64,000 bases of DNA, from contig WAKF01000023.1 in NCBI GenBank assembly GCA_015523465.1, positions 6,184-70,183 of the forward strand, written 5' to 3'. The notes beneath the pieces were generated by a model. It was given only the letters and a program-made list of their open reading frames with translations, searched no databases and was not told the origin of the DNA. Source of the DNA: Aeropyrum sp. GTDB lineage: Archaea > Thermoproteota > Thermoprotei_A > Sulfolobales > Acidilobaceae. Both the position numbers and the translations under genes were made by a program. The first letter of the stretch is position 1, and the number at the start of each line of letters is the position of its first letter. This document shows, piece by piece, positions 1-64,000 of this stretch.

Positions 1-172
1 GGATCTCGTAGAGCGAGTACCTGAGAGCACCTCCGCCAAGGCTAAATAAAGGTACCCCAGCCCCACTAAAAGTCCCATACTCCCTATTAAATATGGGTAC
101 CCGGGCGTCCGGCTTTACTGCTACGTCGAGCTCATACGCATAATCCATATGAGTCTTTTCCTGCGAAGCCAC
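1..172 (-). CDS. thrS: Threonyl-tRNA synthetase, catalytic (editing-domain-less) crenarchaeal type; 5' part only, runs off the window start
   Basis: Not in the ORF track. Manual translation from GTG at 172 gives (M)[56 protein letters not shown], which closely resembles the N-terminus of Aeropyrum pernix ThrRS-1 as I recall it. Confidence 0.88.
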   Translation of the reverse strand, partial: MASQEKTHMDYAYELDVAVKPDARVPIFNREYGTFSGAGVPLFSLGGGALRYSLYEI

Positions 173-299
173 AGGCTACACACCCAGCCCCTCTAGTTGA
201 AGCCAACCGGAGATATAACAGTTGATAGGGAGAAAGGACGGGTAGGACCTACCAGGCATTATTATGAAGTTTATGAAATTAAGGTTAAAAAGGAGGGAG

Positions 300-1925
300 C
301 TAAGCCTCGGGCTCCATATAAGGCCTCCTCCACTCCTTTGGCGGTACTAGGGTCTCCTTTATGCTCCTAGGCGTCACCCACTTCAGCAGGTTCAAGAACC
401 AGCCGGCCTTGTCGTTGGTACCGCTCCACCTGCTACCTCCGAAGGGCTGCCTGGCTACTATGGAGCCTGTAGGCTTATCGTTTATGTAGAAGTTGCCTGC
501 CGCGTACCTTAACATCTTCTCGGCCTTTATAATGGCGTCCCTGTCTTTGGCAAATATGCTGCCTGTGAGGCCGTAGGGGGCGGCCTTGTCAACAATCCAC
601 AGGGTTTCTTCGTACTTGTCATCGTCGTACACGTAGACTGTTAGTACTGGGCCGAATATCTCCTCGGTCATAAGCTTGCCCTTGGGATTGTTAGTTAGTA
701 TCACAGTGGGCCACACGAACCAACCCTTACTGTCGTCGTACTTGCCACCATAGATTATCTGGTACTCTTCAGGGTGCTGCCTAGCATATTCTATGTAACT
801 GATTATCTTCCTATACTGCTCCTCACTTATTATAGCTCCCATGAAGACTGAGAAGTCGTCAACGGGGCCAACCTTAATCTTGTCGAGCTCCGCCTTCATC
901 ATCTCCCAGAACCTGGGCCACATGCTCTTAGGTACGAATAGCCTTGAGGCGGCGCTACACTTTTGGCCCTGGTACTCGAAGGCGCCTCTGATGGTGGCTA
1001 CTACCGCTTCTCTTATGTCGGCGCTGGGGTGGACCACTATGAAGTCCTTACCGCCCGTCTCGCCTACTATCCTCGGGAAGTTCCTATACTTATTCAGGTT
1101 TGCAGAGATCATCTTCCATAGTCTGACAAAGGTTGAGTAGCTCCCCGTGAAATGTAGGCCTGCGAAGTCTGGGTGGCTGAGTATTATGTTAGTATGCTTG
1201 TACTCGAATGGGACGAAGTTTATGACTCCCGGAGGGAGGCCAGCCTCCATGAGTATCTTCATTATCAGGTAGTTAGAGTAGATAACCCACCTTGATGGCT
1301 TCCATAAGACGACATTGCCCATAAGCGCTGGGGCTGATGGTAGGTTACCCCCTATACTGAAGAAGTTGAACGGCGGCACAGCTAGTATAAAGCCCTCGAG
1401 AGGCCTCCAGTCAACCCTATTAATCTCGCCCTCAGCCTGCTCCGGCTGCTGCTCGTAGATGAACCTTGCATAGTAAGCTCCGAACCGCCAAAAGTCTACA
1501 AGTTCCGCTAGGTCTATCTCAGCCTCCCACGGAGTCTTTGAGTGGTTCATCATTATGACGGCGTCGGCTTCAATCCTATAAGGCCCTGCTAGTAGGTCTG
1601 CAGCCTTAATGAACACTGCTACCCTATGATACCACTCAGTTTCGCTCCACTTAGTCCAAGCGTCAAGCGCCTTTTCAATAGCCTCCCTAATCTCCTCTTC
1701 TCCCGCCAGGTGTGCTATTGCCAAGACCCTATCTTTCTCGTGTGGAGCCCTAATCTCTATGGTGTCTCCGGTCTTAACTTCTTTACCCCCTATTATCAAT
1801 GGTATCTCTACAGTCTTGTTCTTAATCTCCTCTAGCTTCTTCTTGAGAAGCTCCCTCTCCTTAGTGCCAGGCTCAAAGCCAAGGAACTTCTCGTTCTTTG
1901 GCTTAGGCACCCGCCATAAGGGCAA
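300..1925 (-). CDS. pruA: 1-pyrroline-5-carboxylate (L-glutamate gamma-semialdehyde) dehydrogenase
   Basis: ALDH motifs PFNF, HFTGS, GETGGKDF, FEYQGQKCSA (catalytic Cys), EEIFGPVL, QPFGGSRWSGTNDKAG, the last typical of P5CDH. Confidence 0.93.
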   Translation of the reverse strand: MPLWRVPKPKNEKFLGFEPGTKERELLKKKLEEIKNKTVEIPLIIGGKEVKTGDTIEIRAPHEKDRVLAIAHLAGEEEIREAIEKALDAWTKWSETEWYHRVAVFIKAADLLAGPYRIEADAVIMMNHSKTPWEAEIDLAELVDFWRFGAYYARFIYEQQPEQAEGEINRVDWRPLEGFILAVPPFNFFSIGGNLPSAPALMGNVVLWKPSRWVIYSNYLIMKILMEAGLPPGVINFVPFEYKHTNIILSHPDFAGLHFTGSYSTFVRLWKMISANLNKYRNFPRIVGETGGKDFIVVHPSADIREAVVATIRGAFEYQGQKCSAASRLFVPKSMWPRFWEMMKAELDKIKVGPVDDFSVFMGAIISEEQYRKIISYIEYARQHPEEYQIIYGGKYDDSKGWFVWPTVILTNNPKGKLMTEEIFGPVLTVYVYDDDKYEETLWIVDKAAPYGLTGSIFAKDRDAIIKAEKMLRYAAGNFYINDKPTGSIVARQPFGGSRWSGTNDKAGWFLNLLKWVTPRSIKETLVPPKEWRRPYMEPEA

Positions 1926-2141
1926 CCCAGAACACCCCTAGGAGCCTGCTTCTCAGGTATTGTAGTGGGATGGAGCGGGTAATATAGGGTTTGACATTGT
2001 AGTTACTAGGCGGGCTCTGAGGAGCCTTTGAAGAGCTTCTACATAGCTTAGGTAACACCCCATTATATAGCCTAAGCCTACCGTCCCTCATCACCTAGGA
2101 GGGCCCTATCACCAATAAAGCTTTAACTGGGGTGGATGTAG

Positions 2142-3209
2142 TTGAGGCTAGCCTTTACTCTGCCACCTCCGCCTCGAGGAGTTGAAGGATTAAGTTTAAG
2201 TGATGCCGTTAACCTCTTTCTACATTATCTCGAGGCTTCTGGAGCCAACCCTAAAACTGTAAAGGTATATAGGGCCGCCTTGAGGAGTTTCGAGGAGTTT
2301 GCGGGGTCTGAGAGACCTGTAGGGTCCTTGGGTAGGGAAGATTATGTTGCATGGTCTGCCCTTATAAGCAGGAAGGTTGCTCGGGGCGAGGTTTCTAGGG
2401 CTACCGCCCACTACTATACGATTATGGTTAGGAAGTTCTTCAAGTGGCTAGGCTTGGGGGAGGATCTTTCAGCTTTACCCTTAGGTCCTAGGAGGTTTAA
2501 GGGTGTTCTCTCGTGGAGGGATGTGGAAGCTCTCTTAGCTGCTTCGAAGGACCTCTACGACGCGTTGATAGTGGCGTTGCTTGCAGAGACGGGTATGAGG
2601 GCTTCTGAGATGCTATCCCTAACGTTCGAGGACGTAGACCTCTCCCGGGGGGTTGCTAGGGTTAGGGGTAAGTATGGTAAGGAGAGGATTGTAGTGCTAG
2701 GGCCTATGTCGAGAATGCTTCTAGCAGAGGCTGCAGCCCTTTCGGGGGGTCGAGGTAGGGTTATTCCTCTCTCCTACAAGGCAGTCTATAAGAGGCTAAA
2801 GAAGCTAGCTGAGAGGGCGGGGGTAGATCCTAAGCGTGTGAGACCTCACGTTTTAAGGCATACTTTCGCTACGGAGGCGTTGAGGAGAGGCATGAGCTTG
2901 TCGGCTCTCCAGAAGATACTGGGTCATAGCAGCCTCAGGATAACCCAACTATATCTACACTTAAGCGACGAGGACGTCGTAAGAGAGTATAATAGGGCTT
3001 TCAGTGGCACGACGGCTCATAGCCTAGGAGGCGAGATTCCTAGCCCTCAGGCTCAGTCTCTTCAGCCTGCATTACCCCCTTATGGAGGCATTCCCCAGTA
3101 TCAGCCTGCAAGCTTCTACCAGCACCCCTACCAGGCTCCGCCGCCGCATCAAGGCCCCTGGCAGCCTGCCAGGCTACGGAGAGAAGCTTATCAACCTCAG
3201 GCCCCTTAA
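2142..3209 (+). CDS. xerA: XerA (XerC/D-like) tyrosine recombinase with a Pro/Gln-rich C-terminal tail
   Basis: N-terminal core-binding domain; catalytic set GMRASE (R), GKYGKER (K), RPHVLRH (HxxR), LGH, TQLY (Y). No proviral genes nearby. Confidence 0.88.
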   Translation: MRLAFTLPPPPRGVEGLSLSDAVNLFLHYLEASGANPKTVKVYRAALRSFEEFAGSERPVGSLGREDYVAWSALISRKVARGEVSRATAHYYTIMVRKFFKWLGLGEDLSALPLGPRRFKGVLSWRDVEALLAASKDLYDALIVALLAETGMRASEMLSLTFEDVDLSRGVARVRGKYGKERIVVLGPMSRMLLAEAAALSGGRGRVIPLSYKAVYKRLKKLAERAGVDPKRVRPHVLRHTFATEALRRGMSLSALQKILGHSSLRITQLYLHLSDEDVVREYNRAFSGTTAHSLGGEIPSPQAQSLQPALPPYGGIPQYQPASFYQHPYQAPPPHQGPWQPARLRREAYQPQAP

Positions 3210-3939
3210 CCCCCCACTTAACCCCATCTGACTCGAACCTCACAGCTACTATGGATACATAGCCTTCCATTAAGGCTCTCGCATCACTACCTTTAGGCGC
3301 CTCCAAGTAGAACTTTCTCCTATCAAGCCTTGAGAGCTTAGCTACGAACCCCCTTATAGAAGCTTCTAACCATGGAACTCCCATGTAGAGGTTCGCTGCT
3401 GTAACGCCCTTCCAGGGTGGCTTAGGAGCGTTTATTATGACTAGGTTGTATGTGTCAGGCCTAGATGATGCAATAGCTGTTGCAAGCCGTGCTGCAAGCC
3501 TGGCAGCAGGCTCCATGCACTCTCTCGTATAGTCCCTTAGGTCATCTCCACAGTAGCTACTTACTGCTAGAGATGGAACCCCCCTTAGGGCTGCTTCTAT
3601 ACCCGCACCTATAGTGCCGCTGGAGAAGAAGTCATAGACTCCTATGTTAGGTCCATTGTTGATCCCTGACACTACCACGTCGAATTCTCTGCGGGAGAGT
3701 AGTGCTAACTCCGCACAGAGGGCGGGAGGAGCGTTTATAGCATAAGCCTTGACCCCGGATATTAGGGCTTCGTAGACGCTCACAGGCTTAACCTTACCCA
3801 CGCACTTACTAGAGCCGCTCCAGTCACCTAAGGGTGCGTAGACTTCCACTTCGAAGCCTTCTAGCCTTAAGCTTTCCACCAATAACCTCAAGCCTAAGCT
3901 CCACACTCCATCATCGTTTGTAGCCAAGGCTCTTAACAT
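3040..3939 (-). CDS. surE: 5'/3'-nucleotidase SurE
   Basis: LATNDDGV, APLGDWSGSS, VVSGINNGPN, SSGTIGAGIEA and PSLAVS motifs. Confidence 0.92.
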   Translation of the reverse strand: MLRALATNDDGVWSLGLRLLVESLRLEGFEVEVYAPLGDWSGSSKCVGKVKPVSVYEALISGVKAYAINAPPALCAELALLSRREFDVVVSGINNGPNIGVYDFFSSGTIGAGIEAALRGVPSLAVSSYCGDDLRDYTRECMEPAARLAARLATAIASSRPDTYNLVIINAPKPPWKGVTAANLYMGVPWLEASIRGFVAKLSRLDRRKFYLEAPKGSDARALMEGYVSIVAVRFESDGVKWGVKGPEVDKLLSVAWQAARGLDAAAEPGRGAGRSLQADTGECLHKGVMQAEETEPEG

Positions 3940-4026
3940 GACGTCACCGCCTAATGGTGGTGGATGCCTTGAGATTATAATTTGTTAGCCTCACTTTAAA
4001 CTCGTAAAGACCTCGGTGGCCGTGTT

Positions 4027-5097
4027 TTGAGGGTTGCTGTCGTAGGACTTGGTGTAGCGGGGCTTATGATCGCATGGACCCTTTCATCTAGAGGGTTTAG
4101 GGTCTATGCCATAGACGATGAATCCAGGCTATCTGCAACCCATGTATCAGCCGGGATTGTGACCCTTCTGATGCCGGAACCCTTTATTCACATGGCATTA
4201 AGGTCTCTCGAGGTTTATAGAGAAAATTTCAAGTCGTCGGCTGTAGAGGCTAACCTCTACTGGATACATAAGCGTGATACATGCAGTATTGGGATTGCAA
4301 GGACTCTGGATAAGCTTAGAGTTAACCTAGAGTTTTTGAGTGAAGGCAAAAGGGATTTCAGAGTACCGGAGGGCTTGGAGTTTAAGCTTGAAGAAGGGGA
4401 AGCATTAGCTAGGCTTAATACCGTGATCGTGGATACGGGCTCGTTGAGAGCTGAGGTTCTACGCAATGTCGAGGATTACATTGTTGGACGTGCTAAGGTG
4501 AAATGTGGAATTGTCTCTATAGGCAACGAAACAGTAAAGGCTGACTATATAATATTGTCTATGGGGCCGTGGACACCTCTTCCTAAGGATACAGCTATGA
4601 TATATGCCTGTGAGACAGCGTTTCTAAAGGCTATAGTTAACGTAGAAGAAGCTTTAGCCCTCATAGACGACTCGCTAGACTTTTATGCCGTATTTAGAGG
4701 TGGTGAGGTTCAAGTCGGTAATGGGGGTTATAGGGCCTCTACTAGGCCCGAAGAACTTTACTCGCCGGACCCGGAGTCTATAGGGTTTGTTCTAGACTCT
4801 CTCGCACTAAGGGTTGCAGGTGCAAGCGCGTGGGAAGTTGATAGAGTTCTCTCAGTACCCTGTGTATCATGTCCTGACGCAGCCCCGGCTGTAGGACCTC
4901 TCCCTACTTGCCCTTCAACAATAGTAGCTACTGGGCTCAACGGGGCGGGGGTCTCTCTAGCCCCGGCTCTAGCTGAAATACTTGCCGACTACATTGAAGG
5001 CAGAAAGGAGATACCTTCGTTCTTGAGGCTAGATAGAAGGGTTAAGGACCTTGGAATAAGGCCTTCAGAACCCTTCAGGCTATGCCCTTCTACGTAG
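4027..5097 (+). CDS. FAD-dependent oxidoreductase, DAO/sarcosine-oxidase-beta family
   Basis: N-terminal Rossmann GxGxxG (VVGLGVAG), ATHVSAGIV, and C-terminal PAVG...ATGLNGAGVSLAPALAE. Confidence 0.85.
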   Translation: MRVAVVGLGVAGLMIAWTLSSRGFRVYAIDDESRLSATHVSAGIVTLLMPEPFIHMALRSLEVYRENFKSSAVEANLYWIHKRDTCSIGIARTLDKLRVNLEFLSEGKRDFRVPEGLEFKLEEGEALARLNTVIVDTGSLRAEVLRNVEDYIVGRAKVKCGIVSIGNETVKADYIILSMGPWTPLPKDTAMIYACETAFLKAIVNVEEALALIDDSLDFYAVFRGGEVQVGNGGYRASTRPEELYSPDPESIGFVLDSLALRVAGASAWEVDRVLSVPCVSCPDAAPAVGPLPTCPSTIVATGLNGAGVSLAPALAEILADYIEGRKEIPSFLRLDRRVKDLGIRPSEPFRLCPST

Positions 5098-5667
5098 CTT
5101 ATTAGCTAGGTCCTTCAGGATACAGAGCATCATTAAGAGGGGGTTGATACTTGGTATGCCCTTCATAGCCTTTTCGTATTCACCGCAGGTTACCTGGTTT
5201 AGATATCTTTCCTCTATATATCCTAATAGCCTATATGCAATGAAGAGAGTGGCTGTGGTTATTAGTAGGGGGGCCTTAATGAAGCTTAAGCCTAAGAAGA
5301 ATAAAGTTACTGACGAATAGAGAGGATGCCTAACACATGAGTAAGGACCTTCAACAACTATTTTAATGTTACCCTTACATTCACCACGATCCCTCGTTTG
5401 GAATAGTGACACTACTTCCCATGGTAAAGTCTTTATAGTACGAGATAGCATTACATGGGGAGGAAATACCGTGTAAACACGAATAATTCCATATAGACCT
5501 AGAAGAGCTACCGTCAAGCCAGTAACAGTTATGAAAGGGTTAAATGGGCCTTCTGGAAGTTCCGTCATGCTCCATAACGTAAATGACAGGAATATGACAG
5601 TTGCTAGAAAGAGTAATATTAGTAGAGCCATTAAAAAAGCCTCTATGAAGGTCCTAAGCTCCGTCAA
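5080..5667 (-). CDS. Isoprenylcysteine carboxyl methyltransferase / PEMT-family membrane methyltransferase
   Basis: Several TM helices, GPYSCVRHPLY motif, and EE-x-x-L ... YEKAMKGIP C-terminal pattern. Confidence 0.75.
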   Translation of the reverse strand: MTELRTFIEAFLMALLILLFLATVIFLSFTLWSMTELPEGPFNPFITVTGLTVALLGLYGIIRVYTVFPPHVMLSRTIKTLPWEVVSLFQTRDRGECKGNIKIVVEGPYSCVRHPLYSSVTLFFLGLSFIKAPLLITTATLFIAYRLLGYIEERYLNQVTCGEYEKAMKGIPSINPLLMMLCILKDLANKLRRRA

Positions 5668-5848
5668 CCGCTGTCACCCAGGGAAACCTCGCAAGGTGAT
5701 GGTTAAAAATGGGGTCCTTTTAGTTCACGTCTAAACCTTATACCAAAACGTTAAAATTATATTTATATGGTTTACCTGTGGTATATATATCTAAACTTTA
5801 AAGCGTTCCGTTCAATTATTAAATATATTATAATAATGGGGTGATAGC

Positions 5849-6049
5849 GTGGCCGGGGCTGTGTTAGCTTTAGATAGTTTAAGGCTTCCCTTGAAAAGAA
5901 AGCTTTCTAGAAGTAATAACAAAGTGAAGATGGACACAGAATACTCTTATATAACACTACCCGTAGACAATAAGTCTGAGGACCCTCTTATAAAGGTGTT
6001 TAGTGAGAACCCGAGCATAGCACTTCTTGCCAGAGCTAAAATAGCTTGA
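5849..6049 (+). CDS. Small hypothetical protein (66 aa)
   Basis: GTG start preceded by SD-like GGGGTGA and an AT-rich TATA-like region; no family recognised. Confidence 0.45.
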   Translation: MAGAVLALDSLRLPLKRKLSRSNNKVKMDTEYSYITLPVDNKSEDPLIKVFSENPSIALLARAKIA

Positions 6050-6202
6050 AGTATAACATAGGCCCTTTTCCACTTCAAAATTGTAGGGTTACCAAGCTAA
6101 CCCTATATCGTGTATAAGGTTTTTAGGGTCTGAGTTTACAGGTATCCTTCAGGCCTTAGAGAAGACTACAATCAAGGCTGACGCATGCTGGGTGATGTAT
6201 GA

Positions 6203-7102
6203 GTGCAGGGCCAAAGCAAGATTACAGAACTTAGGAAGGAGGCCGACGAAATAGCTAAGCAGCTTGAAGACTTGAGAAGCGAGATAGTTAGGCTTAAGGA
6301 GGAAAGGAGAAGGCTTATAGATGAGGTTAAGGGCCTTAGACAGCAGAGAAGAGTTCTTATAGACGAGAAAAGGAAGCTTGTTGAAAGGCTTAAGACGCTT
6401 AGAGATGAGAGGAAGAGGGTTCTAGACGCCCTAGCTAGGCTTAAGGAGGAAAGGAAGAAAGCTAGGGAAGAGTTGATTATAAAGAGGGATCAGTTGAGGG
6501 TCCTTCAGAACTTGGTTGCTAAGGAGGGCGGTAGTAATATTGCTAAAGTGAGCGTTAAGAGACTTCAAAAGAGGATTGAGGAGCTAGAGATGATAATGCA
6601 GACGAGGCTTTTAGCGCCTGAGGAGGAAAGAAGGATTATTGATGAGATAGCTAGGCTTGAGGAGATCGTTGAGAGAGTTAAGAAGGCTAGGCAACAGGTC
6701 CTATCACTTATAGAACTCAAGGCTGAGGTGAAAGCCCTAATCCTTAGGAATAGAGAGTTGACGGAGAAGATTAACGAGCTTAGGGAGAAGGCTGGCAGGC
6801 TTAAGGCTGAGCTGGGAGAGGTTACAAGGGCCATAGAAGACTATAACTCCAAGATCAACGAACTAACAGTTAAGATAGATGAGCGCAGCAAGGCTATAGA
6901 CGAGCTTACTGTTAAGATAGACGAACTACAGTCGAAGAGGAGGGAGCTAGAGAAGAAGTTAGCTGAGATAAAGTTTGCCATAGCTAAGGGAGTCGAATTA
7001 GAGGAGATTGAAAGGAAGAAGAAGGAGTTAACGGAGAAGATGAAGCGCGGGGAGCCTCTAACCCTGGAAGAGCTGAAGCTACTCTACGGCGTTTTAGATT
7101 AA
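6203..7102 (+). CDS. Conserved archaeal coiled-coil protein (COG1340-like)
   Basis: Continuous heptad E/K/R/L pattern, LAPEEERRIIDEI segment, and C-terminal KMKRGEPLTLEELKLL. Confidence 0.8.
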   Translation: MQGQSKITELRKEADEIAKQLEDLRSEIVRLKEERRRLIDEVKGLRQQRRVLIDEKRKLVERLKTLRDERKRVLDALARLKEERKKAREELIIKRDQLRVLQNLVAKEGGSNIAKVSVKRLQKRIEELEMIMQTRLLAPEEERRIIDEIARLEEIVERVKKARQQVLSLIELKAEVKALILRNRELTEKINELREKAGRLKAELGEVTRAIEDYNSKINELTVKIDERSKAIDELTVKIDELQSKRRELEKKLAEIKFAIAKGVELEEIERKKKELTEKMKRGEPLTLEELKLLYGVLD

Positions 7103-7197
7103 GAAGAGTACTCATAGTGGATGTAAATAATATAGTCGCATATCTTTTACTAGACCCTCGTGAGAGCGAGTGGTAGCAAATCAAGGTTGAACTAATT

Positions 7198-7269
7198 GGG
7201 TGCTCGGCTGGGTAAGTTGTCGTCATAGCCTCGAGGGCTCAGGCCGGGAGTAATTCGTCACTGCCACCC
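7198..7269 (-). ncRNA. Box C/D guide sRNA (minus strand)
   Basis: Minus strand reads GGGTGGCA-[C GTGACGA]-ATTACTCCCGGC-[D' CTGA]-GCCCTCGAGGCT-[C' ATGACGA]-CAACTTACCCAG-[D CCGA]-GCACCC. Terminal stem GGGTG/CACCC and two 12-nt guides. Confidence 0.78.
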
Positions 7270-7336
7270 TAGTGATTCTTAGGATTTAATGCGGGATTAA
7301 GAAGTTAATTCCCTAGGGTAACTGTAGCGGTTTAGG

Positions 7337-7401
7337 GGCACGGATGACGAGACTTGCCCCCACCTGATGTATGACGAGATTACCGCGGTCACGGACGTGC
7401 C
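7337..7401 (+). ncRNA. Box C/D guide sRNA targeting 16S rRNA helix 18 region
   Basis: GGCACG-G-[C ATGACGA 7344-7350]-GACTTGCCCCCAC-[D' CTGA]-TGT-[C' ATGACGA]-GATTACCGCGGTCA-[D CGGA]-CGTGCC. Perfect 6-bp terminal stem; guides antisense to GGGGGCAAGUC and GCCGCGGUAAU of crenarchaeal 16S. Confidence 0.9.
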
Positions 7402-7446
7402 TTCCCCCACACCATTTTAGCCGTAACACCTCTAGCTTGTGTATGG

Positions 7447-7803
7447 GTGAGTTTGGTCTTGGGGTGGACGGAGGATGTTTCTCTAGCCTTGAAGGTTCGG
7501 GGTTACCGTGTTTCGAGGGTTGTAGAGAGGTTTAGGAGTTTTGAGGGTTCTATCGTAGAGAGGATTAAGGTGGTAGGATTTAGTAGTGATGGTAGGGTTA
7601 AGATTAGCGTTGTGGGTTTAGAGGGAGGTTTAAAGGTTTCCATATTAGTTTCTGGCGGCATTGAGAGCTTACACGGCTTAGCTGAAGATGCTGAAGCTCT
7701 CGGAGGCATTGTAGACCTGGATGAGGATTCTGGGAGGCTTTATATAGTGTTTAAGAGTATTGATGTTGAGAGGGCGGGTGCTCTTATTGAGAGTTTGCTT
7801 TGA
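7447..7803 (+). CDS. Hypothetical protein (118 aa)
   Basis: Open frame with host-like codon usage (AGG/GAG/GTT rich); overlaps the next ORF. Confidence 0.6.
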   Translation: MSLVLGWTEDVSLALKVRGYRVSRVVERFRSFEGSIVERIKVVGFSSDGRVKISVVGLEGGLKVSILVSGGIESLHGLAEDAEALGGIVDLDEDSGRLYIVFKSIDVERAGALIESLL

Positions 7804-8962
7804 TGGCGTGTTAATGCCTAGCATAGATTGGGTCTCAAGGATTAGGAAGGCTGTTCCAGGCTATGCATTGGCCTCCATTGAGGGGGCTCCTAGCTTTAAT
7901 GATGTTAAGCTTGCTTGCGGCCCTTATACTAGCGGAGAGGGGCTTGAAGCGCCATACCTTGAGGCTCCTTCCAGGTTTCCTTTGAAACTGGAAAAAATAG
8001 ATCCTAGAGACGTCGCGAAGGGGCTGCTCGAAGCTATTGACGGCGAAGACGCTAATGGCTTTTTTAACCCATTGTCATGGAGGACATTGACGCCTGTTGA
8101 AGCAGAGACTCGAGGTTGCATTGAGAGCGAGTGGGGTCCTTTAGCTCCTCCGGGCCTAGACCAACTAATAACTTATGAGCCTTTAAGGTGCTTCACAGCG
8201 ACTCAGCCAGGTTCTCAAGGAAAGTTGGTGATAGGAGGGTTAGCCGAGTCTGAAGGCCGTTATACCAGGGTAGGGTTGTGGAGAGTCTACAAGCTAGCGG
8301 GTGGGTGGACGGGTTACGAGAGTGGCGGGTCTATATTGCTTGTACCAGGCTCTAGGGAGCTTGAGTTCAGGTTAAGAGCTGCAAAGGTTAAGGTGAGGCT
8401 ACTTTATTTAAACTCGTTCGCGGAGCCTCTGTCATCATGTTATTTTAGAGAAGGCTTATTTGAAGCTACGGCTCTTACCTTATCGTTAGGCCCGCGCAGG
8501 CTAGCCCTTGCATCTAAGGAGCCTTTTACCCTCGAGCTTACGAGGGGGCTTATGAGAATAAATGCGAAGACTCCCCTAAGACTTCTTGCTGGAGGAAGCG
8601 ATACAGCTTTTAGAGCTTTAGCTGAGAGCCTCGTTGAGTGGAAAGCCGTTGAAGGCCCCCGAACCCCTCTCAACTTCTATGGTGTATCGGCCCACGCTAT
8701 AGTGGTTTACGCTGGAGGCGGTGAAATTAGATTCAAAGCTCTTACCTTAGAGGGCTCTGAAGGCGGGAGGGTCCACTTCAACCCGCCAGGGCCTACAGAC
8801 TCCATAGAGGTTCTGGGACCGGGGGGTGAAATAACCGAGATGCCTGGAGGTCCTAGAGTTAGCGTCCCCTTGCCACCATGCTTCTGCGGATACATAAAAG
8901 TACGGTTACGTCCTAAGGCGAAGTTCAAGCTTAGAGCTAGGCTTGGGCGGAGTAGTATCTAG
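7760..8962 (+). CDS. Hypothetical protein (~400 aa; true start may be ATG near 7812)
   Basis: Long ORF; beta-strand-rich C-terminal half; no confident family. Confidence 0.65.
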   Translation: MMLRGRVLLLRVCFDGVLMPSIDWVSRIRKAVPGYALASIEGAPSFNDVKLACGPYTSGEGLEAPYLEAPSRFPLKLEKIDPRDVAKGLLEAIDGEDANGFFNPLSWRTLTPVEAETRGCIESEWGPLAPPGLDQLITYEPLRCFTATQPGSQGKLVIGGLAESEGRYTRVGLWRVYKLAGGWTGYESGGSILLVPGSRELEFRLRAAKVKVRLLYLNSFAEPLSSCYFREGLFEATALTLSLGPRRLALASKEPFTLELTRGLMRINAKTPLRLLAGGSDTAFRALAESLVEWKAVEGPRTPLNFYGVSAHAIVVYAGGGEIRFKALTLEGSEGGRVHFNPPGPTDSIEVLGPGGEITEMPGGPRVSVPLPPCFCGYIKVRLRPKAKFKLRARLGRSSI

Positions 8963-9705
8963 AGGCTTTCCGCCTCTCCAGCCTCTATAGGACCTCTCAC
9001 TCTAAGCCTACCCTCAGCCGCCGCTTTCACATAGTTTATGAAGTCCTCTTCGTAGGGTACACCTACGAATACTAGTTGACCGTTAATTGCTATGCTAGGC
9101 ACACTCATAACCCCATACTTATCGGCTATGTCAGTGTTCTCGTAGGCCTCGACGGCCTCAGATAGTATCACGGGGTTGCCTCCTACGTAGGCTTCGTATG
9201 CGAACATGTGGGATAGTAGGACGGCGTAGGGGCAATAGGGGCAACTGGGCGTTATTATAACCTCTATGTGGACCCTACCCTTTAGCCTCTTAAGCTCCTC
9301 CTTAGTAGAATCCTCGAGACCCGACTCTCTCTCACTCATCCTCATTATAACCTCCACTAGAGCCCTGATCTCCTCCCCCGCAGGTATTCCAGTCCACCTA
9401 GCATAACCCTCGATAAAGGATACTGTAGGAACCCTCTCAACCCTCTCCCTCTTAAAAGCCTCTAAAGCCCCCGGATCCTCCCTCCAGTACACATTGAGCT
9501 TGAAAAGCTTCCTGCCATCCCTAACAGGCGCCTCATCCTCTATCGCCTTCATCAACTCCAGCGTATCCTCGCAGGTATCACACCCCCTCCTAGACAGAAA
9601 CAGACTAGCCTCTACAGGATGAATCATCTCAGCCAGCGTATCCCTAAGGTCCCTACGAAAATCTGGTGATAAGTCTAACTCGTAGAATCTCCTATGCACA
9701 GCCAC
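8959..9705 (-). CDS. Protein disulfide oxidoreductase (PDO; two thioredoxin folds)
   Basis: CDTC and CPYC motifs, ERVPT and MSVPSIAING cis-Pro loops. The ORF track extends to 9810, but SD GGAGGTG places the start at a GTG near 9705-9699. Confidence 0.9.
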   Translation of the reverse strand: MAVHRRFYELDLSPDFRRDLRDTLAEMIHPVEASLFLSRRGCDTCEDTLELMKAIEDEAPVRDGRKLFKLNVYWREDPGALEAFKRERVERVPTVSFIEGYARWTGIPAGEEIRALVEVIMRMSERESGLEDSTKEELKRLKGRVHIEVIITPSCPYCPYAVLLSHMFAYEAYVGGNPVILSEAVEAYENTDIADKYGVMSVPSIAINGQLVFVGVPYEEDFINYVKAAAEGRLRVRGPIEAGEAESL

Positions 9706-9907
9706 CACCTCCCCATCTACAGCACTTCCCCAGCCTAACACTCTAACATAACCCTCCACAGGACTTAAACAATAATGCATACCCCCTCCCACTACAGTCC
9801 CAAATAACATACTCTAGGGGCAAGGCCCGAAACAATGCAGACTTAAGCACGTAAGCCCCCGTAGGGGTTAAAGGCACAGACAGCCTCACTACCCACACCG
9901 GGCCTGA

Positions 9908-9986
9908 GCGGCGGTCGTCTAGCCTGGACTAGGACGCCGGCCTGCCAAGCCGGAGGTCCCGGGTTCAAATCCCGGCCGCCGCACCA
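9908..9986 (+). tRNA. tRNA-Gly (GCC), no intron, encoded CCA
   Basis: Acceptor stem GCGGCGG/CCGCCGC, anticodon arm CCGGC-CTGCCAA-GCCGG, T arm CCGGG-TTCAAAT-CCCGG, 3' ACCA. Confidence 0.97.
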
Positions 9987-11460
9987 CACTACTTATTCTA
10001 AGTTAAATCATATTGATCCTTGAGCATAGCCGTATGCATGGAAGGTTGGTTTAGCTTTTTATGACTTACAACCATGCGTAAGATACTATCTCCTCGCTTG
10101 TTATCATATCTTTCTTATCATGTAGTGTTGTGTTTTAACAATTAACCTAAATGTCCACTTGACATTTTATAAACGTTTGTCTTAGCTGGAGACATGATGC
10201 TCTTAGTGTTGGAGGCTTTAGCGTGTCAACAGCGATAAACAATCAATTTAACTTATTATATAATATTATATTATAATCATAATATAGATATGTTAACATA
10301 ACATGATTAATGCTCACAAGATTAAGACTCGTCCTTACTCGCTCCACTACCTTCAATTTATCTCTATTTCTAACAGTTTTAATATTTATACGCCACACAT
10401 TATACCTTATCGCTCACCATTATCATTTAAATGATGCTGACATTGTTAGTCCGTGATGGAGGTAGCTATCATGGCTGTTTCATATGCTGATAAGCTGAGA
10501 ATACTGGCGTCCGCTATATTGTATTATATTATTATATATCTTTATATTTATTTAGGCTCTATTTTAGCGCTCAAGCTCGGGCCACCGCTTATCTCGAACC
10601 CAGTTTTCACGTTCATTTATATAGTCGCTGCCATTATATTATTCCTTCTCACTGCTTACATAATTCACCGATATGTCGGTGTATGCAGTGAAGCAGGGTT
10701 TATACGGTGTCTCGGGCTTACTACTAATGGTTTTCTTGAAAGTCTAGTCTTTTCTTCAGCTATTATAACCCTTGCCGCTGTAGTGCTTGGGATAGCCTCC
10801 TATATCCTCAATGGTACTAACCCCTTTAACGAGGCTGTTAAAGCTACCATTAGGTATGCGTATTATTCGTCGCCGGAGTGGTTTAACAGTGTACCTTTAC
10901 GCCTTTTACCAGTAGTATCCCTTCTAGTCTGGTTTCTTGCAGGGATCATGTGGTTCACGTTTATCCAGGCCTTCCCTCTTAACCTCTTATCGCGTAGCTT
11001 TGGCCCATCATCTATTCCTCTAGTTTCATTATCATTTATATTATTATATGGAGCGCCTTTACTGACTGGTAATATAAAACTTGATGATATATTATTTCTT
11101 GGAATTACATATACATTAATACTGTATAAATATAATAATTCGTTAGGTCTAATAACGTGTTATGTATTGTTATATGAAATGCCTGTTAGGGCATCATTTC
11201 TAGTAGGATGGGGTTTAAATGCTTTAAAAGTAGTGATACTACTTCAGCTCTCGTGGGGTATCACATCAATCGTATTCTCACTATATATTATTATAAACAA
11301 TATCATACATGCCGGGCGAGACCTCGAAAATCGTGAGGGTAATTAATTATCTAAATTGTAATAATATCAATCATTTATTCCCGCTAACATGTAGAAAGTG
11401 AACCCTGCTAATGAATCTACTATTTTAGCCTTCCTGTCCTTCCAACGTTATACTAGGCAC
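9987..11460. other. AT-rich genomic islet immediately 3' of tRNA-Gly
   Basis: Abrupt shift to AT-rich sequence after the tRNA CCA; contains one gene with ATA/TTA/TAT-rich codons. Confidence 0.7.
10453..11346 (+). CDS. Polytopic membrane protein, CPBP/Abi (CAAX protease)-like architecture with catalytic motifs absent
   Basis: About 8-9 hydrophobic segments; C-terminal half has CPBP-like spacing (GIMWFTFIQAF / SLSFILLY / YKYNNSLGLITCYVLLYE). Confidence 0.65.
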   Translation: MMEVAIMAVSYADKLRILASAILYYIIIYLYIYLGSILALKLGPPLISNPVFTFIYIVAAIILFLLTAYIIHRYVGVCSEAGFIRCLGLTTNGFLESLVFSSAIITLAAVVLGIASYILNGTNPFNEAVKATIRYAYYSSPEWFNSVPLRLLPVVSLLVWFLAGIMWFTFIQAFPLNLLSRSFGPSSIPLVSLSFILLYGAPLLTGNIKLDDILFLGITYTLILYKYNNSLGLITCYVLLYEMPVRASFLVGWGLNALKVVILLQLSWGITSIVFSLYIIINNIIHAGRDLENREGN

Positions 11461-11524
11461 TACAGGTATTTACATGGGGTGATAAAGCTCACATTCCCAT
11501 GATTGCTAGGGGCTGGGAGGTTTT

Positions 11525-12001
11525 GTGTGGGAAGGCTTGGAGGGTGGGGCAGTTGGACTGGCGTACACAATTATAGGGTATGTTGACTCAGACTCTAACA
11601 ACTGCAAGTATCCTATAGCCCTCATACTCCTCGACAACCTAAAACCCCATGAAATGGTGATTGAAGAGAGGGTCAAGATGCTCCAGGAAAGCCTTGTGAG
11701 GGAGGGCGTTCAAATAAGACCTATATTAGTAGACTATAAGACAATGGTCATATTAGATGGACATCATAGAGTTGAAGCTCTTAGAAGGCTTGGAGCTAGG
11801 AAGGTAGCTGCAGTACTGGTAGACTATGATAGTGACGAGTGTATCAAGGTGGGCACGTGGCGTGAGGGGTGGGTTGTTAGTAAGAACGAGGTGAGGGAGA
11901 GGGGGCTCAAGGGGAAGCTTTACCCGCCCAGGACCAGCAGGCACATGCCACGCTTCAAAGTGCCCGAGGTCAACGTGCCCCTAAATGATCTCTTAGGATA
12001 A
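11525..12001 (+). CDS. ParB/Srx N-terminal domain protein (SerK/SbnI-like)
   Basis: LKPHE, PILVD...ILDGHHRVEAL, and C-terminal LYPPRTSRH. Confidence 0.8.
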   Translation: MWEGLEGGAVGLAYTIIGYVDSDSNNCKYPIALILLDNLKPHEMVIEERVKMLQESLVREGVQIRPILVDYKTMVILDGHHRVEALRRLGARKVAAVLVDYDSDECIKVGTWREGWVVSKNEVRERGLKGKLYPPRTSRHMPRFKVPEVNVPLNDLLG

Positions 12002-12003
12002 GA

Positions 12004-13182
12004 TTACTCTATCCAGTCCCCCGTCTCGATTTTTTCAGGGATGTACTTGAACGCGAAGAACCTTATACCCTTGCTAGCTATAGCCTCTATCTCCAGCTTA
12101 ACCTTGCGCTTCAGGAATAATTCTATCTCCCTCTTCCACAGCCTATTCTTATAGATCCATGGATAGTTCTTTAGAAGCTCCTTGGCCCTCTTAATGTCTC
12201 TATCAGTAGCCTTTATTATGAACTTCTTCCTCTCAGCCTCGCTAAGATAAGGCTTTTTGGACCCGTAACCAAAGACGTCTGACATTTGCACTCCCAGGAA
12301 CCTGGCTTTCGGTGTCGCTAGTCTTTCACTCTCGTAGCTGAGGTTTATGCTGCCAACCTTGTAGACAAAGTATATATACCAGCCATAGGGGTCGCTGTCT
12401 GTGATCACGTAGACTGGGAGTCCATGTTCGTCGTGGAGTCTTCTGACAAACCTTCTAGTAGCCCTATCTGGCTGTCCTGAGCCGGTGATGAGGATTGACT
12501 TGTATCTTCTCCAGAAGCCGGCCCTATGTAGCTGTTGGAACACTGCATCCTTCTCGACAACCAGCACGAACTCTGCATCCACGTCTAGTATCTCGATGAG
12601 GTCTGCAGTTGACTCTATAGCGTAGGCTCCATGCCCTAGCTTCGAAAGGTCTATAACGTCTCCCCCGCTTCTGATCCTCATATTACCTACGACTTTACCC
12701 TTCTCCTTACTCAATATCAACATGTCCTCCCTGAAGAGCCCGGTATAGACCTCAACATCCTGTATTACAGAGTCACTTTCCTTCTGCTCGTCCCAAGTGT
12801 TCTCCTCCCTTCTTCTCCCTCTCATATCCCTATAGACGATGGTGTGTTTACCCTTGTAGTATAAATCTCTAATAGTGGGGTACTCGTTCTCTATTAGTGA
12901 CTGGTATATTATGGCAGCCATAAGAAGAGTCTGCATGAACCTCCTAGACTCCCCTAGGTCTAGGAACTCTCTCTCTAGAACTTCCTCTCCCAGCGATAGG
13001 ATGCCCCTTTCAGGGTCGAATACAGTATTGGCTAACGTCCTCTTAGGTATTACTAGCTTTGGGGGCTTACCGTCAAGCACAGCCTTTATCAGCGGAGAGA
13101 ATTTCTCGTGCATTATCCTAGCAGCTTTCAATCTAGCCTTAAGATCGACCTCATCTACGAAAGGCTCGTGGCCCCCACTCAC
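12004..13182 (-). CDS. top6A: DNA topoisomerase VI subunit A
   Basis: TIRDLYY (catalytic Tyr), LVVEKDAVF, ITGSGQPD, TDSDPYG TOPRIM motif, KLEIEA. Confidence 0.97.
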   Translation of the reverse strand: MSGGHEPFVDEVDLKARLKAARIMHEKFSPLIKAVLDGKPPKLVIPKRTLANTVFDPERGILSLGEEVLEREFLDLGESRRFMQTLLMAAIIYQSLIENEYPTIRDLYYKGKHTIVYRDMRGRRREENTWDEQKESDSVIQDVEVYTGLFREDMLILSKEKGKVVGNMRIRSGGDVIDLSKLGHGAYAIESTADLIEILDVDAEFVLVVEKDAVFQQLHRAGFWRRYKSILITGSGQPDRATRRFVRRLHDEHGLPVYVITDSDPYGWYIYFVYKVGSINLSYESERLATPKARFLGVQMSDVFGYGSKKPYLSEAERKKFIIKATDRDIKRAKELLKNYPWIYKNRLWKREIELFLKRKVKLEIEAIASKGIRFFAFKYIPEKIETGDWIE

Positions 13183-13197
13183 GGCCCTCTACACCCC

Positions 13198-14871
13198 TTA
13201 CTCGACTTCCACGCTATCCGCTATCTCCTTGACTATTCTCCTAACCTCTTCATCGTTCATACCAGCTATCTTAATCTTGCTAGCCACTATGTCTATAAGC
13301 TTCTCCTTAAAGGTAGCTACCTCCTCGGGCTTAGGAGGACTCCACTTTTCAGGCGGTTTTGATAGCATGGCTAGGCTCCAAGCAACCTCGGGTATATAGC
13401 GGGCTAGAGCTTCAGCTTTCCTCTTAGCCTCCTCTTCTCTAGTCTTCCGGGCAATGTAGACTTTAAGCTTCCTAGCTACTTCTTGCACAGCGTTCCTAAT
13501 CTCACTCTCAAGCTCTGGTGTTTCGCTGATGCTCTCCTTCCCCAGCCCCTTATACGGCACCTTAGTGCTCGCTATGTGAACTAAGACTATCAAGGGAGCG
13601 GGGAAGTCAACGTTATAGTTCTTCCAGTTTATCGACTTCACCACCTTGTAAGAGACGTCCTCCCTCTCCTCGTAGAGTAACGGTATCTTATTGGCGTATC
13701 TCAGTAGAAGCGGTTCCTCCAGAGGCTTTATAGCCCCCCCATAAGCTATCCCCACCTCAACTATAAATGGGTGGCCCTTGTAGGACCTAGGAGGCCTTGT
13801 AATGGCCTCAACCCACTCGGGGGCGAACATCCTCTTTAAGCCCTCTCTTATAATCTCGGCTCCCAGGGGGCTGAGGTAATCGCTTTTAGGGGACCTGAAT
13901 TTAAACTGTGATAGTGCTTCCACGAACTTAACAAGAAGTTCTTCATTATCCCTTTTCAGCAGCTCCTTAGGGTTCATGTCTGGGTCGAAGCCGTACTTCG
14001 ATAGGAACTCTTCAGCGCTCTTTTCGCCTACACTTTGGAACTCAGTGATTAGCATTTCTTTGAGGGTTTTTGCAGGGGTGGCTCTAACAATCTCTCTCAG
14101 GTCCTCTAGGTTGACTCCGTGAGGATGGGGTTTAGCCTCTCTAGGGGGCTCGGGCATCTTCTTTGTAGTTCTAGGGTAATAGTATATTTCGCCGTCTGGG
14201 GTCTCGAATATTATCTCTGCGTAGGGCGCTATGATTGCGGTCCTCCTAACGTACTCTATTATCTTTGACTTAGCCCTTCTCCAGTCGCCCTCTATCCTAA
14301 CAGAGACCCTAGTACCCTTCCACCCAACCTTCTTACCCCACTCACCAACCTCTAGGACCTGAGGCGTGTTCCTGCTAGTATCGATCCTTATCTTCATCAT
14401 GTAAACATACTGGGATCCCTCGGTGGAGCTGTAGACTTCTATAGGAGACCCTGTCGTCTGCTGAGCGTAGAGGGTTACAGCCTTAACTCCGAGGCCGAAC
14501 ATTCCCCTAGTCTGCTTTATAACGTACTTGCTACTATACAACACCCTGCCGAATGCCTGGGGGAGGACGGTCCGGGGCACGCCTATACCGTTATCCTCTA
14601 CCGTGACGACGTACCAAGGCCGGGCCCCGTTAGTACTCCCGGTCCTAGGAACTTCCCTTATTGATATATAGATCCACGGGAGGATTCTCTTCGTGTCTGT
14701 GGCGTCTAGCGAGTTTTCAACGAGCTCCCTCACAGTCTGATATAACGCTCTCGCAGGGTTCTGGAAGCCAGCGAACTCCCTATGCTTAGCTATCATCTCG
14801 GCTACAGTCCTACTCCTATACTTCTCGTCGGCCGCTGTTACAGCTCCTCTCCCCCTCCTCTTCCTAGCCAA
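13198..14871 (-). CDS. top6B: DNA topoisomerase VI subunit B
   Basis: GHKL motifs [26 protein letters not shown]; H2TH and transducer domains ([14 protein letters not shown]). Confidence 0.97.
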
Positions 14872-14986
14872 CCTCGAACGACACCCCCAAGTCAGGACGG
14901 GTACGTGGCGGCCTCACAGAGCCTAATAGAATTTTTTACGTTTAGGGTTAATAAAGGGGTTACATTATACCTCAAGCTTAATATGC

Positions 14987-16006
14987 CTAGACTTCGAGGG
15001 GGGGTAGGACCTTCCCAGTCTTTTTCAACTTTACAAGTCTATAGGCTATGAACGGTAACATAATTGTGGCATCGCCGTAGACTACCACTTTCCTAGCACG
15101 CGCCTTTATCTTACCCCACGAGATGGCCTCCCTTGGGTGAGCCCCGCTTAGGCTTCCATCATACTCCACTGCTGTGGTAATGTATACGGCCCAGTCAAGT
15201 CCCTCCCTAAACTGTGCCCACCATATTGCATGGTGTTTACTTATACCCCCACCCACTATAAGGGCTAGAGCTTCGCCTTTCCGGGGGAAGAATATGTCTG
15301 CTAACACCTCCATATCCTTGAAATAGTTGACTGTCAAGTTTACTCCAAGCCTCTTAGCCTCCATGAATAGAGCGGTGCCAAAAGCACCGTCAGGCCATCC
15401 AGGCACAAACACATATGCACCGCTTCTAACAGCCGCCCCCAGAATGGAATTTGGGTCCTCTTTCATCTCTTCCCCTGCAACCTTTAGCAACTCGTAAACT
15501 CCATAGCTTCCGGAGCCCAGCTTTGATACTAGCTGTCCTACAAATTTTTCTACGAGGGGGCCATAACCTTCTATAGGCACTAGCACGTTACCCAGCCTAT
15601 GGAACCCCCTCTTATATACCTCTTCGTCGTCTAGCTCAAACCTTCCCTTATAGTATCTGGCTCCCATAAATTTAGCTATATCATGGTCTAAGGCTCCCGC
15701 TGTAGTTATAACTACGTTAAATATGCCCTCATCTAGAAGCTGAGCAAGAATCCCTCTAAGACCCGTAGCAACTAGGTTTCCAGTAAAAGTTAATACTCTC
15801 ACCCTACTTCTAGGCACACCTTCCTCAAGGATTGAAATAGCTTCTACTAAATGACCTGCCATGAACCCATGTATCCTATGATAGCAGGAAATTAAGTCGT
15901 CAACGTCCATCTCAGGCTTCACTTTACATTCTTCAACATACTCGAGCACTTCATCCATAGTAGACCCCCTTAAGACCCTGAATCCAAGCCTTATATCTCT
16001 TTCCAT
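14987..16006 (-). CDS. dys: Deoxyhypusine synthase
   Basis: TFTGNLVATGLR, TTAGALDHD, RLGNVLVP, GGGISKHH, DGSLSGA, EAISWGK (catalytic Lys). Start placed at ATG 16006. Confidence 0.95.
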   Translation of the reverse strand: MERDIRLGFRVLRGSTMDEVLEYVEECKVKPEMDVDDLISCYHRIHGFMAGHLVEAISILEEGVPRSRVRVLTFTGNLVATGLRGILAQLLDEGIFNVVITTAGALDHDIAKFMGARYYKGRFELDDEEVYKRGFHRLGNVLVPIEGYGPLVEKFVGQLVSKLGSGSYGVYELLKVAGEEMKEDPNSILGAAVRSGAYVFVPGWPDGAFGTALFMEAKRLGVNLTVNYFKDMEVLADIFFPRKGEALALIVGGGISKHHAIWWAQFREGLDWAVYITTAVEYDGSLSGAHPREAISWGKIKARARKVVVYGDATIMLPFIAYRLVKLKKTGKVLPPLEV

Positions 16007-16050
16007 AATCCAAGAAACTTCGACGAGAAGCACCTATACTCACATTTCGG

Positions 16051-16479
16051 TTGAGAGGCATGCAGGGTAAAGGGTATAGAAAAGGCCTCTCCCCCCTCAT
16101 AGCATCTGTAATCCTCATAGCAATAACCATTGTAGGCGGACTACTAGTTTACCAGTACTTCCAAGTTAGTAGTGAATCCCTCATAGCTGCCGGCGAGACT
16201 GTCTTCCTGAGGGTCTCTTACACAGTATTAGATAATGGTAGTAAGTTAGTATACATAGAGGTTACAAACGGCTATAGAAAGCCTATCTCAGTACTGGATG
16301 TACAATACTACGACATTCAGGGAGGCGAAGTAGCTATGGGACTGCAACTAAACACTACCGTGAAGCCTGGAGGAAAGACGACAATAACTACTGTGGTGCC
16401 CGAAATCGCTACGGCCGTAGCCGTAGTCTATAGCATTGATGGCCAAGTCCTAGTTAGCGAGCCCGTTCAACTAGGCTAG
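16051..16479 (+). CDS. Archaeal type IV pilin (class III signal peptide)
   Basis: RKG|LSPLIASVILIAITIVGGLLVY prepilin peptidase site plus hydrophobic N-helix; probable start ATG 16060. Confidence 0.88.
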   Translation: MRGMQGKGYRKGLSPLIASVILIAITIVGGLLVYQYFQVSSESLIAAGETVFLRVSYTVLDNGSKLVYIEVTNGYRKPISVLDVQYYDIQGGEVAMGLQLNTTVKPGGKTTITTVVPEIATAVAVVYSIDGQVLVSEPVQLG

Positions 16480-16490
16480 GGGGAGAGGCT

Positions 16491-17909
16491 ATGGCCTCCA
16501 TACTAAGGTTTTTTAGAAAGAATCCTCCAAGCCAGATTCTACTTTCTAGAGATGCAAGCCATGAAGCTACTAAGGCTCCCCCCGATGAGTGGAGGATCCT
16601 CGCTCACTATTCAATAGGCCCCGTAAAGTACTATCTATACCGCGACGACATTGGCGGAGCTAGGCTTAGGTTCGTTGAGCCGGACCCCATAGATGAAAAG
16701 CTTTTACGTGATATGGCTGCTGGGCTAGTTCAACCTGAGACTCCCGAGGAAAAGTACTTTCTTGAGAAAGCGCTTAGCGGGTATGGGCCCCTCTATCCAT
16801 TGGTAATAGATAGTCATGTAGAGGATATTGCTGTTGAAGGTCCCGGTAGAGACGTATCTGTTATACACAGGCTTATGGCGGATAGGTGGATTAGTGTTGA
16901 CTTGAGGCTTAATGAGGATGAGGTCGACTCTTTAGCTATACAGCTATCTAGGAAGGCTGGAAAGGCTGTGAGCCTATCAGCTCCTATAGCTGAGGGTTTG
17001 ACCGGTGAGGGGTTTAGGGTTGCAGTTTCCTTCTCCAGGCAAGTTTCAAGGTTTGGGAGTAGTTTTGTAGTGAGGAAGTATCCGGAGAAGCCTATAACCC
17101 TAGGGGATCTTATAGCCTCCAGAGTAATCTCGCCGCTAGCCGCTGCTTATCTCTGGATGCTGGTTGAAAGCCAACAGTTCATATTGATAGTAGGTTCTAT
17201 GGGGGCCGGGAAGACGACGTTGCTTCAGTCCCTAGCGAGCCTCATACCCCCGTTCTATAGGGTCGTCACTATAGAGGATACGCCGGAACTAGTGTTACCC
17301 GTGCCTAGGTGGGACGCGTTAGTTACCAGGCCTAAAACCCCTGGAGAGCAGATCGAGGACATTGGCCTTGAGGAGCTTCTTAAATTTGCTCTAAGGAGGA
17401 GGGCTGAATACGTGATAGTGGGGGAGGTGAGGGGTAGGGAGGCCCGGCTTCTAGCCCAGGCTGCGGCTAGCGGTCACGGGTCTATGACAACAATGCACGC
17501 GGACTCGCCTGAAGGGGCTGTGTTGAGGCTTCAGCTAGAACCTATATCGTTACCTCCACTCTTCCTTACGCTTATAGGGTCTATAGTACATATTAAAAGG
17601 CTACCTGGTCCTGGCGGGAGGGCTAGGAGGAGGGTTTTCACTATAGCTGAGATACAAGGCGACGAGATAGTGTACATTTTTAAGTGGAATCCCCATGAAG
17701 ATTCTTTCGAGCCCGATGTTGCAAGGGATGTTGTTGAGAGGAGCGAGAGTCTAGCTAGGGCTAGGGAGAGAATACCGGATGTTACGGGCAACCCGGTAGA
17801 GGAGCTTGAAGAGAGGGCTTCACTCTTAGAGAGGCTAGCTGGAGAACCGCCTGAGTCCTTCTTTAGAGGTATAACTAGGTTCTACGCTGAGAGGTACGGT
17901 AGCCCTTAG
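16491..17909 (+). CDS. Type IV pilus assembly ATPase (VirB11/TadA/ArlI family)
   Basis: Walker A GSMGAGKTT, Asp box VTIEDTPEL, Walker B YVIVGEVRG, His box TTMHADS. Confidence 0.93.
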   Translation: MASILRFFRKNPPSQILLSRDASHEATKAPPDEWRILAHYSIGPVKYYLYRDDIGGARLRFVEPDPIDEKLLRDMAAGLVQPETPEEKYFLEKALSGYGPLYPLVIDSHVEDIAVEGPGRDVSVIHRLMADRWISVDLRLNEDEVDSLAIQLSRKAGKAVSLSAPIAEGLTGEGFRVAVSFSRQVSRFGSSFVVRKYPEKPITLGDLIASRVISPLAAAYLWMLVESQQFILIVGSMGAGKTTLLQSLASLIPPFYRVVTIEDTPELVLPVPRWDALVTRPKTPGEQIEDIGLEELLKFALRRRAEYVIVGEVRGREARLLAQAAASGHGSMTTMHADSPEGAVLRLQLEPISLPPLFLTLIGSIVHIKRLPGPGGRARRRVFTIAEIQGDEIVYIFKWNPHEDSFEPDVARDVVERSESLARARERIPDVTGNPVEELEERASLLERLAGEPPESFFRGITRFYAERYGSP

Positions 17910-17925
17910 GTGGGGGTGGCTAATA

Positions 17926-19386
17926 GTGGGCATTAAGATTGCTAGGTACTCTAGGGCACGCCGAGGAGTTATTGGGAGGGTTGAATCTAGTATCGCTAGG
18001 AAGGTTATGCCGAGGCTTGTAGACCCTCTGGAGGTAGGAGTGACTCCGGCTAAGTATTTCAGGGCCGTTGCTCTAGCTGCTATGCTATTAACCCCTATAG
18101 TAGCGGGGCTTATCGTTGCCTCATTAGCCGGGTATGTGGGCTTGGGGCTCGCTATAGTGGCGGCATCGGTATGGATACTCCTAACGCTACTACCCAAGCT
18201 TTGGGCATGGACGTGGGGCTCTATGGTTGATAGGGAGGTGCCAGCTTTACTAGCATATCTACTACCTTACACCCCTACCACAAGCCATATAGCAGACTTG
18301 ATCGCCGAAGCAGCTTCAGGAAGCGAGTTTAAGTGGGTTAGGTTCGAGGGTGAGAGGCTCAGGGCCGTTATGAGGATGGGCGTTGATCCGGAGAGGGCAC
18401 TAAGCTTTCTAGCGTCCACCACTAGGTCTAGGACCTTAGCTTCCATCCTAGACGACTACCTCCATGCTCAGAAGCTGGGGGCTTCTAGGAGCCAGCTTAC
18501 CCTGCTGCTACTCAGGAACTCCCTAGATGCTGTCAGGTCGAGCTGGGAGAGTTATCATAACATGGTGAGGGGGCTTGGGGAGTTAGGAGCTGCTCTAACA
18601 GTCTCCCTAGCCGCCGCAGTACCTATAGCTTACATGTCGTCTACTAGCATGGTAGGAGCTATACCCCTAATTATAGCCATCTCAGCCTTGGCTCTAGCTT
18701 TAATAGCACTAGCTTTAAGGCCTAGCCTGGGCGAGGGGAGGCCTCCAGCACCGGTGTTCGCAGTAGCTTACTCCGCGCCACTCATAGTTATGGCAGCCGT
18801 CCTCAACTTAGACCCTATTAAAGCTTTAGCTCTAGGCACTGTTCTAGCCTTAATAGTAGAGGTTCTAGCTGCCTGGCAGTCCTCGAGGGAAGCTAGAGCC
18901 CTCTTTATGCTGAAGAGAGCTGCAGATAACGCTAAGTATGGGCTAGACTACGAAGCACCCCTGCGAGAAGCTGAGCCTGTAGCAAGCCAGGTGGTAAAGG
19001 CTATACTGAGAGCTTCTAAGAGGGCCGGTAAGCTTGGTGTAGGGGAGGCGCTTGACACTACATACAGAATGATCGTTGAGGCTAGGGTTAAGGCTAGGGA
19101 ACTTAAGGGCCCTGCCATCATGCTTGCTCTAGTATCTTCTGCAGCCCCCGCTCTAGCAGTCTATACCCTAAAGTTTATGGAGAAGACGCTGTCGTCGTCA
19201 CAGCTATTAGGGCTCCCGGGAGCCGGTGACGTAGACTTCGCAATCAGGCTTCTGGTAGCGGTAGCCCCCCTCGTCACGCTACCTGCAGCCGTTATGCACA
19301 GACCCTGGATACCCAGCCTGCTTCCCGGCTTGCTAGCGTCGGCTTTAGCTTACATAGCCCAGTGGCTACCCACACCCTCTTTCTAA
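17926..19386 (+). CDS. Type IV pilus membrane platform protein (TadB/C, ArlJ-like)
   Basis: Two T2SS-F-like helical units separated by TM segments; directly follows the ATPase. Confidence 0.78.
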   Translation: MGIKIARYSRARRGVIGRVESSIARKVMPRLVDPLEVGVTPAKYFRAVALAAMLLTPIVAGLIVASLAGYVGLGLAIVAASVWILLTLLPKLWAWTWGSMVDREVPALLAYLLPYTPTTSHIADLIAEAASGSEFKWVRFEGERLRAVMRMGVDPERALSFLASTTRSRTLASILDDYLHAQKLGASRSQLTLLLLRNSLDAVRSSWESYHNMVRGLGELGAALTVSLAAAVPIAYMSSTSMVGAIPLIIAISALALALIALALRPSLGEGRPPAPVFAVAYSAPLIVMAAVLNLDPIKALALGTVLALIVEVLAAWQSSREARALFMLKRAADNAKYGLDYEAPLREAEPVASQVVKAILRASKRAGKLGVGEALDTTYRMIVEARVKARELKGPAIMLALVSSAAPALAVYTLKFMEKTLSSSQLLGLPGAGDVDFAIRLLVAVAPLVTLPAAVMHRPWIPSLLPGLLASALAYIAQWLPTPSF

Positions 19387-19392
19387 CCTTTA

Positions 19393-20676
19393 CTATCCCG
19401 TCTCGCCGGTCTCTATCTCCTCTATGTAGCCTATCAGGACTTCGGTGTACTCGCTCGTCTTGAGAGGTGTAACGCCGGGCATATGACGGGCTAGGTCCTG
19501 TGTGACCTTCCGGCTAGCTATAGCCCTCCTAATAGCCTCCTCCACGAGTTTTGCAGCCTCCCTCCAACCCATGAATTCCCCGATTAGTAGGGCCCCGCTT
19601 AGTATTTCGGCTGAAGGGTTTATTAGGTCCTTCCCGGCATACTTAGGAGCCGTGCCGTGCACCGGCTCGGCCACCGCCTTACCGTCACCCATGTTTAGGC
19701 CTGCAGCCATGCCGATACCGCCTACTAGGGCGCTAGCGGCATCGCTTATGTAATCGCCGTTTAGGTTAGGAGCCACTATCACCTCGTAGTCCCAGGGCCT
19801 CGTTATTATCTGTTGTAGCATGTTGTCCGCTATCCTATCGTTGACTAGTATCTTGCCCTCAGGCACCTTACCCCCATAAGCCTTGCTAACCTCTTCCTCG
19901 GTCACAACGTGCTCTCTAAACTCTTCTAGCGCCACCTCGTAAGCCCACTTCCTGAATGCCCCTTCAGTATACTTCATTATATTGCCCTTATGCATTATAG
20001 TAACTACTCTGTTACCGTTACGTATAGCCCACTCGAGGGCTCTCCTCATAAGCCTCTTCGTGGCAAATTCGCTGATCACCTTGATACCTATCCCAGCATC
20101 ACTCCTAATCTCCACTCCCAACTCCTTAGCCAGGAAACTTCTCATCTTCTCGGCTTCGGGACTATCGTGAGGCCACTCTATCCCCGCGTATACGTCCTCA
20201 GTGTTTTCTCTGAATATCACGAAGTTAACCTTGTCAGCGTATTTATGGGGAGCCGGCTGTCCGTAGTACCTCACAGGCCTTATGTTAGCGTAGAGGTCTA
20301 GGACCTGTCTTATGGTGACATTTAAGCTCCTATACCCTGTGCCCACCGGAGTCTCGAGGGGCCCTTTAAGAGCTACCCTAACCTTCCTGAGACCCTCAAG
20401 CGTTGCTTCCGGTAGAAGCTCCCCACAGAGTTCCCTAGCCCTGCTACCAGCTACTAACTCCCACCATACTATTCTTCTAGAGCCCCCATAGGCTCGTTTT
20501 ATAGCTGCATCCAGAACCTTTCTAGCGCTCTCTACGACCTCAGGTCCTACACCGTCTCCGACTATATAGGCTATAACCGGGTTATTGGGTACTATTAGCT
20601 TGCCATTCTTGTAATCGAGCAGCGAGCCCTCTGAAGGCGGTTTAACCTCGTCTATGCTGCAAGGGGGCCCTGCCAA
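19393..20676 (-). CDS. icd: NADP-dependent isocitrate dehydrogenase
   Basis: GDGVGPE, KGPLETPVGTGYRSLN, FRENTEDVY, MHKGNIMKYTEG, NLNGDYISD, EPVHGTAPKYAG. Confidence 0.97.
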   Translation of the reverse strand: MAGPPCSIDEVKPPSEGSLLDYKNGKLIVPNNPVIAYIVGDGVGPEVVESARKVLDAAIKRAYGGSRRIVWWELVAGSRARELCGELLPEATLEGLRKVRVALKGPLETPVGTGYRSLNVTIRQVLDLYANIRPVRYYGQPAPHKYADKVNFVIFRENTEDVYAGIEWPHDSPEAEKMRSFLAKELGVEIRSDAGIGIKVISEFATKRLMRRALEWAIRNGNRVVTIMHKGNIMKYTEGAFRKWAYEVALEEFREHVVTEEEVSKAYGGKVPEGKILVNDRIADNMLQQIITRPWDYEVIVAPNLNGDYISDAASALVGGIGMAAGLNMGDGKAVAEPVHGTAPKYAGKDLINPSAEILSGALLIGEFMGWREAAKLVEEAIRRAIASRKVTQDLARHMPGVTPLKTSEYTEVLIGYIEEIETGETG

Positions 20677-20736
20677 GTACTATCCCCATAGTCATGTAGT
20701 CCGGGTGAAGGGTTTATAGTAGCGGTTTTTCTAGGC

Positions 20737-21882
20737 CTACTCCCATCCAAGTACCCTGGGTATATTAGATTCGAATGGCTTCTCTATGATCCCCCTTTCC
20801 GTTATGAAGGCCGTTATGAGGTCTGGCGGCGTCACGTCGAAGCTGGGATTATAGGCTTCGACACCCTCCATAGTTATTCTCACAAAGCCCTTTTCAGATA
20901 GAACTCCTAGAACCTCCTCTGGGCTTCTCTCCTCGATCACTATATCCTCGGGCTTGGAGCCCGGCTGGAAGGTACTACTTGGAGCTGCAACGTAGAAGGG
21001 CTTACCAGCCCTTGAGGCCGCCAATGCTACCATGTAGGTGCCTATCTTATTGGCTGTGTGGCCTGTAGACACTATCCTATCTGCTCCCACGATCACCTTA
21101 TCAGCCATACCCCTCTCTAGTACTAGTCCTGCCGCAGAGTCCACTATAAGCTTGAAAGGTATTCCCTCCTTTTTGAGCTCCCACACGTTAAGCCTAGCTC
21201 CCTGGAGTACTGGTCGTGTCTCTGTGGTTATCACCATGATCCGTTTACCCTCTCTCCAAGCATACCTTATTACCCCCAGGGCTGTGCCAAAGCCTGCTGT
21301 AGCTAGCGATCCAGTGTTACAGTGCGTGAGTATCGTGTCACCATCTTCTATGAGCTTAGCGCCTTCCCTACCAATTGCTATGTTAGACTCTACGTCTTCA
21401 ACGTAGATCCTCGTAGCCTCCGCTAGCGCAGCACCTACAGCAGCATCGACACCCCGCGACTCGTAGAACCTGTAGATCGCCCCGTAAACCCTGTCAAGCG
21501 CCCAGAACAGGTTGAAAGCTGTAGGCCTAGTAGATGCTAATAGCTTTCTAGCCTCACTTACAACTTCCATGAACTCTGAAGGCCTAGAGGAGGCCTCAAG
21601 TGCTGCTAGGGCTAGCCCGTAGGCAGCAGCAACGCCTATTGCTGGAGCACCCCTAATTTCCATCTCCACTATGGCTCTCGCAACCCTCCTATAATCCCTA
21701 CTCCTTACATAAACCTCCCTGAATGGTATCTCTCTCGTATTTAACCATACAAACTCGCCCGCCTCGAAATCGAAGTATAGGGGTTTAACTCTCAGGAACT
21801 CTTCTATCTTATTTAGCGAAGCTTTTAGATCTCCAGGTAGGAGGTGGTAAAGGTTCAATCCTAGCGTCACCAAGAATTTCAA
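20737..21882 (-). CDS. mtnA: S-methyl-5-thioribose-1-phosphate isomerase
   Basis: IRGAPAIG, HCNTGSLAT, ETRPVLQGARL, GADRI, NKIGTY, FDVTPPDLI. Confidence 0.9.
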   Translation of the reverse strand: MKFLVTLGLNLYHLLPGDLKASLNKIEEFLRVKPLYFDFEAGEFVWLNTREIPFREVYVRSRDYRRVARAIVEMEIRGAPAIGVAAAYGLALAALEASSRPSEFMEVVSEARKLLASTRPTAFNLFWALDRVYGAIYRFYESRGVDAAVGAALAEATRIYVEDVESNIAIGREGAKLIEDGDTILTHCNTGSLATAGFGTALGVIRYAWREGKRIMVITTETRPVLQGARLNVWELKKEGIPFKLIVDSAAGLVLERGMADKVIVGADRIVSTGHTANKIGTYMVALAASRAGKPFYVAAPSSTFQPGSKPEDIVIEERSPEEVLGVLSEKGFVRITMEGVEAYNPSFDVTPPDLITAFITERGIIEKPFESNIPRVLGWE

Positions 21883-21905
21883 TCGTGGTATGATAGGTCA
21901 TAACT

Positions 21906-24221
21906 CTAGTGGGCCTTGCCAAGCCTCTCTATAACTAATTCAGCTATCATCCTGGGCCCTGCATAGAGCTTCATTTCCTCATTTATAATTTTATAAGCTT
22001 CGTTTCTAAACCCTTTAACCGCCATGTCTACAGCCTTAAGCGCTAGACAGTCTATATAACTAGCCTTACCATCAGCACAGAGCCTAGAAGCTTCGCTTCT
22101 ATATCTCTCGTAGCCGTTCATATCACCCTTAAGCAAGTTTATAAAGGCGGCCGCTATGAACGTCGAACCCTTATAAGCCCCTAGAACCATGTTAGACATA
22201 GTCTCTCTAAGCTGTCTTTCAGCCCTTTCAAGATCTCCCTTATAAAGATAGTAGAATGTGAGGCTTAGAGACGCCATGTTAATAGCGGGCTTCAGCCCCA
22301 GCTTCTTTGAAGCCTCTATGACAGGCTTAGCTTTTTGAGGTACTAAGTCGATCTCCCCTCGAAGTCTGATGTCCTCCGTAGTAGCCGCCTCCGTAAGAAT
22401 ATAGGCTTCAACGTCGTCAGTCTCTATAACATGCTTTCTAAGCTCGTTATACAGGCTCTTAGCCTTAGCATCCATACCTATGAAATATAAAGCGATCCCA
22501 ACATTAGCTATTATGTGTATCGCTAAGGGCCTCTTCCACTTCTTAGGAAGGCTCTGAAATTCTCTGTAAACCTCCAAAGCCTCCTTGGCGCCCTCGAAGT
22601 TACCCCGAAAAGCTTCGAAAGCGCATTTTATAGCGCTGAGTTTAACGTATATAGGCTTGTCTTTCCTCTTAAAGAAGTCTATCGGCTCCTTGATATTCTC
22701 TATGAAGTGCTTAGCATCCCCGTCGAGGGCGAGCTTCATGGTAACTAGCTCGGCTTTCAGCATCATGAAGTCCCTAAGGGAGGTCCTACACCTTAAAGCC
22801 GAGTCTATAGATGCTATGTACCTGGGAGGGTTATAGAAGGGCCATGTAAGGGTGTAGAGGAAGCGGTTTCTAATGGCTTTGGAGAGAACGTCTAAAATGC
22901 ATTCTCGAGATGCTAACTCGAAGCCTCTAAACTTAGCTATAAACTCCTTAGAGTTTAGTAGGGCTTGTGAAAGCCTTCTAGCATAAGCCTCTCTCTTCTC
23001 GGGGCTTAAATTCCTAGAATACCTAATCAGGATGCCCCGAGGCGATACATACTCGCCCCTTATGTCAGCTAGTCCATAGTATGAAAGTCTCTTCAACGCC
23101 CTCCTACATTCGGTCCCTGCAATTCTACACGGTACACGGCTAGGTACGGGAGCCTTCGCTATAGAAAGCACTTCAGCTAACCTCACATAGTCTTGAGGCA
23201 TTGATGCAAGTATGCCCTCGAGGTAAGCTTGCAACGCTGAGTCCGAGGCGTCTAAGAGGGGCATCCCCCTCCTCAAGTTCTCTGCGATCAGTTTTCCCAG
23301 CCCAGGTATCCCACCCCACCTCCTATAAACCTCTACTATCTTCGAGTCATCAGTTACTCCGTGCGACTTCATGAGGCTAGTGAAAGATTCTAAGTCGAGA
23401 GGGCCCAGCCTGAGTTCGGCTACTTTCCCCGGCATCCTGGAAACCTCTTCAAACCGTTCTCTCGAAATTATGAAGATCTTAGCACTCTCTATCGCCTCAG
23501 CTATTCCAAATATGAGAGACTTTAGATCCCGGCCTGCAAGGTGTATGTCGTCTATGATCAGCGTTAAACCTGTAGCCTCTATACCCCTAGCTAGGACCTC
23601 GGCTATACTTGACCCCCAATCGCCTCCAACACCTTCTTTATACCCTAATGCTGCCAGCACTAATCCCAGTTTTGTCGAGAAAGCAGATGCTGTGGTATCA
23701 TCACTAACGCTATACCAATAAGCAGGTAAACCGTTGTTACGGATAAAATGCGATACTAAATGCGATTTTCCTATCCCGGGAGGACCATAAACATGTATAA
23801 TAGGCTTGGAAGCCTCGCGAAAGAACTTAAGCTCATTACCCCTACCTACTAAGGGCCCATAGCGCGGTGGCTCGAACACGCTACTCACTTTGAACCTTAA
23901 GCTCTCTCCGCCTCCCAGCTCTACTTCAGCCCCGCCCTCGCTAAAAGAGACCTTGAACGACCTTACAGCTAGCTCGTAAACTTTTACGTTTTTATCCCCG
24001 ACCCTAAGCCAGGTTCCTTTAACCAAACCTGCATCGCTAAGCCTACTCAGCCTCCTCGCGATATCTGTTTCATCTCTCCCTAGAACTCTAGATAACTCTC
24101 TAACATAGCTAGGCTTAACTGAAAGTATGGAAAGTATTTTAAGATTGACCTCGTTGGCTAGTAGCTTCATAACCTCAGATACCTTACTACCTCGCCCCAC
24201 CGACGGCATACTCACCGCCAC
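21906..24221 (-). CDS. ArsR-type wHTH + STAND NTPase + helical-repeat transcriptional regulator
   Basis: N-terminal wHTH; hhGR (LVGRGNE); Walker A GPPGIGKS; Walker B LIIDDIH; GxP (WGGIPG); helical C-terminus. Probable start ATG 24209 with SD GGTGA. Confidence 0.82.
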   Translation of the reverse strand: MAVSMPSVGRGSKVSEVMKLLANEVNLKILSILSVKPSYVRELSRVLGRDETDIARRLSRLSDAGLVKGTWLRVGDKNVKVYELAVRSFKVSFSEGGAEVELGGGESLRFKVSSVFEPPRYGPLVGRGNELKFFREASKPIIHVYGPPGIGKSHLVSHFIRNNGLPAYWYSVSDDTTASAFSTKLGLVLAALGYKEGVGGDWGSSIAEVLARGIEATGLTLIIDDIHLAGRDLKSLIFGIAEAIESAKIFIISRERFEEVSRMPGKVAELRLGPLDLESFTSLMKSHGVTDDSKIVEVYRRWGGIPGLGKLIAENLRRGMPLLDASDSALQAYLEGILASMPQDYVRLAEVLSIAKAPVPSRVPCRIAGTECRRALKRLSYYGLADIRGEYVSPRGILIRYSRNLSPEKREAYARRLSQALLNSKEFIAKFRGFELASRECILDVLSKAIRNRFLYTLTWPFYNPPRYIASIDSALRCRTSLRDFMMLKAELVTMKLALDGDAKHFIENIKEPIDFFKRKDKPIYVKLSAIKCAFEAFRGNFEGAKEALEVYREFQSLPKKWKRPLAIHIIANVGIALYFIGMDAKAKSLYNELRKHVIETDDVEAYILTEAATTEDIRLRGEIDLVPQKAKPVIEASKKLGLKPAINMASLSLTFYYLYKGDLERAERQLRETMSNMVLGAYKGSTFIAAAFINLLKGDMNGYERYRSEASRLCADGKASYIDCLALKAVDMAVKGFRNEAYKIINEEMKLYAGPRMIAELVIERLGKAH

Positions 24222-24236
24222 CGCGACGGGCCTAGA

Positions 24237-24293
24237 GGGACTAGAAAGCTTCAGGCAGCCCTTGTGAGGACTAGCCTGAAGCCCTCCAGTCCC
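24237..24293 (-). other. Long RNA hairpin (26 bp stem, CACA tetraloop)
   Basis: Minus strand GGGACTGGAGGGCTTCAGGC-T-AGTCCT-CACA-AGGGCT-GCCTGAAGCTTTCTAGTCCC; all four non-Watson-Crick pairs are G-U on this strand. Confidence 0.8.
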
Positions 24294-24387
24294 ATTCCCT
24301 CTTTTAGTTCATAGTTAAACTTATTAAGTCTTTTAATAACGCTAGGCTACAGCTTATCAAAACACCGTTAACATTACATAATAACGA

Positions 24388-25263
24388 TTACCTTCTTTCA
24401 CGCTTATTCCTAGAATTCCGAGTCTGATACATCCTATCCTTAGCGCACTCTATCTCTTCATCTAACGCGTTATTGAGGTAGCGAGTGTAGTTGCAGGGTA
24501 GGGGCATTCTTGGCTCTGTAAATGAGTAGGACCTAGGCCTTGATTGCTGCGATTCACGTCTCACTATCCTTAGCAATAACGGGGCTCCAACAAATAGCGT
24601 AATGAACGTTAACACGCCACCTACTCCCATGTAAAATACTTTCGAACCCGTTAGACCCTCCTTAACAGGGGTCTCATAAGTTATAACGCTTCTCTCACTA
24701 TCGAATACCACGTTCTCAGCATTATTAGGTAGCTTAATCTCCACTATTTCTATACCACCACCTTCTTTACCGCGTGAAGCATATGTTAGAGCAGCCGAAT
24801 CCTCTCTGAGAAGTACTGTAGAGGTTAAAGGAGGGCCTAGGGTACTAAGCTCGTTAAGCTGGATCTCCCATTTGCCTTCACCCCAGTATCTGGCAAAACC
24901 GGGAATACTATACTCTAGAATAATAGTGTTCTGCGCCTTATCAACATCTATTTTGAATCCCTCTAAGCTAGTACGATTTAAATTTGGTTTTAACGCCTCT
25001 ATAACTTCAAGGGGGGAGATACTAGACGTCTCTAACAATGACATGATAGTCGAATTTATGCTTAACTCCTCTCTTACATATGCAGTTCCGTTCTCGTCCA
25101 CCAGAACCTTAGCTACGCCCTCAACCCTGGCTTCTTTAAGGCTCTCAGGTACCGGGGAAATGGCATAAACTTCATATGCTTGACCGAAAATAATAAAAAC
25201 CGTCGTTATTAATGCCAGAATAGCGAGTAACCTCCCCCCCATACCGCTAAGCCCCTCCGCCAC
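24388..25263 (-). CDS. Hypothetical single-pass membrane protein with extracellular domain
   Basis: Signal peptide (RLLAILALITTVFIIFGQAYEVYA), about 180-aa ectodomain, TM helix, basic cytoplasmic tail. Confidence 0.75.
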   Translation of the reverse strand: MAEGLSGMGGRLLAILALITTVFIIFGQAYEVYAISPVPESLKEARVEGVAKVLVDENGTAYVREELSINSTIMSLLETSSISPLEVIEALKPNLNRTSLEGFKIDVDKAQNTIILEYSIPGFARYWGEGKWEIQLNELSTLGPPLTSTVLLREDSAALTYASRGKEGGGIEIVEIKLPNNAENVVFDSERSVITYETPVKEGLTGSKVFYMGVGGVLTFITLFVGAPLLLRIVRRESQQSRPRSYSFTEPRMPLPCNYTRYLNNALDEEIECAKDRMYQTRNSRNKRERR

Positions 25264-25406
25264 TCTAGCTATTCTCGGCTCGAAGTCTAGCTTAAAACTC
25301 GGGTTTGAGATTCTAGCTCAAACCTTACCCGAGAAAAAGCATCGCAGTAGAGGAGCTTCAAGTACCACTTAATAATTTACCATTACAGTAACGTGTAAAT
25401 AGTATT

Positions 25407-25916
25407 TTACTGTATGCTCTTTGAGGCTCTAGCCTCATAATACGTTATAATCCCTGTTCTATCAACTACTGCTATTATTGGTACGTGATTGTCTGCTGCT
25501 GCCTGTCTACCCCACTCTATTATCTTAGAAAGCCTTTCTACGTAACCCTCGCTTAGCACTAGGACCTCATGAACCTTTGAATTATGTTCGTAAAGCAGTG
25601 TCCTAGGTCTAAATCCTAACCTAGGCTTCCTACCCTTACGCCGCAAATCCCTATACACTGTAAACATGTCTAGATCTATGCTGAAGTCGTGGAGAAGCCT
25701 TAGTGTGCACCCCCAGCCCGTCCCGCATCCCTCGAGTAACAACCTCCCTCTAGAGAGCTGGTATGCCGTCTCGATGGGGTATAGCGTATTGTCTTCTAGA
25801 TAGCCGGCCCTCTCTAAGCTCCTACAAAAGTCTTTATCTAAGCATGCAGTTACCACTACCTTACTGTTCTTTAAAGAAGCTATAGCCTGAAATTTCATAG
25901 CAACCCCCTTTCCCAA
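25407..25916 (-). CDS. endA: tRNA splicing endonuclease, structural (beta) subunit
   Basis: LYPIETAYQL, VYRDLRRKGRKP, EVLVLSEGY, IIAVVDRTGIITYYEAR...SIQ closely resemble the A. pernix beta subunit as recalled. Confidence 0.88.
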   Translation of the reverse strand: MGKGVAMKFQAIASLKNSKVVVTACLDKDFCRSLERAGYLEDNTLYPIETAYQLSRGRLLLEGCGTGWGCTLRLLHDFSIDLDMFTVYRDLRRKGRKPRLGFRPRTLLYEHNSKVHEVLVLSEGYVERLSKIIEWGRQAAADNHVPIIAVVDRTGIITYYEARASKSIQ

Positions 25917-26560
25917 CTTGTGATTACCTCTAAAATGTCGGATAGTCTCTTAACCCGGGCCTTAGCTACTCCGTCTAAGCTAGGGTCATCTCCATAGGCT
26001 ATTGGCAGGCCTACAACCTTCATTGCACTCGCATCCCAACGGCTGTCTCCTACATAGGCTGAAGCCCTGAGACTAGCGCCTAACTCGTTAGCAATCCTAT
26101 ACACTACCCTTGACTTGTCAACGCCTACAAGCGGGACCCCTCCAGGCTTTAGGAATCCTTCTCTATCGAATTCCAGCTTATTAGCGGCCCAGGCATCAAC
26201 TCCTAACTCAACTGCGACCCTCCTAACCAGCAGGTCTATCCCGCTACTTACTAGGGCTATCCTAATCCCTCTCTTTCTCAAAGCTCTGAATAAGGGTCTA
26301 GCCTCAGGGTTCACCTCTATCCTCGAGAGCAGGTCTATTATAACACTCCTATGAACCTTTCCTCCCGCAGCCTTGATCCACAACATTGTATCCCTTCTCA
26401 TCCACTCAACATAGTCTATGGCTCCCTCCTCGAAGAGCCTCTTAACCTTCCTAGCCTCCTCAAGAACCCCAAAGCTCCTATGAAGGTACTCCCAGCTACT
26501 CTTAACATTAACTAAAACGCCGTCAACGTCGAAGAATACTAGCTGGAGCCTCCGGGCCAT
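25895..26560 (-). CDS. HAD-IB phosphatase, phosphoserine phosphatase-like
   Basis: FDVDGVL motif I, LVSSG motif II, K, and YVGDSRWD motif IV. Confidence 0.85.
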   Translation of the reverse strand: MARRLQLVFFDVDGVLVNVKSSWEYLHRSFGVLEEARKVKRLFEEGAIDYVEWMRRDTMLWIKAAGGKVHRSVIIDLLSRIEVNPEARPLFRALRKRGIRIALVSSGIDLLVRRVAVELGVDAWAANKLEFDREGFLKPGGVPLVGVDKSRVVYRIANELGASLRASAYVGDSRWDASAMKVVGLPIAYGDDPSLDGVAKARVKRLSDILEVITSWERGLL

Positions 26561-28425
26561 CTCCTTACGGCCCCCATAGCAATGTATATTACTACTGGGA
26601 GGGCTAAGGCGGCAGCGGCTAGAGTCAGCATGTAAAGGCTTAACTCGCCTCTCTCAGCAACTTCACCCTGAGGTGATGATGGAGCCCCAGGTATACCTGG
26701 GAAGGCTACGCCGGCCCCCGGGGCTTGTCCTTCACCTTGAGGCGCCTCTACTTCAGCCCTGCCACCGGCCCCAGGCGTTGTGTCAGTATAGATTGTAGTG
26801 GTCTCCGTAACAGTTATAGTCTGAGTGACTGTCTCGACTTCTCTAATAGTCACAGTTAAAGTCTCAATCCTTGTAACCGTCATTGTAATAGCTTCTTCGG
26901 AAGTAGTCTGCGGGAATGCTGAAAGATAGACTCCCGGACCCACGTATTTTATGAATGCTATGCTGCCTTCATGCTCAACAGGATCTAATTGGGCCTCGCC
27001 GTCGTCAGTGATAGCAATGAGCCTAGCCTCAGGTATGGTTATTAAACCTATAAACACGTCTTTAAGGTTACCCTCAATCCTAACTCCCACCCCAGGATAT
27101 GGTAGTTCCCCGCTGCTTAGGATCTCTGCTAGAAGCCATCCGAAACCAAGATCGTCCCCCGTCTTAATGACAACGCCGCCTAGCTCCACCCTAAAGCCCG
27201 GAGCCCATAGCCCCTCGGCCAAGTAGACACTAAGAGCGCTCTCAGCAACTACACGTTCTAGAGCATGCGATACTAGAGGGGTTATGAACACACTTTCACT
27301 ATCTCCATCGATCCTTGCAACACCTTTAATCGCCTCAATTTTCATGGTTTGAGCTTCTAGGACTACTCCCTCGCACGTGCCTTCAGAGGTCTCTATTAAC
27401 TCTACTCCATCGTTAACCTTGAGGTTGTTAATACAAGCCATGTAAGCTATAGACGCTATGCTCAGGGGGTCCGATGTTATGGTGAGAGAAAGCGCCTGCT
27501 CTTTGGGGTCAAATGAGGCATCAATTATAGCTAAGTAAGAACTTATAATAGTGAACTTTGACACGGTATATAACGATATCTTGTCGGACTCGGAGTCTAT
27601 GGTAATGTTAGTAGTGTATGACGTCTCATAATCTACTACTACAAATCTATTCATTACGTTGAAGCTTCCTAGGCCATCTAACCCTTGTAACTGAGCTTTT
27701 ACAGTCACCGCAGGCTCAGGCTCATATACCAGGTTAACTTCCATAGATACTATACCCAACTCTCCCGCTTGCTCCTCCAGACCTCTAAGGAACGAGTAAA
27801 TAGCTGAAGCGGCTATCAAGTCTAAACTATAGTTCCCTGTATCTGGCTTTAGAAAGCCTTCAATTACAAAGCCTTCTTCAGGGCATGACGTGTCAAAATA
27901 GATTATTATAGGTAGGTCCTCGCCTACCTGTGGTAGTCCCATAGTAGCTAAACCTGTTATCTCCCCTTCACAACCATCCTTCTCTAGGCCTTTTTCAAGC
28001 CTCCTATCCACAATACCCGAGATACCAAGCTTTCCCCCAGCTTCCTGACTTAAGATAGTTGCGTCGAACGCGTATGATTCCTCTATAACAGTTTCTCCGC
28101 CTATTGCCTCTCTTACCCCTTCTACAGTTAGTTCTAAGCTCTCTAGCCCAGATAGATTAGCTATGAGCCCCCCTCCATCAACCTCTATACTAGCCTCTAT
28201 GAAAATAGTATTAGAGGCCGGGTCAACGTCAACATTGAAAGTAGGAAAGCTTAAATGTGGGCCTGGGTTTCCAGCGTCGCTAAACTGTAGGACCTCTGAC
28301 ATAGGCACGATTATAGTAACGGAGGCCTGCGGATATGGGGTTGCTGAGGTTGCTATTGCTTCAATGGAACCTCCGGCGAGAGAGACTACTATTAAAGCTG
28401 CGAAGGCTAAGACCTCTAGACGCAA
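26539..28425 (-). CDS. Large cell-surface protein with Thr-rich stalk and C-terminal membrane anchor
   Basis: Signal peptide, acidic beta-rich body, TMTVTRIETLTVT...TITVTETTT linker, Pro/Gly spacer, TM helix followed by RR. Confidence 0.75.
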   Translation of the reverse strand: MRLEVLAFAALIVVSLAGGSIEAIATSATPYPQASVTIIVPMSEVLQFSDAGNPGPHLSFPTFNVDVDPASNTIFIEASIEVDGGGLIANLSGLESLELTVEGVREAIGGETVIEESYAFDATILSQEAGGKLGISGIVDRRLEKGLEKDGCEGEITGLATMGLPQVGEDLPIIIYFDTSCPEEGFVIEGFLKPDTGNYSLDLIAASAIYSFLRGLEEQAGELGIVSMEVNLVYEPEPAVTVKAQLQGLDGLGSFNVMNRFVVVDYETSYTTNITIDSESDKISLYTVSKFTIISSYLAIIDASFDPKEQALSLTITSDPLSIASIAYMACINNLKVNDGVELIETSEGTCEGVVLEAQTMKIEAIKGVARIDGDSESVFITPLVSHALERVVAESALSVYLAEGLWAPGFRVELGGVVIKTGDDLGFGWLLAEILSSGELPYPGVGVRIEGNLKDVFIGLITIPEARLIAITDDGEAQLDPVEHEGSIAFIKYVGPGVYLSAFPQTTSEEAITMTVTRIETLTVTIREVETVTQTITVTETTTIYTDTTPGAGGRAEVEAPQGEGQAPGAGVAFPGIPGAPSSPQGEVAERGELSLYMLTLAAAALALPVVIYIAMGAVRRWPGGSS

Positions 28426-28649
28426 CTCTCCAACCCCAGCTTCTTAGACGCCTCTGGAAGAGTTATACTCACTATCTTCCCTTCACGAAGATTCACTATG
28501 ACATCATCTCCTACGAGCATGCTCTCGTCTGGGTCACTTTTAGAGAATATTATGTGAAGTGTATCGCTCACCCTATCATACTCTACTAGGAGGAAAGATA
28601 GATCCTCGATACAGTAAGCCTTGTTGCCAAGACCCTTAGACTCCGCCAT
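28416..28649 (-). CDS. DUF2283 domain protein
   Basis: VEYDRVSDTLHIIF...DDVIVNLREGKIVSITLPEASKKL pattern; start placed at ATG 28649. Confidence 0.75.
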   Translation of the reverse strand: MAESKGLGNKAYCIEDLSFLLVEYDRVSDTLHIIFSKSDPDESMLVGDDVIVNLREGKIVSITLPEASKKLGLESCV

Positions 28650-29238
28650 AACCCATACCCTCACAATAGTAGATTATCCGTGGAGACCACATGTAGTATT
28701 TGGTGGCTCTGGCTTGATCATAGGTGTTGTCAGCGACAGCCACGATAATAGGGGTAATGTGAGGGTTGCCGCTAAACTTTTAAGGAGTCTAGGAGTAGAA
28801 TACTTAGTCCATCTGGGAGACGTCGTAGCCCCCTTCACTCTCAGGGACCTCCTAGAGAGCGTTAAGCCCAGACGCTTCACGCTAGTGTATGGTAACAACG
28901 ACGGAGAGAAAGTTGGGCTCAGCCTTGAGGCTTCAAAGGCCGGAGGTAGAGCTCTAGACCAGCCGGTAGTTCTAAAACTTGACGGAAGGAGGATCTTAGC
29001 CCTTCACGGTTTTGGCGCTCCAGACGTTACTAGGGAAGTAGTTGAGAGCTTAGCAGAGTCTAGAAGGTGGGATGCAGTCCTTTACGGTCACACCCACGAA
29101 GCCGACTTCAGGTATATTAGGGGAGTCCTACTTTTAAATCCTGGCGACCTCAGCGGGCAGCTTGGTAAGCCCTCTATAGCTCTGCTAGACACATCTACTA
29201 TGAGGGCGAGGCTGATCGACCTTGATGTTAAAGATTGA
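28621..29238 (+). CDS. Metallophosphoesterase, YfcE/MJ0936 family
   Basis: VSDSHDN, HLGDVV, GNND, HGHTH-type YGHTHE, LNPG; real start probably TTG near 28711. Confidence 0.9.
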   Translation: MLPRPLDSAITHTLTIVDYPWRPHVVFGGSGLIIGVVSDSHDNRGNVRVAAKLLRSLGVEYLVHLGDVVAPFTLRDLLESVKPRRFTLVYGNNDGEKVGLSLEASKAGGRALDQPVVLKLDGRRILALHGFGAPDVTREVVESLAESRRWDAVLYGHTHEADFRYIRGVLLLNPGDLSGQLGKPSIALLDTSTMRARLIDLDVKD

Positions 29239-29623
29239 GAGGGTCGAAGTAGGACCTTTGAGGAACCTCCTAATAGAGCGTGCGTCCAAGTCTAGACACG
29301 AAGTTGTGGGCATATTATTAGGTGTTGTGAAGGAAGGCGTTGGAAGAATCTACGCAATATACCTCGTAGAGAACCTTAAGAAGTCTCCCGTAGCCTTCGA
29401 AGCTGATCCGTGGCAGGTAGTTCAATCCTATAAATCGTCGGAGAAGTATGGGATCGAAGTTATTGGTATATTCCACACTCACACTTCATGCCCAGCAAGC
29501 CCCAGCCCTAGAGATGTTGAAGGGATGAGGGCATGGCCGTATATATGGCTGATAGCTTGTCCTGAGGAGCTGAGAGCATGGCTTCCAGGGGCGCGGGAGC
29601 CTGTAGAAGTTAGTTTAACCTAG
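29222..29623 (+). CDS. JAB/MPN+ (JAMM) metalloprotease
   Basis: HEVVGILLG and IFHTHTSCPASPSPRD (HxH-x7-S-x2-D). Confidence 0.88.
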   Translation: MMLKIERVEVGPLRNLLIERASKSRHEVVGILLGVVKEGVGRIYAIYLVENLKKSPVAFEADPWQVVQSYKSSEKYGIEVIGIFHTHTSCPASPSPRDVEGMRAWPYIWLIACPEELRAWLPGAREPVEVSLT

Positions 29624-29640
29624 TTTTCTTAAGTTTATTT

Positions 29641-30042
29641 TCAATGCTTAGCTCCATTTACAGGCTTAAACCCGGTAGCTGGGCATCCATACTTTATGGC
29701 GAGCACATTTAGCCTATTACAAATGTCGCAGACAAGCCTCTGCATCTCAATATATCCTTCTTCTCCGGAACTCTCGGATACCCTAACAAGGACGTCTGCA
29801 AGCTTTCGGACGACTCTCTTCATGCTGGCATCGCTTAGAATAACATCAACAAACTTGTCCCCACGCTTCCCGCCAAGGTAGTATGATATGGCGGCTGGCG
29901 TGGTCCCAAGCACCTTGGCGGCAGCATACTTACTCATTCTCCTCTCTTCAACGAGGACCCTAGCAACAGCAGCCCTAATCGAGGGGAATATGTTCCTCGC
30001 AGCATACTCGCACGGCAGCTCATACCTAGGCGATATCACCAC
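29641..30042 (-). CDS. HTH transcriptional regulator (COG2522-like)
   Basis: LPCEYAARNIFPSIRA, AAKVLGTTPAAISYYLGGKRG, distal CDIC. Confidence 0.82.
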   Translation of the reverse strand: MVISPRYELPCEYAARNIFPSIRAAVARVLVEERRMSKYAAAKVLGTTPAAISYYLGGKRGDKFVDVILSDASMKRVVRKLADVLVRVSESSGEEGYIEMQRLVCDICNRLNVLAIKYGCPATGFKPVNGAKH

Positions 30043-30473
30043 TAACGACCCCCCAACACTTCCATTAACCTTTAACAGGCGTTCATAGAAAATATACTTT
30101 TCTTACAACCGTTCATGCGAGCGCTCCTACAACGATATCCTTCAGGTTTAATAGCCACACAACAGCTTAAACGCGCCTTAACTACCCGCACACCAACCAA
30201 TACAATTATGCTACGTCAAAACGGCTTTACCTCGTAGATGAATCTACTGATATTACAATGACTATAACACCTAAATCTAAATAGCCATGAGTCATAAGAC
30301 TTAGTTAACTAGAACGCCATCATCTATTCCCCGCGTTCTTGTCTGAGGGTTTGACGTTCTCCGTATTACTGTTAGGGAGGCGGGACGCTGGGATTTCATA
30401 TTATGGGAAGTCCGAGAAGCATATAAACCCTTTGCTATATATTATTACTGGGTGGAGTGCAGAGCCGAGGTGA

Positions 30474-30983
30474 GTGTTGATGAGCCAAGAGGGTAGGAGC
30501 TACAGGCTTGTACTCAGGAAGACCGCGAGGGGCCCTGTGATTCAGTTTAGAGTTAGTGCTCCGGAGATGCGCGAGTCAACGCTGATAAGGATGGGTGGGA
30601 AGAAGGCTAGCGAGATCTTTGACGAGATGGTTGGTGTGTTGAAGAAGCATGGGTTTATAACGGAGGAGGCTACTAGCGAGAATTACAGGGCTTATAGGCT
30701 TAAGCCTGAGATCGGGCCTGTCGTCGGCGGTTATCTCGTCTTAATTAGGAGGAGCAGGGATCCCAGCGCCTGGATACCCTTCTTTGAGGATATGGTGACC
30801 GAGGAGAAGTTTAAGGGAGCCCATGCTCTCCTAAGCCACGCTCTCAGTCTTAGCGAAGAGCTAAGCAAGATTAGCCCGCCTCCAGAGAGGGTTAGGATGC
30901 AGCTATCACCGAAGGTCCTTGACAGCGTGAGCGCAGGGTTCAAGGCTATAGTGAGAAAGCTGTGGGGTATTAGGAAGAAATAG
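30474..30983 (+). CDS. Hypothetical protein (169 aa)
   Basis: TATA-like ATATAAA and SD GAGGTGA upstream; host-like codons. Confidence 0.75.
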   Translation: MLMSQEGRSYRLVLRKTARGPVIQFRVSAPEMRESTLIRMGGKKASEIFDEMVGVLKKHGFITEEATSENYRAYRLKPEIGPVVGGYLVLIRRSRDPSAWIPFFEDMVTEEKFKGAHALLSHALSLSEELSKISPPPERVRMQLSPKVLDSVSAGFKAIVRKLWGIRKK

Positions 30984-31049
30984 CGAATAACTGTCTAGAT
31001 CCTGCTAGCCCCCTTCTTTTTAACTATTCTAATATTTAATGAGAGGTTA

Positions 31050-31661
31050 TTATCTCTTATACCTCCCCATTAATAGTGCGTAGCCTATCACCTTCCCCTC
31101 CATAGCTTTCATCACGTAGTCCGCGTCAGCCCCGTGAGGCAGACCTAGGGTCTCAATGTTTAGGGCGTGAAGGGCGAAATAGTACCTATGCTCCCCATGT
31201 AACCTGGGCGGGCATGGCCCACCGTAGCCCAGACCCCAGAAGTCATTCATCCCATGTATTCCTAACCCCTCAATCCTAGGCTCCATAGGCACGGCTTCTG
31301 GTATCTCTCTCCTATTAGCCGGTATATCGTAGAGTACCCAGTGGATGAATGTTCCTCTGGGGGCGTCGGGGTCGTACATTATCAAAGCAAAGCTTCGCGT
31401 ACCTTCCGGCGGATCGCTCCATTTCAAGGGAGGATTAATGTCCCTTCCGTCACATGTATAGTTGGGCGGTATGTAGGAGCCGTGCTGGAATGCAGGGCTC
31501 TCAAGTTTGAATTCCGAGCCAGCTCTAATTACGTATTCCCTCTTCCGAGCCAATTCTAGTCTCCAGAATACACTTTTACCGGAAGCCGGGAAATCCCTAT
31601 TGGACCCTTCAGGCATCAGCCCTAGGAAGTGGGGTGTTAGCACTGCTTCTGTTACTTTCAT
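31050..31661 (-). CDS. YbhB/YbcL family PEBP (Raf kinase inhibitor-like) protein
   Basis: YTCDGRDINPPLKW, DPDAPRGTFIHWV, GYGGPCPP, HRYYFALHAL; true start is probably downstream of 31661. Confidence 0.92.
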   Translation of the reverse strand: MKVTEAVLTPHFLGLMPEGSNRDFPASGKSVFWRLELARKREYVIRAGSEFKLESPAFQHGSYIPPNYTCDGRDINPPLKWSDPPEGTRSFALIMYDPDAPRGTFIHWVLYDIPANRREIPEAVPMEPRIEGLGIHGMNDFWGLGYGGPCPPRLHGEHRYYFALHALNIETLGLPHGADADYVMKAMEGKVIGYALLMGRYKR

Positions 31662-31690
31662 GTAATCCTGGGGTGAGGCTCGGGAATTAC

Positions 31691-32167
31691 ATGCTAAGTA
31701 GAAACTGGAAGCTCGTCTACGACTACATATGGGACCTCGTAGATGCCGGTAAAGTTTACCTAGCTGCTGTTGATAGCTGCAAGCCTGGGATAGTGTACTG
31801 GGGGTCTGAGGGAGACTTTAGGTGGTGTGATGTCAACCCGCGCTGGGATACCCTATACTCTAAAGACCCTTGGAGGCTGGAGGTCCTTGTCCGAGCCCTG
31901 GAAAAGGACTTAAAAGAGGCGTGGACTGTGTTTGGCTTAATAGCGTCTTACGTGGAGGTGAAGGCATATAGAGTGGCTTTGTCTAGAGCCTCTAAGGCTA
32001 GCGGTGTAAAGGTCCTACACCTAGGCCCTCCAAAGCCCACACCGCTGAGCCTCTCGTCTAGAGTCAACAGGGCTAGGCTTAGGAGGGCTTTGATAGAGCT
32101 TACCGGAGCCTCTGCCAGCTACGAGCCGCCGCCGCCCAGGGTGGGAAGGCCTCTACCAAGGGGCTAG
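31691..32167 (+). CDS. Hypothetical protein
   Basis: ORF-track frame; ATG at 31691 avoids the overlap with the PEBP gene. Confidence 0.55.
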   Translation: MLSRNWKLVYDYIWDLVDAGKVYLAAVDSCKPGIVYWGSEGDFRWCDVNPRWDTLYSKDPWRLEVLVRALEKDLKEAWTVFGLIASYVEVKAYRVALSRASKASGVKVLHLGPPKPTPLSLSSRVNRARLRRALIELTGASASYEPPPPRVGRPLPRG

Positions 32168-32854
32168 GAGGGTTGACAGAGTAGCTCCTATAACGTAGAA
32201 GACTACAACTGCATCCAGGGGTGTGGGTTTGAGGGGTGGACGCGCTCCCCTACCCTGAGGAACCTTCCTATGGTGTAAGGCTTCTGCGAGTTGCAACGAG
32301 TACCTGTAGAGGTGAACTAGGACTGGAAGGGGGAGCCTGTAGGCTAGCCTAAACCCCCTAAGCCCCCTCCCTTGTAGAGATGCCCTAGCTTCAAGCGCTA
32401 GGACTGATGCTACCTGGGCTTGCCTAGCTACAAGTGATGGAAGTAGAGCCCAGTGGGGCGGCACGCCTATGTATCTTAGCCAGCGATACGAGTCTATAAA
32501 GCTTAGCAGTGAAAGGCTGCCGGAGGATGCTAATGCCATCACCGCTATCCTCCCTGCAGTTTCGATCCCATCGTGGAGACCATAGATTAGAGAGACTATT
32601 GCAAGGCTTGGTAGGGTTAGCCAGGCGAATAGTAGAGCCCCAGACTCTATGATGCCGGAGGCCGCTGAGACTGCTAATGCTAGGATGGAGGCTTCAGTGT
32701 ACTTGTCTTGAGATAGCATTACTAGAGTCCATACTACTACCAGTAGCGCTACCGGGGGTGATAGCCTAGAGGCCATAGAGGCACCGGGCCTCACACCTGC
32801 CAACCCCCATATTAGAGAGTCCCTTGACCTCCGGAGCTCTCTCGGGAGCCCCAT
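32153..32854 (-). CDS. ecfT: ECF transporter transmembrane (T) component
   Basis: Hydrophobic protein with EARASLQGRG coupling-helix motif; last gene of the ECF operon. Confidence 0.78.
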   Translation of the reverse strand: MGLPRELRRSRDSLIWGLAGVRPGASMASRLSPPVALLVVVWTLVMLSQDKYTEASILALAVSAASGIIESGALLFAWLTLPSLAIVSLIYGLHDGIETAGRIAVMALASSGSLSLLSFIDSYRWLRYIGVPPHWALLPSLVARQAQVASVLALEARASLQGRGLRGFRLAYRLPLPVLVHLYRYSLQLAEALHHRKVPQGRGARPPLKPTPLDAVVVFYVIGATLSTLLAPW

Positions 32855-33416
32855 TATAGACTACTCTACCCCGCCTTAGACTAACTACACTCTCAGTTAC
32901 TGCTAGAGTAAAGAGAGGGTCGTGAGTGGCCATGAGCACAGGCCTACCTAGAGATTCTATGAGTTTAATGAGCCACCTCTTCCAGTAGACATCTAACCCT
33001 GCTGTCGGCTCGTCTAGCACTATAGCATCAGGCTCCCACGCTACAGCGAGTATTATTGAAAGCCTTCTAGCTTCTCCGAGGCTCAGGGTAAAAGGGCTCC
33101 TCTCTGCAGTGTGCTCCAGCCCAGACTCCCTTAACAGCCTAAGTGCCTCGCTACGCCCACCAGCAACCTCTGCAACCTCCTCCACAACTTTGGGCCTATG
33201 GAACGACATGTAGGGATTCTGCCACGCAGCACCTATCCTCGAGGGCCTCTCGACATAGCCTTTACTAGGCCTTAGAGCGCCCGAAGCTACCATTAGAAGG
33301 GTGGTCTTACCGGAACCATTAGGCCCCAAGACTCCCATTACACCTTTAACGTGTAGACTTACATCCTCGAGCCTACCTTCTACAGATACCGATTCAAGCC
33401 TCCACCTAGTCTTCAA
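32766..33416 (-). CDS. ecfA: ECF transporter ATPase
   Basis: GPNGSGKTT, WQNP, LSLGEARR, VLDEPT, THD. Confidence 0.88.
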   Translation of the reverse strand: MKTRWRLESVSVEGRLEDVSLHVKGVMGVLGPNGSGKTTLLMVASGALRPSKGYVERPSRIGAAWQNPYMSFHRPKVVEEVAEVAGGRSEALRLLRESGLEHTAERSPFTLSLGEARRLSIILAVAWEPDAIVLDEPTAGLDVYWKRWLIKLIESLGRPVLMATHDPLFTLAVTESVVSLRRGRVVYNGAPERAPEVKGLSNMGVGRCEARCLYGL

Positions 33417-34200
33417 GGCATCTCGCCCTGCAATTCTCTAACCTATCGCCTATGGCTCCGAGAGGGTCCATCAGCTTTGAAGCATAGCCTAATACGTCCC
33501 TCGGAGCGCCTTCAACTACTATTCTCCCCCCGTCCATAACAACTATCTTAGAGGCTAGCCCTGCTACCAGGGAAATTCTATGCTCTGCCACTATTACAGC
33601 CTCAAAGCCCAACTTCTCTATCGACTCCCTCACTAGAGAAGCGCCTACCTCGTCCTGGTGCGCCAGCGGCTCGTCTAGTAGTATCATGGTAGCTCCCATA
33701 GCTAGAGCTGCCGCTATCGCAACCCTCTGCCTTTCTCCGGTGGAGAGGGAGGCGACGCTTCTCTCCAATAGGTCTTCAATACCCAAAGCTTCTGCAGCCC
33801 TTCTAGCAACCCTCACGGCTTCCCACGGAGACGCCCCCCCAGCTTCAGCAGCGTACTCTAGGTCCTCTCTCACTGTAGGCATTATTATGAAGCTGTCAAA
33901 TTCCTGGGGAACCAGAACGGGTTTGCCTTCAACCCTCACGTAACCCTTAAGTATCCCCCCATAGATCTTTGGTACCGCGCCTGATATCACCCTAAGTAGC
34001 GTGCTCTTCCCGGAGCCTGTAGGACCTGTTACTATGCTTAAACCCTTGCCTAGCTCTAGGGTTATTCCGATCAGCGCCCACCCGCTAGAGCCGGGGTACT
34101 TGTAGCTTACGTTCCTGAGTTCTACTAAAGCTCCCATACTTCGTTGAACACCCCCTCGATAGTCTTTAGAGCCCACCTTTCTCTTTCCGAGATGCCACAC
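33406..34200 (-). CDS. ecfA: ECF transporter ATPase
   Basis: GPTGSGKST, LSTGERQR, LLDEP, AEHR; likely start ATG 34137. Confidence 0.88.
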   Translation of the reverse strand: MWHLGKRKVGSKDYRGGVQRSMGALVELRNVSYKYPGSSGWALIGITLELGKGLSIVTGPTGSGKSTLLRVISGAVPKIYGGILKGYVRVEGKPVLVPQEFDSFIIMPTVREDLEYAAEAGGASPWEAVRVARRAAEALGIEDLLERSVASLSTGERQRVAIAAALAMGATMILLDEPLAHQDEVGASLVRESIEKLGFEAVIVAEHRISLVAGLASKIVVMDGGRIVVEGAPRDVLGYASKLMDPLGAIGDRLENCRARCLED

Positions 34201-34643
34201 CTATCGGTTATCCTAACACCCCTGTAAGCGTTGACCACTGCAACTTTAGCTTCCATTAGTGCCTCAACCATTAGCTTAGGATTGCCTGCGTGGAGGTGTA
34301 TTGTAGCGTCGTTAATAAAGAGAGCTGGGAGAGGAGAATATATGTAAGACAGTAGAGCTTTGCTCGTCAGGCGCGAGTTGTGGAGCGCTAGTCTCCAGGC
34401 GCTTCTACAATCTCCCCCAGACTCTAGCCTAGGAGCCCTTAGGCCCCGGGGCCTCACGTACCTAGAGCCCGGCGGAGGCTGCATGGGGGTTCCAACACCG
34501 GCTGTCGCAGGGGCAAAGTCTAAAATGGCGATTGAAGCCGGCCCTGCTACGCCAGCTAAAAGCTTAGCAATTATGGATGTAAGCCTAGTCTTGCCCCTAC
34601 CAGTCTCCCCTACTACAAGCACCCTAACGCTTGAGCTTGACAA
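34125..34643 (-). CDS. Uncharacterised small P-loop NTPase within the ECF operon
   Basis: VLVVGETGRGKT Walker A, ILDFAP, LFIND; overlaps both neighbours. Confidence 0.7.
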   Translation of the reverse strand: MSSSSVRVLVVGETGRGKTRLTSIIAKLLAGVAGPASIAILDFAPATAGVGTPMQPPPGSRYVRPRGLRAPRLESGGDCRSAWRLALHNSRLTSKALLSYIYSPLPALFINDATIHLHAGNPKLMVEALMEAKVAVVNAYRGVRITDRCGISERERWALKTIEGVFNEVWEL

Positions 34644-35151
34644 GGCCCGAGGCCTCCAACACGCCTAACGCCACCATACCAAGCGTAGTACCTATAGCCG
34701 TGCTCGCTAGCCATACTAGCCATATAGGCGTTAAGGCTGCAATCCACTTCTCATAATCGCCCACTATCGGGGCGAAGACGAAGAGTGCCAACAGAAAGCC
34801 TATCACTGCAGTGCCGATTGGCTCCGCAAGGCCCGCAAGTATCGGGTTAAGACCCCTAGCCCTTAGCAACTTAGCAGCGAGGCCCACAAGAACCGCTCCG
34901 GGTATACCGCCTGGTATAGCATAGATCGTTCCTAGCCCCAGACTGATCCTAACGACCCCTATAACTGCAGCTAAACCTCCAGCCCATACGGGGCCTAGTA
35001 GCACGCCTGCAATCACGTTAACCATATGTTGCACAGGGAAGGCCTTAGTAGGGCCTATAGGTATGTAGATGCCTGCAAGGGCTACTGCCAAGCCTCCCAG
35101 CACCGCTGCTAATGCTAGCCGGCGCTCCAGAGACGCAGATTCCAGCGCCAC
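34624..35151 (-). CDS. thiW: ECF S-component ThiW (thiazole precursor uptake)
   Basis: KAFPVQHMVNVIAGVLLGP, GTIYAIPGGIPGA, EPIGTAVIG. Confidence 0.9.
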   Translation of the reverse strand: MALESASLERRLALAAVLGGLAVALAGIYIPIGPTKAFPVQHMVNVIAGVLLGPVWAGGLAAVIGVVRISLGLGTIYAIPGGIPGAVLVGLAAKLLRARGLNPILAGLAEPIGTAVIGFLLALFVFAPIVGDYEKWIAALTPIWLVWLASTAIGTTLGMVALGVLEASGLVKLKR

Positions 35152-35251
35152 CCGGCCCCCACCTCCTTTACTATTAAGAGTGGTAACTGAAGCCTGTAAT
35201 ACTTAAATCCCTACTACCTACTATGAAACTTTAGAAAGCAGTCTTTGTAGC

Positions 35252-36391
35252 TTAACAGGAAACCCTCTTTGACGCCGCCTTCCTAAGGCGATTCATTACA
35301 GCTAGCCCTATACCCCTCTCTGGTACCGGAGCGAATACGGCCACGTCTACATCCATCTTATCGAGGCTCCGGAGCAAGGCGAAGAGCCTTCGAGCAGCCA
35401 CTTCAGGCCTCCCAACAGGTCCTAGGTCTATTACAGCTCTCCATCTAGTTGCAGGGGGAGAAAGCTTCATGGCTAAGTGTAGGACCTCGCTGGGGCCTCC
35501 TATAGCCACTTTAAGCCCCCTAGAGCTGAGGTTAACTGCAGCGCTTACCAAAGCCTTAGCTTGATCTTCTAGGCTAGAACTGGGACAATCAACTAGCACT
35601 ACCGGAGTTTCCGGGGCGTAATGCCTATACTTCATCCCGGGCGCTAGCGGTCTTTCAGCCTCCATTAAGCCTCGGGCTTGAATGGGCACTTGAACTTTGA
35701 CTCCCAGTATCTTCTCGACCTCATCTATGGGGTAGGGACCGGGACGTAGCAGGACCGGGGGGTCCCTGGTAAAGTCTATTATGGTTGACTCGACTCCCAT
35801 GAAAGTCTCGCCAGCATCAAGTATCAAGTCAACTTTACAGTCTAGGTCCTCTACGACGTGCTCCGCTGTAGTAGGACTAGGCCTGCCACTCCTATTAGCG
35901 CTTGGCGCTGCTATGGGGGTCCCTGACGCTTCTATCAAGCCTAGAGCGACCGGGTGAGCGGGAGATCTAACTGCGACCGTATCTAACCCGCCCGTAACTA
36001 TTTTAGGGACCTTGGGGTCACGTGGTACTACAATCGTTAAGGGGCCGGGCCATACTCTCTCCACTAGTCTCCAAGCCTCTTCGGGCACGCTAGAAGCTAC
36101 CAGCCATAGGTCTTCCCGGGAGGCTACATGTATTATTAGCGGGTTGTCTGGGGGCCTACCCTTAACCTCAAATACCCTCTTAGCCGCTTCTGCGTTGAAG
36201 GCATCGGCCCCAAGCCCGTAGACGGTCTCAGTGGGGAACGCCACTAGGCCGCCACGCCTGATCACACTACCAGCCCTATCCAATACCCCTTTGTCAGGCT
36301 CCTCGGGGTCAACCTTAACAACGCATGGAGGAGGGGCTCTGTTAGGGGTGGATCCGGTCATCTGCATCTCCCGCATCCCTATTGGAGTCAT
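35252..36391 (-). CDS. sua5: L-threonylcarbamoyladenylate synthase Sua5
   Basis: AFPTETVYGLGAD, KGRPPDNPLIIH, APSANRSGRPSPT, APGMKYRHYAP, NRLRKAA. Confidence 0.96.
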   Translation of the reverse strand: MTPIGMREMQMTGSTPNRAPPPCVVKVDPEEPDKGVLDRAGSVIRRGGLVAFPTETVYGLGADAFNAEAAKRVFEVKGRPPDNPLIIHVASREDLWLVASSVPEEAWRLVERVWPGPLTIVVPRDPKVPKIVTGGLDTVAVRSPAHPVALGLIEASGTPIAAPSANRSGRPSPTTAEHVVEDLDCKVDLILDAGETFMGVESTIIDFTRDPPVLLRPGPYPIDEVEKILGVKVQVPIQARGLMEAERPLAPGMKYRHYAPETPVVLVDCPSSSLEDQAKALVSAAVNLSSRGLKVAIGGPSEVLHLAMKLSPPATRWRAVIDLGPVGRPEVAARRLFALLRSLDKMDVDVAVFAPVPERGIGLAVMNRLRKAASKRVSC

Positions 36392-36508
36392 TCTTCACCG
36401 CCCCATGATAGAAAGTGTATGGTAGAGCTTAAACAGAGTCACTAAGCGGTAGCTTAAGATGATCTGGAGGCCCTGGGAGGGTTTTAAGGTTGTACAAGCG
36501 TCATTACT

Positions 36509-38086
36509 ATGAGGGGCTTTCCTGTGGCGGCTCAAAATCGGGCGCTTCTCCTTGTAGGCGTTATAGCAGCTTTCATACTCATTGCCTTAGCTCTCTTCTT
36601 CTTAGGAGGCGGAAGTGAATCCGGGGAAGTTGGAACCCAAGCTGAAACCCCACCCACGCCCCAAACCACGCCTCAACCTACTGCAGGTGAAACTGTAACT
36701 GAGGCTATAACAACTACAACCGAGACTCCAGAAACACGGACAACCGTTACAACACCCGAGGAAAAAGAGATTAAGAGGGAGCCTGTAATACTGAGGGTCT
36801 TGACTAGGCACCCCGGGGAGATCCAACGGGCTACCGTTGAGGCGTTCCTTCAGAGTGAGGTGGCTAAAAAGTATAATATCGTTGATATCAAGTTCTACTC
36901 GGTCCCGCCGGTAGCCTGGATTTCAGCCATAAAGTCTCGGGGCGACTTTGACGTTGCTTGGGGTGGAGGTCCTACCCTATTTGACCAGCTATATCTGGAG
37001 GGGCTTCTAGCCCCTCTTACCTCGGAGGAAGCTCTAGACGCAGCCTCCCAAATTCCGGATAAGTTTGCCGGGGTCGCTATGAAGAGGGTTGGTGACGACG
37101 GAAAGATATACTGGGTCGCAGCCAGCATAGCTAGCTTCGGCTTCACAGTAAACCATAAGGTTCTGAAAGAGTACAATCTACCAATACCAAAGAGGTGGGC
37201 CGACTTAGCCTCGCCTCTTTACGGAAAACCCTTGGTCGAGGAGAACAGGCCTATAGTAGCTATAGCGGACCCCACGAAATCCACCAGCAACACAAGGATG
37301 TACGAAATAATCCTTCAGGCGTATGGATGGGAAGAGGGGTGGAAGGTCCTTACAGGCATGGCCGCTAACAGCCTAATAGAGCAGGGAAGTGCTGATGTTA
37401 GAGACGACGTGATAGTGGGTAAGGTAGCAGTAGGGATAACGATAGACTTCTACGGCTACACAGCTATGAGGGCTAACCCTGATACAGAATACATTATACC
37501 CGAGGGAGAGACTGTGGTAAACGGCGACCCCATAGCGCTACTAGTCACCAGCAAGAACCCAGACGCTGCTCAGGCTTTCATCGCGTGGGTGTTAACTGAG
37601 GGACAGAAGATATGGTTTAGGGAGGATGTTAACAGGCTGCCTGCAAACCCCAACGCATTCAACCTCCCCGAGGGTAGGGAGAGACAGGATCTTAAGGCCG
37701 TATGGGAGTCTCTACGAAACGCTAAGACACTAGACTTCGACGACAACCTCGCACTTCAGGTCGAAGTGGCAATGCAGCTATACTTCAACGCTACCCTCGT
37801 GCAACTAGATAACCTCCTTAAGGAAGTGTGGAAAGCTCTCGTCTCAAAGTACCTTTCAGGGGAGATTAGCGATGACGAGTTTAAGGCCTATTTGAGCAGG
37901 CTGGGAGAGCCCTTGGAATACGTAGACCCCGTAACTGGAGAGAAGGTTAAGTTTACTATGGAAGATGCTAAGAGGGTTACTGAGGTGTTGAGAGAGAACC
38001 CAAGGTTAAGAGACGCTTATATAGCTGCTTGGAGGAAAGCTGCAGTCGAGAAGTATGAATCGCTCTTAGCAGAGCTAGGTGGCTAG
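36509..38086 (+). CDS. ABC transporter substrate-binding protein (Fe3+/thiamine-type)
   Basis: N-terminal TM anchor, Thr-rich linker, DVAWGGG, ADPTKSTS, IDFYG, GDPIAL. Confidence 0.88.
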   Translation: MRGFPVAAQNRALLLVGVIAAFILIALALFFLGGGSESGEVGTQAETPPTPQTTPQPTAGETVTEAITTTTETPETRTTVTTPEEKEIKREPVILRVLTRHPGEIQRATVEAFLQSEVAKKYNIVDIKFYSVPPVAWISAIKSRGDFDVAWGGGPTLFDQLYLEGLLAPLTSEEALDAASQIPDKFAGVAMKRVGDDGKIYWVAASIASFGFTVNHKVLKEYNLPIPKRWADLASPLYGKPLVEENRPIVAIADPTKSTSNTRMYEIILQAYGWEEGWKVLTGMAANSLIEQGSADVRDDVIVGKVAVGITIDFYGYTAMRANPDTEYIIPEGETVVNGDPIALLVTSKNPDAAQAFIAWVLTEGQKIWFREDVNRLPANPNAFNLPEGRERQDLKAVWESLRNAKTLDFDDNLALQVEVAMQLYFNATLVQLDNLLKEVWKALVSKYLSGEISDDEFKAYLSRLGEPLEYVDPVTGEKVKFTMEDAKRVTEVLRENPRLRDAYIAAWRKAAVEKYESLLAELGG

Positions 38087-39881
38087 AAAAGTGTCTCGAA
38101 ACTCTCTGGCTAGGATAGAGGTTTTTGAAACCTCGGTTAAAGCGCTACCACTAGTATTCTTCACAACTCTTCTGATCCTGCCATTAGCGTCTCTCCTCTA
38201 TGCTCCCTTCACAGTTACTCTAGAACGAGGCGTTGACGTGTTAGAAGGACTCTCATCCTACCCGTTTATTAATAGAAGGCCTCTAGGCGAGTTTATAGTA
38301 TACTCCACAGGCGAGCCACCCAAGCTTATATTATCTTTTAAGGACTATGGAGTCATACCTAACACTATCATAGCAGCCCTGATAGTAACGGCTCTAGCAA
38401 CCATCATAGGAACAGCAGTTGCATTAATCCTAGCCCGCTATACTTTCCCTGGAAGAGATGCTATGAGGATAGCCTCTATGATACCCCTACTATACACTCC
38501 CTTCGTAAACGCATTCGTAGCCTACAAGCTCTTCGGCCAAGGCGGCATACTAGCTGAAGTCACGGGCGAGGTCCTAGGCGTTTCTATCTCGATGCAAGGA
38601 CTTGCAGGGATGATCATGGCCCAGGTCTTCATGTTTTGGCCTATAGTCTACATCAACGCCTTCGCCAGCATGATCCAGATAGACCCCTCTGTAGAGGAGC
38701 AAGCAGAGAATCTAGGGGCGCGAGGATGGACCCTCTACAAGACTGTTACAATACCCCTAGCTCTCCCCGGAATAGCCTCTGGAGCGGCTCTCGTATTCAT
38801 ATTTAGCATGGAGGACCTAGCCGCCCCACTAGCCTTCGACGTTGACAACGTAGTTTCAATATGGATTGTGAGGGAGATACTAGCCGCCACTGACATTTCA
38901 CAGGTTAGCACAGAGACCCTAATACTAGCTCTCATGCTAGCCGTCTCTGCTTCAGCATGGTTTATAGCAGTAAGAAGGTATATTAGCCTAAGACAGTATG
39001 CCACAGCAGAAAAGGGAGGATGGAAGGGTAGGAGGCTTAGAAGGCCGAGCCCGCTACTCCTCGTAATAATATACCTCCTAATACTACCTTGGATTATCGT
39101 CAGCGCTTCACACCAGATAGGAGTCCTTGTATACGCCTTCAGCGAGGATTGGAGTGGCCTACTACCCCGAGGCTTCACTCTGAGTAACTTTTCTGAGGTG
39201 CTCTCCGACGAGAGGGTTGTAAGATCTTTCAGAAACAGCTTTCTCTACGCCTCGACGGCGTCCCTCATAATAGCTTTGATCGCTGTTACCTCGGCCTACG
39301 CTGTGGAGAGGATTGGGGGGAGGTTGTCAACAGTTATAGACGTACTAGCTACTATACCATTAGCCATGCCGGGCTTAGCGGTCGCACTGGGAATACTGGC
39401 ACTCTTCGGCTTCACAGTGGCAAAAGGCACACCCTTAGACCCCTTCACAAACCCGGGGCTCTACCTAGTTCTAGCGTACGCCGTGAGGAAAAGCCCCTTC
39501 ACTACTAGGGCTGCCTTTGCAGGGCTCAAGCACGTCCATAAGAGCCTCGAGGAAGCAGCGATGAGCTTAGGAGCTAGAAGGCCTAAAGTCGTAAAGGACA
39601 TCACACTCCCGCTAATAGCCATAAACGTTGCTGGAGGATTGCTTATAAGCTTCGTCTACAGCGTGACAGAGGTGAGCACTAGTATAACCTTAGGCGGTCT
39701 TAACGAGGATCAGAGCCCTGTCACCTACATAGTCTACGACTACCTGACTGGAGGTTACGGTGGAGGCATGTTCATTCACTTGGCAGCAGCAATAGTCGCG
39801 ATGCTTATGGCGTTGCAGGTGGCTGCAATCACATTTGTAAACTTAGCCTTGAAACAACGGTATGCATTCATAGGAGTGTGA
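38079..39881 (+). CDS. ABC transporter permease (fused, AfuB/ThiP-type)
   Basis: Two EAA loops (VEEQAENLGA, LEEAAMSLGA); about 12 TM helices. Confidence 0.9.
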   Translation: MARKVSRNSLARIEVFETSVKALPLVFFTTLLILPLASLLYAPFTVTLERGVDVLEGLSSYPFINRRPLGEFIVYSTGEPPKLILSFKDYGVIPNTIIAALIVTALATIIGTAVALILARYTFPGRDAMRIASMIPLLYTPFVNAFVAYKLFGQGGILAEVTGEVLGVSISMQGLAGMIMAQVFMFWPIVYINAFASMIQIDPSVEEQAENLGARGWTLYKTVTIPLALPGIASGAALVFIFSMEDLAAPLAFDVDNVVSIWIVREILAATDISQVSTETLILALMLAVSASAWFIAVRRYISLRQYATAEKGGWKGRRLRRPSPLLLVIIYLLILPWIIVSASHQIGVLVYAFSEDWSGLLPRGFTLSNFSEVLSDERVVRSFRNSFLYASTASLIIALIAVTSAYAVERIGGRLSTVIDVLATIPLAMPGLAVALGILALFGFTVAKGTPLDPFTNPGLYLVLAYAVRKSPFTTRAAFAGLKHVHKSLEEAAMSLGARRPKVVKDITLPLIAINVAGGLLISFVYSVTEVSTSITLGGLNEDQSPVTYIVYDYLTGGYGGGMFIHLAAAIVAMLMALQVAAITFVNLALKQRYAFIGV

Positions 39882-39891
39882 GGGTAGGACC

Positions 39892-40959
39892 TTGACCAAG
39901 GTGGCTTTAGACAACGTTGTCAAACGCTTTGGAAGGTTCACAGCTCTAGACCATGTAAGCTTTACCGTAGAGAGCGGCGAGATCTTCACGCTACTAGGTC
40001 CTAGTGGCTGCGGAAAAACAACAACGCTAAGAGTCATCGCTGGCTTCGAAAATCCAGACGAGGGTAAAGTCTACTTCGATGGCGAAGACGTGACGCCGCT
40101 GAAGCCGTATGAGAGGGGTACTGCTATGGTGTTCCAAAACTACGCTTTATGGCCCCACATGAAGGTTTACGATAACGTGGCTTACGGACTCAAGATAAGA
40201 AAGCTCTCGCCCGAAGAGATTAGAAGGAGGGTCAAATGGGCCCTAGAGCTGGTGGGGCTCTCAGGGCTCGAAGATAGGTATCCCCACCAACTCAGCGGAG
40301 GGCAACAACAGAGGGTAGCCCTTGCCAGAGCCCTTGTAGTAGAGCCTCGAGTACTACTTTTAGATGAGCCCTTAAGCAACTTAGACGCCCACCTAAGGCT
40401 TAGAATGAGGGAAGAGCTGGTTAGCCTTCAGAAGAGGCTTGGCATAACCACTATATACGTAACCCACGACCAAGAAGAGGCTCTTAGCATTAGCGATCGG
40501 ATAGCCGTAATGAATAAGGGTAAGATAGAGCAAGTAGGCACGCCCGAAGAAATCTATAATAAGCCTACGACTCTGTTCACTGCCACCTTTATAGGTAGGG
40601 TTACTGTGATCGAGGGCGTTATAACCAAGGTCATAGATAACGCGCTCGTAGAGCTAAAAGGCGGAGATGTAATCCTGAGGGGCTTCATAGCATCTGGCAC
40701 CCCGAGGCCGGGAGCTAGAGCTAAAGCTGTGGTAAAGATGGAGAACATACATTACCCTCCGGAACCTGGCGAGGCTAATAGAATCACTGGTAGGGTCGTA
40801 GTATCAATGTATCTTGGATGGAGAGTTCATGTAACTGTTGAGACTAGAGAAGGGGTTAGGGCCTCAGCCCTAGTTTCTCCCAGGAACGCCCCGAAACGGG
40901 GCGACATAATAGAGCTATCTATAAGTCCCGAAGACACCCTCATATTCGTTGCCGACTAG
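39892..40959 (+). CDS. ABC transporter ATP-binding protein
   Basis: GPSGCGKTT, LSGGQQQR, LLDEPLSNLD, VTHDQEEA; C-terminal TOBE domain. Confidence 0.93.
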   Translation: MTKVALDNVVKRFGRFTALDHVSFTVESGEIFTLLGPSGCGKTTTLRVIAGFENPDEGKVYFDGEDVTPLKPYERGTAMVFQNYALWPHMKVYDNVAYGLKIRKLSPEEIRRRVKWALELVGLSGLEDRYPHQLSGGQQQRVALARALVVEPRVLLLDEPLSNLDAHLRLRMREELVSLQKRLGITTIYVTHDQEEALSISDRIAVMNKGKIEQVGTPEEIYNKPTTLFTATFIGRVTVIEGVITKVIDNALVELKGGDVILRGFIASGTPRPGARAKAVVKMENIHYPPEPGEANRITGRVVVSMYLGWRVHVTVETREGVRASALVSPRNAPKRGDIIELSISPEDTLIFVAD

Positions 40960-41426
40960 ACTTTCAGCTCTGCATCAAGCCTATCCCATAGTATATTGAC
41001 TACGGCTGGAGCTAGCCACCGAGGGGTAGGCACCACTAGCTTACCTAAACAATCACCCACTCCACCCGCATCATCGTAGAATGCTACTCTAGTCAAGCCT
41101 GCAGATTCAAACCCTTCCGCTACACGGACTCCCGTGGAAACACATAAACCCTTCAAGGAGAGCCTAATCTCCTCCTCTACCCATGCCCCGAGCCTTGCGC
41201 CCCGCAACACTGCTTTAACCCAACCCTCTAGAGCATCAGCATCAGGCCATAGCCTCCTTACCCTAGACCCTAGCGCTACTAGCCAAACCCCTTCCCATTC
41301 CAGGTAGACTGCCGCTAGGGCTTCCCGCCTCACCCCATGTGATACTAGAAGTGACGATGACACTATCCGCCCAGCTTCCAAGGGGTTAGATGCTGAGGCT
41401 ATATGAACCCTACCTGCCAAAGGCAT
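40956..41426 (-). CDS. Divergent TrmY-like SPOUT protein
   Basis: RIVSSSLLVSHGVRRE and GSRVRRLWPD match TrmY SH-x-RR and G-x5-PD motifs; SAM-binding GDHIG loop not visible. Confidence 0.6.
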   Translation of the reverse strand: MPLAGRVHIASASNPLEAGRIVSSSLLVSHGVRREALAAVYLEWEGVWLVALGSRVRRLWPDADALEGWVKAVLRGARLGAWVEEEIRLSLKGLCVSTGVRVAEGFESAGLTRVAFYDDAGGVGDCLGKLVVPTPRWLAPAVVNILWDRLDAELKV

Positions 41427-42744
41427 CCATGCCCAGCCTCTTAAGAAGCCTTCTATCCCTCCGCAACCTCTTAACCATCGCCTTAAGCCCCTTATAATAA
41501 GCTAGTAGCTCCCTTACATCCTCCACACTAGTACCGCTTCCAAGGGCGATCCTCCTCATACGCCTCCTATCAATGATCTCTGGGTTCTCAAGTTCCTCGT
41601 AAGTCATACTCTCTATTATAGCCAGCCACTTCCTAACCTTCTCCTCGCCCAAGCTAACAGCCTCTTCGCTAACCCTAGGCATCAGCGAGAATCCGGGGAT
41701 CATCTGTAGGACCTTGCTTAGCGGTCCTAGCCTCCTAACGGCCTTAAGCTGTCTGTAAACAATCCTCATGTCAACCTTACCCTTGAGCAGTTCCTCGGCA
41801 GCCTCCTCCAGCTCCTCCGCCACCATAGCAGTCTTAACTCTTTCAAGGAGCCCCTCAATGTCTCCCATGCCTAGTATGCGTGCAACGAACCTCTTAGGGC
41901 TGAAAGGCTCTAGCTCCTCCAACTTCTCTCCAGTTCCAATAAACTTTATCCTCGCCCCTGTAGCTGCTGCAGCGCTAAGAGCCCCACCGCCCCTAGCAGT
42001 ACCATCCATCTTAGATATTATGATTGACGAGAGAGGCGTGGCCTTGTGGAATTTCTCTGCGAGAGGCCCTGCCCGTTGCCCCATAGAAGCGTCTATTACC
42101 ATGACTACCTCGTCCGGCTTCACCTTCTCAGCCATAGCCTTCATCTCATCCAACAGCCTCTCCTCCTCACCCATTCCATGCCTCCCCGCAGTATCTATTA
42201 TCACTATCTCGGCTCCCCGGGAGACGAGTTCCTTAACCCCAACTACAGCTATCTTAACGGGATCACCCTCCTTGCCACCGTAGAACATGGCTCCGGCGAG
42301 CTCAGCTAGTCTCTTAAGCTGCTCGTAAGCTCCCGGCCTGTAGGTGTCTGTGGATATAAGCCCCACTTTAAAGCCCCTCCTAGCGTAGTAGAGCGCCAGC
42401 TTGCCCGCAGTAGTAGTCTTTCCCGAGCCTTGGACTCCCACAAGCATTATTATCCAGGGCGTCTTTCTGGGTAGGACCTCCGGCTCCCTGTCACCGCCGA
42501 ATAGCTTTGTTAGTTCCTCGTAGACTATCTTAACTAGCCATTCTCTCCTTGATACTCCCGGCGGAGGCTTCTCCTTTAAACCTCTCTCCTTGACCCTCCT
42601 ACTAACCTCGAGTACTAGCCTCACGTTGACGTCGGCTTTGAGAAGCTCTCTCTGAAGTTCTCTAACGAATTCATCTACGGCTTTCTCGTAGACTCCACCG
42701 CCGTGTAAAAGCTTTGACACAGCCCTTCTAACGCCTTCAAGCAA
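41410..42744 (-). CDS. srp54: Signal recognition particle protein SRP54
   Basis: GVQGSGKTTT, DTYRPGA, DTAGRH, SKMDGTARGGG, LGMGD, Met-rich M domain, RIALGSG. Confidence 0.97.
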   Translation of the reverse strand: MLEGVRRAVSKLLHGGGVYEKAVDEFVRELQRELLKADVNVRLVLEVSRRVKERGLKEKPPPGVSRREWLVKIVYEELTKLFGGDREPEVLPRKTPWIIMLVGVQGSGKTTTAGKLALYYARRGFKVGLISTDTYRPGAYEQLKRLAELAGAMFYGGKEGDPVKIAVVGVKELVSRGAEIVIIDTAGRHGMGEEERLLDEMKAMAEKVKPDEVVMVIDASMGQRAGPLAEKFHKATPLSSIIISKMDGTARGGGALSAAAATGARIKFIGTGEKLEELEPFSPKRFVARILGMGDIEGLLERVKTAMVAEELEEAAEELLKGKVDMRIVYRQLKAVRRLGPLSKVLQMIPGFSLMPRVSEEAVSLGEEKVRKWLAIIESMTYEELENPEIIDRRRMRRIALGSGTSVEDVRELLAYYKGLKAMVKRLRRDRRLLKRLGMDAFGR

Positions 42745-42790
42745 ATCGTATACCCCCGCTTATAGTGTAGGACCTCTATGCCTAAACCGT

Positions 42791-44500
42791 TTATCTCCAC
42801 CCTGAAGACGCTATCTTCCTTCTAGCGTAGAGGGCTCCCAACAAGAATAGTATCAACACGACTTCTACAGGGTAGAACGTCATGCCGCTTTCAAAGCCCT
42901 CAGCTTCCGCCCTAGACGCGACAGTAGCCAGGGTGAGCCTCACGGGAACTATTAAAGCTGCTAGGGCTGCCAAATAAGCTATGGAAAGGCCTACCACCGT
43001 AACTCTGTCTTTAGCGCCAGTCACCCCAGCTAGTAGCGCTGGCGCAGCTAGGGCTCCCAGCGTTATGAGGTAGTGCGAAGGCACGCCTATAGTAGCATAC
43101 ATCGTCACACCATACCTCTCTGCAGCCTCGAGTAAAGAGAGGGAGAAACGTCCTTCCCACGCAGCTACCGGGAGCAAAGATACCACTACTGCAAATGCTA
43201 TAGAGAATGCGGGGGGCAACCAGGGTTTCGATACATAACCTGCTAAAGCAGCCAGGATAGCTGCTCCAAGCCATATTACGATGAGGACCAGGCTTAACAA
43301 GATGCTCGTCATCCTAAACTCTGTAGTTACAGGGGGCTCACCGCTATTCTCAATAACCTCCACAGGCGTCACGAAAACCCAAGGTATCGCGCCAGCGGAT
43401 AAAGGAGCAGTTAGATATGATAGCCCTTTAGTAGCCGGTCTCCAATAATACGATTCGCCTCCTTCTCCACTGGGAACCCTGCCTGAGACCACGTCGGCCA
43501 CAAGCTCAGGTAGCCATGTAGGGCTTAGGTAGTGGTCACCATTTGGCACTATAGTGAACCCGTATCTTGCACCTTGAGCCTTTAGAATCTCGGAAGTGAC
43601 TAAGAGCGCTTCTAGGGGGAAGTACTCGTCGTGGCTGGGCATCACTATCCATACGACCTTGCCTTTGACCTCACCAAACCTCAAGTAGTTTAATGGGTCT
43701 AGAGACGCTATAGCGTCTAGCGTTTGAGCGTCGTCAAGACCTTTCTGCGGGTCGCCCAGGAAGTTAGCTAGACCTCCAGAAGCTATCATACACGTTATGC
43801 AGCCGGTAGCATAGATAGACACAGCCCTCCCTACCTGGGGGTGAAGGGAAGCTACTACTAAGGCCGTCATGCCTCCTAAAGATACCCCCACGACACTAAT
43901 ATTATCAGCGCCAAGCGCCCTTAGAGCCTCGACAGACCTAAGACCGCTGAGGTACACATAGTATAAGAAGAAGCCCTCAGGGCTTGAAAACGACTTAGCT
44001 AGATCCTTCCAGCTCTCGCCACCCGGTATACATGAATCTCCGTGACCCGCAAGATCTGGAATTGCCACGTTAAGTCCCATCCCCACCAGCGTAGCTGTCA
44101 CCTTACCTCCTTCACCCTTAACCCAGAAACTGCCATCACCGCCAAGCCCGTGAAATAGTAAGACCCACCCGCCGCCACCTACCTCCATGACATCAATGTA
44201 AATCCTGCAGGCGGGATCATCTGGTGTCAAAGAGAAACTATACCTATTAGCCTCTACGATTCTCCCGGCAATGCTAACTTGGTAAACGCTTTCAAGCCTC
44301 AGATTAAGGTCGCCAGAATACCCTGGAAATGATGCTGGCTCCATAGGAGGTGTCTCGGGGTAGGCTTGAACCGCAGGGGAGAGTATAACCATGACCTGGA
44401 GCGCGGCTAGCATAGCAAAGAACGTAGAAAGTGCTCTATAAAGTCTGGGGCTCAACTTAATCGATACCATTATAAGTCCTTCACCTCCAGGAGCTCTCAC
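42791..44500 (-). CDS. Secreted, membrane-anchored alpha/beta hydrolase
   Basis: Signal peptide, LLFHGLGG, DLAGHG, nucleophile elbow GVSLGG, HDEYF, GDHY, then about 5 C-terminal TM helices. Confidence 0.8.
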   Translation of the reverse strand: MRAPGGEGLIMVSIKLSPRLYRALSTFFAMLAALQVMVILSPAVQAYPETPPMEPASFPGYSGDLNLRLESVYQVSIAGRIVEANRYSFSLTPDDPACRIYIDVMEVGGGGWVLLFHGLGGDGSFWVKGEGGKVTATLVGMGLNVAIPDLAGHGDSCIPGGESWKDLAKSFSSPEGFFLYYVYLSGLRSVEALRALGADNISVVGVSLGGMTALVVASLHPQVGRAVSIYATGCITCMIASGGLANFLGDPQKGLDDAQTLDAIASLDPLNYLRFGEVKGKVVWIVMPSHDEYFPLEALLVTSEILKAQGARYGFTIVPNGDHYLSPTWLPELVADVVSGRVPSGEGGESYYWRPATKGLSYLTAPLSAGAIPWVFVTPVEVIENSGEPPVTTEFRMTSILLSLVLIVIWLGAAILAALAGYVSKPWLPPAFSIAFAVVVSLLPVAAWEGRFSLSLLEAAERYGVTMYATIGVPSHYLITLGALAAPALLAGVTGAKDRVTVVGLSIAYLAALAALIVPVRLTLATVASRAEAEGFESGMTFYPVEVVLILFLLGALYARRKIASSGWR

Positions 44501-44619
44501 CCATTAAGCTCCCATGCACAATCCATTAACGCCTGTTCTAGCCTATTTCAACTTTGCCTCGGCAATTGTAATAGCTCTCCCATTTAAGCTTGAATTGCAC
44601 AATGCAAGGAATGCCATGA

Positions 44620-45147
44620 GTGCCTTTCAAGTTGAGTTATATCCCTTGGCTCCCCAAGCTTACGGATTCGGGGTTTAGTATAATGTCTGGGGAGCAGACA
44701 TTTAAGTATATAGTTAGGATCGCGGGCGTGGATATTAAAGGAGATCTTAAGCTGCCTCACGGCCTGGCAATGATTAAAGGTATAGGCTATAATACTGCAA
44801 TAGCCGTCATAAGAAGCTTAGGATTAGACCCCGATATGAAGGTGGGGTATTTAAGTGAAGAGCAAATTAAGCGGCTAGACGAAATACTTAGAGATATAAC
44901 TAAGCTAGGCCTTCCTTCATGGCTATATAATAGGAGGAAGGATTATGAAACGGGAAAGGATATGCATGTCGTGGGGAACGAGTTAATATACTATGCTAGG
45001 AGGGATATTGAAAGGGAGATTAAGATAGGATCCTGGAGGGGCTTAAGGCACAAGCTAGGTTATAAGGTGAGAGGGCAAAGGACAAGAACGACGGGAAGGC
45101 TGGGCATGACTATAGGAGTAACAAAGAAGAAGAGGGCTGGAAAGTAG
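44620..45147 (+). CDS. rps13: 30S ribosomal protein S13 (uS13); likely start ATG 44683
   Basis: VRIAGVDI, IKGIG, NRRKD, GSWRGLRH, VRGQRTRTTGR. Confidence 0.96.
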   Translation: MPFKLSYIPWLPKLTDSGFSIMSGEQTFKYIVRIAGVDIKGDLKLPHGLAMIKGIGYNTAIAVIRSLGLDPDMKVGYLSEEQIKRLDEILRDITKLGLPSWLYNRRKDYETGKDMHVVGNELIYYARRDIEREIKIGSWRGLRHKLGYKVRGQRTRTTGRLGMTIGVTKKKRAGK

Positions 45148-45170
45148 CGCTACTGCGGGGGTAGTGGCTT

Positions 45171-45689
45171 ATGGGAGATCCTAAGAAGCCTAGGAAGAAG
45201 TGGGAGGGTCCTAAGCACCCTTGGATTAAGGAGAGGCTTGAACGTGAGAGAGAGATCCTAGGTAGGTATGGGCTCAGGAATAAGAAGGAGCTTTGGAAGG
45301 CGGAGACTCTAGCTAGAAGGCTCAGGCATAGGGCTAGAGCCCTTCTAGGCCTACCCCCAGAGGCTAGGAGGGAGGCTGCTAAGGTACTAGTCGAGAAACT
45401 CTATAAGATGGGTATAATAGATAATCCTAACGTCGATGTGGACGCTATTCTAGGCATAACTGCTGAAGACATATTAGAGAGGAGGCTCCAGACCATAGTC
45501 TATAGGAAGGGCCTAGCCCGCACCATATACCAGGCTAGACAGCTCATAGCTCATGGTCACATAGCCATTGGAGGTAGGAGGGTTACCAGCCCAGGTTACC
45601 TCGTATCCAGGGAAGAAGAGAACCTTGTAGATTATGCCCCTGGAAGCCCATTTAAGGAGCGGGCTCAGAAGGAAGAGGCTAGCGGGTAG
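45171..45689 (+). CDS. rps4: 30S ribosomal protein S4 (uS4)
   Basis: [42 protein letters not shown]. Confidence 0.97.
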
Positions 45690-45703
45690 GGGGGTGAGGT
45701 GGT

Positions 45704-46105
45704 ATGGCTTTCCAGGTTAGGGAGCTTAAGTGGGGCGTTGCACATATTTATAGTAGCTTTAACAATACCCACGTTCACATAACCGATTTGACGGGTGCTG
45801 AGACTGTAGCTAGGGTTACTGGGGGCATGGTTGTCAAGGCTGATAGGGAGAAGCCAAGTCCCTATGCGGCAATGATAGCTGCTAGTAGGGCGGCGCAGAA
45901 GGCTATGGAGAGGGGTATAGCGGCTATACACATTAAAGTTAGAGCCCCTGGGGGTCACGGGCCTAAGACGCCAGGACCTGGGGCTCAGGCTGCAATAAGG
46001 GCTTTAGCTAGGGCCGGCTTCATTATAGGTAGGATTGAGGATGTAACCCCCATACCGCACGATACCACTAGGAGGCCGGGAGGTAGGAGAGGTAGGAGGG
46101 TCTGA
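45704..46105 (+). CDS. rps11: 30S ribosomal protein S11 (uS11)
   Basis: [34 protein letters not shown]. Confidence 0.98.
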
Positions 46106-46111
46106 AGCCCG

Positions 46112-46957
46112 TTGGGAAGGACCCTAGAGGTAGCGGAGATCAACGAAAAAAGGATAGTATTGAGGACCGGTGGGTTTAGCGTAGCCTTCATAAATGCTCT
46201 TAGAAGACTTGCTCTTAGCGACGTCCCCACTATGGCTGTAGACTTCGTTTATATATATGATAATACTTCTCCCGTCTATGATGAAATGGTAGCTCACAGG
46301 CTCGGCCTCCTAGTCTTAAAGAGCGATGAGGTCCTCGGTAAATACCGTCCTCCAGAGGACTGTGCCGGGAAGGAGCCAAGCGAGGTTGAGGGCTGTTATA
46401 CTACTATTAGGCTGGAAGCGTCTACAGGTGAAAGGGAAAGCCGTTACGTTACTGCAAAGGAGCTCGACATCGAGGACCCGGACTTGGAACCCGCTTACCC
46501 GGAAACCCCTATATTATATCTTGGTCCTAGCCAGAACATATCACTAATAGCATATGCTAGGTTAGGGAGGGGTAGGGAACATTCCAAGTGGAGCCCAGCA
46601 TCCATTTCGGCACTAAGATATACTCCCATCGTAGAGTACGACTCCTCCAAGGCCTCTGAAGAGTGCCTTAAATGCCTAGAGCACTATCCACAGGTGAGGG
46701 AAGCGTTATCTCGTGGAGGTAAAGGTGCACTCGTTCTTGAAGGGGTGAAGAGGACCTCGGCTCTAAAGTATTGCGCTGAGACCGCCTGTGAAGGAGCCTT
46801 AATTGTTAGATACGATAGTAATCGCCTAGAACTAGAGGTCGAAAGCACTGGAGCCCTAAAGCCCGAAAGGATAATCCTCGAGGCCTCGAGGATCCTGGAT
46901 GAGAAAGTTAAGAGGTTCGCTGAGGCAGTGTCAAGTGCGGGTGTGGAGGAGGTATGA
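46112..46957 (+). CDS. rpoD: RNA polymerase subunit D (Rpo3)
   Basis: [36 protein letters not shown]. Confidence 0.95.
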
Positions 46958-47316
46958 GGAGGACTGGGCCTACTAACACACTGTTAAGAACGCTTATATC
47001 TCAGTTAAGGAAGGCCTCCAGGACATACAAGGCGCCTGTTTGGAGGGCGGTAGCTGAATTGCTCGAAAGGCCTCGTAGGAGGAGGGTTGAGGTTAACCTG
47101 AGCAAAATTAATAGGTACGCTCGCGAGGGGGAGATGATAATAGTTCCGGGTAAGGTCCTGGGCGCTGGGAAGCTCGATAAGAAAGTTACTATAGCCGCCT
47201 ATTCGTTTAGTCGTAGCGCCATCGAGAAGATAAAGCTTTCCGGCTCGAGGGCCATGACGATACTAGACGCTCTGAGAGAAAACCCCCGGGGGAGGAAGAC
47301 TAGGATAATAGCTTAG
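46954..47316 (+). CDS. rpl18e: 50S ribosomal protein L18e
   Basis: [39 protein letters not shown]. Confidence 0.96.
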
Positions 47317-47332
47317 GGGGAGGTGCTCTAAG

Positions 47333-47785
47333 GTGGCTAGCCGAGAGATAGTGATTGACGCTTCAGGTCAAGTTATGGGTAGGCTGGCTAGCATAGTAGC
47401 AAAGCTATTATTGCTTGGGTGGAGGGTTCACGTTGTCAACGCGGAGAAGATGGTGCTGAGCGGAGACCCCACTATGGTTGTGCAAGCTTATAAGAGGACC
47501 GTGCTCGGGGTTAGAAGCCACCATAGCCATAAGTGGAGACCTAAGAGGCCTAGAAGTCCTCAAAGGCTCTTCAAGTATGCCGTTAAGGGTATGCTACCCA
47601 AAGGTAATAATAGGGGGCGTGAAGCCCTATCTCGTTTAAGAGTTTACGTGGGGGTACCTAGGGAGCTTGAAGGGAAGCCTACAGTAAGGTTCCCCGACGC
47701 CGACGCCTCCCGGCTTGGTAGGAGTTTTGTCGAGCTAGGTAGAGTTGCTATGGAGCTTGGTTGGAGGGGGGTTGGTGAGAGGTGA
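47333..47785 (+). CDS. rpl13: 50S ribosomal protein L13 (uL13)
   Basis: [31 protein letters not shown]. Confidence 0.96.
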
Positions 47786-48273
47786 GTGGTGAAGCCCAGA
47801 GTGTAGGTCAAGAAAGCCAGGTCCTCGGGAAGATAGTTGTGTCTACTGGTAAAAGGAAGCGAGCTATAGCTAGAGCTGTAATAAAGCCTGGCAAGGGGAG
47901 GGTATGGATAAACGGGGTTCCCATAGAGATCTACCCTATAGAGATGGCTAGGCTTAAGATGATGGAGCCCCTGCTTCTAGCGGGGGAGGCTATCAGGGGC
48001 CTTGTAGATATTAGGGTTAAGGTTGAAGGAGGCGGGGTGATGGCTCAGGCCGATGCAGTTAGAATGGCGATAGCCAGGGGCCTAGTAGAGTATTTTAAGT
48101 GCGAGGAAGGCGATGACGAGCTGTGTAAGAGGATGGACAAGATAAGCAACGACCTAAAACAAGCATTCGAGGAGTATGACAGAACCATGCTGGCAGGCGA
48201 CCCGAGGAGGACGGAGCCAGAGAAGTACATGAGATATAGCGCAAGGAGGAGATGGCAGAAGAGCTATAGGTGA
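47782..48273 (+). CDS. rps9: 30S ribosomal protein S9 (uS9)
   Basis: [41 protein letters not shown]. Confidence 0.97.
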
Positions 48274-48279
48274 GACCCC

Positions 48280-48492
48280 ATGCTGCCGCCTGTCAGATGC
48301 TTCACCTGTGGAGCACCACTAGGACACTTATGGCCTCTATACGCTGAGAGAGTTAGGAAGGGTGAGGATCCGGGAAAGGTCCTAGACGAGCTAGGCGTGA
48401 CCAGGTACTGCTGTAGGAGAATGCTCCTTACTAGCGTGGTTTACGTGGAGGAGATTGCTAAGTATAGATTCATTAAGCCTCTCGGGGAGTAG
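48280..48492 (+). CDS. rpoN: RNA polymerase subunit N (Rpo10)
   Basis: PVRCFTCG...LDELGVTRYCCRRMLL. Confidence 0.98.
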   Translation: MLPPVRCFTCGAPLGHLWPLYAERVRKGEDPGKVLDELGVTRYCCRRMLLTSVVYVEEIAKYRFIKPLGE

Positions 48493-48515
48493 CGTAGCCT
48501 TCGGGTGGCGGTGGC

Positions 48516-49139
48516 GTGAGCAGCGTGGTATCGCCTAGGGAGACGTTAGTGCCTCCCGAGCTGTATAGGAAGGCGGGGGTCATAATAGGAACTCAGATAT
48601 GCACTAAGTACATGAAACAGTTCGTTCATAGGATGACGGCTGAGGGATACTATCAGATTGACTATGCTAAGACTGATGAGAGGCTCAGGATCGCGGCTGA
48701 TTTCCTCTCTAGGTTCAACCCCGAGAAGATAGCTGTAGTGAGTGTCAGAGTGTATGGGCAAAAACCTGTAAAGAGTATGTGCGAGTATGTGGGCTGCATT
48801 CCGGTTCTGGGGAGGGTTATTCCTGGTACCTTCACTAACCCGCACTTCGAATACTATATAGAGCCCGACGTCATAATGGTTACGGACCCTAGAACCGACA
48901 AGCAGGCTCTAGACGAAGCTAGCAAGATTGGCGTGCCTGTAGTGGCTATAGCGGATACAGACAATAAAGTCGAAAATGTAGACCTAGTTATACCGGCTAA
49001 TAACAGGGGGCGTAGAAGCCTCGCCCTGATATATTGGATACTTACTAGAGAAATACTTAGGAAGTGGGGTAAGCTAGGACCTAACGAAGACCTTCCTGTG
49101 GGCTATGAAGAGTTCATGGCGAAAAAGATCGTTAGATAA
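48516..49139 (+). CDS. rps2: 30S ribosomal protein S2 (uS2)
   Basis: [34 protein letters not shown]. Confidence 0.97.
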
Positions 49140-49188
49140 CAATCTTCTTATCAACCCCGAACCCGGAACTAGCTTTGCGGGGGTAGGG

Positions 49189-50046
49189 GTGAAGGTTAGG
49201 CTTCCAGCCCACGCAGGAACCTTTTATCCTGCTACTAGGGATGACGTGGTTAAAGCTATAGAAGACTCGTTTAAGCACCCTGTAGGTCCTGGGAGGCTCC
49301 CTGAAAGGGGCGGCGGCTCTAAACCATTACCTATAGCATACGTAGCGCCCCACGCAGGCTACATGTATAGCGGGCCTGTAGCAGCCCACGTCTACTACGA
49401 TCTATCCACCCGATATAGGCCTGAGACTGTAATCATCGTGGGCCCAAACCATACGGGGCTAGGCTTAGCGGCTAGCGTGTGGAGCGAAGGCTACTGGCGC
49501 ACCCCTCTAGGCGATGTGGAGGTCGATTCAGAGGCTGCTAAAGAACTAGCTAAGCGAACCGCCCTCATAGCCCCCGACGAGGAGGCCCATATCTACGAGC
49601 ACAGCGTAGAAGTCCAAATACCGTTTCTCCAATACGTGCTGGGAGAAGACTTCAAGATCGTGCCTGTAGTTGTGCTACACCAGACTCTAGACGCTAGTTT
49701 GAGGATCGCCAGGGCTTACATATCGATGCGAGAGGAATTGTATGGCGATAAAATATTATTGTTGGCTACGAGCGACTTAAACCACTACGAACCCTATGAC
49801 GTGACTGTCGAGAAGGACCTTAAGGTCTTAGAGGCGGCTGAGACAGGCGATCCCGAGTCTCTATGGAATACCATAGAGAGGCTAAGAGTTTCAGCCTGCG
49901 GCCCTACACCCCTCACAGCCGCTGTAGCTTCTGGCAAAATAGCTGGAGGTAGAGTGAAGGTGTTAAAATACGCCAACTCGGGGGATGTTACGGGAGAGAA
50001 GGCGTGGGTTGTGGGCTACCCAGCCGTGTTGGTGGATAGGAGTTGA
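49189..50046 (+). CDS. MEMO1 family protein (AmmeMemoRadiSam protein B)
   Basis: PAHAGTFYP, PHAGYMYSG, GPNHTG, EHSVEVQIPF, TSDLNHY, SACGP; start placed at GTG 49189. Confidence 0.93.
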   Translation: MKVRLPAHAGTFYPATRDDVVKAIEDSFKHPVGPGRLPERGGGSKPLPIAYVAPHAGYMYSGPVAAHVYYDLSTRYRPETVIIVGPNHTGLGLAASVWSEGYWRTPLGDVEVDSEAAKELAKRTALIAPDEEAHIYEHSVEVQIPFLQYVLGEDFKIVPVVVLHQTLDASLRIARAYISMREELYGDKILLLATSDLNHYEPYDVTVEKDLKVLEAAETGDPESLWNTIERLRVSACGPTPLTAAVASGKIAGGRVKVLKYANSGDVTGEKAWVVGYPAVLVDRS

Positions 50047-50807
50047 GGATTAAGGCACCCATACCATCTCTCCTACTAGGCACCCCCATACCAGGCTCCG
50101 AAAACCCCTACTTAGCGGCGCCCGCCTGGGAATTGGAGGCCCTCATAGACCTTTCTAGCGAGTGCTTGGTTGACGGCATAAGCGATACGTTTTTAAGCGA
50201 TGCTGTTAGAGAGTTCTCATATAGGCTTTTCAGGGGGCTAGAGCTAGATGATGAATGTATAAGGCTTAGATTACACTCAATGCTCCCCCCTTATAGGCTC
50301 GGAGTCTACGCTTCCCTAACCTCAGTAATAGTCTATGGGGCTGCCAGACTCTACGGAGAAAAACTCTCGACACTAGAGGTCCTGGAGTTGGCCAGGCTAG
50401 CTGAGGTTCTAGAAGGCGATTCAAGCTTTCATGCAGCCTTAGAGGCTCTCCGCTACGCCACGCTGGAGGGTAGTGTAGCCGTCTATAGAAATGAGGAAGA
50501 GCACTCAAAACTCCCTAGCAAAGCAGTTAGAGTTAACGTATTGAGGATCAAAGACGCTCAGGCTAGAGTCTCGAAGGATAGTGTAGGCAGCGATGTCTAC
50601 GGAGCCATCATCCACCTAATGGGGGTTACTGTGCTAGAGGCCGCGATAAGACTTAGAGAGGGGATGGAATTGAAGGATACAATACTCTCTCTTAAACCTG
50701 TCCACGACGCCGTAACCCTAGCAGTGTGGGGGCTCGCGCCCTCAAAGGAAAACTGCCTATGGACCCTTGATTTGCCAGGATCCTTTGCAGAGGCCTGCAT
50801 TGAGTAG
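50043..50807 (+). CDS. Degenerate GHMP-kinase (mevalonate kinase-like) protein
   Basis: Occupies the usual mvk position; MRIKAP..LLLG and LHSMLPPYRLGVYAS...GEKLSTLEVLELARLAE mimic GHMP motifs 1 and 2 without GxGLGSS. Confidence 0.6.
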   Translation: MRIKAPIPSLLLGTPIPGSENPYLAAPAWELEALIDLSSECLVDGISDTFLSDAVREFSYRLFRGLELDDECIRLRLHSMLPPYRLGVYASLTSVIVYGAARLYGEKLSTLEVLELARLAEVLEGDSSFHAALEALRYATLEGSVAVYRNEEEHSKLPSKAVRVNVLRIKDAQARVSKDSVGSDVYGAIIHLMGVTVLEAAIRLREGMELKDTILSLKPVHDAVTLAVWGLAPSKENCLWTLDLPGSFAEACIE

Positions 50808-50824
50808 GCTCGGGGTGCGGAGGG

Positions 50825-51571
50825 TTGAGTGCCTGTAGGACCTCCGTAGTAAAACTCGGAGGCGGTGCCATAACATTTAAAGACAGGCCGTTCACGTTAG
50901 ATTGGCCTTCTCTCTCCCTCGCTTCCAGTCAGCTAGCAGAGTATAGGAAGCAGGGTGGGGTTCTAGTTGCTATTGTTCATGGAGGGGGGAGTTTTGGACA
51001 TTACGTGGCTAGTAAAATAGTTGAGGCGAGAGCTAGTACCACTGTCATGGTATCAAAGATTCAGGAAGCAATGGATATCCTCTCCACACTAGTAACCTCA
51101 GCTCTCAGAGGATATGGGATTCCAGTCACGCTTCACCACCCAAGGAGCATCTGTATAGAGCCCTCTCGCTGTGACCTCACTATATTGAAACGTGACGTCG
51201 AGCAAGGCCTAGTTCCGGTAACTCACGGGGACGCACTAATGAAGGAGGATAAGGCTATAATTATTAGTGGGGACTGGCTTGCGGCCGAAATAGCAGTTAG
51301 GGAGGGAGTCGATTGCTTAATCTATGCTACCAGGGTTGGAGGGGTTTATGGAAGAGGCGGCAATATATTGAGATCTCTATCTTCCGAGGGAGAAGTAATA
51401 TATGTAGGGAGTGAAGGTAGGGATGTTACTGGTGGCATAAAGATTAAGGTTAGGGAGGCTTTGAGGGCTAGTAGGGAGGGCGTTAGAAGAGTCTTGATAA
51501 CAGGTGTCTCGGATATATTGCCTGTGCTTTTGGGCGATGATAGGGGCACGCTAGTGGTGGCTAGAGAATGA
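50825..51571 (+). CDS. ipk: Isopentenyl phosphate kinase
   Basis: VVKLGGGAITFK, VHGGGSFGH, THGD, ISGD, DVTGGIKIK; next to fni. Confidence 0.92.
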   Translation: MSACRTSVVKLGGGAITFKDRPFTLDWPSLSLASSQLAEYRKQGGVLVAIVHGGGSFGHYVASKIVEARASTTVMVSKIQEAMDILSTLVTSALRGYGIPVTLHHPRSICIEPSRCDLTILKRDVEQGLVPVTHGDALMKEDKAIIISGDWLAAEIAVREGVDCLIYATRVGGVYGRGGNILRSLSSEGEVIYVGSEGRDVTGGIKIKVREALRASREGVRRVLITGVSDILPVLLGDDRGTLVVARE

Positions 51572-52701
51572 CCTCTGAGACTTCCTCCAGGAAGCTTGAG
51601 CATCTTAAGATGGTAGTGACGTCTAAGGTGGAGGCAGCAGAGTCCACTCTACTAGAATATGTGAGGATCGTGCATAACCCCCTTCCCGACTTAGACTTAG
51701 ACGAGATAGACTTGGAGGTAGACTTCTGCGGTGGCAAGCTCAAGGCACCCTTAATCATAACAGGCATGACGGGAGGCCACCCAGATGTAGCATGGATCAA
51801 CAGAGACCTGGCATCGCTAGCCGAAGAGCTGGGAATAGCTATGGGTGTGGGTAGTCAGAGGGCGGCTATTGAAGATAGAAGGCTTGAAGAGACTTTTAGG
51901 ATAGCTAGGAAGGCCGCTCCAAACGCATTTCTCATAGCCAACTTAGGGGCGCCTCAACTCTCCAAAGGGTATGGGCTCGAGGAGGTCGTGAGGGCCATAG
52001 AGATGATAGACGCTGACGCCATAGCAATCCACTTTAACCCGGCTCAGGAAGCATTTCAAGACGAGGGAGACCCTTACTTCTCCCACGTCATAACTAAGAT
52101 CGTGGAGGCCGTTGAGAGAGCTGGGAAACCTCTAATAGCTAAGGAGGTGGGCACAGGGCTTAGCAGAGAGTTTGTCGCCCAGCTAAGGAGCTTGGGAGTC
52201 AGATGCTTTGACGTAGCCGGACTGGGGGGTACTAATTGGGTGAAGGTGGAGGTCCTGCGATCGAAGGCTAAACACGGAGCCCCTCTCAAGCCTGCAGGCC
52301 CCCTAGCGGATTACTGGGGGAACCCTACAGCTTTAGCTATCATCGAGGCTAGAGAGGCTGCGAGGGACGCCTATATAGTGGGGAGCGGAGGGGTTAGGAA
52401 CGGGCTTGAAGCTGCCAAGGCCATAGCATTGGGAGCCGATGCGGCTGGTCTTGCCCTCCCAGCGGCTAGGAGCCTCTTATCAGGGGGTAAGGAGTCTGTA
52501 AAGAAGCTACTCGAATCCATAATATACCAGATCAAGGTCGCAGTATTCCTTACGGGAGAGAAGCGGGTAAGAGGGCTCTGGAGGGCCCCAATAGTGGTAT
52601 GGGGGAGACTTAGAGAAGAAGTCCAAAACAGGGGAATAGACATAGACTACTACATAAGAGTTACAAGGCTAGAAGCCCTAATGTACAAAGAAGTCAAGTA
52701 A
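51568..52701 (+). CDS. fni: Type 2 isopentenyl-diphosphate delta-isomerase
   Basis: RKLEHL, GMTGG, GVGSQRAA, NPAQE, AKEVGTG, AGLGGT, SGGVRNG. Confidence 0.96.
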   Translation: MTSETSSRKLEHLKMVVTSKVEAAESTLLEYVRIVHNPLPDLDLDEIDLEVDFCGGKLKAPLIITGMTGGHPDVAWINRDLASLAEELGIAMGVGSQRAAIEDRRLEETFRIARKAAPNAFLIANLGAPQLSKGYGLEEVVRAIEMIDADAIAIHFNPAQEAFQDEGDPYFSHVITKIVEAVERAGKPLIAKEVGTGLSREFVAQLRSLGVRCFDVAGLGGTNWVKVEVLRSKAKHGAPLKPAGPLADYWGNPTALAIIEAREAARDAYIVGSGGVRNGLEAAKAIALGADAAGLALPAARSLLSGGKESVKKLLESIIYQIKVAVFLTGEKRVRGLWRAPIVVWGRLREEVQNRGIDIDYYIRVTRLEALMYKEVK

Positions 52702-52770
52702 ACATGGGGCCTATGCTAGCCCAGATTAAACACTACCATACCGCTCACGAAATAAAATAGGGCTGATACC

Positions 52771-53676
52771 TTGGTTAAGAGTAAGAGAACTAGGACTAGT
52801 GCCTTCGGCTCACCTGGAAGGGTTAGTCACGATTCCAGCCCCTTTTACTCTCGGAAGCTGTATAAGGAGACTCCGTTCCCTAAGCCTCGACCCGAGGACC
52901 TGAAGGAGAACCCGGTACCTCCGGAACTCCTTGATAAGGTGGTGCTTGGAGATGCTCGTGAGGTCCTTCGGAGGCTCCCTGACAACTGCGTGCATCTTGT
53001 AGTCACCTCCCCGCCATACAATGTTGGTAAGGAGTATGACGAAGACTTGACGTTGGGGGAGTACCTAGACTTCATTGAGGGGGTTATGAGGGAGGTTTAC
53101 AGGGTCCTTGTGTGGGGTGGGCGTGTGTGCTTCAACGTAGCCAATCTTGGGAGGAAGCCGTATATACCGCTACACGCCTACCTGATAGAGCGTTTTGAGG
53201 AGATAGGCTTCCTATTCAGGGGGGAGATTATATGGGATAAGGGGGAGGCGGTCTCGGGCTCCAGCACGGCCTGGGGCACGTGGATGAGCCCCGTAAACCC
53301 TATACTCAGGGACCAGCACGAGTACATCATAGTGCTGAGTAAGGGCGACTATAGAAGGAGGCCCCCCAAGGGCGGCAGGGCCACCATAACCAGGGAGGAG
53401 TTCCTAGAGTACACCCGGAGCGTGTGGAGGTTCCCGCCTGAGAGTGCAAGGAGGGTAGGACACCCCGCCCCCTTCCCGGTAGAGCTGCCCTACAGGTGCA
53501 TACAACTCTATACCTTCCAAGGCGACGTAGTACTAGACCCCTTCGCAGGCTCAGGCACAACGTGCTTAGCCGCAAAGCAAACGGGAAGACACTACATATG
53601 TATAGAGGTGGATGAGAGATATGCAGAACTAGCTAGAAAAAGGCTTGAAAACAGCGAGTTTAACTCTCACTCCTAA
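52771..53676 (+). CDS. Site-specific DNA methyltransferase, beta class (N4-C/N6-A)
   Basis: Motif IV TSPPY precedes motif I DPFAGSGTT; HPAPFP present. Confidence 0.92.
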   Translation: MVKSKRTRTSAFGSPGRVSHDSSPFYSRKLYKETPFPKPRPEDLKENPVPPELLDKVVLGDAREVLRRLPDNCVHLVVTSPPYNVGKEYDEDLTLGEYLDFIEGVMREVYRVLVWGGRVCFNVANLGRKPYIPLHAYLIERFEEIGFLFRGEIIWDKGEAVSGSSTAWGTWMSPVNPILRDQHEYIIVLSKGDYRRRPPKGGRATITREEFLEYTRSVWRFPPESARRVGHPAPFPVELPYRCIQLYTFQGDVVLDPFAGSGTTCLAAKQTGRHYICIEVDERYAELARKRLENSEFNSHS

Positions 53677-53685
53677 ATGCGAGGC

Positions 53686-55215
53686 TTAGGACCTGCCGGT
53701 CCTCCTACCTTCCATCCTTAGCCTTAGTACATCTGCCGTTTTCAGGCTACCCAGGATTATTGCTGCTGGGGCTTCCACCTCCATAGTTGCTCTTCCATGC
53801 TCTCTGTGACTAAGCGTTAGCCTCTGAGGCCTTGTTAGAACTATTATATGGCTTGACGTGTCTAGCGCTAACGCTTCCAGAAGAGCTAGTGCACTGTTTG
53901 GGGATAGCCTACGGTTCCCCTGTAGAGTGACCTTACTTAACTCCTCGCCGTCTAGCTTCTCTACGGCATCTAGCCCCCTAGCAAGGGTATGAAGTAATAC
54001 TGCTTCAGGCGCTTCTACCACCACCCCTTCCTCAGCCACTATTACATGGTCTCCTACTCGAGCCTCAATCTTCCCAGGCTGTAGCAATGCATCTGATATA
54101 TGAGACCCTTCAGCCGCAATGCCGGCTGCAAGGTTTAAGAGGCCTTGGACCGATAGTATAATGGGCCTTCCAGGGCTAGAAAGGGGCACGTTGAGGTCTA
54201 AGAGCCCTACAGCTTCCCTTAACGCTATTAAAGCGCATTCAAAAGACCCTCTCAGCAGCTTCCATGACGATAACCTGCATCTCTTTACAGCGTCTAGTGG
54301 AACATTCCTTCTACGCCTCCCTGCGTCCCACCCAAAATCCACTATTACCCTTAAGGGAGCCCAGGAAGACTCGCGGTGTCCTGCAAAGCGTGTTGCTCTG
54401 ACTAGGTTAGAGCGTGCTACGATGCTAGGGGGTATAAAGGCCCCCTTATTCTCCTCTAGCCATGCCCTAACCGCCCCTACTATATTACTCTCCCCAGTCT
54501 TCTCGACGCTCTCTTCTAGGTTTGCTATGAGATTTCTTACAGCCTCCAATGCCTTATTAACACTGTCTCCAACAGCACTCTGGAAGGCCTTGTAGGACCT
54601 AGCAGCCTCAATAGCGTCAATCACCTTTCCAAATACAGCGGCGTACTCGGCCACCACATCGCCTTGAAGCCTCACTCTGACACCCTCACTTGGCTGCCAG
54701 GCCCAGGGCTCCCAGCGGTGGAAATGGAACCCCATAGCCAGCCTAACTAGGTCTTCGCTCAGGCCCCCGTCAACTAAGGATAATATTGATGCTTGAGGTG
54801 CTGGTAGAGCATGGATAAAGGCCTTACCCGAGTCATAGTCTAGCCCAGCAACTAGCCCAAACACGCTAGAATGACAGCTAAGATGTACCTTAAATATAGA
54901 AGACGGATCTATACTCAATACTAAATTCCTATCACGCCTCTCAAACGTGGTAGCAATACTCCAAAAGACTTCTATAAAACATAAGGACCCCACTTTACGG
55001 TCTATTATTACAAGATAGTCGCCAACCCACTCCATACGCGTGTCTCCGCCTCTCACGAAAGCTGCGAGCCTATCTAGATGGCCTGGCAGCAGGTTAAGCT
55101 TGGCCTCTAAAGCCCTTCTTTCCCGCTCGTCTCTGGGGAGGACGGCCTTGCCTCTCACATAGTCTTTAATAAAGTTCTCAAGATCCGCTAGAGGGTCTAG
55201 GTTTACACTCTTCAT
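53686..55215 (-). CDS. Hypothetical protein (509 aa) with QGD and HxEH motifs
   Basis: Long ORF with SD GAGGTG; motifs GLDYDSGKAFIH, RLQGDVV, VGDHVI, LSHREHG. Confidence 0.75.
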   Translation of the reverse strand: MKSVNLDPLADLENFIKDYVRGKAVLPRDERERRALEAKLNLLPGHLDRLAAFVRGGDTRMEWVGDYLVIIDRKVGSLCFIEVFWSIATTFERRDRNLVLSIDPSSIFKVHLSCHSSVFGLVAGLDYDSGKAFIHALPAPQASILSLVDGGLSEDLVRLAMGFHFHRWEPWAWQPSEGVRVRLQGDVVAEYAAVFGKVIDAIEAARSYKAFQSAVGDSVNKALEAVRNLIANLEESVEKTGESNIVGAVRAWLEENKGAFIPPSIVARSNLVRATRFAGHRESSWAPLRVIVDFGWDAGRRRRNVPLDAVKRCRLSSWKLLRGSFECALIALREAVGLLDLNVPLSSPGRPIILSVQGLLNLAAGIAAEGSHISDALLQPGKIEARVGDHVIVAEEGVVVEAPEAVLLHTLARGLDAVEKLDGEELSKVTLQGNRRLSPNSALALLEALALDTSSHIIVLTRPQRLTLSHREHGRATMEVEAPAAIILGSLKTADVLRLRMEGRRTGRS

Positions 55216-55282
55216 TGAGGTGTACCCCTACTTACAAGGCCTAGCCTACTACATCCTTAGCAGCATAGCGAGACCGTTCTTA

Positions 55283-55429
55283 CTAGTCAGCTAACGCCCT
55301 AGCCCCTAGGCTGGTTAGCGGAGAGACCTCTATCCTCACCTTATAGATAAGTTTACCTTCTTCACGTAGCTGAATGGGAGCTTCGCGTTGGTCGGAAACT
55401 TGGATTGTAATCTGCCTACTCACACTCAT
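55283..55429 (-). CDS. Small ORF (48 aa) below the ORF-track cutoff
   Basis: GGAGGTG SD directly upstream; MSVSRQITIQVSDQREAPIQLREEGKLIYKVRIEVSPLTSLGARALAD*. Confidence 0.55.
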   Translation of the reverse strand: MSVSRQITIQVSDQREAPIQLREEGKLIYKVRIEVSPLTSLGARALAD

Positions 55430-55603
55430 TCACCTCCAAGTCTAAGCTAAAAGCTAGTAATACCAAAAATTTATTCGGTATTCATGCCGAGTTAATAGAA
55501 TTTCTCTTCTATATGATAATTTTAAGGGTAGTTTTAGAGTGTAACCATAGGTGTTTTAAGCTTTCTATAGGCTCCCGAGGCATGATTGTGGGTGGGGTGT
55601 TAA

Positions 55604-56521
55604 GTGGTGGTTAAGGTTATTCTCGTTGAGGGACTTAATAGAGGAAAATTCCCCTTTTCCAACTGCATCGTAGTAGAGAGCGAAAGCGTTAGGGTTTTAA
55701 TTGATACCGGGTGCTATCCTAACTTGCCTGAAGGTAGTTTTGATGCAATAGTCTATACGCATTTTCACCCAGACCATATTAGGGGGTTTGAGGCAGTTGC
55801 TAGTAAGGCTCGTAAGGTCTTTGCACCACGCGGCGAAGAGCCCTATCGTAGTCTGAGAGACCTCGCTGTGCGGTTTGCTCCAGGCATTGTAGATGAGTGG
55901 CTATCTATGGCCGAATACATAGGGCTCTCAAGGGTTCCCGAGGTAGACGAGTACTATGAGCCCGGAGAGGACCTTTGCCTTAAGAATGCATGCTTCAAAA
56001 CTTACCCGGCAAGGGGCCACCTTCTAACCCACACCCTCATAGAAGTCGAGGGACACTTACACCTAGTCGACATAGACTTGACAGGCTTTGGTCCCTGGTA
56101 CGCTAACCCGGAGTCAAATCCCTCCCTGTTCCTAGACGATATAGAGATGGCTTCAAGGGTAGAAGCTAGGACCTACACTACAGCCCATAAACCCGGAGCT
56201 ATGGCTAGGGAGGAAGCCACCTTAATGTTAGCACGCTATGCCGAACGCCTTATAGAACATGCAGAAGCAATATACAAACTTTTAAGAGAGGGGCCATCGA
56301 GACCGGAGGACCTAGCTGGGAAGGGCGCCATATATAGGAGGTACATTCCGGGCTTTGAGAAGGTAATGAGGTACTTCGAGGCTATGATGGTGGAAAAACT
56401 ATTACCGCTTTTATCCCTCTGGGGGTGCGCTAAGAGGGTTAAAGATGGGTGGGTTAGGAGGGAGTGCAACCTAAAGCTTGTCAGGGAGAAGGTAAAACAT
56501 AGGATATTATCCCACATTTAA
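55604..56521 (+). CDS. MBL-fold metallo-hydrolase
   Basis: LIDTG, THFHPDH (HxHxDH), GHLLTH, TAH; probable C-terminal wHTH. Confidence 0.88.
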   Translation: MVVKVILVEGLNRGKFPFSNCIVVESESVRVLIDTGCYPNLPEGSFDAIVYTHFHPDHIRGFEAVASKARKVFAPRGEEPYRSLRDLAVRFAPGIVDEWLSMAEYIGLSRVPEVDEYYEPGEDLCLKNACFKTYPARGHLLTHTLIEVEGHLHLVDIDLTGFGPWYANPESNPSLFLDDIEMASRVEARTYTTAHKPGAMAREEATLMLARYAERLIEHAEAIYKLLREGPSRPEDLAGKGAIYRRYIPGFEKVMRYFEAMMVEKLLPLLSLWGCAKRVKDGWVRRECNLKLVREKVKHRILSHI

Positions 56522-56624
56522 CCTTAATCCCACAGGCTCATGTAACGACGTCCCCTTCAATGCTTTTATAAGCGGGAGGACATGATTTGGTATGGTATCG
56601 TGCATCCTGCCAGGGTGATTTATC

Positions 56625-58583
56625 GTGTCTGAGGCCTTACCCTTCGAGGAGGTATATTGGCCTGATAAGGAGCGCTACTTAGAATATTATAAAAAGAGTG
56701 TTTATGACATAGAGAGGTTCTGGGATGAGAGAGCTAGGGAGCTGATATGGCTTAAGTACTGGGATAGAGTGCTAGACGACAGTAACCCTCCCTTCTATAG
56801 GTGGTTTGTGGGGGGAGTCACTAACATAAACATCAACGCCCTCGACAAGTGGTATGGCACTAGCGTTGAGAACAAGGTGGCCTACTACTGGGTAGGAGAG
56901 CCCGGGGATAGGAGGGCTGTAACCTATGGTGACCTCTATAGGGAGGTTAACAGGCTAGCATGGGCTCTTAGGGAGCTAGTGGGCGTTAAGCCTGGGGAGG
57001 GCGTTACAATCTACCTACCCATGATTCCAGAACTTCCAATATCTATGCTAGCGGTCACTCGGATCGGTGCCTTCCACAGCGTAGTGTTCTCCGGCTTTAG
57101 CGCTGCAGCCCTAGCTGAAAGGATAGTTGACGCTAAATCTAGGATTTTGATAACTGCGGATGGCTTCTATAGGAGAGGTAGAATAATAGAGTTAAAGAAG
57201 ATAGCTGATGAAGCAGTAAGGCTCGCAGCAGAGAGAGGCGTTAAAGTGGAAAAAGTAATAGTTGTGCGGCGAGCTAGAGTAGAGGTTCCGTGGAGTGAGG
57301 GACGTGACCTATGGTATCATGAGCTACTGAATGAAGCTCCTCCTAAAGCCTATGTTAAGCCTGAGCCTCGTCAGGCTACAGACGTCCTATTCATACTCTA
57401 TACTAGTGGTACTACTGGAAAGCCCAAAGGTATAATGCACAGTGTCGGCGGTTACATGACCTACGTCTACAACGTCTTCAAGTGGAATTGGGACCCGAGA
57501 CCCGACGACATATTTTGGACTGCAGCCGACATTGGCTGGATAACTGGGCATACATACATAGTTTACGGCCCTCTAATGCATGGTATGACTCAGATAATGT
57601 ACGAAGGCGCTCCAGACTATCCTAACCCCGGGAGGATATGGAGCCTAGTCGAAGAGTACGGTGTCACAACGTTCTACACTAGCCCTACAATGTTGAGATT
57701 ACTAATGAAATACGGCGATAAGTGGCTTGAAGGAAGGGACTTCTCTAGGCTGCGGCTTCTAGGCACAGTAGGAGAACCCATAAACCCTGAAGTATGGAAG
57801 TGGTACTATACGAAGGTTGGGAGGGAGAGAGCACCTATAGTAGATACTTGGTGGCAGACTGAGACGGGCGCTGCAATGATAAGCCCAGCGCCAGGGATAG
57901 CCTTAGTCCCGTTGAAGCCGGGTAGCGCCACTTACCCTCTCCCAGGCATAGTTGCTGACGTACTCAGGGATGATGGGAGGCCTGCAGAGCCTGGAGAGAA
58001 GGGGTTGCTCGTTATAAAGAAGCCTTGGCCGGGCATGCTTATGGGTATCTGGGGCGACCCGAAGAGGTACATTAAGACGTACTGGGAGCGCTTTAGCAAG
58101 CCCGAAGAGGGCGTGTGGATTTACTACCCTGCAGACTACGCGGTGAAGGATAAGGACGGCTACTTCTGGCTCCTTGGCAGGGCCGACGAAGTGATGAATG
58201 TCGCAGGCCACAGGCTAGGCACTATAGAGCTTGAAGACGCTGTGCTAATGCACCCGGCTGTAAGCGAGGCTGCAGTTGTAGGATTCCCGGACCCCGTTAA
58301 GGGCGAGGTCCCCGTAGCTCTAGTGGTACTTAAAGAGGGTTATGAGCCCAGTCCTAAGCTAGAAGAGGAGATAAAGGCTAAGGTTCGCGAAGTAATAGGG
58401 CCCATAGCCGTCCCTAAGAGAGTGTTGTTCGTGAACAAGCTTCCCAAGACTAGGAGCGGCAAGATAATGAGAAGGATAATACTAAGGCTAGCTAGAGGCC
58501 AAGACCCAGGCGACGTGACAACACTAGAGGACCCTGCTAGCGTAGACGAGGTAAAGAAGGCCCTAGAGAACTTAAAGAGCTAG
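56625..58583 (+). CDS. acsA: AMP-forming acetyl-CoA synthetase
   Basis: YTSGTTGKPKG, DIGWITGH, GEPINPE, DTWWQTETG, GRADE, PKTRSGKIMRR. Confidence 0.96.
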   Translation: MSEALPFEEVYWPDKERYLEYYKKSVYDIERFWDERARELIWLKYWDRVLDDSNPPFYRWFVGGVTNININALDKWYGTSVENKVAYYWVGEPGDRRAVTYGDLYREVNRLAWALRELVGVKPGEGVTIYLPMIPELPISMLAVTRIGAFHSVVFSGFSAAALAERIVDAKSRILITADGFYRRGRIIELKKIADEAVRLAAERGVKVEKVIVVRRARVEVPWSEGRDLWYHELLNEAPPKAYVKPEPRQATDVLFILYTSGTTGKPKGIMHSVGGYMTYVYNVFKWNWDPRPDDIFWTAADIGWITGHTYIVYGPLMHGMTQIMYEGAPDYPNPGRIWSLVEEYGVTTFYTSPTMLRLLMKYGDKWLEGRDFSRLRLLGTVGEPINPEVWKWYYTKVGRERAPIVDTWWQTETGAAMISPAPGIALVPLKPGSATYPLPGIVADVLRDDGRPAEPGEKGLLVIKKPWPGMLMGIWGDPKRYIKTYWERFSKPEEGVWIYYPADYAVKDKDGYFWLLGRADEVMNVAGHRLGTIELEDAVLMHPAVSEAAVVGFPDPVKGEVPVALVVLKEGYEPSPKLEEEIKAKVREVIGPIAVPKRVLFVNKLPKTRSGKIMRRIILRLARGQDPGDVTTLEDPASVDEVKKALENLKS

Positions 58584-58668
58584 AGACCACCCATTTAAAA
58601 TAAAATACCCATAAAATACCTACATCTCCTCTACTTTTTAAGTTGGGAAAGCCTTAGAGACCCTCTTT

Positions 58669-59091
58669 CTATATTGGCTCCCACTCAACTTCAACATCCC
58701 CCTTCGACTCTCTATAGTATATAGTTGGTAGTCCGTGAATCCTCAACCTTCTCCTTAACTCTCTATCACTTGTAGCCACATAGACCATAGCGCCTTCACC
58801 TTTAAGCCTAAGAGCTGCAGCCTCTAACGAGTCATCTGCATCTTTCAAACCGGTCTTGACTATGGAGACGCCTATCTTCTCCGTGAGATACAGCGCAGCC
58901 CTAGCTCTCCTAGCTTTTAGCCCTCGGGATTCTCCGGCGAGGGCTTTGAGCTCGTCTATTACAGCGTCTGTAGTAACTAGCTCTAGCCCAGGACCTCCAG
59001 CAGCCTCTACTATAGCATCCAGTGTAATAAGCCCCGAGACTATATAGATCAGCGTGTTCGAGTCTAGAATCACTACCCTCCTCTTAGCCAT
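58669..59091 (-). CDS. PIN-domain protein (Fcf1/Utp24-like)
   Basis: ILDSN, V..EL, ADD, VATSDRELRRRL; canonical position after aIF2g. Start placed at ATG 59091. Confidence 0.88.
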   Translation of the reverse strand: MAKRRVVILDSNTLIYIVSGLITLDAIVEAAGGPGLELVTTDAVIDELKALAGESRGLKARRARAALYLTEKIGVSIVKTGLKDADDSLEAAALRLKGEGAMVYVATSDRELRRRLRIHGLPTIYYRESKGDVEVEWEPI

Positions 59092-59099
59092 ACCCCTTC

Positions 59100-60350
59100 C
59101 TACTCCCTCACCACACCCCAGCCTATAAGCCTCCACCTACCCATAACCCTTCTGCTTATAGCAACCCTAGCTCCCTCCCAAGCCACTACAGGGCCTCTAA
59201 GAGCTATCTCCATCTCATCCTTGAGAACTCTAGTAGCTACACCTAGCCTTACAGCAGTTCCTACAGATACCATTAGGGGCTCTCCTTTCTTTACAGGCTC
59301 GACCCTAGCCTCTTCCCTCATACCCACAACCTTCTCTAGCAGGTTATACTCTATCCTGAGGGTATCGAATGTGGGTGGAAGCTGCTCTGGTTTTCCAACG
59401 ACATTCCCCACAAGGTTGTCGCCCTTAGTGAGGGACGGGTCTAGCTTGGTGCCAACAGCTACTAATCCTCCAGGCCTTGCTTCCTCCACATCTATATTAC
59501 CGAATCTGAGGCTCACTACTTCCGTGCGGATCGGCTCGTACTCTATCTTAACCCCCCTCCTCCTCACAGGAACCCCAGGCTTGATCTCTATTTCATCGCC
59601 AACTCTCAAGACGCCCTGCAGGATCCCGCCACCCACAACACCGCCCACAAGCTTCTCTGGGGGAGTCCCAGGCTTGTTTACGTCGAAACTCCTACTAACC
59701 AGCATTAAAGGCGGCTTACTGAGATCCCTTTCAGGTGTTGGAATGAACTTCTCTATAGCCGCTAGCACGGCATCCACGTTAGCCCTTTTAAGGGCGCTCA
59801 CAGGAATTATAGGTGCTCCCTCAGCTATTGTGCCCTCAATAAACTTCTTGATCTCTTTGTAGCTCTCCCTAGCCCTCTCCGGAGTTACAACGTCAACTTT
59901 ATTCTGCACGATCACAATATTCCTTATCCCAAGGATCTCCAGTGCTACAAGGTGCTCCCGCGTCTGAGGTTGAGGGCAAGGCTCATTAGCTGCTATCACC
60001 ATTATAGCTCCATCCATGAGCGCCGCGCCGCTCAGCATAGTAACCATCAGGGTTTCATGGCCGGGAGCGTCTACAAATGAGAGCCTTCTTCTAAGCCTTG
60101 CACTCGCCTTAGGATCGCACTCGCACACCGGCTCGGGGCTAAACCTATCAGGGAAGGAACAGCCCTCGCACTCCCACACCTCTCCGTCAGCATAGCCAAG
60201 CTTGATTGTCATGCCCCTTTTAATCTCCTCGCTATGCCTCATAGTCCACACTCCAGTAAGAGCTTGGACTAACGTCGTCTTCCCATGATCTACGTGGCCC
60301 ACAACCCCTATGTTAACCTCGGGCTGCCTTCTCTCCTCCCCACTCAACAC
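59100..60350 (-). CDS. eif2g: Translation initiation factor 2 subunit gamma
   Basis: GHVDHGKTT, RGMTIKLGY, Zn knuckle, DAPGHE, QNKVD, SALK, RSFDVNKPG, RWRLIGWG. Confidence 0.98.
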   Translation of the reverse strand: MLSGEERRQPEVNIGVVGHVDHGKTTLVQALTGVWTMRHSEEIKRGMTIKLGYADGEVWECEGCSFPDRFSPEPVCECDPKASARLRRRLSFVDAPGHETLMVTMLSGAALMDGAIMVIAANEPCPQPQTREHLVALEILGIRNIVIVQNKVDVVTPERARESYKEIKKFIEGTIAEGAPIIPVSALKRANVDAVLAAIEKFIPTPERDLSKPPLMLVSRSFDVNKPGTPPEKLVGGVVGGGILQGVLRVGDEIEIKPGVPVRRRGVKIEYEPIRTEVVSLRFGNIDVEEARPGGLVAVGTKLDPSLTKGDNLVGNVVGKPEQLPPTFDTLRIEYNLLEKVVGMREEARVEPVKKGEPLMVSVGTAVRLGVATRVLKDEMEIALRGPVVAWEGARVAISRRVMGRWRLIGWGVVRE

Positions 60351-60529
60351 TCTAACCCGGCTAACGTGGAAGGTCCTGGAGGCTTAAAGGTCTCCCTTAA
60401 GGGGATACGTGACGCTTAAGTAGCGTCGGAATAGGTGACTGCTGAATAAGATGACGAACAAACTGGATTTAGTAGTCGTTAAAACCCTTTATGGACTCGC
60501 TAATGTGTGCAAGGTTTTGTTGTTGTACG

Positions 60530-61240
60530 TTATCTTTGCTCTTCGTCGCCGTAGTATATGACTACGTTTAGCTGGGCTAATGCAGTCTTACGCCTTTCAC
60601 CCCTCGGGTCGGGCACCATTCTGCCTCTCACACTCTTCCTACGCCTCTCACCCTTCTCCCTGGGATGGAAGCCCGGAGGTCCGGAGAGGAGTATCTTAAC
60701 CCTACCCGAGCCCGGGACGCCAGGATGCATTGGTATTCCTGTAGCATCTGTGCCCCCGCGAATCTTGAACTTGAGACCCGGCCACCCTATTATGGACCCG
60801 TCGAACACGTCTCCTATCTCGAGGCCTGCAAGCTTTATGTGAACATCCTCCGGAACCGCTATCTGCCACGCTTTTGCCCTAAAGGCCTCCGCCTCAGCCT
60901 CTAGCTCCCCCACAGCCTCCCCTAAGAGTTCCATGTTAACTTCAACTTCATAATCTCCCAGGCCGTCCTTAACCTCAACTTTAAACGGCACATTAACCTT
61001 CTTACCCCCCTCACCCCTAAACCTCAAAGTCATTACGCCAACTTCACCTAGATTCAACTCTTCATAGAGTCTTTTACTAATTCTAGCTATGGGGAGCTTC
61101 CTACGTTCCTGGTCCTTCCCCTTCCTCATTTCATCAGTATACTCTATATCTTCTACACCCTTGACCTTAACCTTAACAACTTTATCGCTCGCCCTAGGGT
61201 CCGAGATTACTATTCTTAGTGGAGGCCTCTCCTCAGGCAT
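60530..61240 (-). CDS. rps6e: 30S ribosomal protein S6e, long form with internal insertion
   Basis: IVISDP, KIRGGTDATGIPM, GERRRKSVRG, QLNVVI; start placed at ATG 61240. Confidence 0.95.
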   Translation of the reverse strand: MPEERPPLRIVISDPRASDKVVKVKVKGVEDIEYTDEMRKGKDQERRKLPIARISKRLYEELNLGEVGVMTLRFRGEGGKKVNVPFKVEVKDGLGDYEVEVNMELLGEAVGELEAEAEAFRAKAWQIAVPEDVHIKLAGLEIGDVFDGSIIGWPGLKFKIRGGTDATGIPMHPGVPGSGRVKILLSGPPGFHPREKGERRRKSVRGRMVPDPRGERRKTALAQLNVVIYYGDEEQR

Positions 61241-61421
61241 ATCCCACACCCCGGACCCCTACCGGGATCCAGGCCCGGGGATAGACCGGTCTGTAAGAGC
61301 TATTAAACGCTAACCAGCCTTAACTTCTTCGACCGGCCACTTTAGGAGAGCTACTCTCAGATGAAGTCTACGGTCCTCCCCTACTATATTAGAGTGCCCG
61401 CCTTAAACACTCTTATGACGG

Positions 61422-63281
61422 GTGTGCGATGTGAACGGTGAAGGCTCTAAAGGCTCTGAGGGGAGAAGGCTTAGACAGCCTATTGTAGTAGTATTAGGCC
61501 ACGTTGACCACGGAAAGACCACACTACTAGATAAAATCAGGAAGACTGCTGTAGCCGCTAAGGAAGCAGGGGGGATAACACAGCATATCGGAGCTAGCAT
61601 AGTGCCCGCCGACGTGATCGAGAAGATAGCAGAGCCGCTCAAAAAATTCATAAATATTAAACTCGTTATCCCCGGGCTACTCTTCATAGATACACCTGGC
61701 CACGAACTCTTCTCCAACCTTAGAAGGAGAGGTGGTAGCGTAGCCGACTTCGCCATACTCGTAGTAGACATTATGGAGGGATTTAAGCCTCAGACCTACG
61801 AGGCCATCGAACTTTTAAAAGAGAGAAGAGTCCCCTTCCTAGTCGCCGCTAACAAGATAGACAGGATACCATTCTGGGAGTCTAAGCCTGACACGCCATT
61901 CCTCTTCTCTTATAGAGCCCAGAGCCCTAAGGCTAGGGAAGAGTTTGAGAGAAGGGTATACGAGCTAGTGGGCAAACTCTACGAGGTCGGATTTCCGGCC
62001 GACCTTTTCTTCAGGATAAAGGATTTCCGGCGGAAAGTCGCTATAGTTCCCGTCTCGGCAAAGACGGGTGAAGGGATCCCGGATCTCCTAGCAGTACTTG
62101 CAGGCCTAACACAATCCTACCTCAGGAAAAGGCTAGTCTATGCTGAGGGCCCTGCAAGGGGCGTTGTACTTGAAGTTAAGGAGCAGCCAGGCCTGGGTAC
62201 TGTAGTAGACGCTGTAATTTACGATGGAGTCCTAAATAAGGGTGATATCATAGTAGTCGGGGGTAAGGAGGGGCCCATAGTTACTACCGTTAGAGCACTA
62301 CTCATGCCGGCCCCACTCCAGGATATTAGAAGCAGAGAGGCTAGGTTCATCCAGGTAGACAGCGTCTACGCTGCTGCCGGGGTGAGAATAGCAGCTCCAC
62401 ACCTAGACGAGGTCCTAGCTGGCTCCCCCCTCTACGTTGCCAGGAACGAGGAAGAAGCTAAGAAGCTGGGGGAGGAAGTTGAGAGAGAGATCAGCAAGTT
62501 AAGGTTTAGGACCGATAATGTGGGTGTAGTAGTCAAGGCTGATACACTAGGCACCTTAGAAGCTCTAGTAGCCGCTCTCGAGAGGAGAGGGGTTCCGGTT
62601 AGGATTGCTGATATAGGGCCTGTTACTAGAAACGATATCCTAGACGCTGAGGTCACCAGGAAGATAAACAAGTACCTGGGAATAGTATTGGCTTTCAACG
62701 TCAAAGTCCTCCCTGAAGCTGAAGAAGAGGCTTCCCGAGCTGGGGTTAAAGTGTTTGTTAACAATGTCATTTACAAGCTTATAGAAGACTATGAAGAATG
62801 GGTTGAAAAGGAGAAGGAGAAGGAGAGGGTCGAGGCCCTAAACAAGCTAGTGAGGCCCGGCAAGGTTAGGATACTTCCAGGCTACGTGTTTAGAAGAAGC
62901 AATCCTGCTATAGTCGGAGTGGAGGTCTTAGGCGGCGTAATAAGGCCTGGCTACCCCCTAATGACAGAGGATGGTAGGGAAGTAGGAAGGATAATGGCTA
63001 TTAGGGAAAGAGATAGGAGCCTTGAAGAGGCTAGGCTCGGAGATGCGGTAGCAATATCAATACATGGTAGGGTGCTAGTGGGGAGGCATATAAACGAGGG
63101 AGACATACTATATACAAATGTCCCTGCAATCCACGCAGAGAAGATACTTACTGACTATAGAGACCTTATATCAAAAGACGAGCTAGAAGTGCTAAAGGAG
63201 ATAATAGAGATCAAGAAGAAGTCGGATGAAAATTATAGAAGGCTAGCCATAAAACTAAAATTCGCCCGAAAGCTCTTCTAA
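61422..63281 (+). CDS. infB: Translation initiation factor aIF5B (IF-2)
   Basis: LRQPIVVVLGHVDHGKTTLLD, GGITQHIGA, DTPGHE, NKID, SAKTGEG, KADTLGTLEAL. Confidence 0.98.
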   Translation: MCDVNGEGSKGSEGRRLRQPIVVVLGHVDHGKTTLLDKIRKTAVAAKEAGGITQHIGASIVPADVIEKIAEPLKKFINIKLVIPGLLFIDTPGHELFSNLRRRGGSVADFAILVVDIMEGFKPQTYEAIELLKERRVPFLVAANKIDRIPFWESKPDTPFLFSYRAQSPKAREEFERRVYELVGKLYEVGFPADLFFRIKDFRRKVAIVPVSAKTGEGIPDLLAVLAGLTQSYLRKRLVYAEGPARGVVLEVKEQPGLGTVVDAVIYDGVLNKGDIIVVGGKEGPIVTTVRALLMPAPLQDIRSREARFIQVDSVYAAAGVRIAAPHLDEVLAGSPLYVARNEEEAKKLGEEVEREISKLRFRTDNVGVVVKADTLGTLEALVAALERRGVPVRIADIGPVTRNDILDAEVTRKINKYLGIVLAFNVKVLPEAEEEASRAGVKVFVNNVIYKLIEDYEEWVEKEKEKERVEALNKLVRPGKVRILPGYVFRRSNPAIVGVEVLGGVIRPGYPLMTEDGREVGRIMAIRERDRSLEEARLGDAVAISIHGRVLVGRHINEGDILYTNVPAIHAEKILTDYRDLISKDELEVLKEIIEIKKKSDENYRRLAIKLKFARKLF

Positions 63282-63602
63282 ACTCAATATAATTGGCATA
63301 GTAACATGGGCTAAGCATGCAGCCATCCAATATTTGATTATATATTATTATAATCATATTAAAATGTAAGCCTGCATCATAACTAATTTCATGGTTGAAC
63401 TGATAAGTTAAGTGGCTACTGTATGCGGAGTACACGAGGCCTTCGTTACTATTAATTTAATTCGTAACAAAGTTTCCAGTGGTTTTTAATAAAACATGTC
63501 AATACTTAAAACTTGATATTGCAATATAGCGAATAGCGAGATGCCGTTTATCATGTATCCCGTGTTGGTGTAAAGGTTAACATTAAAAAGCAGTGTGGCT
63601 GC
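63282..63602. other. AT-rich non-coding gap between convergent infB and ndk
   Basis: About 320 bp, markedly more AT-rich than the flanks; no credible ORF. Confidence 0.6.
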
Positions 63603-64000
63603 CTACCATTCAACTATTTCCTCTTCATTAAAGATCACCTTGAACTCTCTCTCGAAACTTTCTTTCGAGTCGCTTGCGTGTACTATGTTCATCATGATAT
63701 CTAGGCTGAAGTCTCCCCTAATAGTGCCTGGAGCCGCTTTCCGGCCATCCGTAGCTCCTATCATGAGCCTAGCAACTTCTATTGCCGAGTCGCCCTCTAT
63801 AACCATAGCTACTACAGGTCCGCTAGTTATAAATTCTACTAGCTCGTTGAAGAAATGCTTGCCTTTGTGAACACTGTAGAACTCCTCTGCCATCTCCCTA
63901 GACATCCTTATCATTTTCAATGCTACTATCTTGAATCCCTTCCTCTCGAATCTAGCTATAACCTCCCCTATGAGCCCCCTTTTGACGCCATCTGGTTTTA
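63603..64000 (-). CDS. ndk: Nucleoside diphosphate kinase; 5' end lies beyond the window
   Basis: The frame continues to the window edge as [21 protein letters not shown]; GTIRGDF and NIVHASDS (catalytic His) present. Confidence 0.96.

Follow-up and report, generated by a model that had tools for sequence, protein, structure and literature searches.

The closest described relative of the RNA considered here is sR441 of Ignicoccus hospitalis (CCGGAUGGGGAAUUACUCCCGGACUGAGGGAGUGAGGACAGCUUACCCGGCCGACGGG...), an archaeal box C/D sRNA that is represented by 3750 RNA-seq reads and predicted to target G2216 and G2173 of 23S rRNA (Dennis et al. 2015, BMC Genomics 16:632, Additional file 1). Because position A2178 in the alignment of that study corresponds to A1912 of E. 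coli (an offset of 266) and the alignment blocks of this region are without gaps, these two targets are equivalent to E. coli G1950 and G1907. sR441 is the type of a dual-guide family in which a single RNA carries a D′ guide for G1907 and a D guide for G1950, in that order. One or the other of the same two nucleotides is also the predicted target of further sRNAs, with G2173 listed for Methanopyrus kandleri sR43 and G2216 for Pyrobaculum calidifontis sR112 (Dennis et al. 2015), and the consensus of the Rfam family RF01149 (Pyrobaculum sR10) has the D′ guide core ACUCCCGG. In all three, however, the common guide stands beside a different second guide, so that they are not members of the same dual-guide family. 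More generally, helices 68, 69, and 71 are known as an archaeal methylation hotspot at the subunit interface, and double guides whose targets lie within 100 nt of each other have been proposed to help the rRNA fold as well (Dennis et al. 2015 and related papers).

The G1907- and G1950-equivalent sites are published predictions, and our literature search found no direct measurement of methyl groups at either of them. Eukaryotic box C/D snoRNAs resemble their archaeal counterparts in the k-turn boxes, the N+5 rule, and the use of fibrillarin as methyltransferase but are longer, usually have one functional guide, and carry degenerate C′/D′ boxes; the two equivalent positions are not known to be methylated in yeast 25S rRNA.

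Here, we compare these systems with an RNA encoded on the minus strand, at 7269-7198, of the window (the whole 64-kb stretch of DNA that was analyzed). Based on its sequence anatomy, its conservation, its complementarity to 23S rRNA, and its homology to the expressed Ignicoccus sRNA, this is in all likelihood a dual-guide archaeal box C/D sRNA that directs 2′-O-methylation of the 23S nucleotides equivalent to G1907 and G1950. It is the counterpart of I. hospitalis sR441 and, as such, an ordinary archaeal guide and a member of a known family. The two RNAs agree in their architecture, in the unusual D box CCGA, in their predicted G1907 and G1950 targets, and in their guides (AUUACUCCCGGA in sR441 and AUUACUCCCGGC in the window for D′; CAGCUUACCCGG and CAACUUACCCAG for D). 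In sR441, by contrast, the C box is aberrant (AUGGGGA), the spacer of 4 nt makes the internal motif a k-loop without a hairpin, and the D guide contains a G that leads to a G·U pair. Ignicoccus is also the more distant of two relatives of the host: its thioredoxin-like protein (protein disulfide oxidoreductase, PDO) is 52% identical to that of the window, compared to 77% for Aeropyrum pernix. The aIF5B of the window is 80% identical to that of A. pernix K1, with MAGs of Desulfurococcales and Acidilobaceae as the next best matches.

Anatomy of the minus-strand sRNA and its neighbors

The initial annotation had read a box C/D sRNA on the minus strand at 7198-7269, closed by GGGTG/CACCC, and each of the elements that it listed is indeed found there. 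They are given below from the 5′ to the 3′ end of the RNA, followed by a block of DNA that separates it from a second, divergent sRNA.

7265-7269, minus strand: 5′ strand of the terminal stem, GGGUG, pairing with CACCC at 7198-7202
7264-7262, minus strand: linker GCA between the GGGUG stem and the C box
7255-7261, minus strand: C box GUGACGA, which departs from RUGAUGA by a C at position 5, or 3b of the k-turn
7243-7254, minus strand: D′ guide, 12 nt, ATTACTCCCGGC in DNA and AUUACUCCCGGC in RNA, complementary to GCCGGGAGUAA of 23S H69
7239-7242, minus strand: D′ box CUGA
7227-7238, minus strand: spacer, 12 nt, GCCCTCGAGGCT in DNA and GCCCUCGAGGCU in RNA, with a 3-bp hairpin GCC/GGC
7220-7226, minus strand: C′ box AUGACGA
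7208-7219, minus strand: D guide, 12 nt, CAACTTACCCAG in DNA and CAACUUACCCAG in RNA, complementary to GGGUAAGUU of 23S H71
7204-7207, minus strand: D box CCGA, which departs from CUGA by a C at position 2, or 3n of the k-turn
7198-7203, minus strand: 3′ strand of the terminal stem, G at 7203 and then CACCC at 7202-7198
7294-7317, between the two divergent sRNAs: 24-bp A/T-rich block, CCTAGGGAATTAACTTCTTAATCC on the minus strand

The internal D′ and C′ boxes and the two guides of about 12 nt that define an archaeal box C/D sRNA are all present; both guides are exactly 12 nt long, the usual archaeal length, and 58 nt lead from the C box to the D box. The GA dinucleotides of the C and D boxes are intact, as the tandem sheared pairs of a k-turn require. 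The boxes themselves are non-consensus, and the terminal k-turn would carry a C·C pair at 3b·3n; variant boxes (GAUGACGA, GAUGAAGA, and GAUGAGGA) also occur in the Ignicoccus list (Dennis et al. 2015). At the internal motif, the sequence U-A-U-GA together with the spacer hairpin would give C′/D′ full k-turn geometry rather than that of a k-loop, with GGC-UAU-GA placed opposite GA-GCC. The terminal stem GGGUG/CACCC appears in the minimum-free-energy fold and could be extended by a pair between C7263 and G7203, adjoining the k-turn. The folding energy as a whole is no better than that of shuffled sequence (z = 0.24), which is normal for C/D sRNAs and is uninformative here.

The layout of the four boxes is far from what is expected by chance. 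A relaxed regular expression for it has two sites in the 64-kb window, namely, this sRNA and its divergent neighbor at 7344-7395 on the plus strand, compared to a mean of 0 (strict form) or 0.005 (loose form) in 200 dinucleotide-preserving shuffles. Neither a looser expression with a terminal-stem requirement nor a whole-window Rfam scan at E ≤ 1 yielded further candidates in the window, the latter keeping only the match of the plus-strand partner. No Rfam family reached its gathering score at the site: in a 1.5-kb scan, the best match of the minus-strand sRNA was RF01149 (sR10), with 15.9 bits compared to a threshold of 45 (E = 0.38) and with only the D′ core and the boxes aligned. On the same strand, an open reading frame of 80 amino acids at 6984-7226 takes the ATG of the C′ box as its start. 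We rejected it as a gene because it extends from the 3′ half of the sRNA into DNA that is unconserved in a related contig (L001, described below), and regard it as a gene-calling trap.

The divergent partner, at 7337-7400 on the plus strand, is a box C/D sRNA composed of GGAUGACGA, GACUUGCCCCCAC, CUGA, UGU, AUGACGA, GAUUACCGCGGUCA, and CGGA and closed by the stem GCACG/CGUGC. Its guides match helix 18 of the 16S rRNA of a Desulfurococcus proxy, with 11 Watson-Crick pairs for GGGGGGCAAGUC and 10 for GCCGCGGUAAUA, and it scores 26.4 bits with the Rfam family snoPyro_CD, under the threshold of 45. The double guides for helix 18 that Dennis et al. discuss (Iho sR21 and its relatives) are probably its counterparts. 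Across the A/T-rich block between the two sRNAs, the window and L001 share 100% identity, with diverged DNA on either side; the block probably carries two TATA-like promoter elements placed back to back, with the 5′ end of each sRNA about 27-30 nt downstream of its element. Beyond the partner lie genes for proteins of 114 and 391 amino acids (7447-8962, plus strand), neither of which has a Pfam match. The 391-amino-acid protein has one relative in a search of 5.8 billion protein clusters (69% identity) and a 33%-identical homologue in A. pernix that was found through its neighborhood, and the gene pair is specific to the Aeropyrum clade. They are followed by the thioredoxin-like gene (protein disulfide oxidoreductase type; 8959-9810, minus strand), which adjoins a tRNA-Gly(GCC) with 72% G+C (9908-9986, plus strand).

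Predicted targets in 23S rRNA

As a proxy for the rRNA of the host, we used the 16S and 23S genes of a Desulfurococcus MAG (L085), a related crenarchaeal operon in which Rfam places the target match inside a complete 23S. The best site of the D′ guide in both genes is H69 (23S 2085-2096, GCCGGGAGUAAC), where it forms 11 contiguous Watson-Crick pairs with positions 2085-2095 (GCCGGGAGUAA). The D guide finds its best site in H71 (23S 2128-2139, CCGGGUAAGUUC), where it forms 9 contiguous Watson-Crick pairs with GGGUAAGUU and one more, guide position 2 being an A·C mismatch. On the same two sites, the guides of L001 form 12 (D′) and 10 (D) Watson-Crick pairs. The N+5 rule points to G2089 for D′ and G2132 for D in proxy numbering, 43 nt apart; the equivalents of E. 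coli G1907 and G1950 are the G residues that pair with the fifth nucleotide upstream of the D′ and of the D box, respectively. The best proxy matches of both guides thus support an assignment to the sites equivalent to E. coli G1907 (H69) and G1950 (H71), which lie near the intersubunit bridges B2a and B3, where the initial annotation had placed them too. Its targets prove right on the proxy, where they equal the published predictions for sR441. The 9 bp that it gave for the D guide on H71 is also what we find; for the D′ guide, the target of about 1907 stands (G2173 of sR441), whereas the pairing is 11 bp long and not 9. The two target sequences recur in contigs from the metagenomes of the host (see below).

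According to the published criterion, a target should form at least 9 consecutive Watson-Crick pairs that cover N+5 (Dennis et al. 2015), and both guides do so on the Desulfurococcus MAG 23S. Taken alone, each match is only modestly significant, in that shuffled guides match the rRNA equally well in 13 of 500 trials for D′ and 55 of 500 for D. The case for the targets rests on three things together, that is, that the best sites of the two guides adjoin each other, that they fall in a known hotspot, and that the guide cores are conserved.

One reading of the shorter pairing, which we consider unlikely, is that this is a genuine C/D sRNA in which only the D′ guide (H69, G1907) directs methylation and the D guide, being too weak on H71, serves as a tether or folding chaperone or is drifting toward an orphan guide. 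The 9 contiguous pairs, the mismatch at position 2, and the 55 shuffled guides that do as well would agree with this, as would the free variation of D-guide positions 1, 2, and 12 among homologues and the description of double guides in which one interaction is formed but does not lead to methylation (Dennis et al. 2015). Yet the 9 pairs run consecutively over N+5, the length that the published criterion asks for, the D core CUUACCC, with the N+5 position included, does not vary in any of the homologues whose discovery was independent of the guide pattern, and Iho sR441 is itself predicted to methylate the G1950-equivalent site. We consider it far less probable again that the guides act on another RNA (a tRNA, an mRNA, or another rRNA site) and match H69 and H71 by coincidence. 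About one-third of archaeal C/D sRNAs are without an rRNA target (Dennis et al. 2015), and the D′ guide has secondary matches of 9 bp at 648, 1104, and 474 of the proxy 23S. Against this, the best matches of the D′ and D guides come to lie within 43 nt of each other in a known methylation hotspot, and the tRNA-Gly of the window has no match longer than 5 contiguous pairs with the guides. Moreover, the guide cores are conserved across loci that range from 33% to 57% G+C, and hence across diverse hosts, as would fit a universally conserved target.

The target sequences are themselves widespread. A genome scan with the pattern CCGGGAGUAA-N34-GGGUAAGUU gave at least 120 stretches, and the matches listed were nearly all 23S genes from Thermoproteota, broadly defined, including Desulfurococcus, Acidilobaceae, and Thermofilaceae; the H69-H71 sequence GCCGGGAGUAAC...CCGGGUAAGUUC was found in the 23S of many Thermoproteota. 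Since the scan is keyed on the target sequences, it says nothing on how often they are absent. The unbiased alignment of seven species by Dennis et al. (2015) shows that Pyrobaculum, Thermoproteus, and Sulfolobus have GGGGGU in place of GGGAGU, which would result in a G·U pair.

To place the targets in the host, we turned to the metagenomes in which the window occurs, that is, Logan contigs from four DNA runs labeled hydrothermal vent metagenome, besides the MAG contig GCA_027075695.1. In runs X1 and X2, all H69 contigs read GCCGGGAGUAA, with no target variants at a 1% threshold, and a high-depth contig in each run extends to GCCGGGAGUAAC. For H71, one contig, identical to L085 over CCUUGCCGGGUAAGUUCCGGCGCGCAUG..., has a depth of 22 in X1 and 20.8 in X2; the window itself has depths of 28-32 in X1 and 28.8 in X2, and the X1/X2 ratios of the two match. 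This ratio is the sole link between the H71 contig and the host. The contigs are short, and the upstream part of the H69-H71 stretch shows many 23S variants in these metagenomes. The host very probably has both target sequences, with a circumstantial link between contigs and host.

In other organisms of runs X1 and X2, we observed 23S insertions, presumably introns, inside both guide target sites (seen against L085 5440-5518 and 5537-5587 and against L004 5158-5208). The insertion in the H69 loop follows GGGAGUAA and was seen in a contig of 1045 nt with a depth of 39 in X1; the one in the H71 loop measures about 1016 nt, lies at GGGUAA|GUU, and has a depth of 57 in X1 and 8 in X2. With such an insertion in the H71 site, these organisms would have the H71 target only after splicing. 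The 16S gene of L085 (1543-3221) is long, with 1679 nt compared to 1478 nt for the Rfam model, and has an A/T-rich insert right after GCCGCGGUAAUACCAGC that is probably a 16S intron.

Homologues and variation of the k-turns

Two homologues were located through neighboring genes, with the guides left out of the search. The first lies on L001, a 10-kb contig of a related MAG with the same gene order, whose neighboring gene is 69% identical to the 391-amino-acid gene of the window. At the same intergenic position, L001 reads GUGAGGA-GUUACUCCCGGC-CCGA-GCCUAUGGGCU-AUGACGA-CAACUUACCCGA-CCGA, with guides that agree with those of the window at 11/12 and 10/12 positions. Its terminal stem is altered yet still paired (GGAG/CUCC), its spacer keeps GCC...GGC around a different loop (UAUG), and its downstream flank is unrelated.

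The second, in A. pernix, was reached through the homologue of the thioredoxin-like gene; it is unannotated and lies on the minus strand at 12279-12332 of L142 (GCA_004323575.1, BDMD01000051). A literature search found no catalogue of A. pernix C/D sRNAs. This RNA reads GUGAUGA-UUUACUCCCGGA-CCGA-GCAAUGCU-GUGAGGA-CUACUUACCCGG-CUGA and shares with the window the two guide cores, a small GC hairpin in the spacer (GC-AAU-GC), and the neighborhood, which comprises the thioredoxin-like gene, lineage-specific genes for 394 and 119 amino acids (homologues of the 391-amino-acid gene, with 33% identity, and of the 114-amino-acid gene), and a divergent partner that targets 16S helix 18. It differs in having canonical C and D boxes (GUGAUGA and CUGA), in a D guide (CUACUUACCCGG) that pairs at positions 1-10 instead of 3-11, and in the orientation of the sRNA pair, which is inverted as one cassette with respect to the genes around it. 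The H69/H71 sRNA of A. pernix faces the 119-amino-acid gene, while in the window the 16S-targeting sRNA faces the homologous 114-amino-acid gene (L142 12279-12473 compared to window 7198-7400). The far flank of the pair is SRP19 in A. pernix and a coiled-coil gene in the window.

L001 and A. pernix have both preserved the guide cores and the box G·A nucleotides, with divergence in the flanks and the spacer loop. When the window, L001, A. pernix, and Iho sR441 are aligned, what remains invariant is the G/A nucleotides of the boxes and the two cores, UUACUCCCGG in D′ and CUUACCC in D. That the motifs arose by chance or belong to a decayed pseudogene in intergenic DNA, with no functional RNA made, is the least probable reading of all: the boxes are non-consensus, the fold energy is that of shuffled sequence, though normal for C/D sRNAs, and none of the RNA-seq runs searched contains this stretch of the window, but a layout expected 0-0.005 times per window recurs, with its functional nucleotides retained, at the corresponding place in two other genomes, and an expressed, published homologue exists in Iho sR441.

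The wider family was sampled with a metagenome scan whose pattern consisted only of the two guide cores, D′ (CNGA), and C′ (TGANGA), and which gave 18 loci (L124-L141). In all 18, a guide of exactly 12 nt separates D′ from a C box (NUGANGR) on its upstream side and C′ from a D box (CNGA) on its downstream side, although the scan demanded neither the C nor the D box. Across 20 distinct homologues, positions 2, 3, and 6 of the C box are invariant, position 4 is A in 19, and position 5 is any of the four letters; the D box is C-N-G-A in all 20 and CCGA in 7, including Iho sR441. The only box positions that vary freely are therefore C-box position 5 and D-box position 2. Together they make up the k-turn pair called 3b·3n by Lui et al. 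(2018), so that the odd letters of the window (GACGA and CCGA) sit at a tolerated position. The combinations found at 3b·3n in the C/C′ and D/D′ boxes of about 20 homologues are U·U, A·U, G·C, C·G, A·A, A·G, C·C, C·U, and G·U. Watson-Crick pairs are not significantly enriched among the 20 (p = 0.10 for C/D and 0.48 for C′/D′), and we thus claim no covariation at this pair. The terminal flanks, for their part, pair better with each other within a locus than when swapped between loci across the family (permutation p < 0.0002), and spacer length ranges from 3 to 17 nt.

These observations invite a broader reading, which we offer tentatively and regard as possible rather than probable. The H69/H71 dual guide might be among the most widely retained C/D sRNAs of thermophilic Thermoproteota, with the 3b·3n pair of both k-turns drifting through all types, Watson-Crick included; the Aeropyrum clade might have turned the internal k-loop into a hairpin-closed k-turn, and the divergent pair might flip as a unit. 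If these features reflect lineage-specific recognition by L7Ae or mobility of sRNA genes, the family would lend itself naturally as a data set on the sequence rules that govern k-turns.

Proposed mechanism and implications

We infer that the RNA is transcribed in the host, assembled into an RNP, and used for both methylations. In the mechanism that we propose, an sRNA of about 60-72 nt would be transcribed, probably from its own promoter, divergently from the second C/D sRNA. Its C/D boxes would fold into a k-turn and its C′/D′ boxes into a second one, closed by the small hairpin (2-3 bp in the window, L001, and A. pernix), and, by analogy with characterized archaeal C/D RNPs, L7Ae on each k-turn would recruit a Nop5 dimer and two fibrillarins. 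In nascent 23S rRNA, the D′ guide would pair with GCCGGGAGUAA on the 5′ side of H69 and the D guide with GGGUAAGUU in the H71 loop, 43 nt downstream of the H69 site. Fibrillarin would then act on the nucleotides that face the fifth guide position counted upstream from D′ or D, methylating the 2′-OH of the G1907 and G1950 equivalents. Because the two target sites are so close together, the sRNA may also hold this region of the interface together during 23S folding.

The mechanistic knowledge of C/D sRNAs is unchanged by this RNA. What it adds is one methylation guide, correctly predicted, for the annotation of a vent archaeon that is uncultured and related to Aeropyrum, and the unannotated homologue of the guide in the culturable A. 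pernix offers a place where both predicted methylations could be measured. On the level of the family, the roughly 20 homologues document natural variation at the 3b·3n pair of the k-turn.

Follow-up and report, generated by a model that had tools for sequence, protein, structure and literature searches.

Genes and features of the locus

The window, by which we mean the whole stretch of DNA that was analysed (64 kb), is held at ~100% identity by four 'hydrothermal vent metagenome' runs. Going by its sequence, the host is an uncultured relative of Aeropyrum with a G+C content of ~49%. The region studied here is a 344-nt gap between the ORFs 6203-7102, coding for a coiled-coil protein, and 7447-7803, unassigned and 118 aa long; no Pfam family was assigned to these flanks. 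This gap harbours a 65-nt element on the forward strand (7337-7401) which, on the basis of its sequence, is a real and well-formed gene for an archaeal box C/D guide RNA. Read from the window, its order is GGCACG-G-AUGACGA-GACUUGCCCCCAC-CUGA-UGU-AUGACGA-GAUUACCGCGGUCA-CGGA-CGUGCC (Table 1). The A/T-rich, TATA-like stretch in front of it is possibly its own promoter, and the orthologue in an Aeropyrum MAG has TTTAAA 27-32 nt upstream of the stem.

A second box C/D sRNA is located in the same gap on the opposite strand. Its order is GGGUG-GCA-GUGACGA-AUUACUCCCGGC-CUGA-GCCCUCGAGGCU-AUGACGA-CAACUUACCCAG-CCGA-G-CACCC, and its 12-nt loop includes the palindrome GCCUCGAGGC. With the same guide pair as sR441 of Ignicoccus hospitalis, it is the orthologue of that sRNA; its D' guide forms 11 Watson-Crick base pairs with GCCGGGAGUAA of a 23S rRNA (L118:4009), and it aligns to Pyrobaculum sR10 with 15.9 bits at permissive Rfam thresholds. 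It is a separate gene that travels with the 7337-7401 sRNA in the Aeropyrum lineage.

Table 1. Coordinates of the sRNA genes, their elements and their orthologues. Positions are those of the window unless a locus is named.
Feature	Position	Strand	Remarks
Second box C/D sRNA	7198-7269 (boxes 7204-7261)	-	divergent, 67 nt upstream of the first
A/T-rich TATA-like stretch AAGTTAATTCCC	7302-7313	+	24-35 nt upstream of the sRNA
Terminal stem, 5' arm, GGCACG	7337-7342	+	pairs with 7396-7401
Box C, AUGACGA	7344-7350	+	RUGAUGA variant, C at position 5
D' guide, 13 nt, RNA GACUUGCCCCCAC (DNA GACTTGCCCCCAC)	7351-7363	+	16S complementarity
Box D', CUGA	7364-7367	+	G.A pairs with box C' kept in all homologues
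k-loop, 3-nt loop UGU	7368-7370	+	3 to 12 nt in homologues, sequence not conserved
Box C', AUGACGA	7371-7377	+	architecture scan and homologue parsing
D guide, 14 nt, RNA GAUUACCGCGGUCA (DNA GATTACCGCGGTCA)	7378-7391	+	16S complementarity
Box D, CGGA	7392-7395	+	CUGA variant; final GA invariant in homologues
Terminal stem, 3' arm, CGUGCC	7396-7401	+	pairs with 7337-7342
Orthologue, Aeropyrum pernix	L001:12405-12471		syntenic intergenic region, both sRNAs present
Orthologue, Aeropyrum MAG	L002:1966-2036		only further copy in a pattern scan of 185,579 species genomes
Orthologues, Acidilobaceae-type contigs	L124:10770-10834; L125/L126:10854-10911		search of all fetched loci

At a distance of 1.5 kb lies a gene for a PDO-like thioredoxin-fold protein that is 77% identical to its A. 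pernix counterpart and 83-91% identical to metagenome proteins. The ORF as called (8959-9810, reverse strand) codes for 283 aa and is ~37 codons longer than all homologues (243-248 aa); judged by these lengths, the gene probably starts at the GTG at residue 38. With either start codon, no exact record of the protein was present in the protein collection. Just past this gene is a tRNA-Gly(GCC) (9908-9986, forward strand), the only match at Rfam gathering level in the 64-kb window.

Architecture of the 7337-7401 sRNA

An earlier note on this DNA had described the stem GGCACG/CGTGCC, boxes C and C' as ATGACGA, D' as CTGA and D as CGGA, and every base of this description was recovered. The terminal stem, an element that many but not all archaeal box C/D sRNAs possess, consists of six Watson-Crick pairs and is extendable by two G.U pairs (7335-6 with 7402-3). 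Boxes C and D each lie one step off the consensus, and C' also deviates. The variant boxes are mutually consistent in that C5 of box C is complementary to G2 of box D. Two sheared G.A pairs in tandem can form between G3/A4 of box C and A4/G3 of box D. The C/D k-turn AUGACGA/CGGA reads G.A at 1b.1n, A.G at 2b.2n, C-G at 3b.3n and G-C at 4b.4n. Internally, the C'/D' pair CUGA/AUGACGA with its 3-nt loop gives the k-loop typical of an archaeal box C/D sRNA. The spacers measure 13 nt (D') and 14 nt (D) versus an archaeal norm of ~12 nt (PMC7229835); among the relatives of this sRNA the D' spacer is 13-14 nt and the D spacer 12-15 nt long.

Both strands of the window were scanned for a C box, 11-15 nt, xxGA, 2-14 nt, a C' box, 11-15 nt and xxGA, flanked by a stem of at least 4 bp. 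Exactly two loci were found, 7337-7401(+) and 7204-7261(-). By chance, 0.01 loci are expected, as averaged across 100 first-order Markov randomisations of the window, and 0 when the stem has to be at least 6 bp long.

When the element was compared to Rfam at permissive thresholds, the generic archaeal C/D model snoPyro_CD (RF00095) aligned end to end with 26.4 bits (local E = 0.0016). This is below the gathering score of 45 bits, and because of this Rfam-based pipelines would not annotate the gene; the matches to sR23 (15.7 bits) and sR44 (13.7 bits) also missed the gathering threshold. The element is outside those particular families, which leaves its status as a C/D sRNA unaffected, since the models are genus- or guide-specific.

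Guides, targets and predicted methylation sites

Both guides are complementary to the 530-loop helix (helix 18) of crenarchaeal 16S rRNA, which belongs to the decoding centre. Nucleotides 1-11 of the D' guide form 11 Watson-Crick pairs with 16S nucleotides 502-512 (GGGGGCAAGUC), and nucleotides 2-12 of the D guide form ten Watson-Crick pairs and one G.U pair with GCCGCGGUAAU (E. coli 524-534). Each guide thus reaches 11 bp, compared to a usual requirement of at least 8-10 bp, with the N+5 position base-paired. The 11-bp duplexes, with the single G-U in the second one, had been proposed in the earlier note, as had methylation at roughly G504 and C526 by the N+5 rule, and our recomputation returned the same pairings and the same sites. 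For the D' guide, N+5 is C7359, opposite the third-from-last G of the G run (E. coli G504, pan-archaeal G481); for the D guide it is G7387, opposite C526 (pan-archaeal C503). Nine of the ten positions N+2 to N+11 are paired in the D' guide and likewise 9/10 in the D guide; N+1 and N+2 are unpaired in both. The number 504 comes from an ungapped, structure-consistent alignment and would be 505 in the gapped alignment of Dennis et al. 2015, in whose pan-archaeal numbering G507 corresponds to E. coli G530. From the sequence we predict Gm504 and Cm526 (pan-archaeal G481/C503) as the N+5 sites; the exact methylated nucleotides are inferred in this way.

No rRNA was detected within the 64-kb window by the Rfam scan, and complementarity was assessed on the 16S of relatives, on metagenomic 16S and on the published alignment of Dennis et al. 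2015. The crenarchaeal layout is GGGGGCAAGUC-UGGUGUCAGCC-GCCGCGGUAAU, with 11 nt between the two targets, so that the predicted sites lie 22 nt apart. In the published alignment (PMC4644070), GGGGGGCAAGUCUGGUGUCAGCC is present in P. calidifontis, S. acidocaldarius and I. hospitalis; the same three species have AAGCGGGGGGCAAGUCUGGUGUCAGCC, in which T. tenax shows one C-to-U change. We also fetched 120 metagenomic crenarchaeal rRNA loci, three of which were confirmed as SSU/LSU by Rfam. Their unanimity is given by construction, because the selection pattern contains both targets; the independent evidence for the target sequences is the published alignment and not these 120 loci.

A target search that freely permitted G.U pairs gave many spurious matches and was replaced by one allowing at most one G.U pair. 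With this limit, no better-pairing 16S or 23S site was found for either guide among the 120 crenarchaeal rRNA loci. The 16S variant GUGGGGGCAAGUC, which would provide a partner for the 'AC' adjoining box D', was not found in the metagenome scan, and this dinucleotide is therefore probably unpaired.

The four vent metagenomes with the window (X1-X4) hold many archaeal 16S variants as fragmentary unitigs that are shared among taxa. The target sequence occurs without a mismatch in some of these, one of which is a contig of 111 nt that has the depth of the window in X3; depth-based linking in these four metagenomes tied no 16S contig to the genome of the window.

According to structural work cited in PMC7229835, the enzyme takes a duplex of no more than 10 bp, counted from box D, and any surplus of spacer loops out towards box C. 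Work of the Ye laboratory reports that spacers exceeding 12 nt are tolerated and that the choice of the site still obeys the ruler from box D (PMC7229835). On this basis, both guides of the 7337-7401 sRNA look competent.

Orthologues and conservation

Aeropyrum pernix, the Aeropyrum MAG and two Acidilobaceae-type contigs have the guide cores CTTGCCCCC and ATTACCGCG in common with the window. Synteny searches based on the PDO homologue revealed no copy within reach on the distant Desulfurococcales contigs L127/L128 or on the short contig L123. Seven homologues were compared, five of them natural sequences and two published ones (I. hospitalis sR206 and P. calidifontis sR7). Since the spacers differ in length, MAFFT misplaced the 3' ends; the pairs were tabulated from hand-parsed segments that were checked against the loci.

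The D' core CUUGCCCCC is invariant (7/7). The D core AUUACCGCG is present in six of the seven, while P. calidifontis sR7 has the diverged UAUUCCGCG. All four G.A pairs are invariant as well. What varies is the length of the loop (3-12 nt), the first guide nucleotide (G, C, U or A) and the sequence of the stem, in which positions 3, 4 and 5 change on both sides with pairing kept (A-U/G-C, C-G/G-C and G-C/U-A, respectively). At 3b.3n the relatives have A.A (Aeropyrum), A-U (L124/L125) or G.U (Pyrobaculum), compared to C-G in the window. In the window, both sRNAs have xUGACGA as box C and again as box C', with C and not U at position 5, and the C/C' boxes of the Aeropyrum orthologues are UGAAGA, UGAUGA and UGAGGA. 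As far as these sequences go, the xUGACGA boxes point to a lineage-level preference at k-turn position 3b.

The divergent sRNA pair (7198-7401) is inverted as a block with respect to the flanking genes in A. pernix (L001:12270-12471) and in the Aeropyrum MAG (L002:1795-2036), and a different member of the pair consequently faces the downstream ORF of 118/119 aa. Because of this inversion, the conserved unit is the sRNA genes and not the leader of the neighbouring ORF. In L124 and L125/L126, the helix-18 sRNA follows the PDO/thioredoxin-fold gene in the same orientation, 50-120 nt past its 3' end, and it may be cut from the 3' end of the PDO mRNA. A loose linkage between the sRNA and the PDO gene spans these Acidilobaceae-type contigs and the window (1.5 kb).

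Additional vent contigs of X1 and X3 agree with the sRNA over its 3' half (7372-7407), beyond which their sequence differs (ATTAATTTATCC...), and a variant of the partner sRNA with three differences (7198-7230) also occurs in runs X1 and X3. From these divergent contigs and the variant it follows that the same sRNAs are present in another context in related strains or species.

Comparison with published sRNAs

Two sRNAs catalogued by Dennis et al. 2015 (BMC Genomics 16:632, Additional file 1, PMC4644070) have the same guide pair in the same order, with the same two 16S stretches as predicted targets. I. hospitalis sR206 (GGGGAUGACAACGACUUGCCCCCCUCGA...GAUGAAGAGAUUACCGCGAUGGGACCC) was detected with 3400 RNA-seq reads, and its predicted targets are 16S C505 (= E. 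coli C528) and G482. Its D' guide CGACUUGCCCCCC and D guide GAUUACCGCGAU resemble those of the window (GACUUGCCCCCAC and GAUUACCGCGGUCA), and box C AUGACAA together with box D GGGA likewise gives C-G at 3b.3n. It differs in a D' register shifted by 1 nt (G482 versus G481), in a D spacer of 12 versus 14 nt (C505 versus C503, i.e. C528 versus C526), in a loop of 9 versus 3 nt and in its unrelated genomic context. Pyrobaculum calidifontis sR7 (PCAsR07; AUGAGGACGACUUGCCCCCUAUUGA...CUAUUCCGCGGUCUGA) was likewise detected by RNA-seq and has 16S G481 as its predicted target (PMC4644070). Its D' guide CGACUUGCCCCCUA is in the same register as that of the window, and its D guide ends in ...CCGCGGU adjoining box D, as in the window. 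This D guide has diverged, however (CUAUUCCGCGGU, seven contiguous pairs), and no prediction was given for it by the authors; sR7 also differs in having the canonical CUGA and no terminal stem. By its sequence, the 7337-7401 element is an orthologue of this catalogued crenarchaeal helix-18 dual guide, a new member and not a new kind of element. The conservation, the compensatory stem changes and these published sRNAs with the same guide pair all support the proposal of the earlier note that a dual-guide box C/D sRNA is directed at the 530-loop helix of 16S rRNA.

Dennis et al. 2015 (PMC4644070) describe helix 18 as a methylation hotspot: five of the seven species have predictions there, 23 in all, which fall on 13 positions. 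Other guides can be likened to the present one. [quoted passage not shown] 2015 (Fig. 3b) discuss them in support of selection acting on coupled binding. Their sites are A512 and G491 (= E. coli A535 and G515) and their guides are unrelated, so they form a separate family. In Methanopyrus kandleri, sR127 is predicted to act at 16S C503 (and G478) and sR28 at G481 (and G521). This euryarchaeon is distant and the likeness lies in the predicted positions; it probably reflects convergent targeting of the hotspot. Yeast snR40 is an experimentally verified box C/D guide for a G in helix 18 of the SSU (18S Gm562; PMC4344503), but it is a eukaryotic snoRNA with another position and a single guide for helix 18. 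Reviews describe the majority of archaeal sRNAs directed at rRNA as dual guides whose two targets are no more than 100 nt apart. Guide indels are reported to shift the site within conserved families (Lui 2018).

Proposed function and alternative explanations

With a probability of about 0.88, we identify 7337-7401(+) as a box C/D sRNA gene for a helix-18 dual guide, orthologous to I. hospitalis sR206 and Pyrobaculum sR7. The observations behind this reading are the architecture, the conservation, the covariation, the complementarity to crenarchaeal 16S and the identity of the guide pair with that of published, expressed sRNAs. From these we infer expression in the host, assembly into an RNP, the nucleotides that become methylated and a role as a chaperone. 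The RNA of ~65 nt would fold with the C/D kink-turn at its terminal stem and with C'/D' forming a k-loop inside. As in those archaeal sRNPs that have been characterised, L7Ae would bind both k-motifs, and a Nop5 dimer would bring two fibrillarins. The D' guide, paired to 16S 502-512, would then direct 2'-O-methylation of G504, and the D guide, paired to 16S 524-534, that of C526.

The pseudoknot of helix 18 (530 loop) is formed by 16S nucleotides 505-507 with 524-526. We take G504 to be stacked under this pseudoknot and C526 to be the pairing partner of G505. As the guide duplexes cover both pseudoknot strands, the sRNP can bind only before helix 18 folds; it would probably hold the two strands together transiently, in a chaperone-like manner. 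Such binding ahead of helix-18 folding fits the proposed chaperone role, short of proof. A further proposal, which we make tentatively and which is rather less likely to hold than to fail, is that the sRNP is a clamp, transient but obligatory, which would set the time of pseudoknot formation in the decoding centre during 30S assembly or serve as its template. The growth of the D spacer from 12 to 14 and 15 nt would then represent sliding of the site from C528 to C526 and C525, or its loss, with the clamp kept.

The D spacer is the single point at which this sRNA is unusual. A spacer of 12 nt in L124, L125, I. hospitalis sR206 and P. calidifontis sR7 places N+5 at C528, the 14 nt of the window place it at C526, and the 15 nt of both Aeropyrum loci at C525. 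Because C526 is not C528, at least one lineage's prediction differs from the ancestral site, and this can be read in two ways: either this lineage has shifted its site along the 530 loop, in the way that Lui 2018 described in other families, or the D arm is becoming binding-only. In the latter case only the D' guide would direct methylation, the D guide of the Aeropyrum lineage being out of register by 2-3 extra nucleotides next to box D and serving only to anchor the RNA a second time, or as a chaperone arm, at the 530 loop. Besides the spacer lengths, the Aeropyrum loci favour this reading, as no more than seven of their positions N+2 to N+11 are paired, with N+5 in the final pair of the duplex. 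Dennis 2015 and Lui 2018 describe guides that have retained their complementarity but lack a robust prediction of methylation, and they propose chaperone roles for such guides. In the window, on the other hand, 9/10 channel positions of the D guide are paired and N+5 (C526) lies inside the duplex, and longer spacers are tolerated with the site still set by the box D ruler (PMC7229835), which makes a pure anchor unlikely. It is also conceivable that the methylated C is the ancestral C528, with the extra nucleotides by box D bulged out, in which case counting N+5 along the sequence would put the site in the wrong place. Where the core AUUACCGCG is kept, its distance from box C' is indeed constant, while that to box D varies, and C528 is the N+5 site in 4/7 homologues, among them I. 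hospitalis sR206. Against this, structural and biochemical work locates the ruler at box D/D' and has the surplus of spacer loop out towards box C/C' (PMC7229835), and guide indels are reported to shift the site in conserved families (Lui 2018); we regard retention of C528 as improbable.

Two other explanations concern the target of the D' guide and the identity of the element. The real target of the D' guide could be the 23S site GUGGGGGUAGGUC and not 16S: it offers 13 contiguous pairs, including the 'AC' by box D', in the 23S of a few crenarchaeal loci, where the GUGGGGGUAGGUC/U site spans L015:7467-7479 and L003:11327-11339 (metagenomic crenarchaea). Two of these 13 pairs are G.U, however, whereas all 11 at the 16S site are Watson-Crick; only 5 of the loci have the 23S site, which is also variable, and homologues with the 16S complementarity intact have AA, CC or UA in place of the 'AC'. 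Moreover, the target of the partner D guide lies in 16S at a distance of 22 nt, as is usual for dual guides, and a 23S target is thus very improbable. Hardly any likelihood is left for a chance constellation of short motifs, or for a leader or k-turn that belongs to the downstream ORF 7447-7803, in place of an independent sRNA. The element does sit 45 nt upstream of this same-strand ORF, the sequence-run search found the locus in no RNA run, and the MFE fold of the 65-mer is no better than that of shuffled sequences (z = 0.05); this last value is uninformative, because the nearest-neighbour energy model does not include k-turns and the RNA consists of two k-motifs and single-stranded guides. 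The chance count for the architecture is only 0.01, and the sRNA is conserved as a unit despite its inverted orientation to the flanking genes and its location 3' of a different gene in L124/L125. The helix-18 dual guide with N+5 sites at G504 and C526 is the reading that we retain.

Implications for the sRNA family

Lui et al. 2018 noted that the annotation of archaeal sRNAs is incomplete in most genomes for want of reliable, fully automated detection. With the present analysis, two sRNA genes with correct boundaries are added to a genome in which automated pipelines would pass them over. As an annotation of a known family it is sound, and it leaves the general picture of C/D sRNAs unchanged. 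The spacer variants of 12, 14 and 15 nt form a small natural series in which conservation of the methylation site can be set against conservation of the binding region. If the sRNP were a clamp whose site has slid or been lost, selection would preserve the binding and not the methyl group. The helix-18 guide represented by I. hospitalis sR206 and P. calidifontis sR7 is extended here to the Aeropyrum/Acidilobaceae lineage, and because of this extension the dual guide is old and widely kept in Thermoprotei.

Follow-up and report, generated by a model that had tools for sequence, protein, structure and literature searches.

The spacer between two minus-strand genes of an uncultured archaeon, assembled from hydrothermal-vent metagenomes, holds a long stem-loop, and the question that this locus raises is whether the element works as RNA, as a DNA site or not at all and, if as RNA, on which transcript. 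Cis-acting mRNA structures are, to our knowledge, few in archaea, with almost none in heat-loving lineages, most of whose mRNAs are leaderless. The window, that is, the whole 64-kb stretch of DNA that was analysed, belongs to a genome of about 50% GC whose tRNA-Gly reaches 72% GC, which points to a (hyper)thermophile, and in such a host a stable hairpin therefore requires a long helix. The hairpin is placed within the 178-nt spacer that separates the two genes, in the following arrangement:

24388 to 25263, minus strand: gene of a predicted membrane protein of 291 aa without a family (Pfam, NCBIfam and PADLOC scans, homolog search)
24311 to 24328, minus strand: promoter-like block CTTAATAAGTTTAACTAT, a BRE/TATA candidate, with 17 of 18 positions identical in the relative L015
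24237 to 24293, minus strand: RNA hairpin of 57 nt (ViennaRNA folds, sliding-window rank, pairing-preserving counterpart at positions 884-938 of L015)
24210 to 24236, minus strand: spacer of 27 nt from the hairpin to the ATG at 24209 (sequence, comparison with L015, public gene calls)
21906 to 24209, minus strand: gene of a regulator of 767 aa (Pfam, NCBIfam and PADLOC scans, match to PDB 6mfv)

The regulator combines an N-terminal ArsR-type winged helix-turn-helix (wHTH) domain, an AAA_16 STAND NTPase and a C-terminal helical/TPR-like sensor, its closest solved relative being the TPR-sensor STAND protein PH0952 (PDB 6mfv, E = 6e-17), which upholds the STAND-type assignment made in an earlier note on this DNA. 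Only 5 relatives were found among 5.8 billion proteins. Weak matches of the wHTH domain, all below family cut-offs, were also obtained with the Phr heat-shock regulator and with CRISPR-associated regulators of the Csa3/CasR type; the generic fold of wHTH domains is the probable reason. The regulator N-terminus has a third, more divergent form (starting MVHEGREVRV and matching 24106-24179) in one vent metagenome, on a 151-nt contig (run X3) that is too short to reach the upstream region. The 291-aa gene lies upstream of the hairpin on the same strand, with its stop codon 95 nt 5' of it; the protein has no Pfam, NCBIfam or PADLOC family and no homolog except itself in the 5.8 billion proteins, and a search with it for further syntenic loci returned none. 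A partial copy of its gene is present in L015. No other plausible ORF runs across the hairpin, and the wider neighbours are housekeeping genes, namely those of the tRNA-splicing endonuclease EndA, a HAD phosphatase, MtnA and isocitrate dehydrogenase (IDH).

Structure, strand bias and copy number of the hairpin

Read from 24293 to 24237, the minus strand is GGGACUGGAGGGCUUCAGGC-U-AGUCCU-CACA-AGGGCU-GCCUGAAGCUUUCUAGUCCC, and ViennaRNA folds it into an uninterrupted stem of 20 bp, a bulge of one U and a second stem of 6 bp capped by a CACA tetraloop, the parts being located as follows:

24293 to 24274, minus strand: 5' arm
24273, minus strand: bulged U
24272 to 24257, minus strand: apical 6-bp stem with the CACA loop
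24256 to 24237, minus strand: 3' arm

The 26 pairs comprise 22 of Watson-Crick type and four G-U (7-51, 10-48, 11-47 and 24-35), without a single mismatch, and folding of both strands thus confirmed the geometry that the earlier note had described. The element is far beyond chance. In a sense-strand stretch of 77 nt, which includes short flanks, the folding energy is -51.3 kcal/mol (z = -7.7), a stability reached by 0 of 200 shuffles, against -36.6 kcal/mol (z = -4.0) for the plus strand of the same stretch. The hairpin ranks first among 18,266 sliding 70-nt windows covering both strands of the whole 64 kb, scoring -47.3 against -37.7 for the runner-up, with a mean of -14.2 and a standard deviation of 5.5, and a repeat scan returned it as the clearest inverted repeat of stem-loop type with separate arms. 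The bias towards the gene-sense strand amounts to about 14 kcal/mol at 37 °C (-46.1 vs -32.3 kcal/mol, sense vs antisense, for the hairpin itself), and it is still predicted at 85 °C (-11.9 vs -5.1 kcal/mol). On further heating the helix is predicted to lose stability, with -12 kcal/mol at 85 °C, about -5 at 95 °C and 0 at 105 °C, energy parameters extrapolated to 95 °C being unreliable.

The second and fourth most stable 70-nt folds in the window (32019-32088 and 34413-34482, minus strand) sit in two same-strand intergenic stretches, 31818-32152 and 34201-34623, which hold no ORF of at least 110 aa and have no Rfam match; they may represent unannotated RNAs, short genes or genes in decay. As to the hairpin itself, the X4 short-read assembly of one metagenome stops exactly at both of its ends (24238-24300), as expected for a long inverted repeat, so that metagenome assemblies may contain too few elements of this sort.

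The 64-kb window contains one copy of the arm sequence, and an unfiltered search of it with a covariance model gave nothing else above 14 bits. The copy check was extended to six metagenomes containing this genome (two of them at about 27x), whose contigs were aligned to the region at a likeness of at least 80%; matches were limited to the genome's own contigs and to the L015-type relative, with no contig matching the hairpin alone. The arm pattern gave nine single-arm bacterial matches and no archaeal one in 185,579 GTDB representative genomes, where about nine are estimated by chance, the hairpin core gave one unrelated high-GC bacterial contig in the JGI metagenomes, and viral contigs, phage records and plasmid records held no hairpin match. 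Moreover, the 20-nt flanks on the two sides have no k-mer of 4 or more in common, that is, they carry no target-site duplication, and neither a transposase nor a RAYT gene is found among the neighbours (EndA, HAD phosphatase, MtnA, IDH). The element was accordingly rejected as a MITE, a REP or an IS200/IS605-end repeat, being single-copy in 64 kb and free of a flanking direct repeat; dispersed MITE copies, which the earlier note had named as what would speak against its reading, were thus sought with a negative outcome in the window and in the metagenomes.

Known RNA families and signals were also considered. At the gathering thresholds of Rfam 15 a tRNA is the sole pass in the window, and at E <= 10 the matches are shape-driven ones to miRNA precursors, with 15-20 bits against thresholds of 60-100. 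The region 23900-24700 has no terminator-like site, and there is neither a T5 run nor any T-run after the stem, by which an intrinsic terminator or a hairpin-plus-T-run attenuator is ruled out. No C box was found on either strand in 24150-24400; together with the continuous stem, which has no internal pocket, and with the lack of an Rfam match, this eliminates a C/D or H/ACA guide RNA, in agreement with the earlier note. A bulge-helix-bulge substrate of EndA, which consists of two 3-nt bulges and a 4-bp helix, was likewise discarded, since the window hairpin has a single 1-nt bulge.

Comparison with the relative L015

The contig L015 carries one of the 5 relatives of the regulator, 81% identical at the protein level and in the same gene order as in the window, and its hairpin occupies the same site (884-938) inside an otherwise diverged spacer. 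In the MAFFT alignment, identity is 41%, with many indels, from the stop codon to the promoter-like block and 58% from this block to the hairpin; plain MAFFT misaligns the hairpin arms, and the pair-by-pair comparison was therefore taken from the two minimum-free-energy structures. The L015 hairpin shows the same strand bias, at -45.0 vs -30.4 kcal/mol (sense vs antisense) with flanks and -41.3 vs -28.0 kcal/mol at 37 °C, and with a covariance model of the window hairpin L015 reaches 31.5 bits in the sense and 18.3 bits in the antisense orientation.

Eighteen pairs of the lower stem are common to both hairpins. The four substitutions in the stem are all one-sided transitions that swap a Watson-Crick pair and a G-U pair (window/L015: U-A/U-G, G-U/G-C, G-U/G-C and U-A/U-G), L015 lacks two whole base pairs of the window hairpin, at mirror positions of both arms, the bulge has moved, and disruptive changes are absent. 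The 5' arm is almost invariant in sequence. The apical part is not conserved, the 6 bp and CACA of the window corresponding in L015 to a 2x2 internal loop, 3 bp and AUUU, and the irregularities of the L015 hairpin are a 1-nt bulge and this internal loop. Each sequence carries four G-U pairs, one of which is common, which makes seven independent wobbles in total, each of them on the sense strand; with the strand left to chance, this would have a probability of about 0.008, and transversion mismatches number zero. A strain variant from another vent study differs in the hairpin solely by a 1-nt deletion at the loop edge.

Four transitions between Watson-Crick and G-U pairs, two mirrored pair deletions and no disruptive change are the behaviour of a structured RNA under purifying selection, observed over few events, in two independent sequences and one strain variant with a loop deletion. 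Selection on sense-strand pairing is thus supported by two independent sequences with no double compensatory substitution, and the proposal of the earlier note that selection acts on the minus-strand RNA structure rather than on a DNA palindrome held up, since all non-Watson-Crick pairs are G-U and the stem differences keep pairing. Regulator homologs at about 30% identity (loci L016, L019 and L020) have no comparable hairpin upstream, from which it follows that the element is young and lineage-specific and is not tied to the gene family.

Promoter-like block and translation start

The conserved block between the 291-aa gene and the hairpin contains GTTTAAC at 24320-24314 (minus strand), and boxes of the TTTAA[ACG] type stand upstream of several genes of the window. 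At two of these genes, whose first in-frame starts are at 10453 and 36509 and which are apparently leaderless, the distance from the box to the start codon is 26-27 nt. In the window, the TTTAA at 24319 is 26 nt from the first paired base of the hairpin, the corresponding distance in L015 being 27 nt, and the box spacing at the two apparently leaderless genes therefore places the transcription start at 24293, which is the first paired G and comes directly after a U. Applied to L015, this spacing leads to A884, a base that there takes part in an extra basal A-U pair. It is from conservation and spacing alone that we infer both the promoter identity of 24311-24328 and the position of the start, a count of the short motif STTTAAS being too unspecific to prove a promoter. 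No TATA-like sequence is present in the 27 nt, rich in GC, that separate the hairpin from the ATG. As for the TATA-like motif that, in the earlier note, would start transcription close to the 5' side of the hairpin, TTATTAAA does occur, at 24332-24339, but it is not conserved, L015 reading TATTGAAC, and the conserved block is the one at 24311-24328. A promoter close upstream of the hairpin is plausible, and this makes a structured leader the best of the readings that had been offered for the element.

Ahead of the ORF for ribosomal protein S6e, a TATA-like GTTTAAT (61301-61307) is followed, before the ORF begins, by another GC-rich hairpin (61250-61290, minus strand). This hairpin favours the sense strand (-40, vs -27 antisense) but exceeds shuffles only weakly (z = -2.1), and it may be a second leader structure; its weak excess over shuffles means that no genome-wide class of TATA box, hairpin and ORF is established.

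The stem is directly followed by CUCUAGGCCC, and the spacer holds a conserved CCGYCGCGGTGGC at 24229-24217 (minus strand; consensus CCGYCGCGGUGGC), which includes an SD-like GGUGG at 24222-24218. Public gene calls start the regulator at the ATG 24209. An in-frame GTG at 24221, found in the window and L015 alike, is an alternative start, and the true start may be this GUG, 15 nt past the helix, instead of the ATG. The regulator frame is open through the hairpin, with no ATG, GTG or TTG before the GTG at 24221, and the candidate start codons lie 15-27 nt downstream of the helix. A further hairpin downstream, which touches the AUG in the window, was set aside as weaker and not conserved in L015. 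The possibility of an RNA thermometer hiding the start site was also dismissed, as the helix ends at 24237 and both the GGUGG (24222-24218) and the starts (24221 and 24209) are outside it. Two of the functions put forward in the earlier note consequently fell away, the thermometer because the SD-like GGUG and both candidate start codons are outside the helix, and the attenuator because no T-run follows the hairpin.

The proposed leader element and its alternatives

With a probability of roughly one half, the HTH-STAND-TPR regulator is translated from a leadered mRNA whose 5' end is formed by the hairpin, a stem-loop that acts in cis. The BRE/TATA-like block at 24311-24328 would direct transcription from a start at or within about 2 nt of 24293, and the transcript would begin with the 26-bp helix, followed by 15-27 single-stranded nucleotides carrying the SD-like GGUGG and the start codon, in a structured leader of about 85 nt. 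At 85 °C the helix is predicted to be still folded (about -12 kcal/mol), and this 26-bp stem of a hyperthermophile would therefore be the functional equal of an ordinary mesophile hairpin. The helix could shield the 5' end from 5'-end-dependent decay, for instance by 5'->3' exonucleases of the archaeal aCPSF2/RNase J type, or it could set a fixed ribosome access for a regulator needed in small amounts; a conserved helix, a free loop and a start region outside the structure fit a stem-loop of either kind. That the element is some cis-acting RNA leader is judged slightly better than an even chance, while the protective role at the 5' end, as one part of this reading, is held only tentatively. 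In Sulfolobus, more than 69% of transcripts are leaderless (cited in PMC3849170), and a long structured leader is therefore a marked exception.

A leader function beyond passive protection of the 5' end appears unlikely. In one form of it, the winged-helix domain of the regulator itself would bind the helix as a double-stranded RNA ligand, by which the STAND sensor would be post-transcriptionally autoregulated; in another, the helix would be tuned to open near 95-100 °C.

The readings that dispense with a leader element, or give it another role, are weighed here in the order DNA operator, small RNA, 3' end element, thermometer or attenuator, and mobile relic, from the more to the less probable. 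An operator, though itself improbable, heads this order: a 57-bp imperfect palindrome reaching from the predicted transcription start to +57 would be bound by a dimeric or oligomeric protein that blocks RNA polymerase, and the binder could be the regulator's own wHTH, as autoregulation. [quoted passage not shown] G-T wobbles are, moreover, tolerated by a single-stranded DNA hairpin of the same strand as well, which counts against the RNA reading. Nevertheless, the seven independent imperfections are without exception G-U pairs of the sense strand, with no C-A or transversion among them, arm spacing and apical sequence differ between the relatives, the loss of whole pairs from both arms alters the register of the half-sites, and arms of 26 bp far exceed known wHTH half-sites. 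Archaeal operators that overlap the transcription start (those of Phr, MDR1 and the TrmB type) share with the present element the position immediately downstream of the TATA box, the dyad symmetry and the neighbouring wHTH gene, but not the 26-bp arms, the one-strand wobble imperfections or the variable centre. A low probability is given to a small RNA that would be either cut out of the leader or transcribed on its own as a short species, and that would act in trans or as the ligand of an RNA-binding protein. It would have its own conserved promoter-like block, with the hairpin at the predicted 5' end, and a helix conserved over a variable loop would suit it; against it, no oligo-T termination signal separates the hairpin from the ORF, there is neither an Rfam family nor a second promoter for the ORF, and a fully paired helix offers no single-stranded seed for target pairing.

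The other readings are doubtful to a growing degree. The hairpin follows the 291-aa gene on the same strand in both genomes, and as a 3' end element of that gene's mRNA it could protect the message from 3'->5' degradation by the exosome or define where the transcript ends, which is rated very unlikely because it comes 95-113 nt past the stop codon, beyond a conserved promoter-like block, and is not followed by a T-run, a T4 tract at 24362, nearer the stop, being the better termination candidate. A temperature- or ligand-responsive switch, be it a thermometer or an attenuator, controlling translation of the regulator or read-through, is regarded as more doubtful still. Predicted stability does drop near plausible growth temperatures (-12 at 85 °C, 0 at 105 °C), yet these values depend on energy parameters whose extrapolation to 95 °C is unreliable, the SD-like GGUG and the candidate start codons stand clear of the helix, the weaker hairpin further downstream, which touches the AUG, has no conserved counterpart in L015, and no T-run follows. 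RNA thermometers of the ROSE and fourU types resemble the element in being leader hairpins whose predicted stability falls steeply near growth temperature, and they differ in their defining feature, the occlusion of SD/AUG by a labile helix, which is absent here. Least probable of all is a relic of a mobile element (MITE, IS200/IS605-type or REP-type) or a functionless quasi-palindrome, to which the long inverted repeat and the break of one metagenome's short-read assembly would correspond. This stands against a single copy in the window, by sequence and by covariance model, no extra contigs in six metagenomes, and absence, chance matches aside, from GTDB representatives, JGI metagenomes, viral contigs, phages and plasmids, as well as flanks without a direct repeat, housekeeping neighbours, and an orthologous site at which pairing has been maintained in the diverged L015.

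The closest parallels of the proposed leader stem-loop are bacterial. 5'-terminal hairpins stabilise bacterial mRNAs (PMC3997798), and the leaders of E. coli ompA and papA and of B. subtilis aprE resemble the present one in a stem-loop, here predicted, within a few nucleotides of the 5' end, in the single-stranded ribosome-binding stretch that follows, in a helix that matters over the loop sequence, and in acting in cis. They differ in that decay in the archaeal host would proceed by aCPSF2/RNase J-type enzymes instead of RNase E/RppH, in that the present helix, at 26 bp, much exceeds theirs in length, as high temperature would lead one to expect, and in that its 5' end is deduced from sequence. 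In Crenarchaea such as Sulfolobus, a 5'->3' exonuclease, aCPSF2, is present and 5' ends are guarded by aIF2-gamma (PMC3792030). Among hyperthermophilic archaea, long GC-rich 5' UTRs have been described in Pyrococcus abyssi, and, in a thermophile, a leader that exceeds 50 nt and is locally rich in GC has been taken as a sign of a cis-regulatory RNA (PMC3849170). The leader predicted here shares both traits; unlike the P. abyssi UTRs, which RNA-seq revealed and which stand mostly in front of genes for ribosomal proteins or biosynthesis, it precedes a STAND regulator and was recognised by sequence comparison.

Most likely, then, the element is an orphan cis-acting leader stem-loop and not a new kind of system. 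It constitutes a clean, testable candidate, being strand-specific, conserved in its pairing and located at the expected transcript start before a signal-sensing regulator, and we know of no 5' stabiliser hairpin that has been experimentally demonstrated in archaea. Were the double-stranded RNA ligand or the opening at 95-100 °C true, a new kind of archaeal leader control would be at hand. If the stem-loop neither protects the 5' end nor tunes translation, it would be one orphan leader structure in an uncultured organism; if it does either, the bacterial principle of the 5' stem-loop would extend to archaeal RNA decay.

Follow-up and report, generated by a model that had tools for sequence, protein, structure and literature searches.

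A 254-aa open reading frame (referred to as X), located within the 64-kb stretch of Aeropyrum sp. DNA analysed here (referred to as the window), probably encodes a selectively maintained pseudoenzyme derived from mevalonate kinase (MVK), the remodelled cleft of which would bind an anionic metabolite while the protein serves as a partner or regulator. The archaeal mevalonate pathway has reportedly been elucidated in Aeropyrum pernix and is considered complete. In A. pernix and its relatives, however, the MEMO-IPK-IDI2-GGPPS operon contains at its centre X, a conserved but uncharacterised protein that derives from MVK.

The window carries the gene order rps2-MEMO-X-IPK-IDI2 (Table 1), with an rps13-rps4-rps11-rpoD-rpl18e-rpl13-rps9-rpoN-rps2 string upstream of the MVA genes. 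X starts with a TTG codon that overlaps the MEMO stop by 4 nt, and IDI2 likewise overlaps IPK by 4 nt. The initial annotation had placed a 254-aa ORF in the mvk position of an rps2-MEMO-ipk-fni cluster, and its coordinates, neighbours, and quoted sequence strings were all found. It had also taken a place beside MEMO to be usual for mvk, which held in the one relative in which it was checked, i.e., a Thermoprotei MAG without the X family, where a canonical MVK gene adjoins MEMO, rps2, and IDI2. Among Desulfurococcales-type archaea, the place that mvk ancestrally held in the rps2-MEMO-mvk-ipk-idi operon is taken by X. The ORF was intact in four independent vent-metagenome assemblies/runs, with four SNPs (two synonymous, D70N, and M80K) and no indels, and a sequencing-run search returned the window sequence from DNA metagenome runs only.

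Table 1. Positions in the window of X, of its neighbouring genes, and of the motif sites within X.
Feature	Position	Strand	Remarks
X, MVK-derived GHMP-fold protein without kinase motifs (putative pseudo-mevalonate kinase)	50043..50807	+	254 aa; orthologue of A. pernix APE_1769.1
MEMO / AmmeMemoRadiSam system protein B	49105..50046 (alternative start 49189)	+	PF01875, E = 7e-70
Isopentenyl phosphate kinase (IPK)	50825..51571	+	NF040647, 133.7 bits, exceeds model cutoff
Type-2 isopentenyl-diphosphate isomerase (IDI2/fni)	51568..52701	+	TIGR02151, E = 4e-112
Ribosomal protein S2 (rps2)	48516..49139	+	Last gene of the string ahead of the MVA genes
Motif I replacement, G13-P22 (GTPIPGSENP)	50079..50108	+	Stands for PGKxILFGEH; no Lys, no Glu-His
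Degenerate P-loop, R85-A90 (RLGVYA)	50295..50312	+	Gap-free alignment with MVK GLGSSA
L133-E153 (LEALRYATLEGSVAVYRNEEE)	50439..50501	+	E134 aligned with MVK catalytic Asp
Beta-hairpin turn, L242-F248 (LDLPGSF)	50766..50786	+	Expected motif III site (KLTGAGGGG); placed from secondary structure, outside the hhalign alignment

An AlphaFold2 model of X (pLDDT of 96.3, pTM of 0.93) predicts the two-domain GHMP fold, i.e., a left-handed beta-alpha-beta N-domain and a ferredoxin-like C-domain. When this model was compared with the PDB via Foldseek, the 50 best matches listed were all GHMP-superfamily enzymes (probability of 1.00, E = 1e-7 to 1e-5, TM(query) of 0.5–0.66), the non-kinase enzyme ForT among them, which bears out the GHMP-like scaffolding initially claimed for this ORF. 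An hhalign comparison of the X profile (70 sequences) with an MVK profile (24 sequences) scored 96.9% (E = 2e-10, over 225 columns). Three-sequence profiles from one lineage scored 92.8% (E = 4e-7) for X against MVK vs. 0.45% (E = 0.13) for X against homoserine kinase, the latter serving as a size-matched control. Moreover, the top sequence match of the X family HMM in the PDB was the MVK of S. aureus (2X7I, E = 2e-4). By these comparisons mevalonate kinase is the closest family to X, which descends from it.

A phmmer search of the PDB with the single X sequence gave no match, and a 17-sequence X profile gave non-significant PDB matches only, with TFIIB noise topmost. No Pfam or NCBIfam model fits X: the best one, GHMP_kinases_N (PF00288), remained sub-threshold (E = 0.028, 15.1 bits vs. 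a cutoff of 22.3), PF08544 found no match in X, and even a weak Pfam GHMP match occurred in only two of the 70 family members. TIGR00549, the curated MVK equivalog HMM, did not match X either, its best score (E = 0.1) being reached in a single member out of 70.

X shares its two-domain fold with archaeal MVKs (TIGR00549; e.g., A. pernix Q9Y946, M. jannaschii 1KKH, M. mazei 4HAC/6MDE), to which it is closest in both profile-profile and HMM comparisons and with which it has its operon position next to MEMO, IPK, and IDI2 in common. Local features in common are the helix after the P-loop, a glycine (G17/G13), an acidic residue (E143/121), and a 'GG..YR..E' hairpin. In contrast to these kinases, X is ~70 residues shorter, lacks the motif I Lys and Glu-His, GLGSSAA, and motif III, reaches the threshold of neither PF00288 nor PF08544, and, in related genomes that carry it, coexists with a genuine MVK.

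At motif I, K12 of the A. pernix MVK has no Lys counterpart in X, E18 is aligned to T/V14, and H19 to P15, which is invariant; N21 is kept in 68 and P22 in 66 of the 70 family members. At the P-loop, hhalign aligned R85-L-G87-V-Y89-A90 of X with G107-L-G109-S110-S111-A112 of MVK, supporting the earlier assignment of PPYRLGVYAS to this site. The family reads RxGxYAA here instead of GLGSSAA, with Tyr89 in place of the conserved Ser in 66/70 members, and motif II of the GHMP kinase superfamily (PxGSGLGSSAA) is not present in X. The Gly-rich motif III (K-L-T-G-A-G-G-G-G) was found nowhere in X, in agreement with the initial remark that the C-terminal GAGGGG loop is missing; the C-terminal region is ~70 aa shorter than that of MVK and was not aligned by hhalign.

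The motif I Lys and the catalytic Asp of MVK have been described as conserved and catalytic (PMC6283576). The initial annotation had seen neither GEH nor SGxD in X. This held for GEH and for the SG of the second motif, but an acidic residue (E134 in the window protein) aligns with the catalytic Asp (D154) in all 17 close members. Across the family the site is acidic in 41 of 70 members, and the A. pernix X carries a Ser. An acidic residue equivalent to MVK Glu143 is kept in the window's subfamily as well (17/17), and retention of these E143- and D154-equivalents would likewise be consistent with residual or altered catalysis. Further along, R137, Y148-R149, and E152 are invariant across the X family, and the 'YR..E' element recurs in crenarchaeal MVK as 'YRRGE'. 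As read from the alignments, the machinery for ATP-dependent phosphoryl transfer (i.e., the motif I Lys and Glu-His, the Gly/Ser-rich P-loop, and motif III) is lost from X. What remains of the P-loop matches the canonical loop in length. GHMP P-loops bind phosphate via backbone amides, and some nucleotide or phosphate binding by X is possible.

The X family comprises ~77 clusters at 50% identity, all of 250–280 aa, and its named members all belong to Desulfurococcales-type archaea, the cultured A. pernix K1 included. The orthologue in the latter (APE_1769.1; BAA80772.2, Q9YB26), named 'GHMP kinase N-terminal domain-containing protein' in UniRef and 'hypothetical' at NCBI, has ~41% identity to X and the MEMO-X-IPK-IDI2-GGPPS context in common with it. 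A literature search for APE_1769.1 or X found no paper that discusses the protein, and the supplements of PMC11052028 hold no per-genome entries for these taxa.

The family alignment contains 29 invariant columns at 36–57% identity. The dN/dS of X amounted to 0.14–0.21 (four pairs) vs. 0.05–0.10 for the flanking MEMO and IPK genes, which indicates purifying selection and agrees with the earlier view of X as a retained gene. X combines homology to an enzyme family with loss of the catalytic motifs and purifying selection, as expected of a pseudoenzyme, and its initial reading as a pseudokinase was largely right. The gene almost always adjoins MEMO, IPK, or IDI2, as it does in the window and at loci L005, L007, L015 (A. 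pernix K1), L016 (Stetteria), L017, L018 (Caldisphaera), and L020 and L021 (Pyrofollis); a locus search with the 17-sequence X alignment yielded seven genome loci. Gene overlaps of 4–11 nt occur at X loci, and AMPD and PMDh genes lie near X in Stetteria.

No canonical GHMP P-loop is present in the 64-kb window, and scanning for the P-loop and motif III across the window and all related loci examined revealed homoserine kinases only. A GHMP kinase near X at locus L005, considered as the missing MVK, was likewise rejected as a homoserine kinase. The active MVK had initially been supposed to lie elsewhere, and this is what was seen in relatives that carry X, i.e., in A. pernix K1, in Stetteria, and likely in two Acidilobaceae MAGs. 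Specifically, A. pernix K1 encodes both a canonical MVK (BAA81454.1/Q9Y946) and X (BAA80772.2/Q9YB26) on one genome of 1,669,696 bp, and in Stetteria hydrogenophila MVK and X-IPK are located ~39 kb apart on one contig. In the two Acidilobaceae MAGs, MVK and IPK appear to share contigs of 1,112,783 bp and 1,159,524 bp; an IPK identical to that of the former adjoins an X-like 253-aa gene on another assembly, and the match in the latter covers MVK and IPK only. The A. pernix MVK query, as judged by its matches, had 96% identity to a database A. pernix MVK, the cluster of which contains Q9Y946, and the M. jannaschii query matched 1KKH exactly. In these relatives the kinase step is performed by a canonical MVK of 324 aa encoded elsewhere (as found in A. 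pernix K1 and Stetteria, and presumed for the two MAGs), and X is therefore an additional, as yet uncharacterised player in the synthesis of archaeal lipid precursors.

The family-wide invariants of X include polar or charged residues (N21, Y89, D/E121, R137, R149, E/D152, and H/K/R191), and we infer from the alignments that several of them map to former MVK active-site positions. Because of this mapping, X would most likely bind, but not phosphorylate, an anionic metabolite of the pathway, of the mevalonate or phosphomevalonate type. The ancestral active-site cleft would then have been remodelled, not abandoned, and X might serve MEMO and IPK, with which it is co-translated, or else MVK, as a regulator or stoichiometric partner, i.e., as a pseudoenzyme that retains the non-catalytic half of the ancestral MVK role. 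Conserved polar and charged residues such as those of X are more typical of enzymes and ligand binders than of pure scaffolds, and their presence in the old cleft would agree no less well with ligand binding, or with a newly acquired activity independent of ATP, than with a dead scaffold.

The same invariants could belong to a neofunctionalised enzyme of the GHMP fold that works without ATP and whose target would be either a phosphorylated C5/C6 intermediate or a substrate or product of MEMO, a reading that we regard as distinctly less probable. It is in keeping with the tight embedding of X in an operon with pathway enzymes and with the appearance of ForT among the structural matches. ForT and the beta-RFAP synthases are PRPP-using enzymes that arose within the GHMP fold, ForT keeping the PRPP-binding Gly-rich loop; they illustrate use of the GHMP scaffold for a role other than phosphoryl transfer and have no specific sequence kinship with X. 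Nor has C. elegans XOL-1, a non-kinase GHMP-fold protein that is a eukaryotic developmental regulator. Against an additional catalyst, enzymes for every mevalonate-pathway step of A. pernix (MVK, PMDh, AMPD, IPK, and IDI) are reportedly assigned, as Hayakawa et al. are said to have described in 2018. Moreover, X is confined to Desulfurococcales-type lineages and therefore not a universal missing step, and its dN/dS is two- to threefold that of the neighbouring enzymes.

A documented ATP-independent superfamily member (PMC9254496) speaks for such a catalyst: the Thermoplasma mevalonate 3,5-bisphosphate decarboxylase is a GHMP-fold protein of the mevalonate pathway that needs no ATP, and thus a precedent for loss of nucleotide use with function kept. 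It differs from X in deriving from the diphosphomevalonate decarboxylase branch instead of MVK, in having a defined reaction, and in its lineage and pathway variant. It is also tentatively proposed that X is not dead and adds a hitherto unrecognised isoprenoid step or control point in Aeropyrum-type archaea, whether through a newly evolved activity that needs no ATP or as an obligate partner of the enigmatic MEMO protein. Such a protein might, for example, handle or supply a C5 monophosphate or act as a phosphomevalonate sensor. If true, either role would give a first functional clue to the association of MEMO with mevalonate genes throughout the Archaea.

X might also be a mevalonate (or related) kinase with a non-canonical active site or donor, redundant with the canonical MVK or specialised relative to it, as its exact position in the mvk slot, the 'mevalonate kinase' label on one JGI family member, the E143- and D154-equivalents kept in the window's subfamily, and the unchanged P-loop length could suggest. 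This is improbable, however, given the loss of the strictly conserved Lys, the replacement of the P-loop Ser by an invariant Tyr, the lack of motif III, the inconstant acidity of the catalytic-Asp site (Ser in A. pernix), and the failure of TIGR00549 to match; moreover, a canonical MVK accompanied X in every complete or large genome checked. Finally, a functionless X, i.e., a decaying pseudogene, mis-called ORF, or assembly artefact, as its faster evolution relative to its neighbours and the misfit of all database models might hint, is effectively refuted by its dN/dS, its constant length over ~77 clusters, its invariant columns, its confident structure model (pLDDT of 96), its intact, indel-free ORF in four metagenome runs, and the synteny kept across families.

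As an MVK-derived pseudoenzyme, X would be a clear-cut natural example of a small-molecule (GHMP) kinase that was duplicated and then lost its kinase motifs; to our knowledge, pseudoenzymes of the GHMP superfamily are little documented. It also offers a testable entry to flux regulation of the archaeal pathway and to the role of the MEMO homologue, the linkage of which is universal. With regard to annotation, pipelines based on synteny or weak similarity can mislabel X as mevalonate kinase, as one JGI pipeline record does for a family member.

Sequence and model comparisons identified the 254-aa ORF between the MEMO (AmmeMemoRadiSam system protein B) and isopentenyl phosphate kinase (IPK) genes (hereafter ORF254) as a conserved, mevalonate kinase (MVK)-derived GHMP-fold protein without phosphotransfer motifs, encoded in the mevalonate operon and coexisting with a canonical MVK in related genomes. 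ORF254 starts within the MEMO stop, with a 4-nt overlap, and Pfam/NCBIfam matches agreed with the neighbourhood described in the initial annotation; here a ribosomal string (rps13...rps2) precedes MEMO, ORF254, IPK and the type-2 IPP isomerase (IDI2). The "mvk position" assigned to the ORF was likewise supported by a Thermoprotei MAG without ORF254, where a canonical MVK lies beside MEMO, rps2 and IDI2. The window matched a 77-kb hydrothermal-vent metagenome scaffold, and ORF254 is a real ORF, since it was intact in four independent vent-metagenome runs, with four SNPs (two synonymous) and no indels. The natural variants D70N (window 50250) and M80K (window 50281), seen in other vent metagenome runs, both precede the P-loop remnant and fall at positions of low conservation; K80 is also the residue of the database representative (P0001). 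As a side observation, the 509-aa ORF next to the DNA methyltransferase gene could be a partner in a restriction-modification or defence module.

Positions of ORF254, its neighbours and related loci
Feature	Position	Strand	Details
ORF254	window 50043-50807	+	254 aa, TTG start
MEMO	window, 5' neighbour of ORF254		PF01875, E=7e-70; TIGR04336
IPK	window, 3' of ORF254		NF040647, 133.7 bits vs. cutoff 120
IDI2	window, 3' of IPK		TIGR02151, E=4e-112
N6/N4 DNA methyltransferase	window 52771-53676		PF01555
509-aa ORF	window 53686-55215	-	just 3' of mevalonate genes; on record without Pfam match
Stetteria mevalonate-gene cluster	L016 1-1974		BAAHYL010000001.1
MEX13E-LK6-19 ORF254 locus	L020 6001-7897		complete genome
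Stetteria canonical MVK locus	L023 3532-5978
Homoserine kinase of a relative	L005 755-1693	-	NF002288, E=1e-74

The best Pfam match of ORF254, GHMP_kinases_N, stayed below threshold (E=0.028; 15.1 bits vs. a cutoff of 22.3), no NCBIfam match was found, and none of the 70 scanned family members reached a Pfam or NCBIfam threshold. A word-indexed search yielded 17 homologues (36–57% identity, all ~250 aa, all unnamed or "hypothetical") with 29 invariant columns in common, and an exhaustive profile search brought the family to 77 clusters (50% identity), with members of 250–280 aa in essentially every case. The AlphaFold2 model derived from the 17-sequence alignment (pLDDT 96.3, pTM 0.93) gave 81 Foldseek matches in the PDB at E<=0.001, the best 50 of which were all GHMP-superfamily proteins (probability 1.00, E 1e-7 to 1e-5, TM(query) 0.5–0.66), confirming the GHMP scaffold initially read from the sequence. 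Among the matches listed were mevalonate diphosphate and phosphate decarboxylases, mevalonate kinases, phosphomevalonate kinase, galactokinase, homoserine kinase, ForT and pantoate kinase. For the Aeropyrum pernix member, this superfamily link had already been detected by machine, as its automatic UniRef name is "GHMP kinase N-terminal domain-containing protein".

Within this superfamily, ORF254 is best read as a probable MVK derivative, since profile alignment, PDB searches and a shared hairpin all point there. Using hhalign, the 70-sequence family aligned with 24 archaeal MVKs over 225 columns (96.9% probability, E=2e-10; 91.3% with the 17-sequence set). A size-matched control (three Acidilobaceae sequences each) gave 92.8% / 4e-7 for MVK vs. 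0.45% / 0.13 for homoserine kinase, the low diversity of the latter profile making this a limited control. Within the PDB, the family HMM matched Staphylococcus aureus MVK best (2X7I, E=2e-4, 205 residues), ahead of Methanocaldococcus jannaschii MVK (0.035), a decarboxylase (0.64) and homoserine kinase (1.1). Moreover, the "GG...YRRGE" hairpin typical of crenarchaeal MVK has a counterpart in ORF254 ("EG...VYRNEEE").

The family extends beyond MAGs to A. pernix K1 (APE_1769.1 = BAA80772.2 = UniProt Q9YB26, "hypothetical"), Caldisphaera lagunensis, Stetteria hydrogenophila, Pyrofollis japonicus (PYJP_18660), a Hyperthermus MAG, a complete genome from the Desulfurococcaceae and numerous MAGs assigned to Desulfurococcales, Acidilobaceae and Thermoprotei. 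At nearly every examined locus MEMO lies directly 5' and IPK and/or IDI2 lie 3', often followed by GGPPS, and gene overlaps of 4–11 nt indicate one operon. Since IDI2 directly follows ORF254 without intervening IPK in Desulfurococcaceae archaeon MEX13E-LK6-19, the links to MEMO and IDI2 are more constant than that to IPK. In S. hydrogenophila, ORF254-IPK-IDI2-GGPPS is located <=5 kb from the AMPD (UbiD) and phosphomevalonate dehydratase genes (AcnX large subunit apparently split, plus small subunit), so that one cluster holds nearly the whole lower part of the archaeal mevalonate pathway, canonical MVK alone being absent from it. A DUF2118 (PF09891) gene, regularly found 3' of IDI2/GGPPS in Desulfurococcales loci (L015, L016, L017, L020 and L021), may be a further conserved uncharacterised member of this neighbourhood.

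A P-loop scan found no canonical GHMP P-loop protein within the 64-kb window. An A. pernix MVK probe retrieved 1385 proteins, including canonical 320–330-aa MVKs with both PF00288 and PF08544 in Aeropyrum, Stetteria, Acidilobus, Caldisphaera and Acidilobaceae/Desulfurococcales MAGs. The 1,669,696-bp A. pernix K1 genome carries both MVK (BAA81454.1/Q9Y946) and ORF254, and Stetteria contig BAAHYL010000001.1 has MVK ~39 kb from ORF254-IPK, in line with the initial expectation of an active MVK elsewhere. In two Acidilobaceae MAGs, the contigs with MVK and with IPK have the same length (1,112,783 bp in the first MAG and 1,159,524 bp in the second); for the first, an ORF254-like 253-aa gene adjoins an identical IPK on another assembly. 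Because relatives carrying ORF254 also have canonical MVK, ORF254 is an additional protein there rather than the sole MVK. The only canonical GHMP kinase in the examined flanks, ~5 kb from MEMO-ORF254-IPK in several relatives (L005, L009 and L010), was rejected as the missing MVK, being a homoserine kinase. The Stetteria MVK gene itself shares 4 nt with the preceding gene (490 aa, PterinBD-DUF4346/DUF6513), an unexpected operon partner for a relocated MVK. In the papers searched, APE_1769, Q9YB26 and an archaeal pseudo-MVK went without mention. ORF254 sits unstudied in the very organism and operon that serve as models for the archaeal mevalonate pathway.

Alignment of the families (MVK numbered as in A. 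pernix, ORF254 as in the window protein) bore out the replacement of the ATP-binding loop and the loss of GEH and the C-terminal Gly-rich loop. The motif I Lys (K12) has no Lys counterpart, G17 is kept as G13, and E18/H19 became T/V14 and an invariant P15. The P-loop G107-L-G109-S110-S111-A112 aligns at equal length with R85-x-G87-x-Y89-A90 (Tyr89 in 66/70), and E143 with an acidic residue at 121 (65/70). The catalytic D154 corresponds to acidic 134 in 17/17 close members, but in only 41/70 family-wide (Ser in A. pernix). Motif III (KLTGAGGGG) is absent, and the C-terminal domain falls short of that of MVK by ~70 residues. PMC6283576 describes this Lys and this Asp of MVK as catalytic and strictly conserved. 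ORF254 would no longer phosphorylate mevalonate.

Besides Y89, the family-wide invariants are N21 (68/70), P22 (66/70), R137 (64/70), R149 (69/70), acidic 152 (67/70), basic 191 (68/70) and G194 (67/70). Since several align to the motif I loop, the P-loop or the flank of the former catalytic Asp, the alignment suggests a cleft that was remodelled, not abandoned. Most likely, this cleft would bind an anionic pathway metabolite, and ORF254 would work with MEMO, IPK or MVK as a putative regulatory or partner subunit. Plausibly, the in-operon mvk was duplicated in an ancestor of the ORF254-bearing lineages, the relocated copy keeping catalysis and the in-situ copy keeping whatever had tied MVK to MEMO and IPK. 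Foremost among the alternatives, though less likely, is a new ATP-independent catalyst, for which mevalonate-3,5-bisphosphate decarboxylase and ForT are precedents. A non-canonical kinase is decidedly unlikely.

A dead gene is extremely improbable for an ORF with a dN/dS of 0.14–0.21 (Nei-Gojobori, four independent pairs). These orthologues are clearly under purifying selection, somewhat more relaxed than that on the neighbouring enzymes of the same locus, i.e., IPK (0.06–0.10) and MEMO (0.05–0.085).
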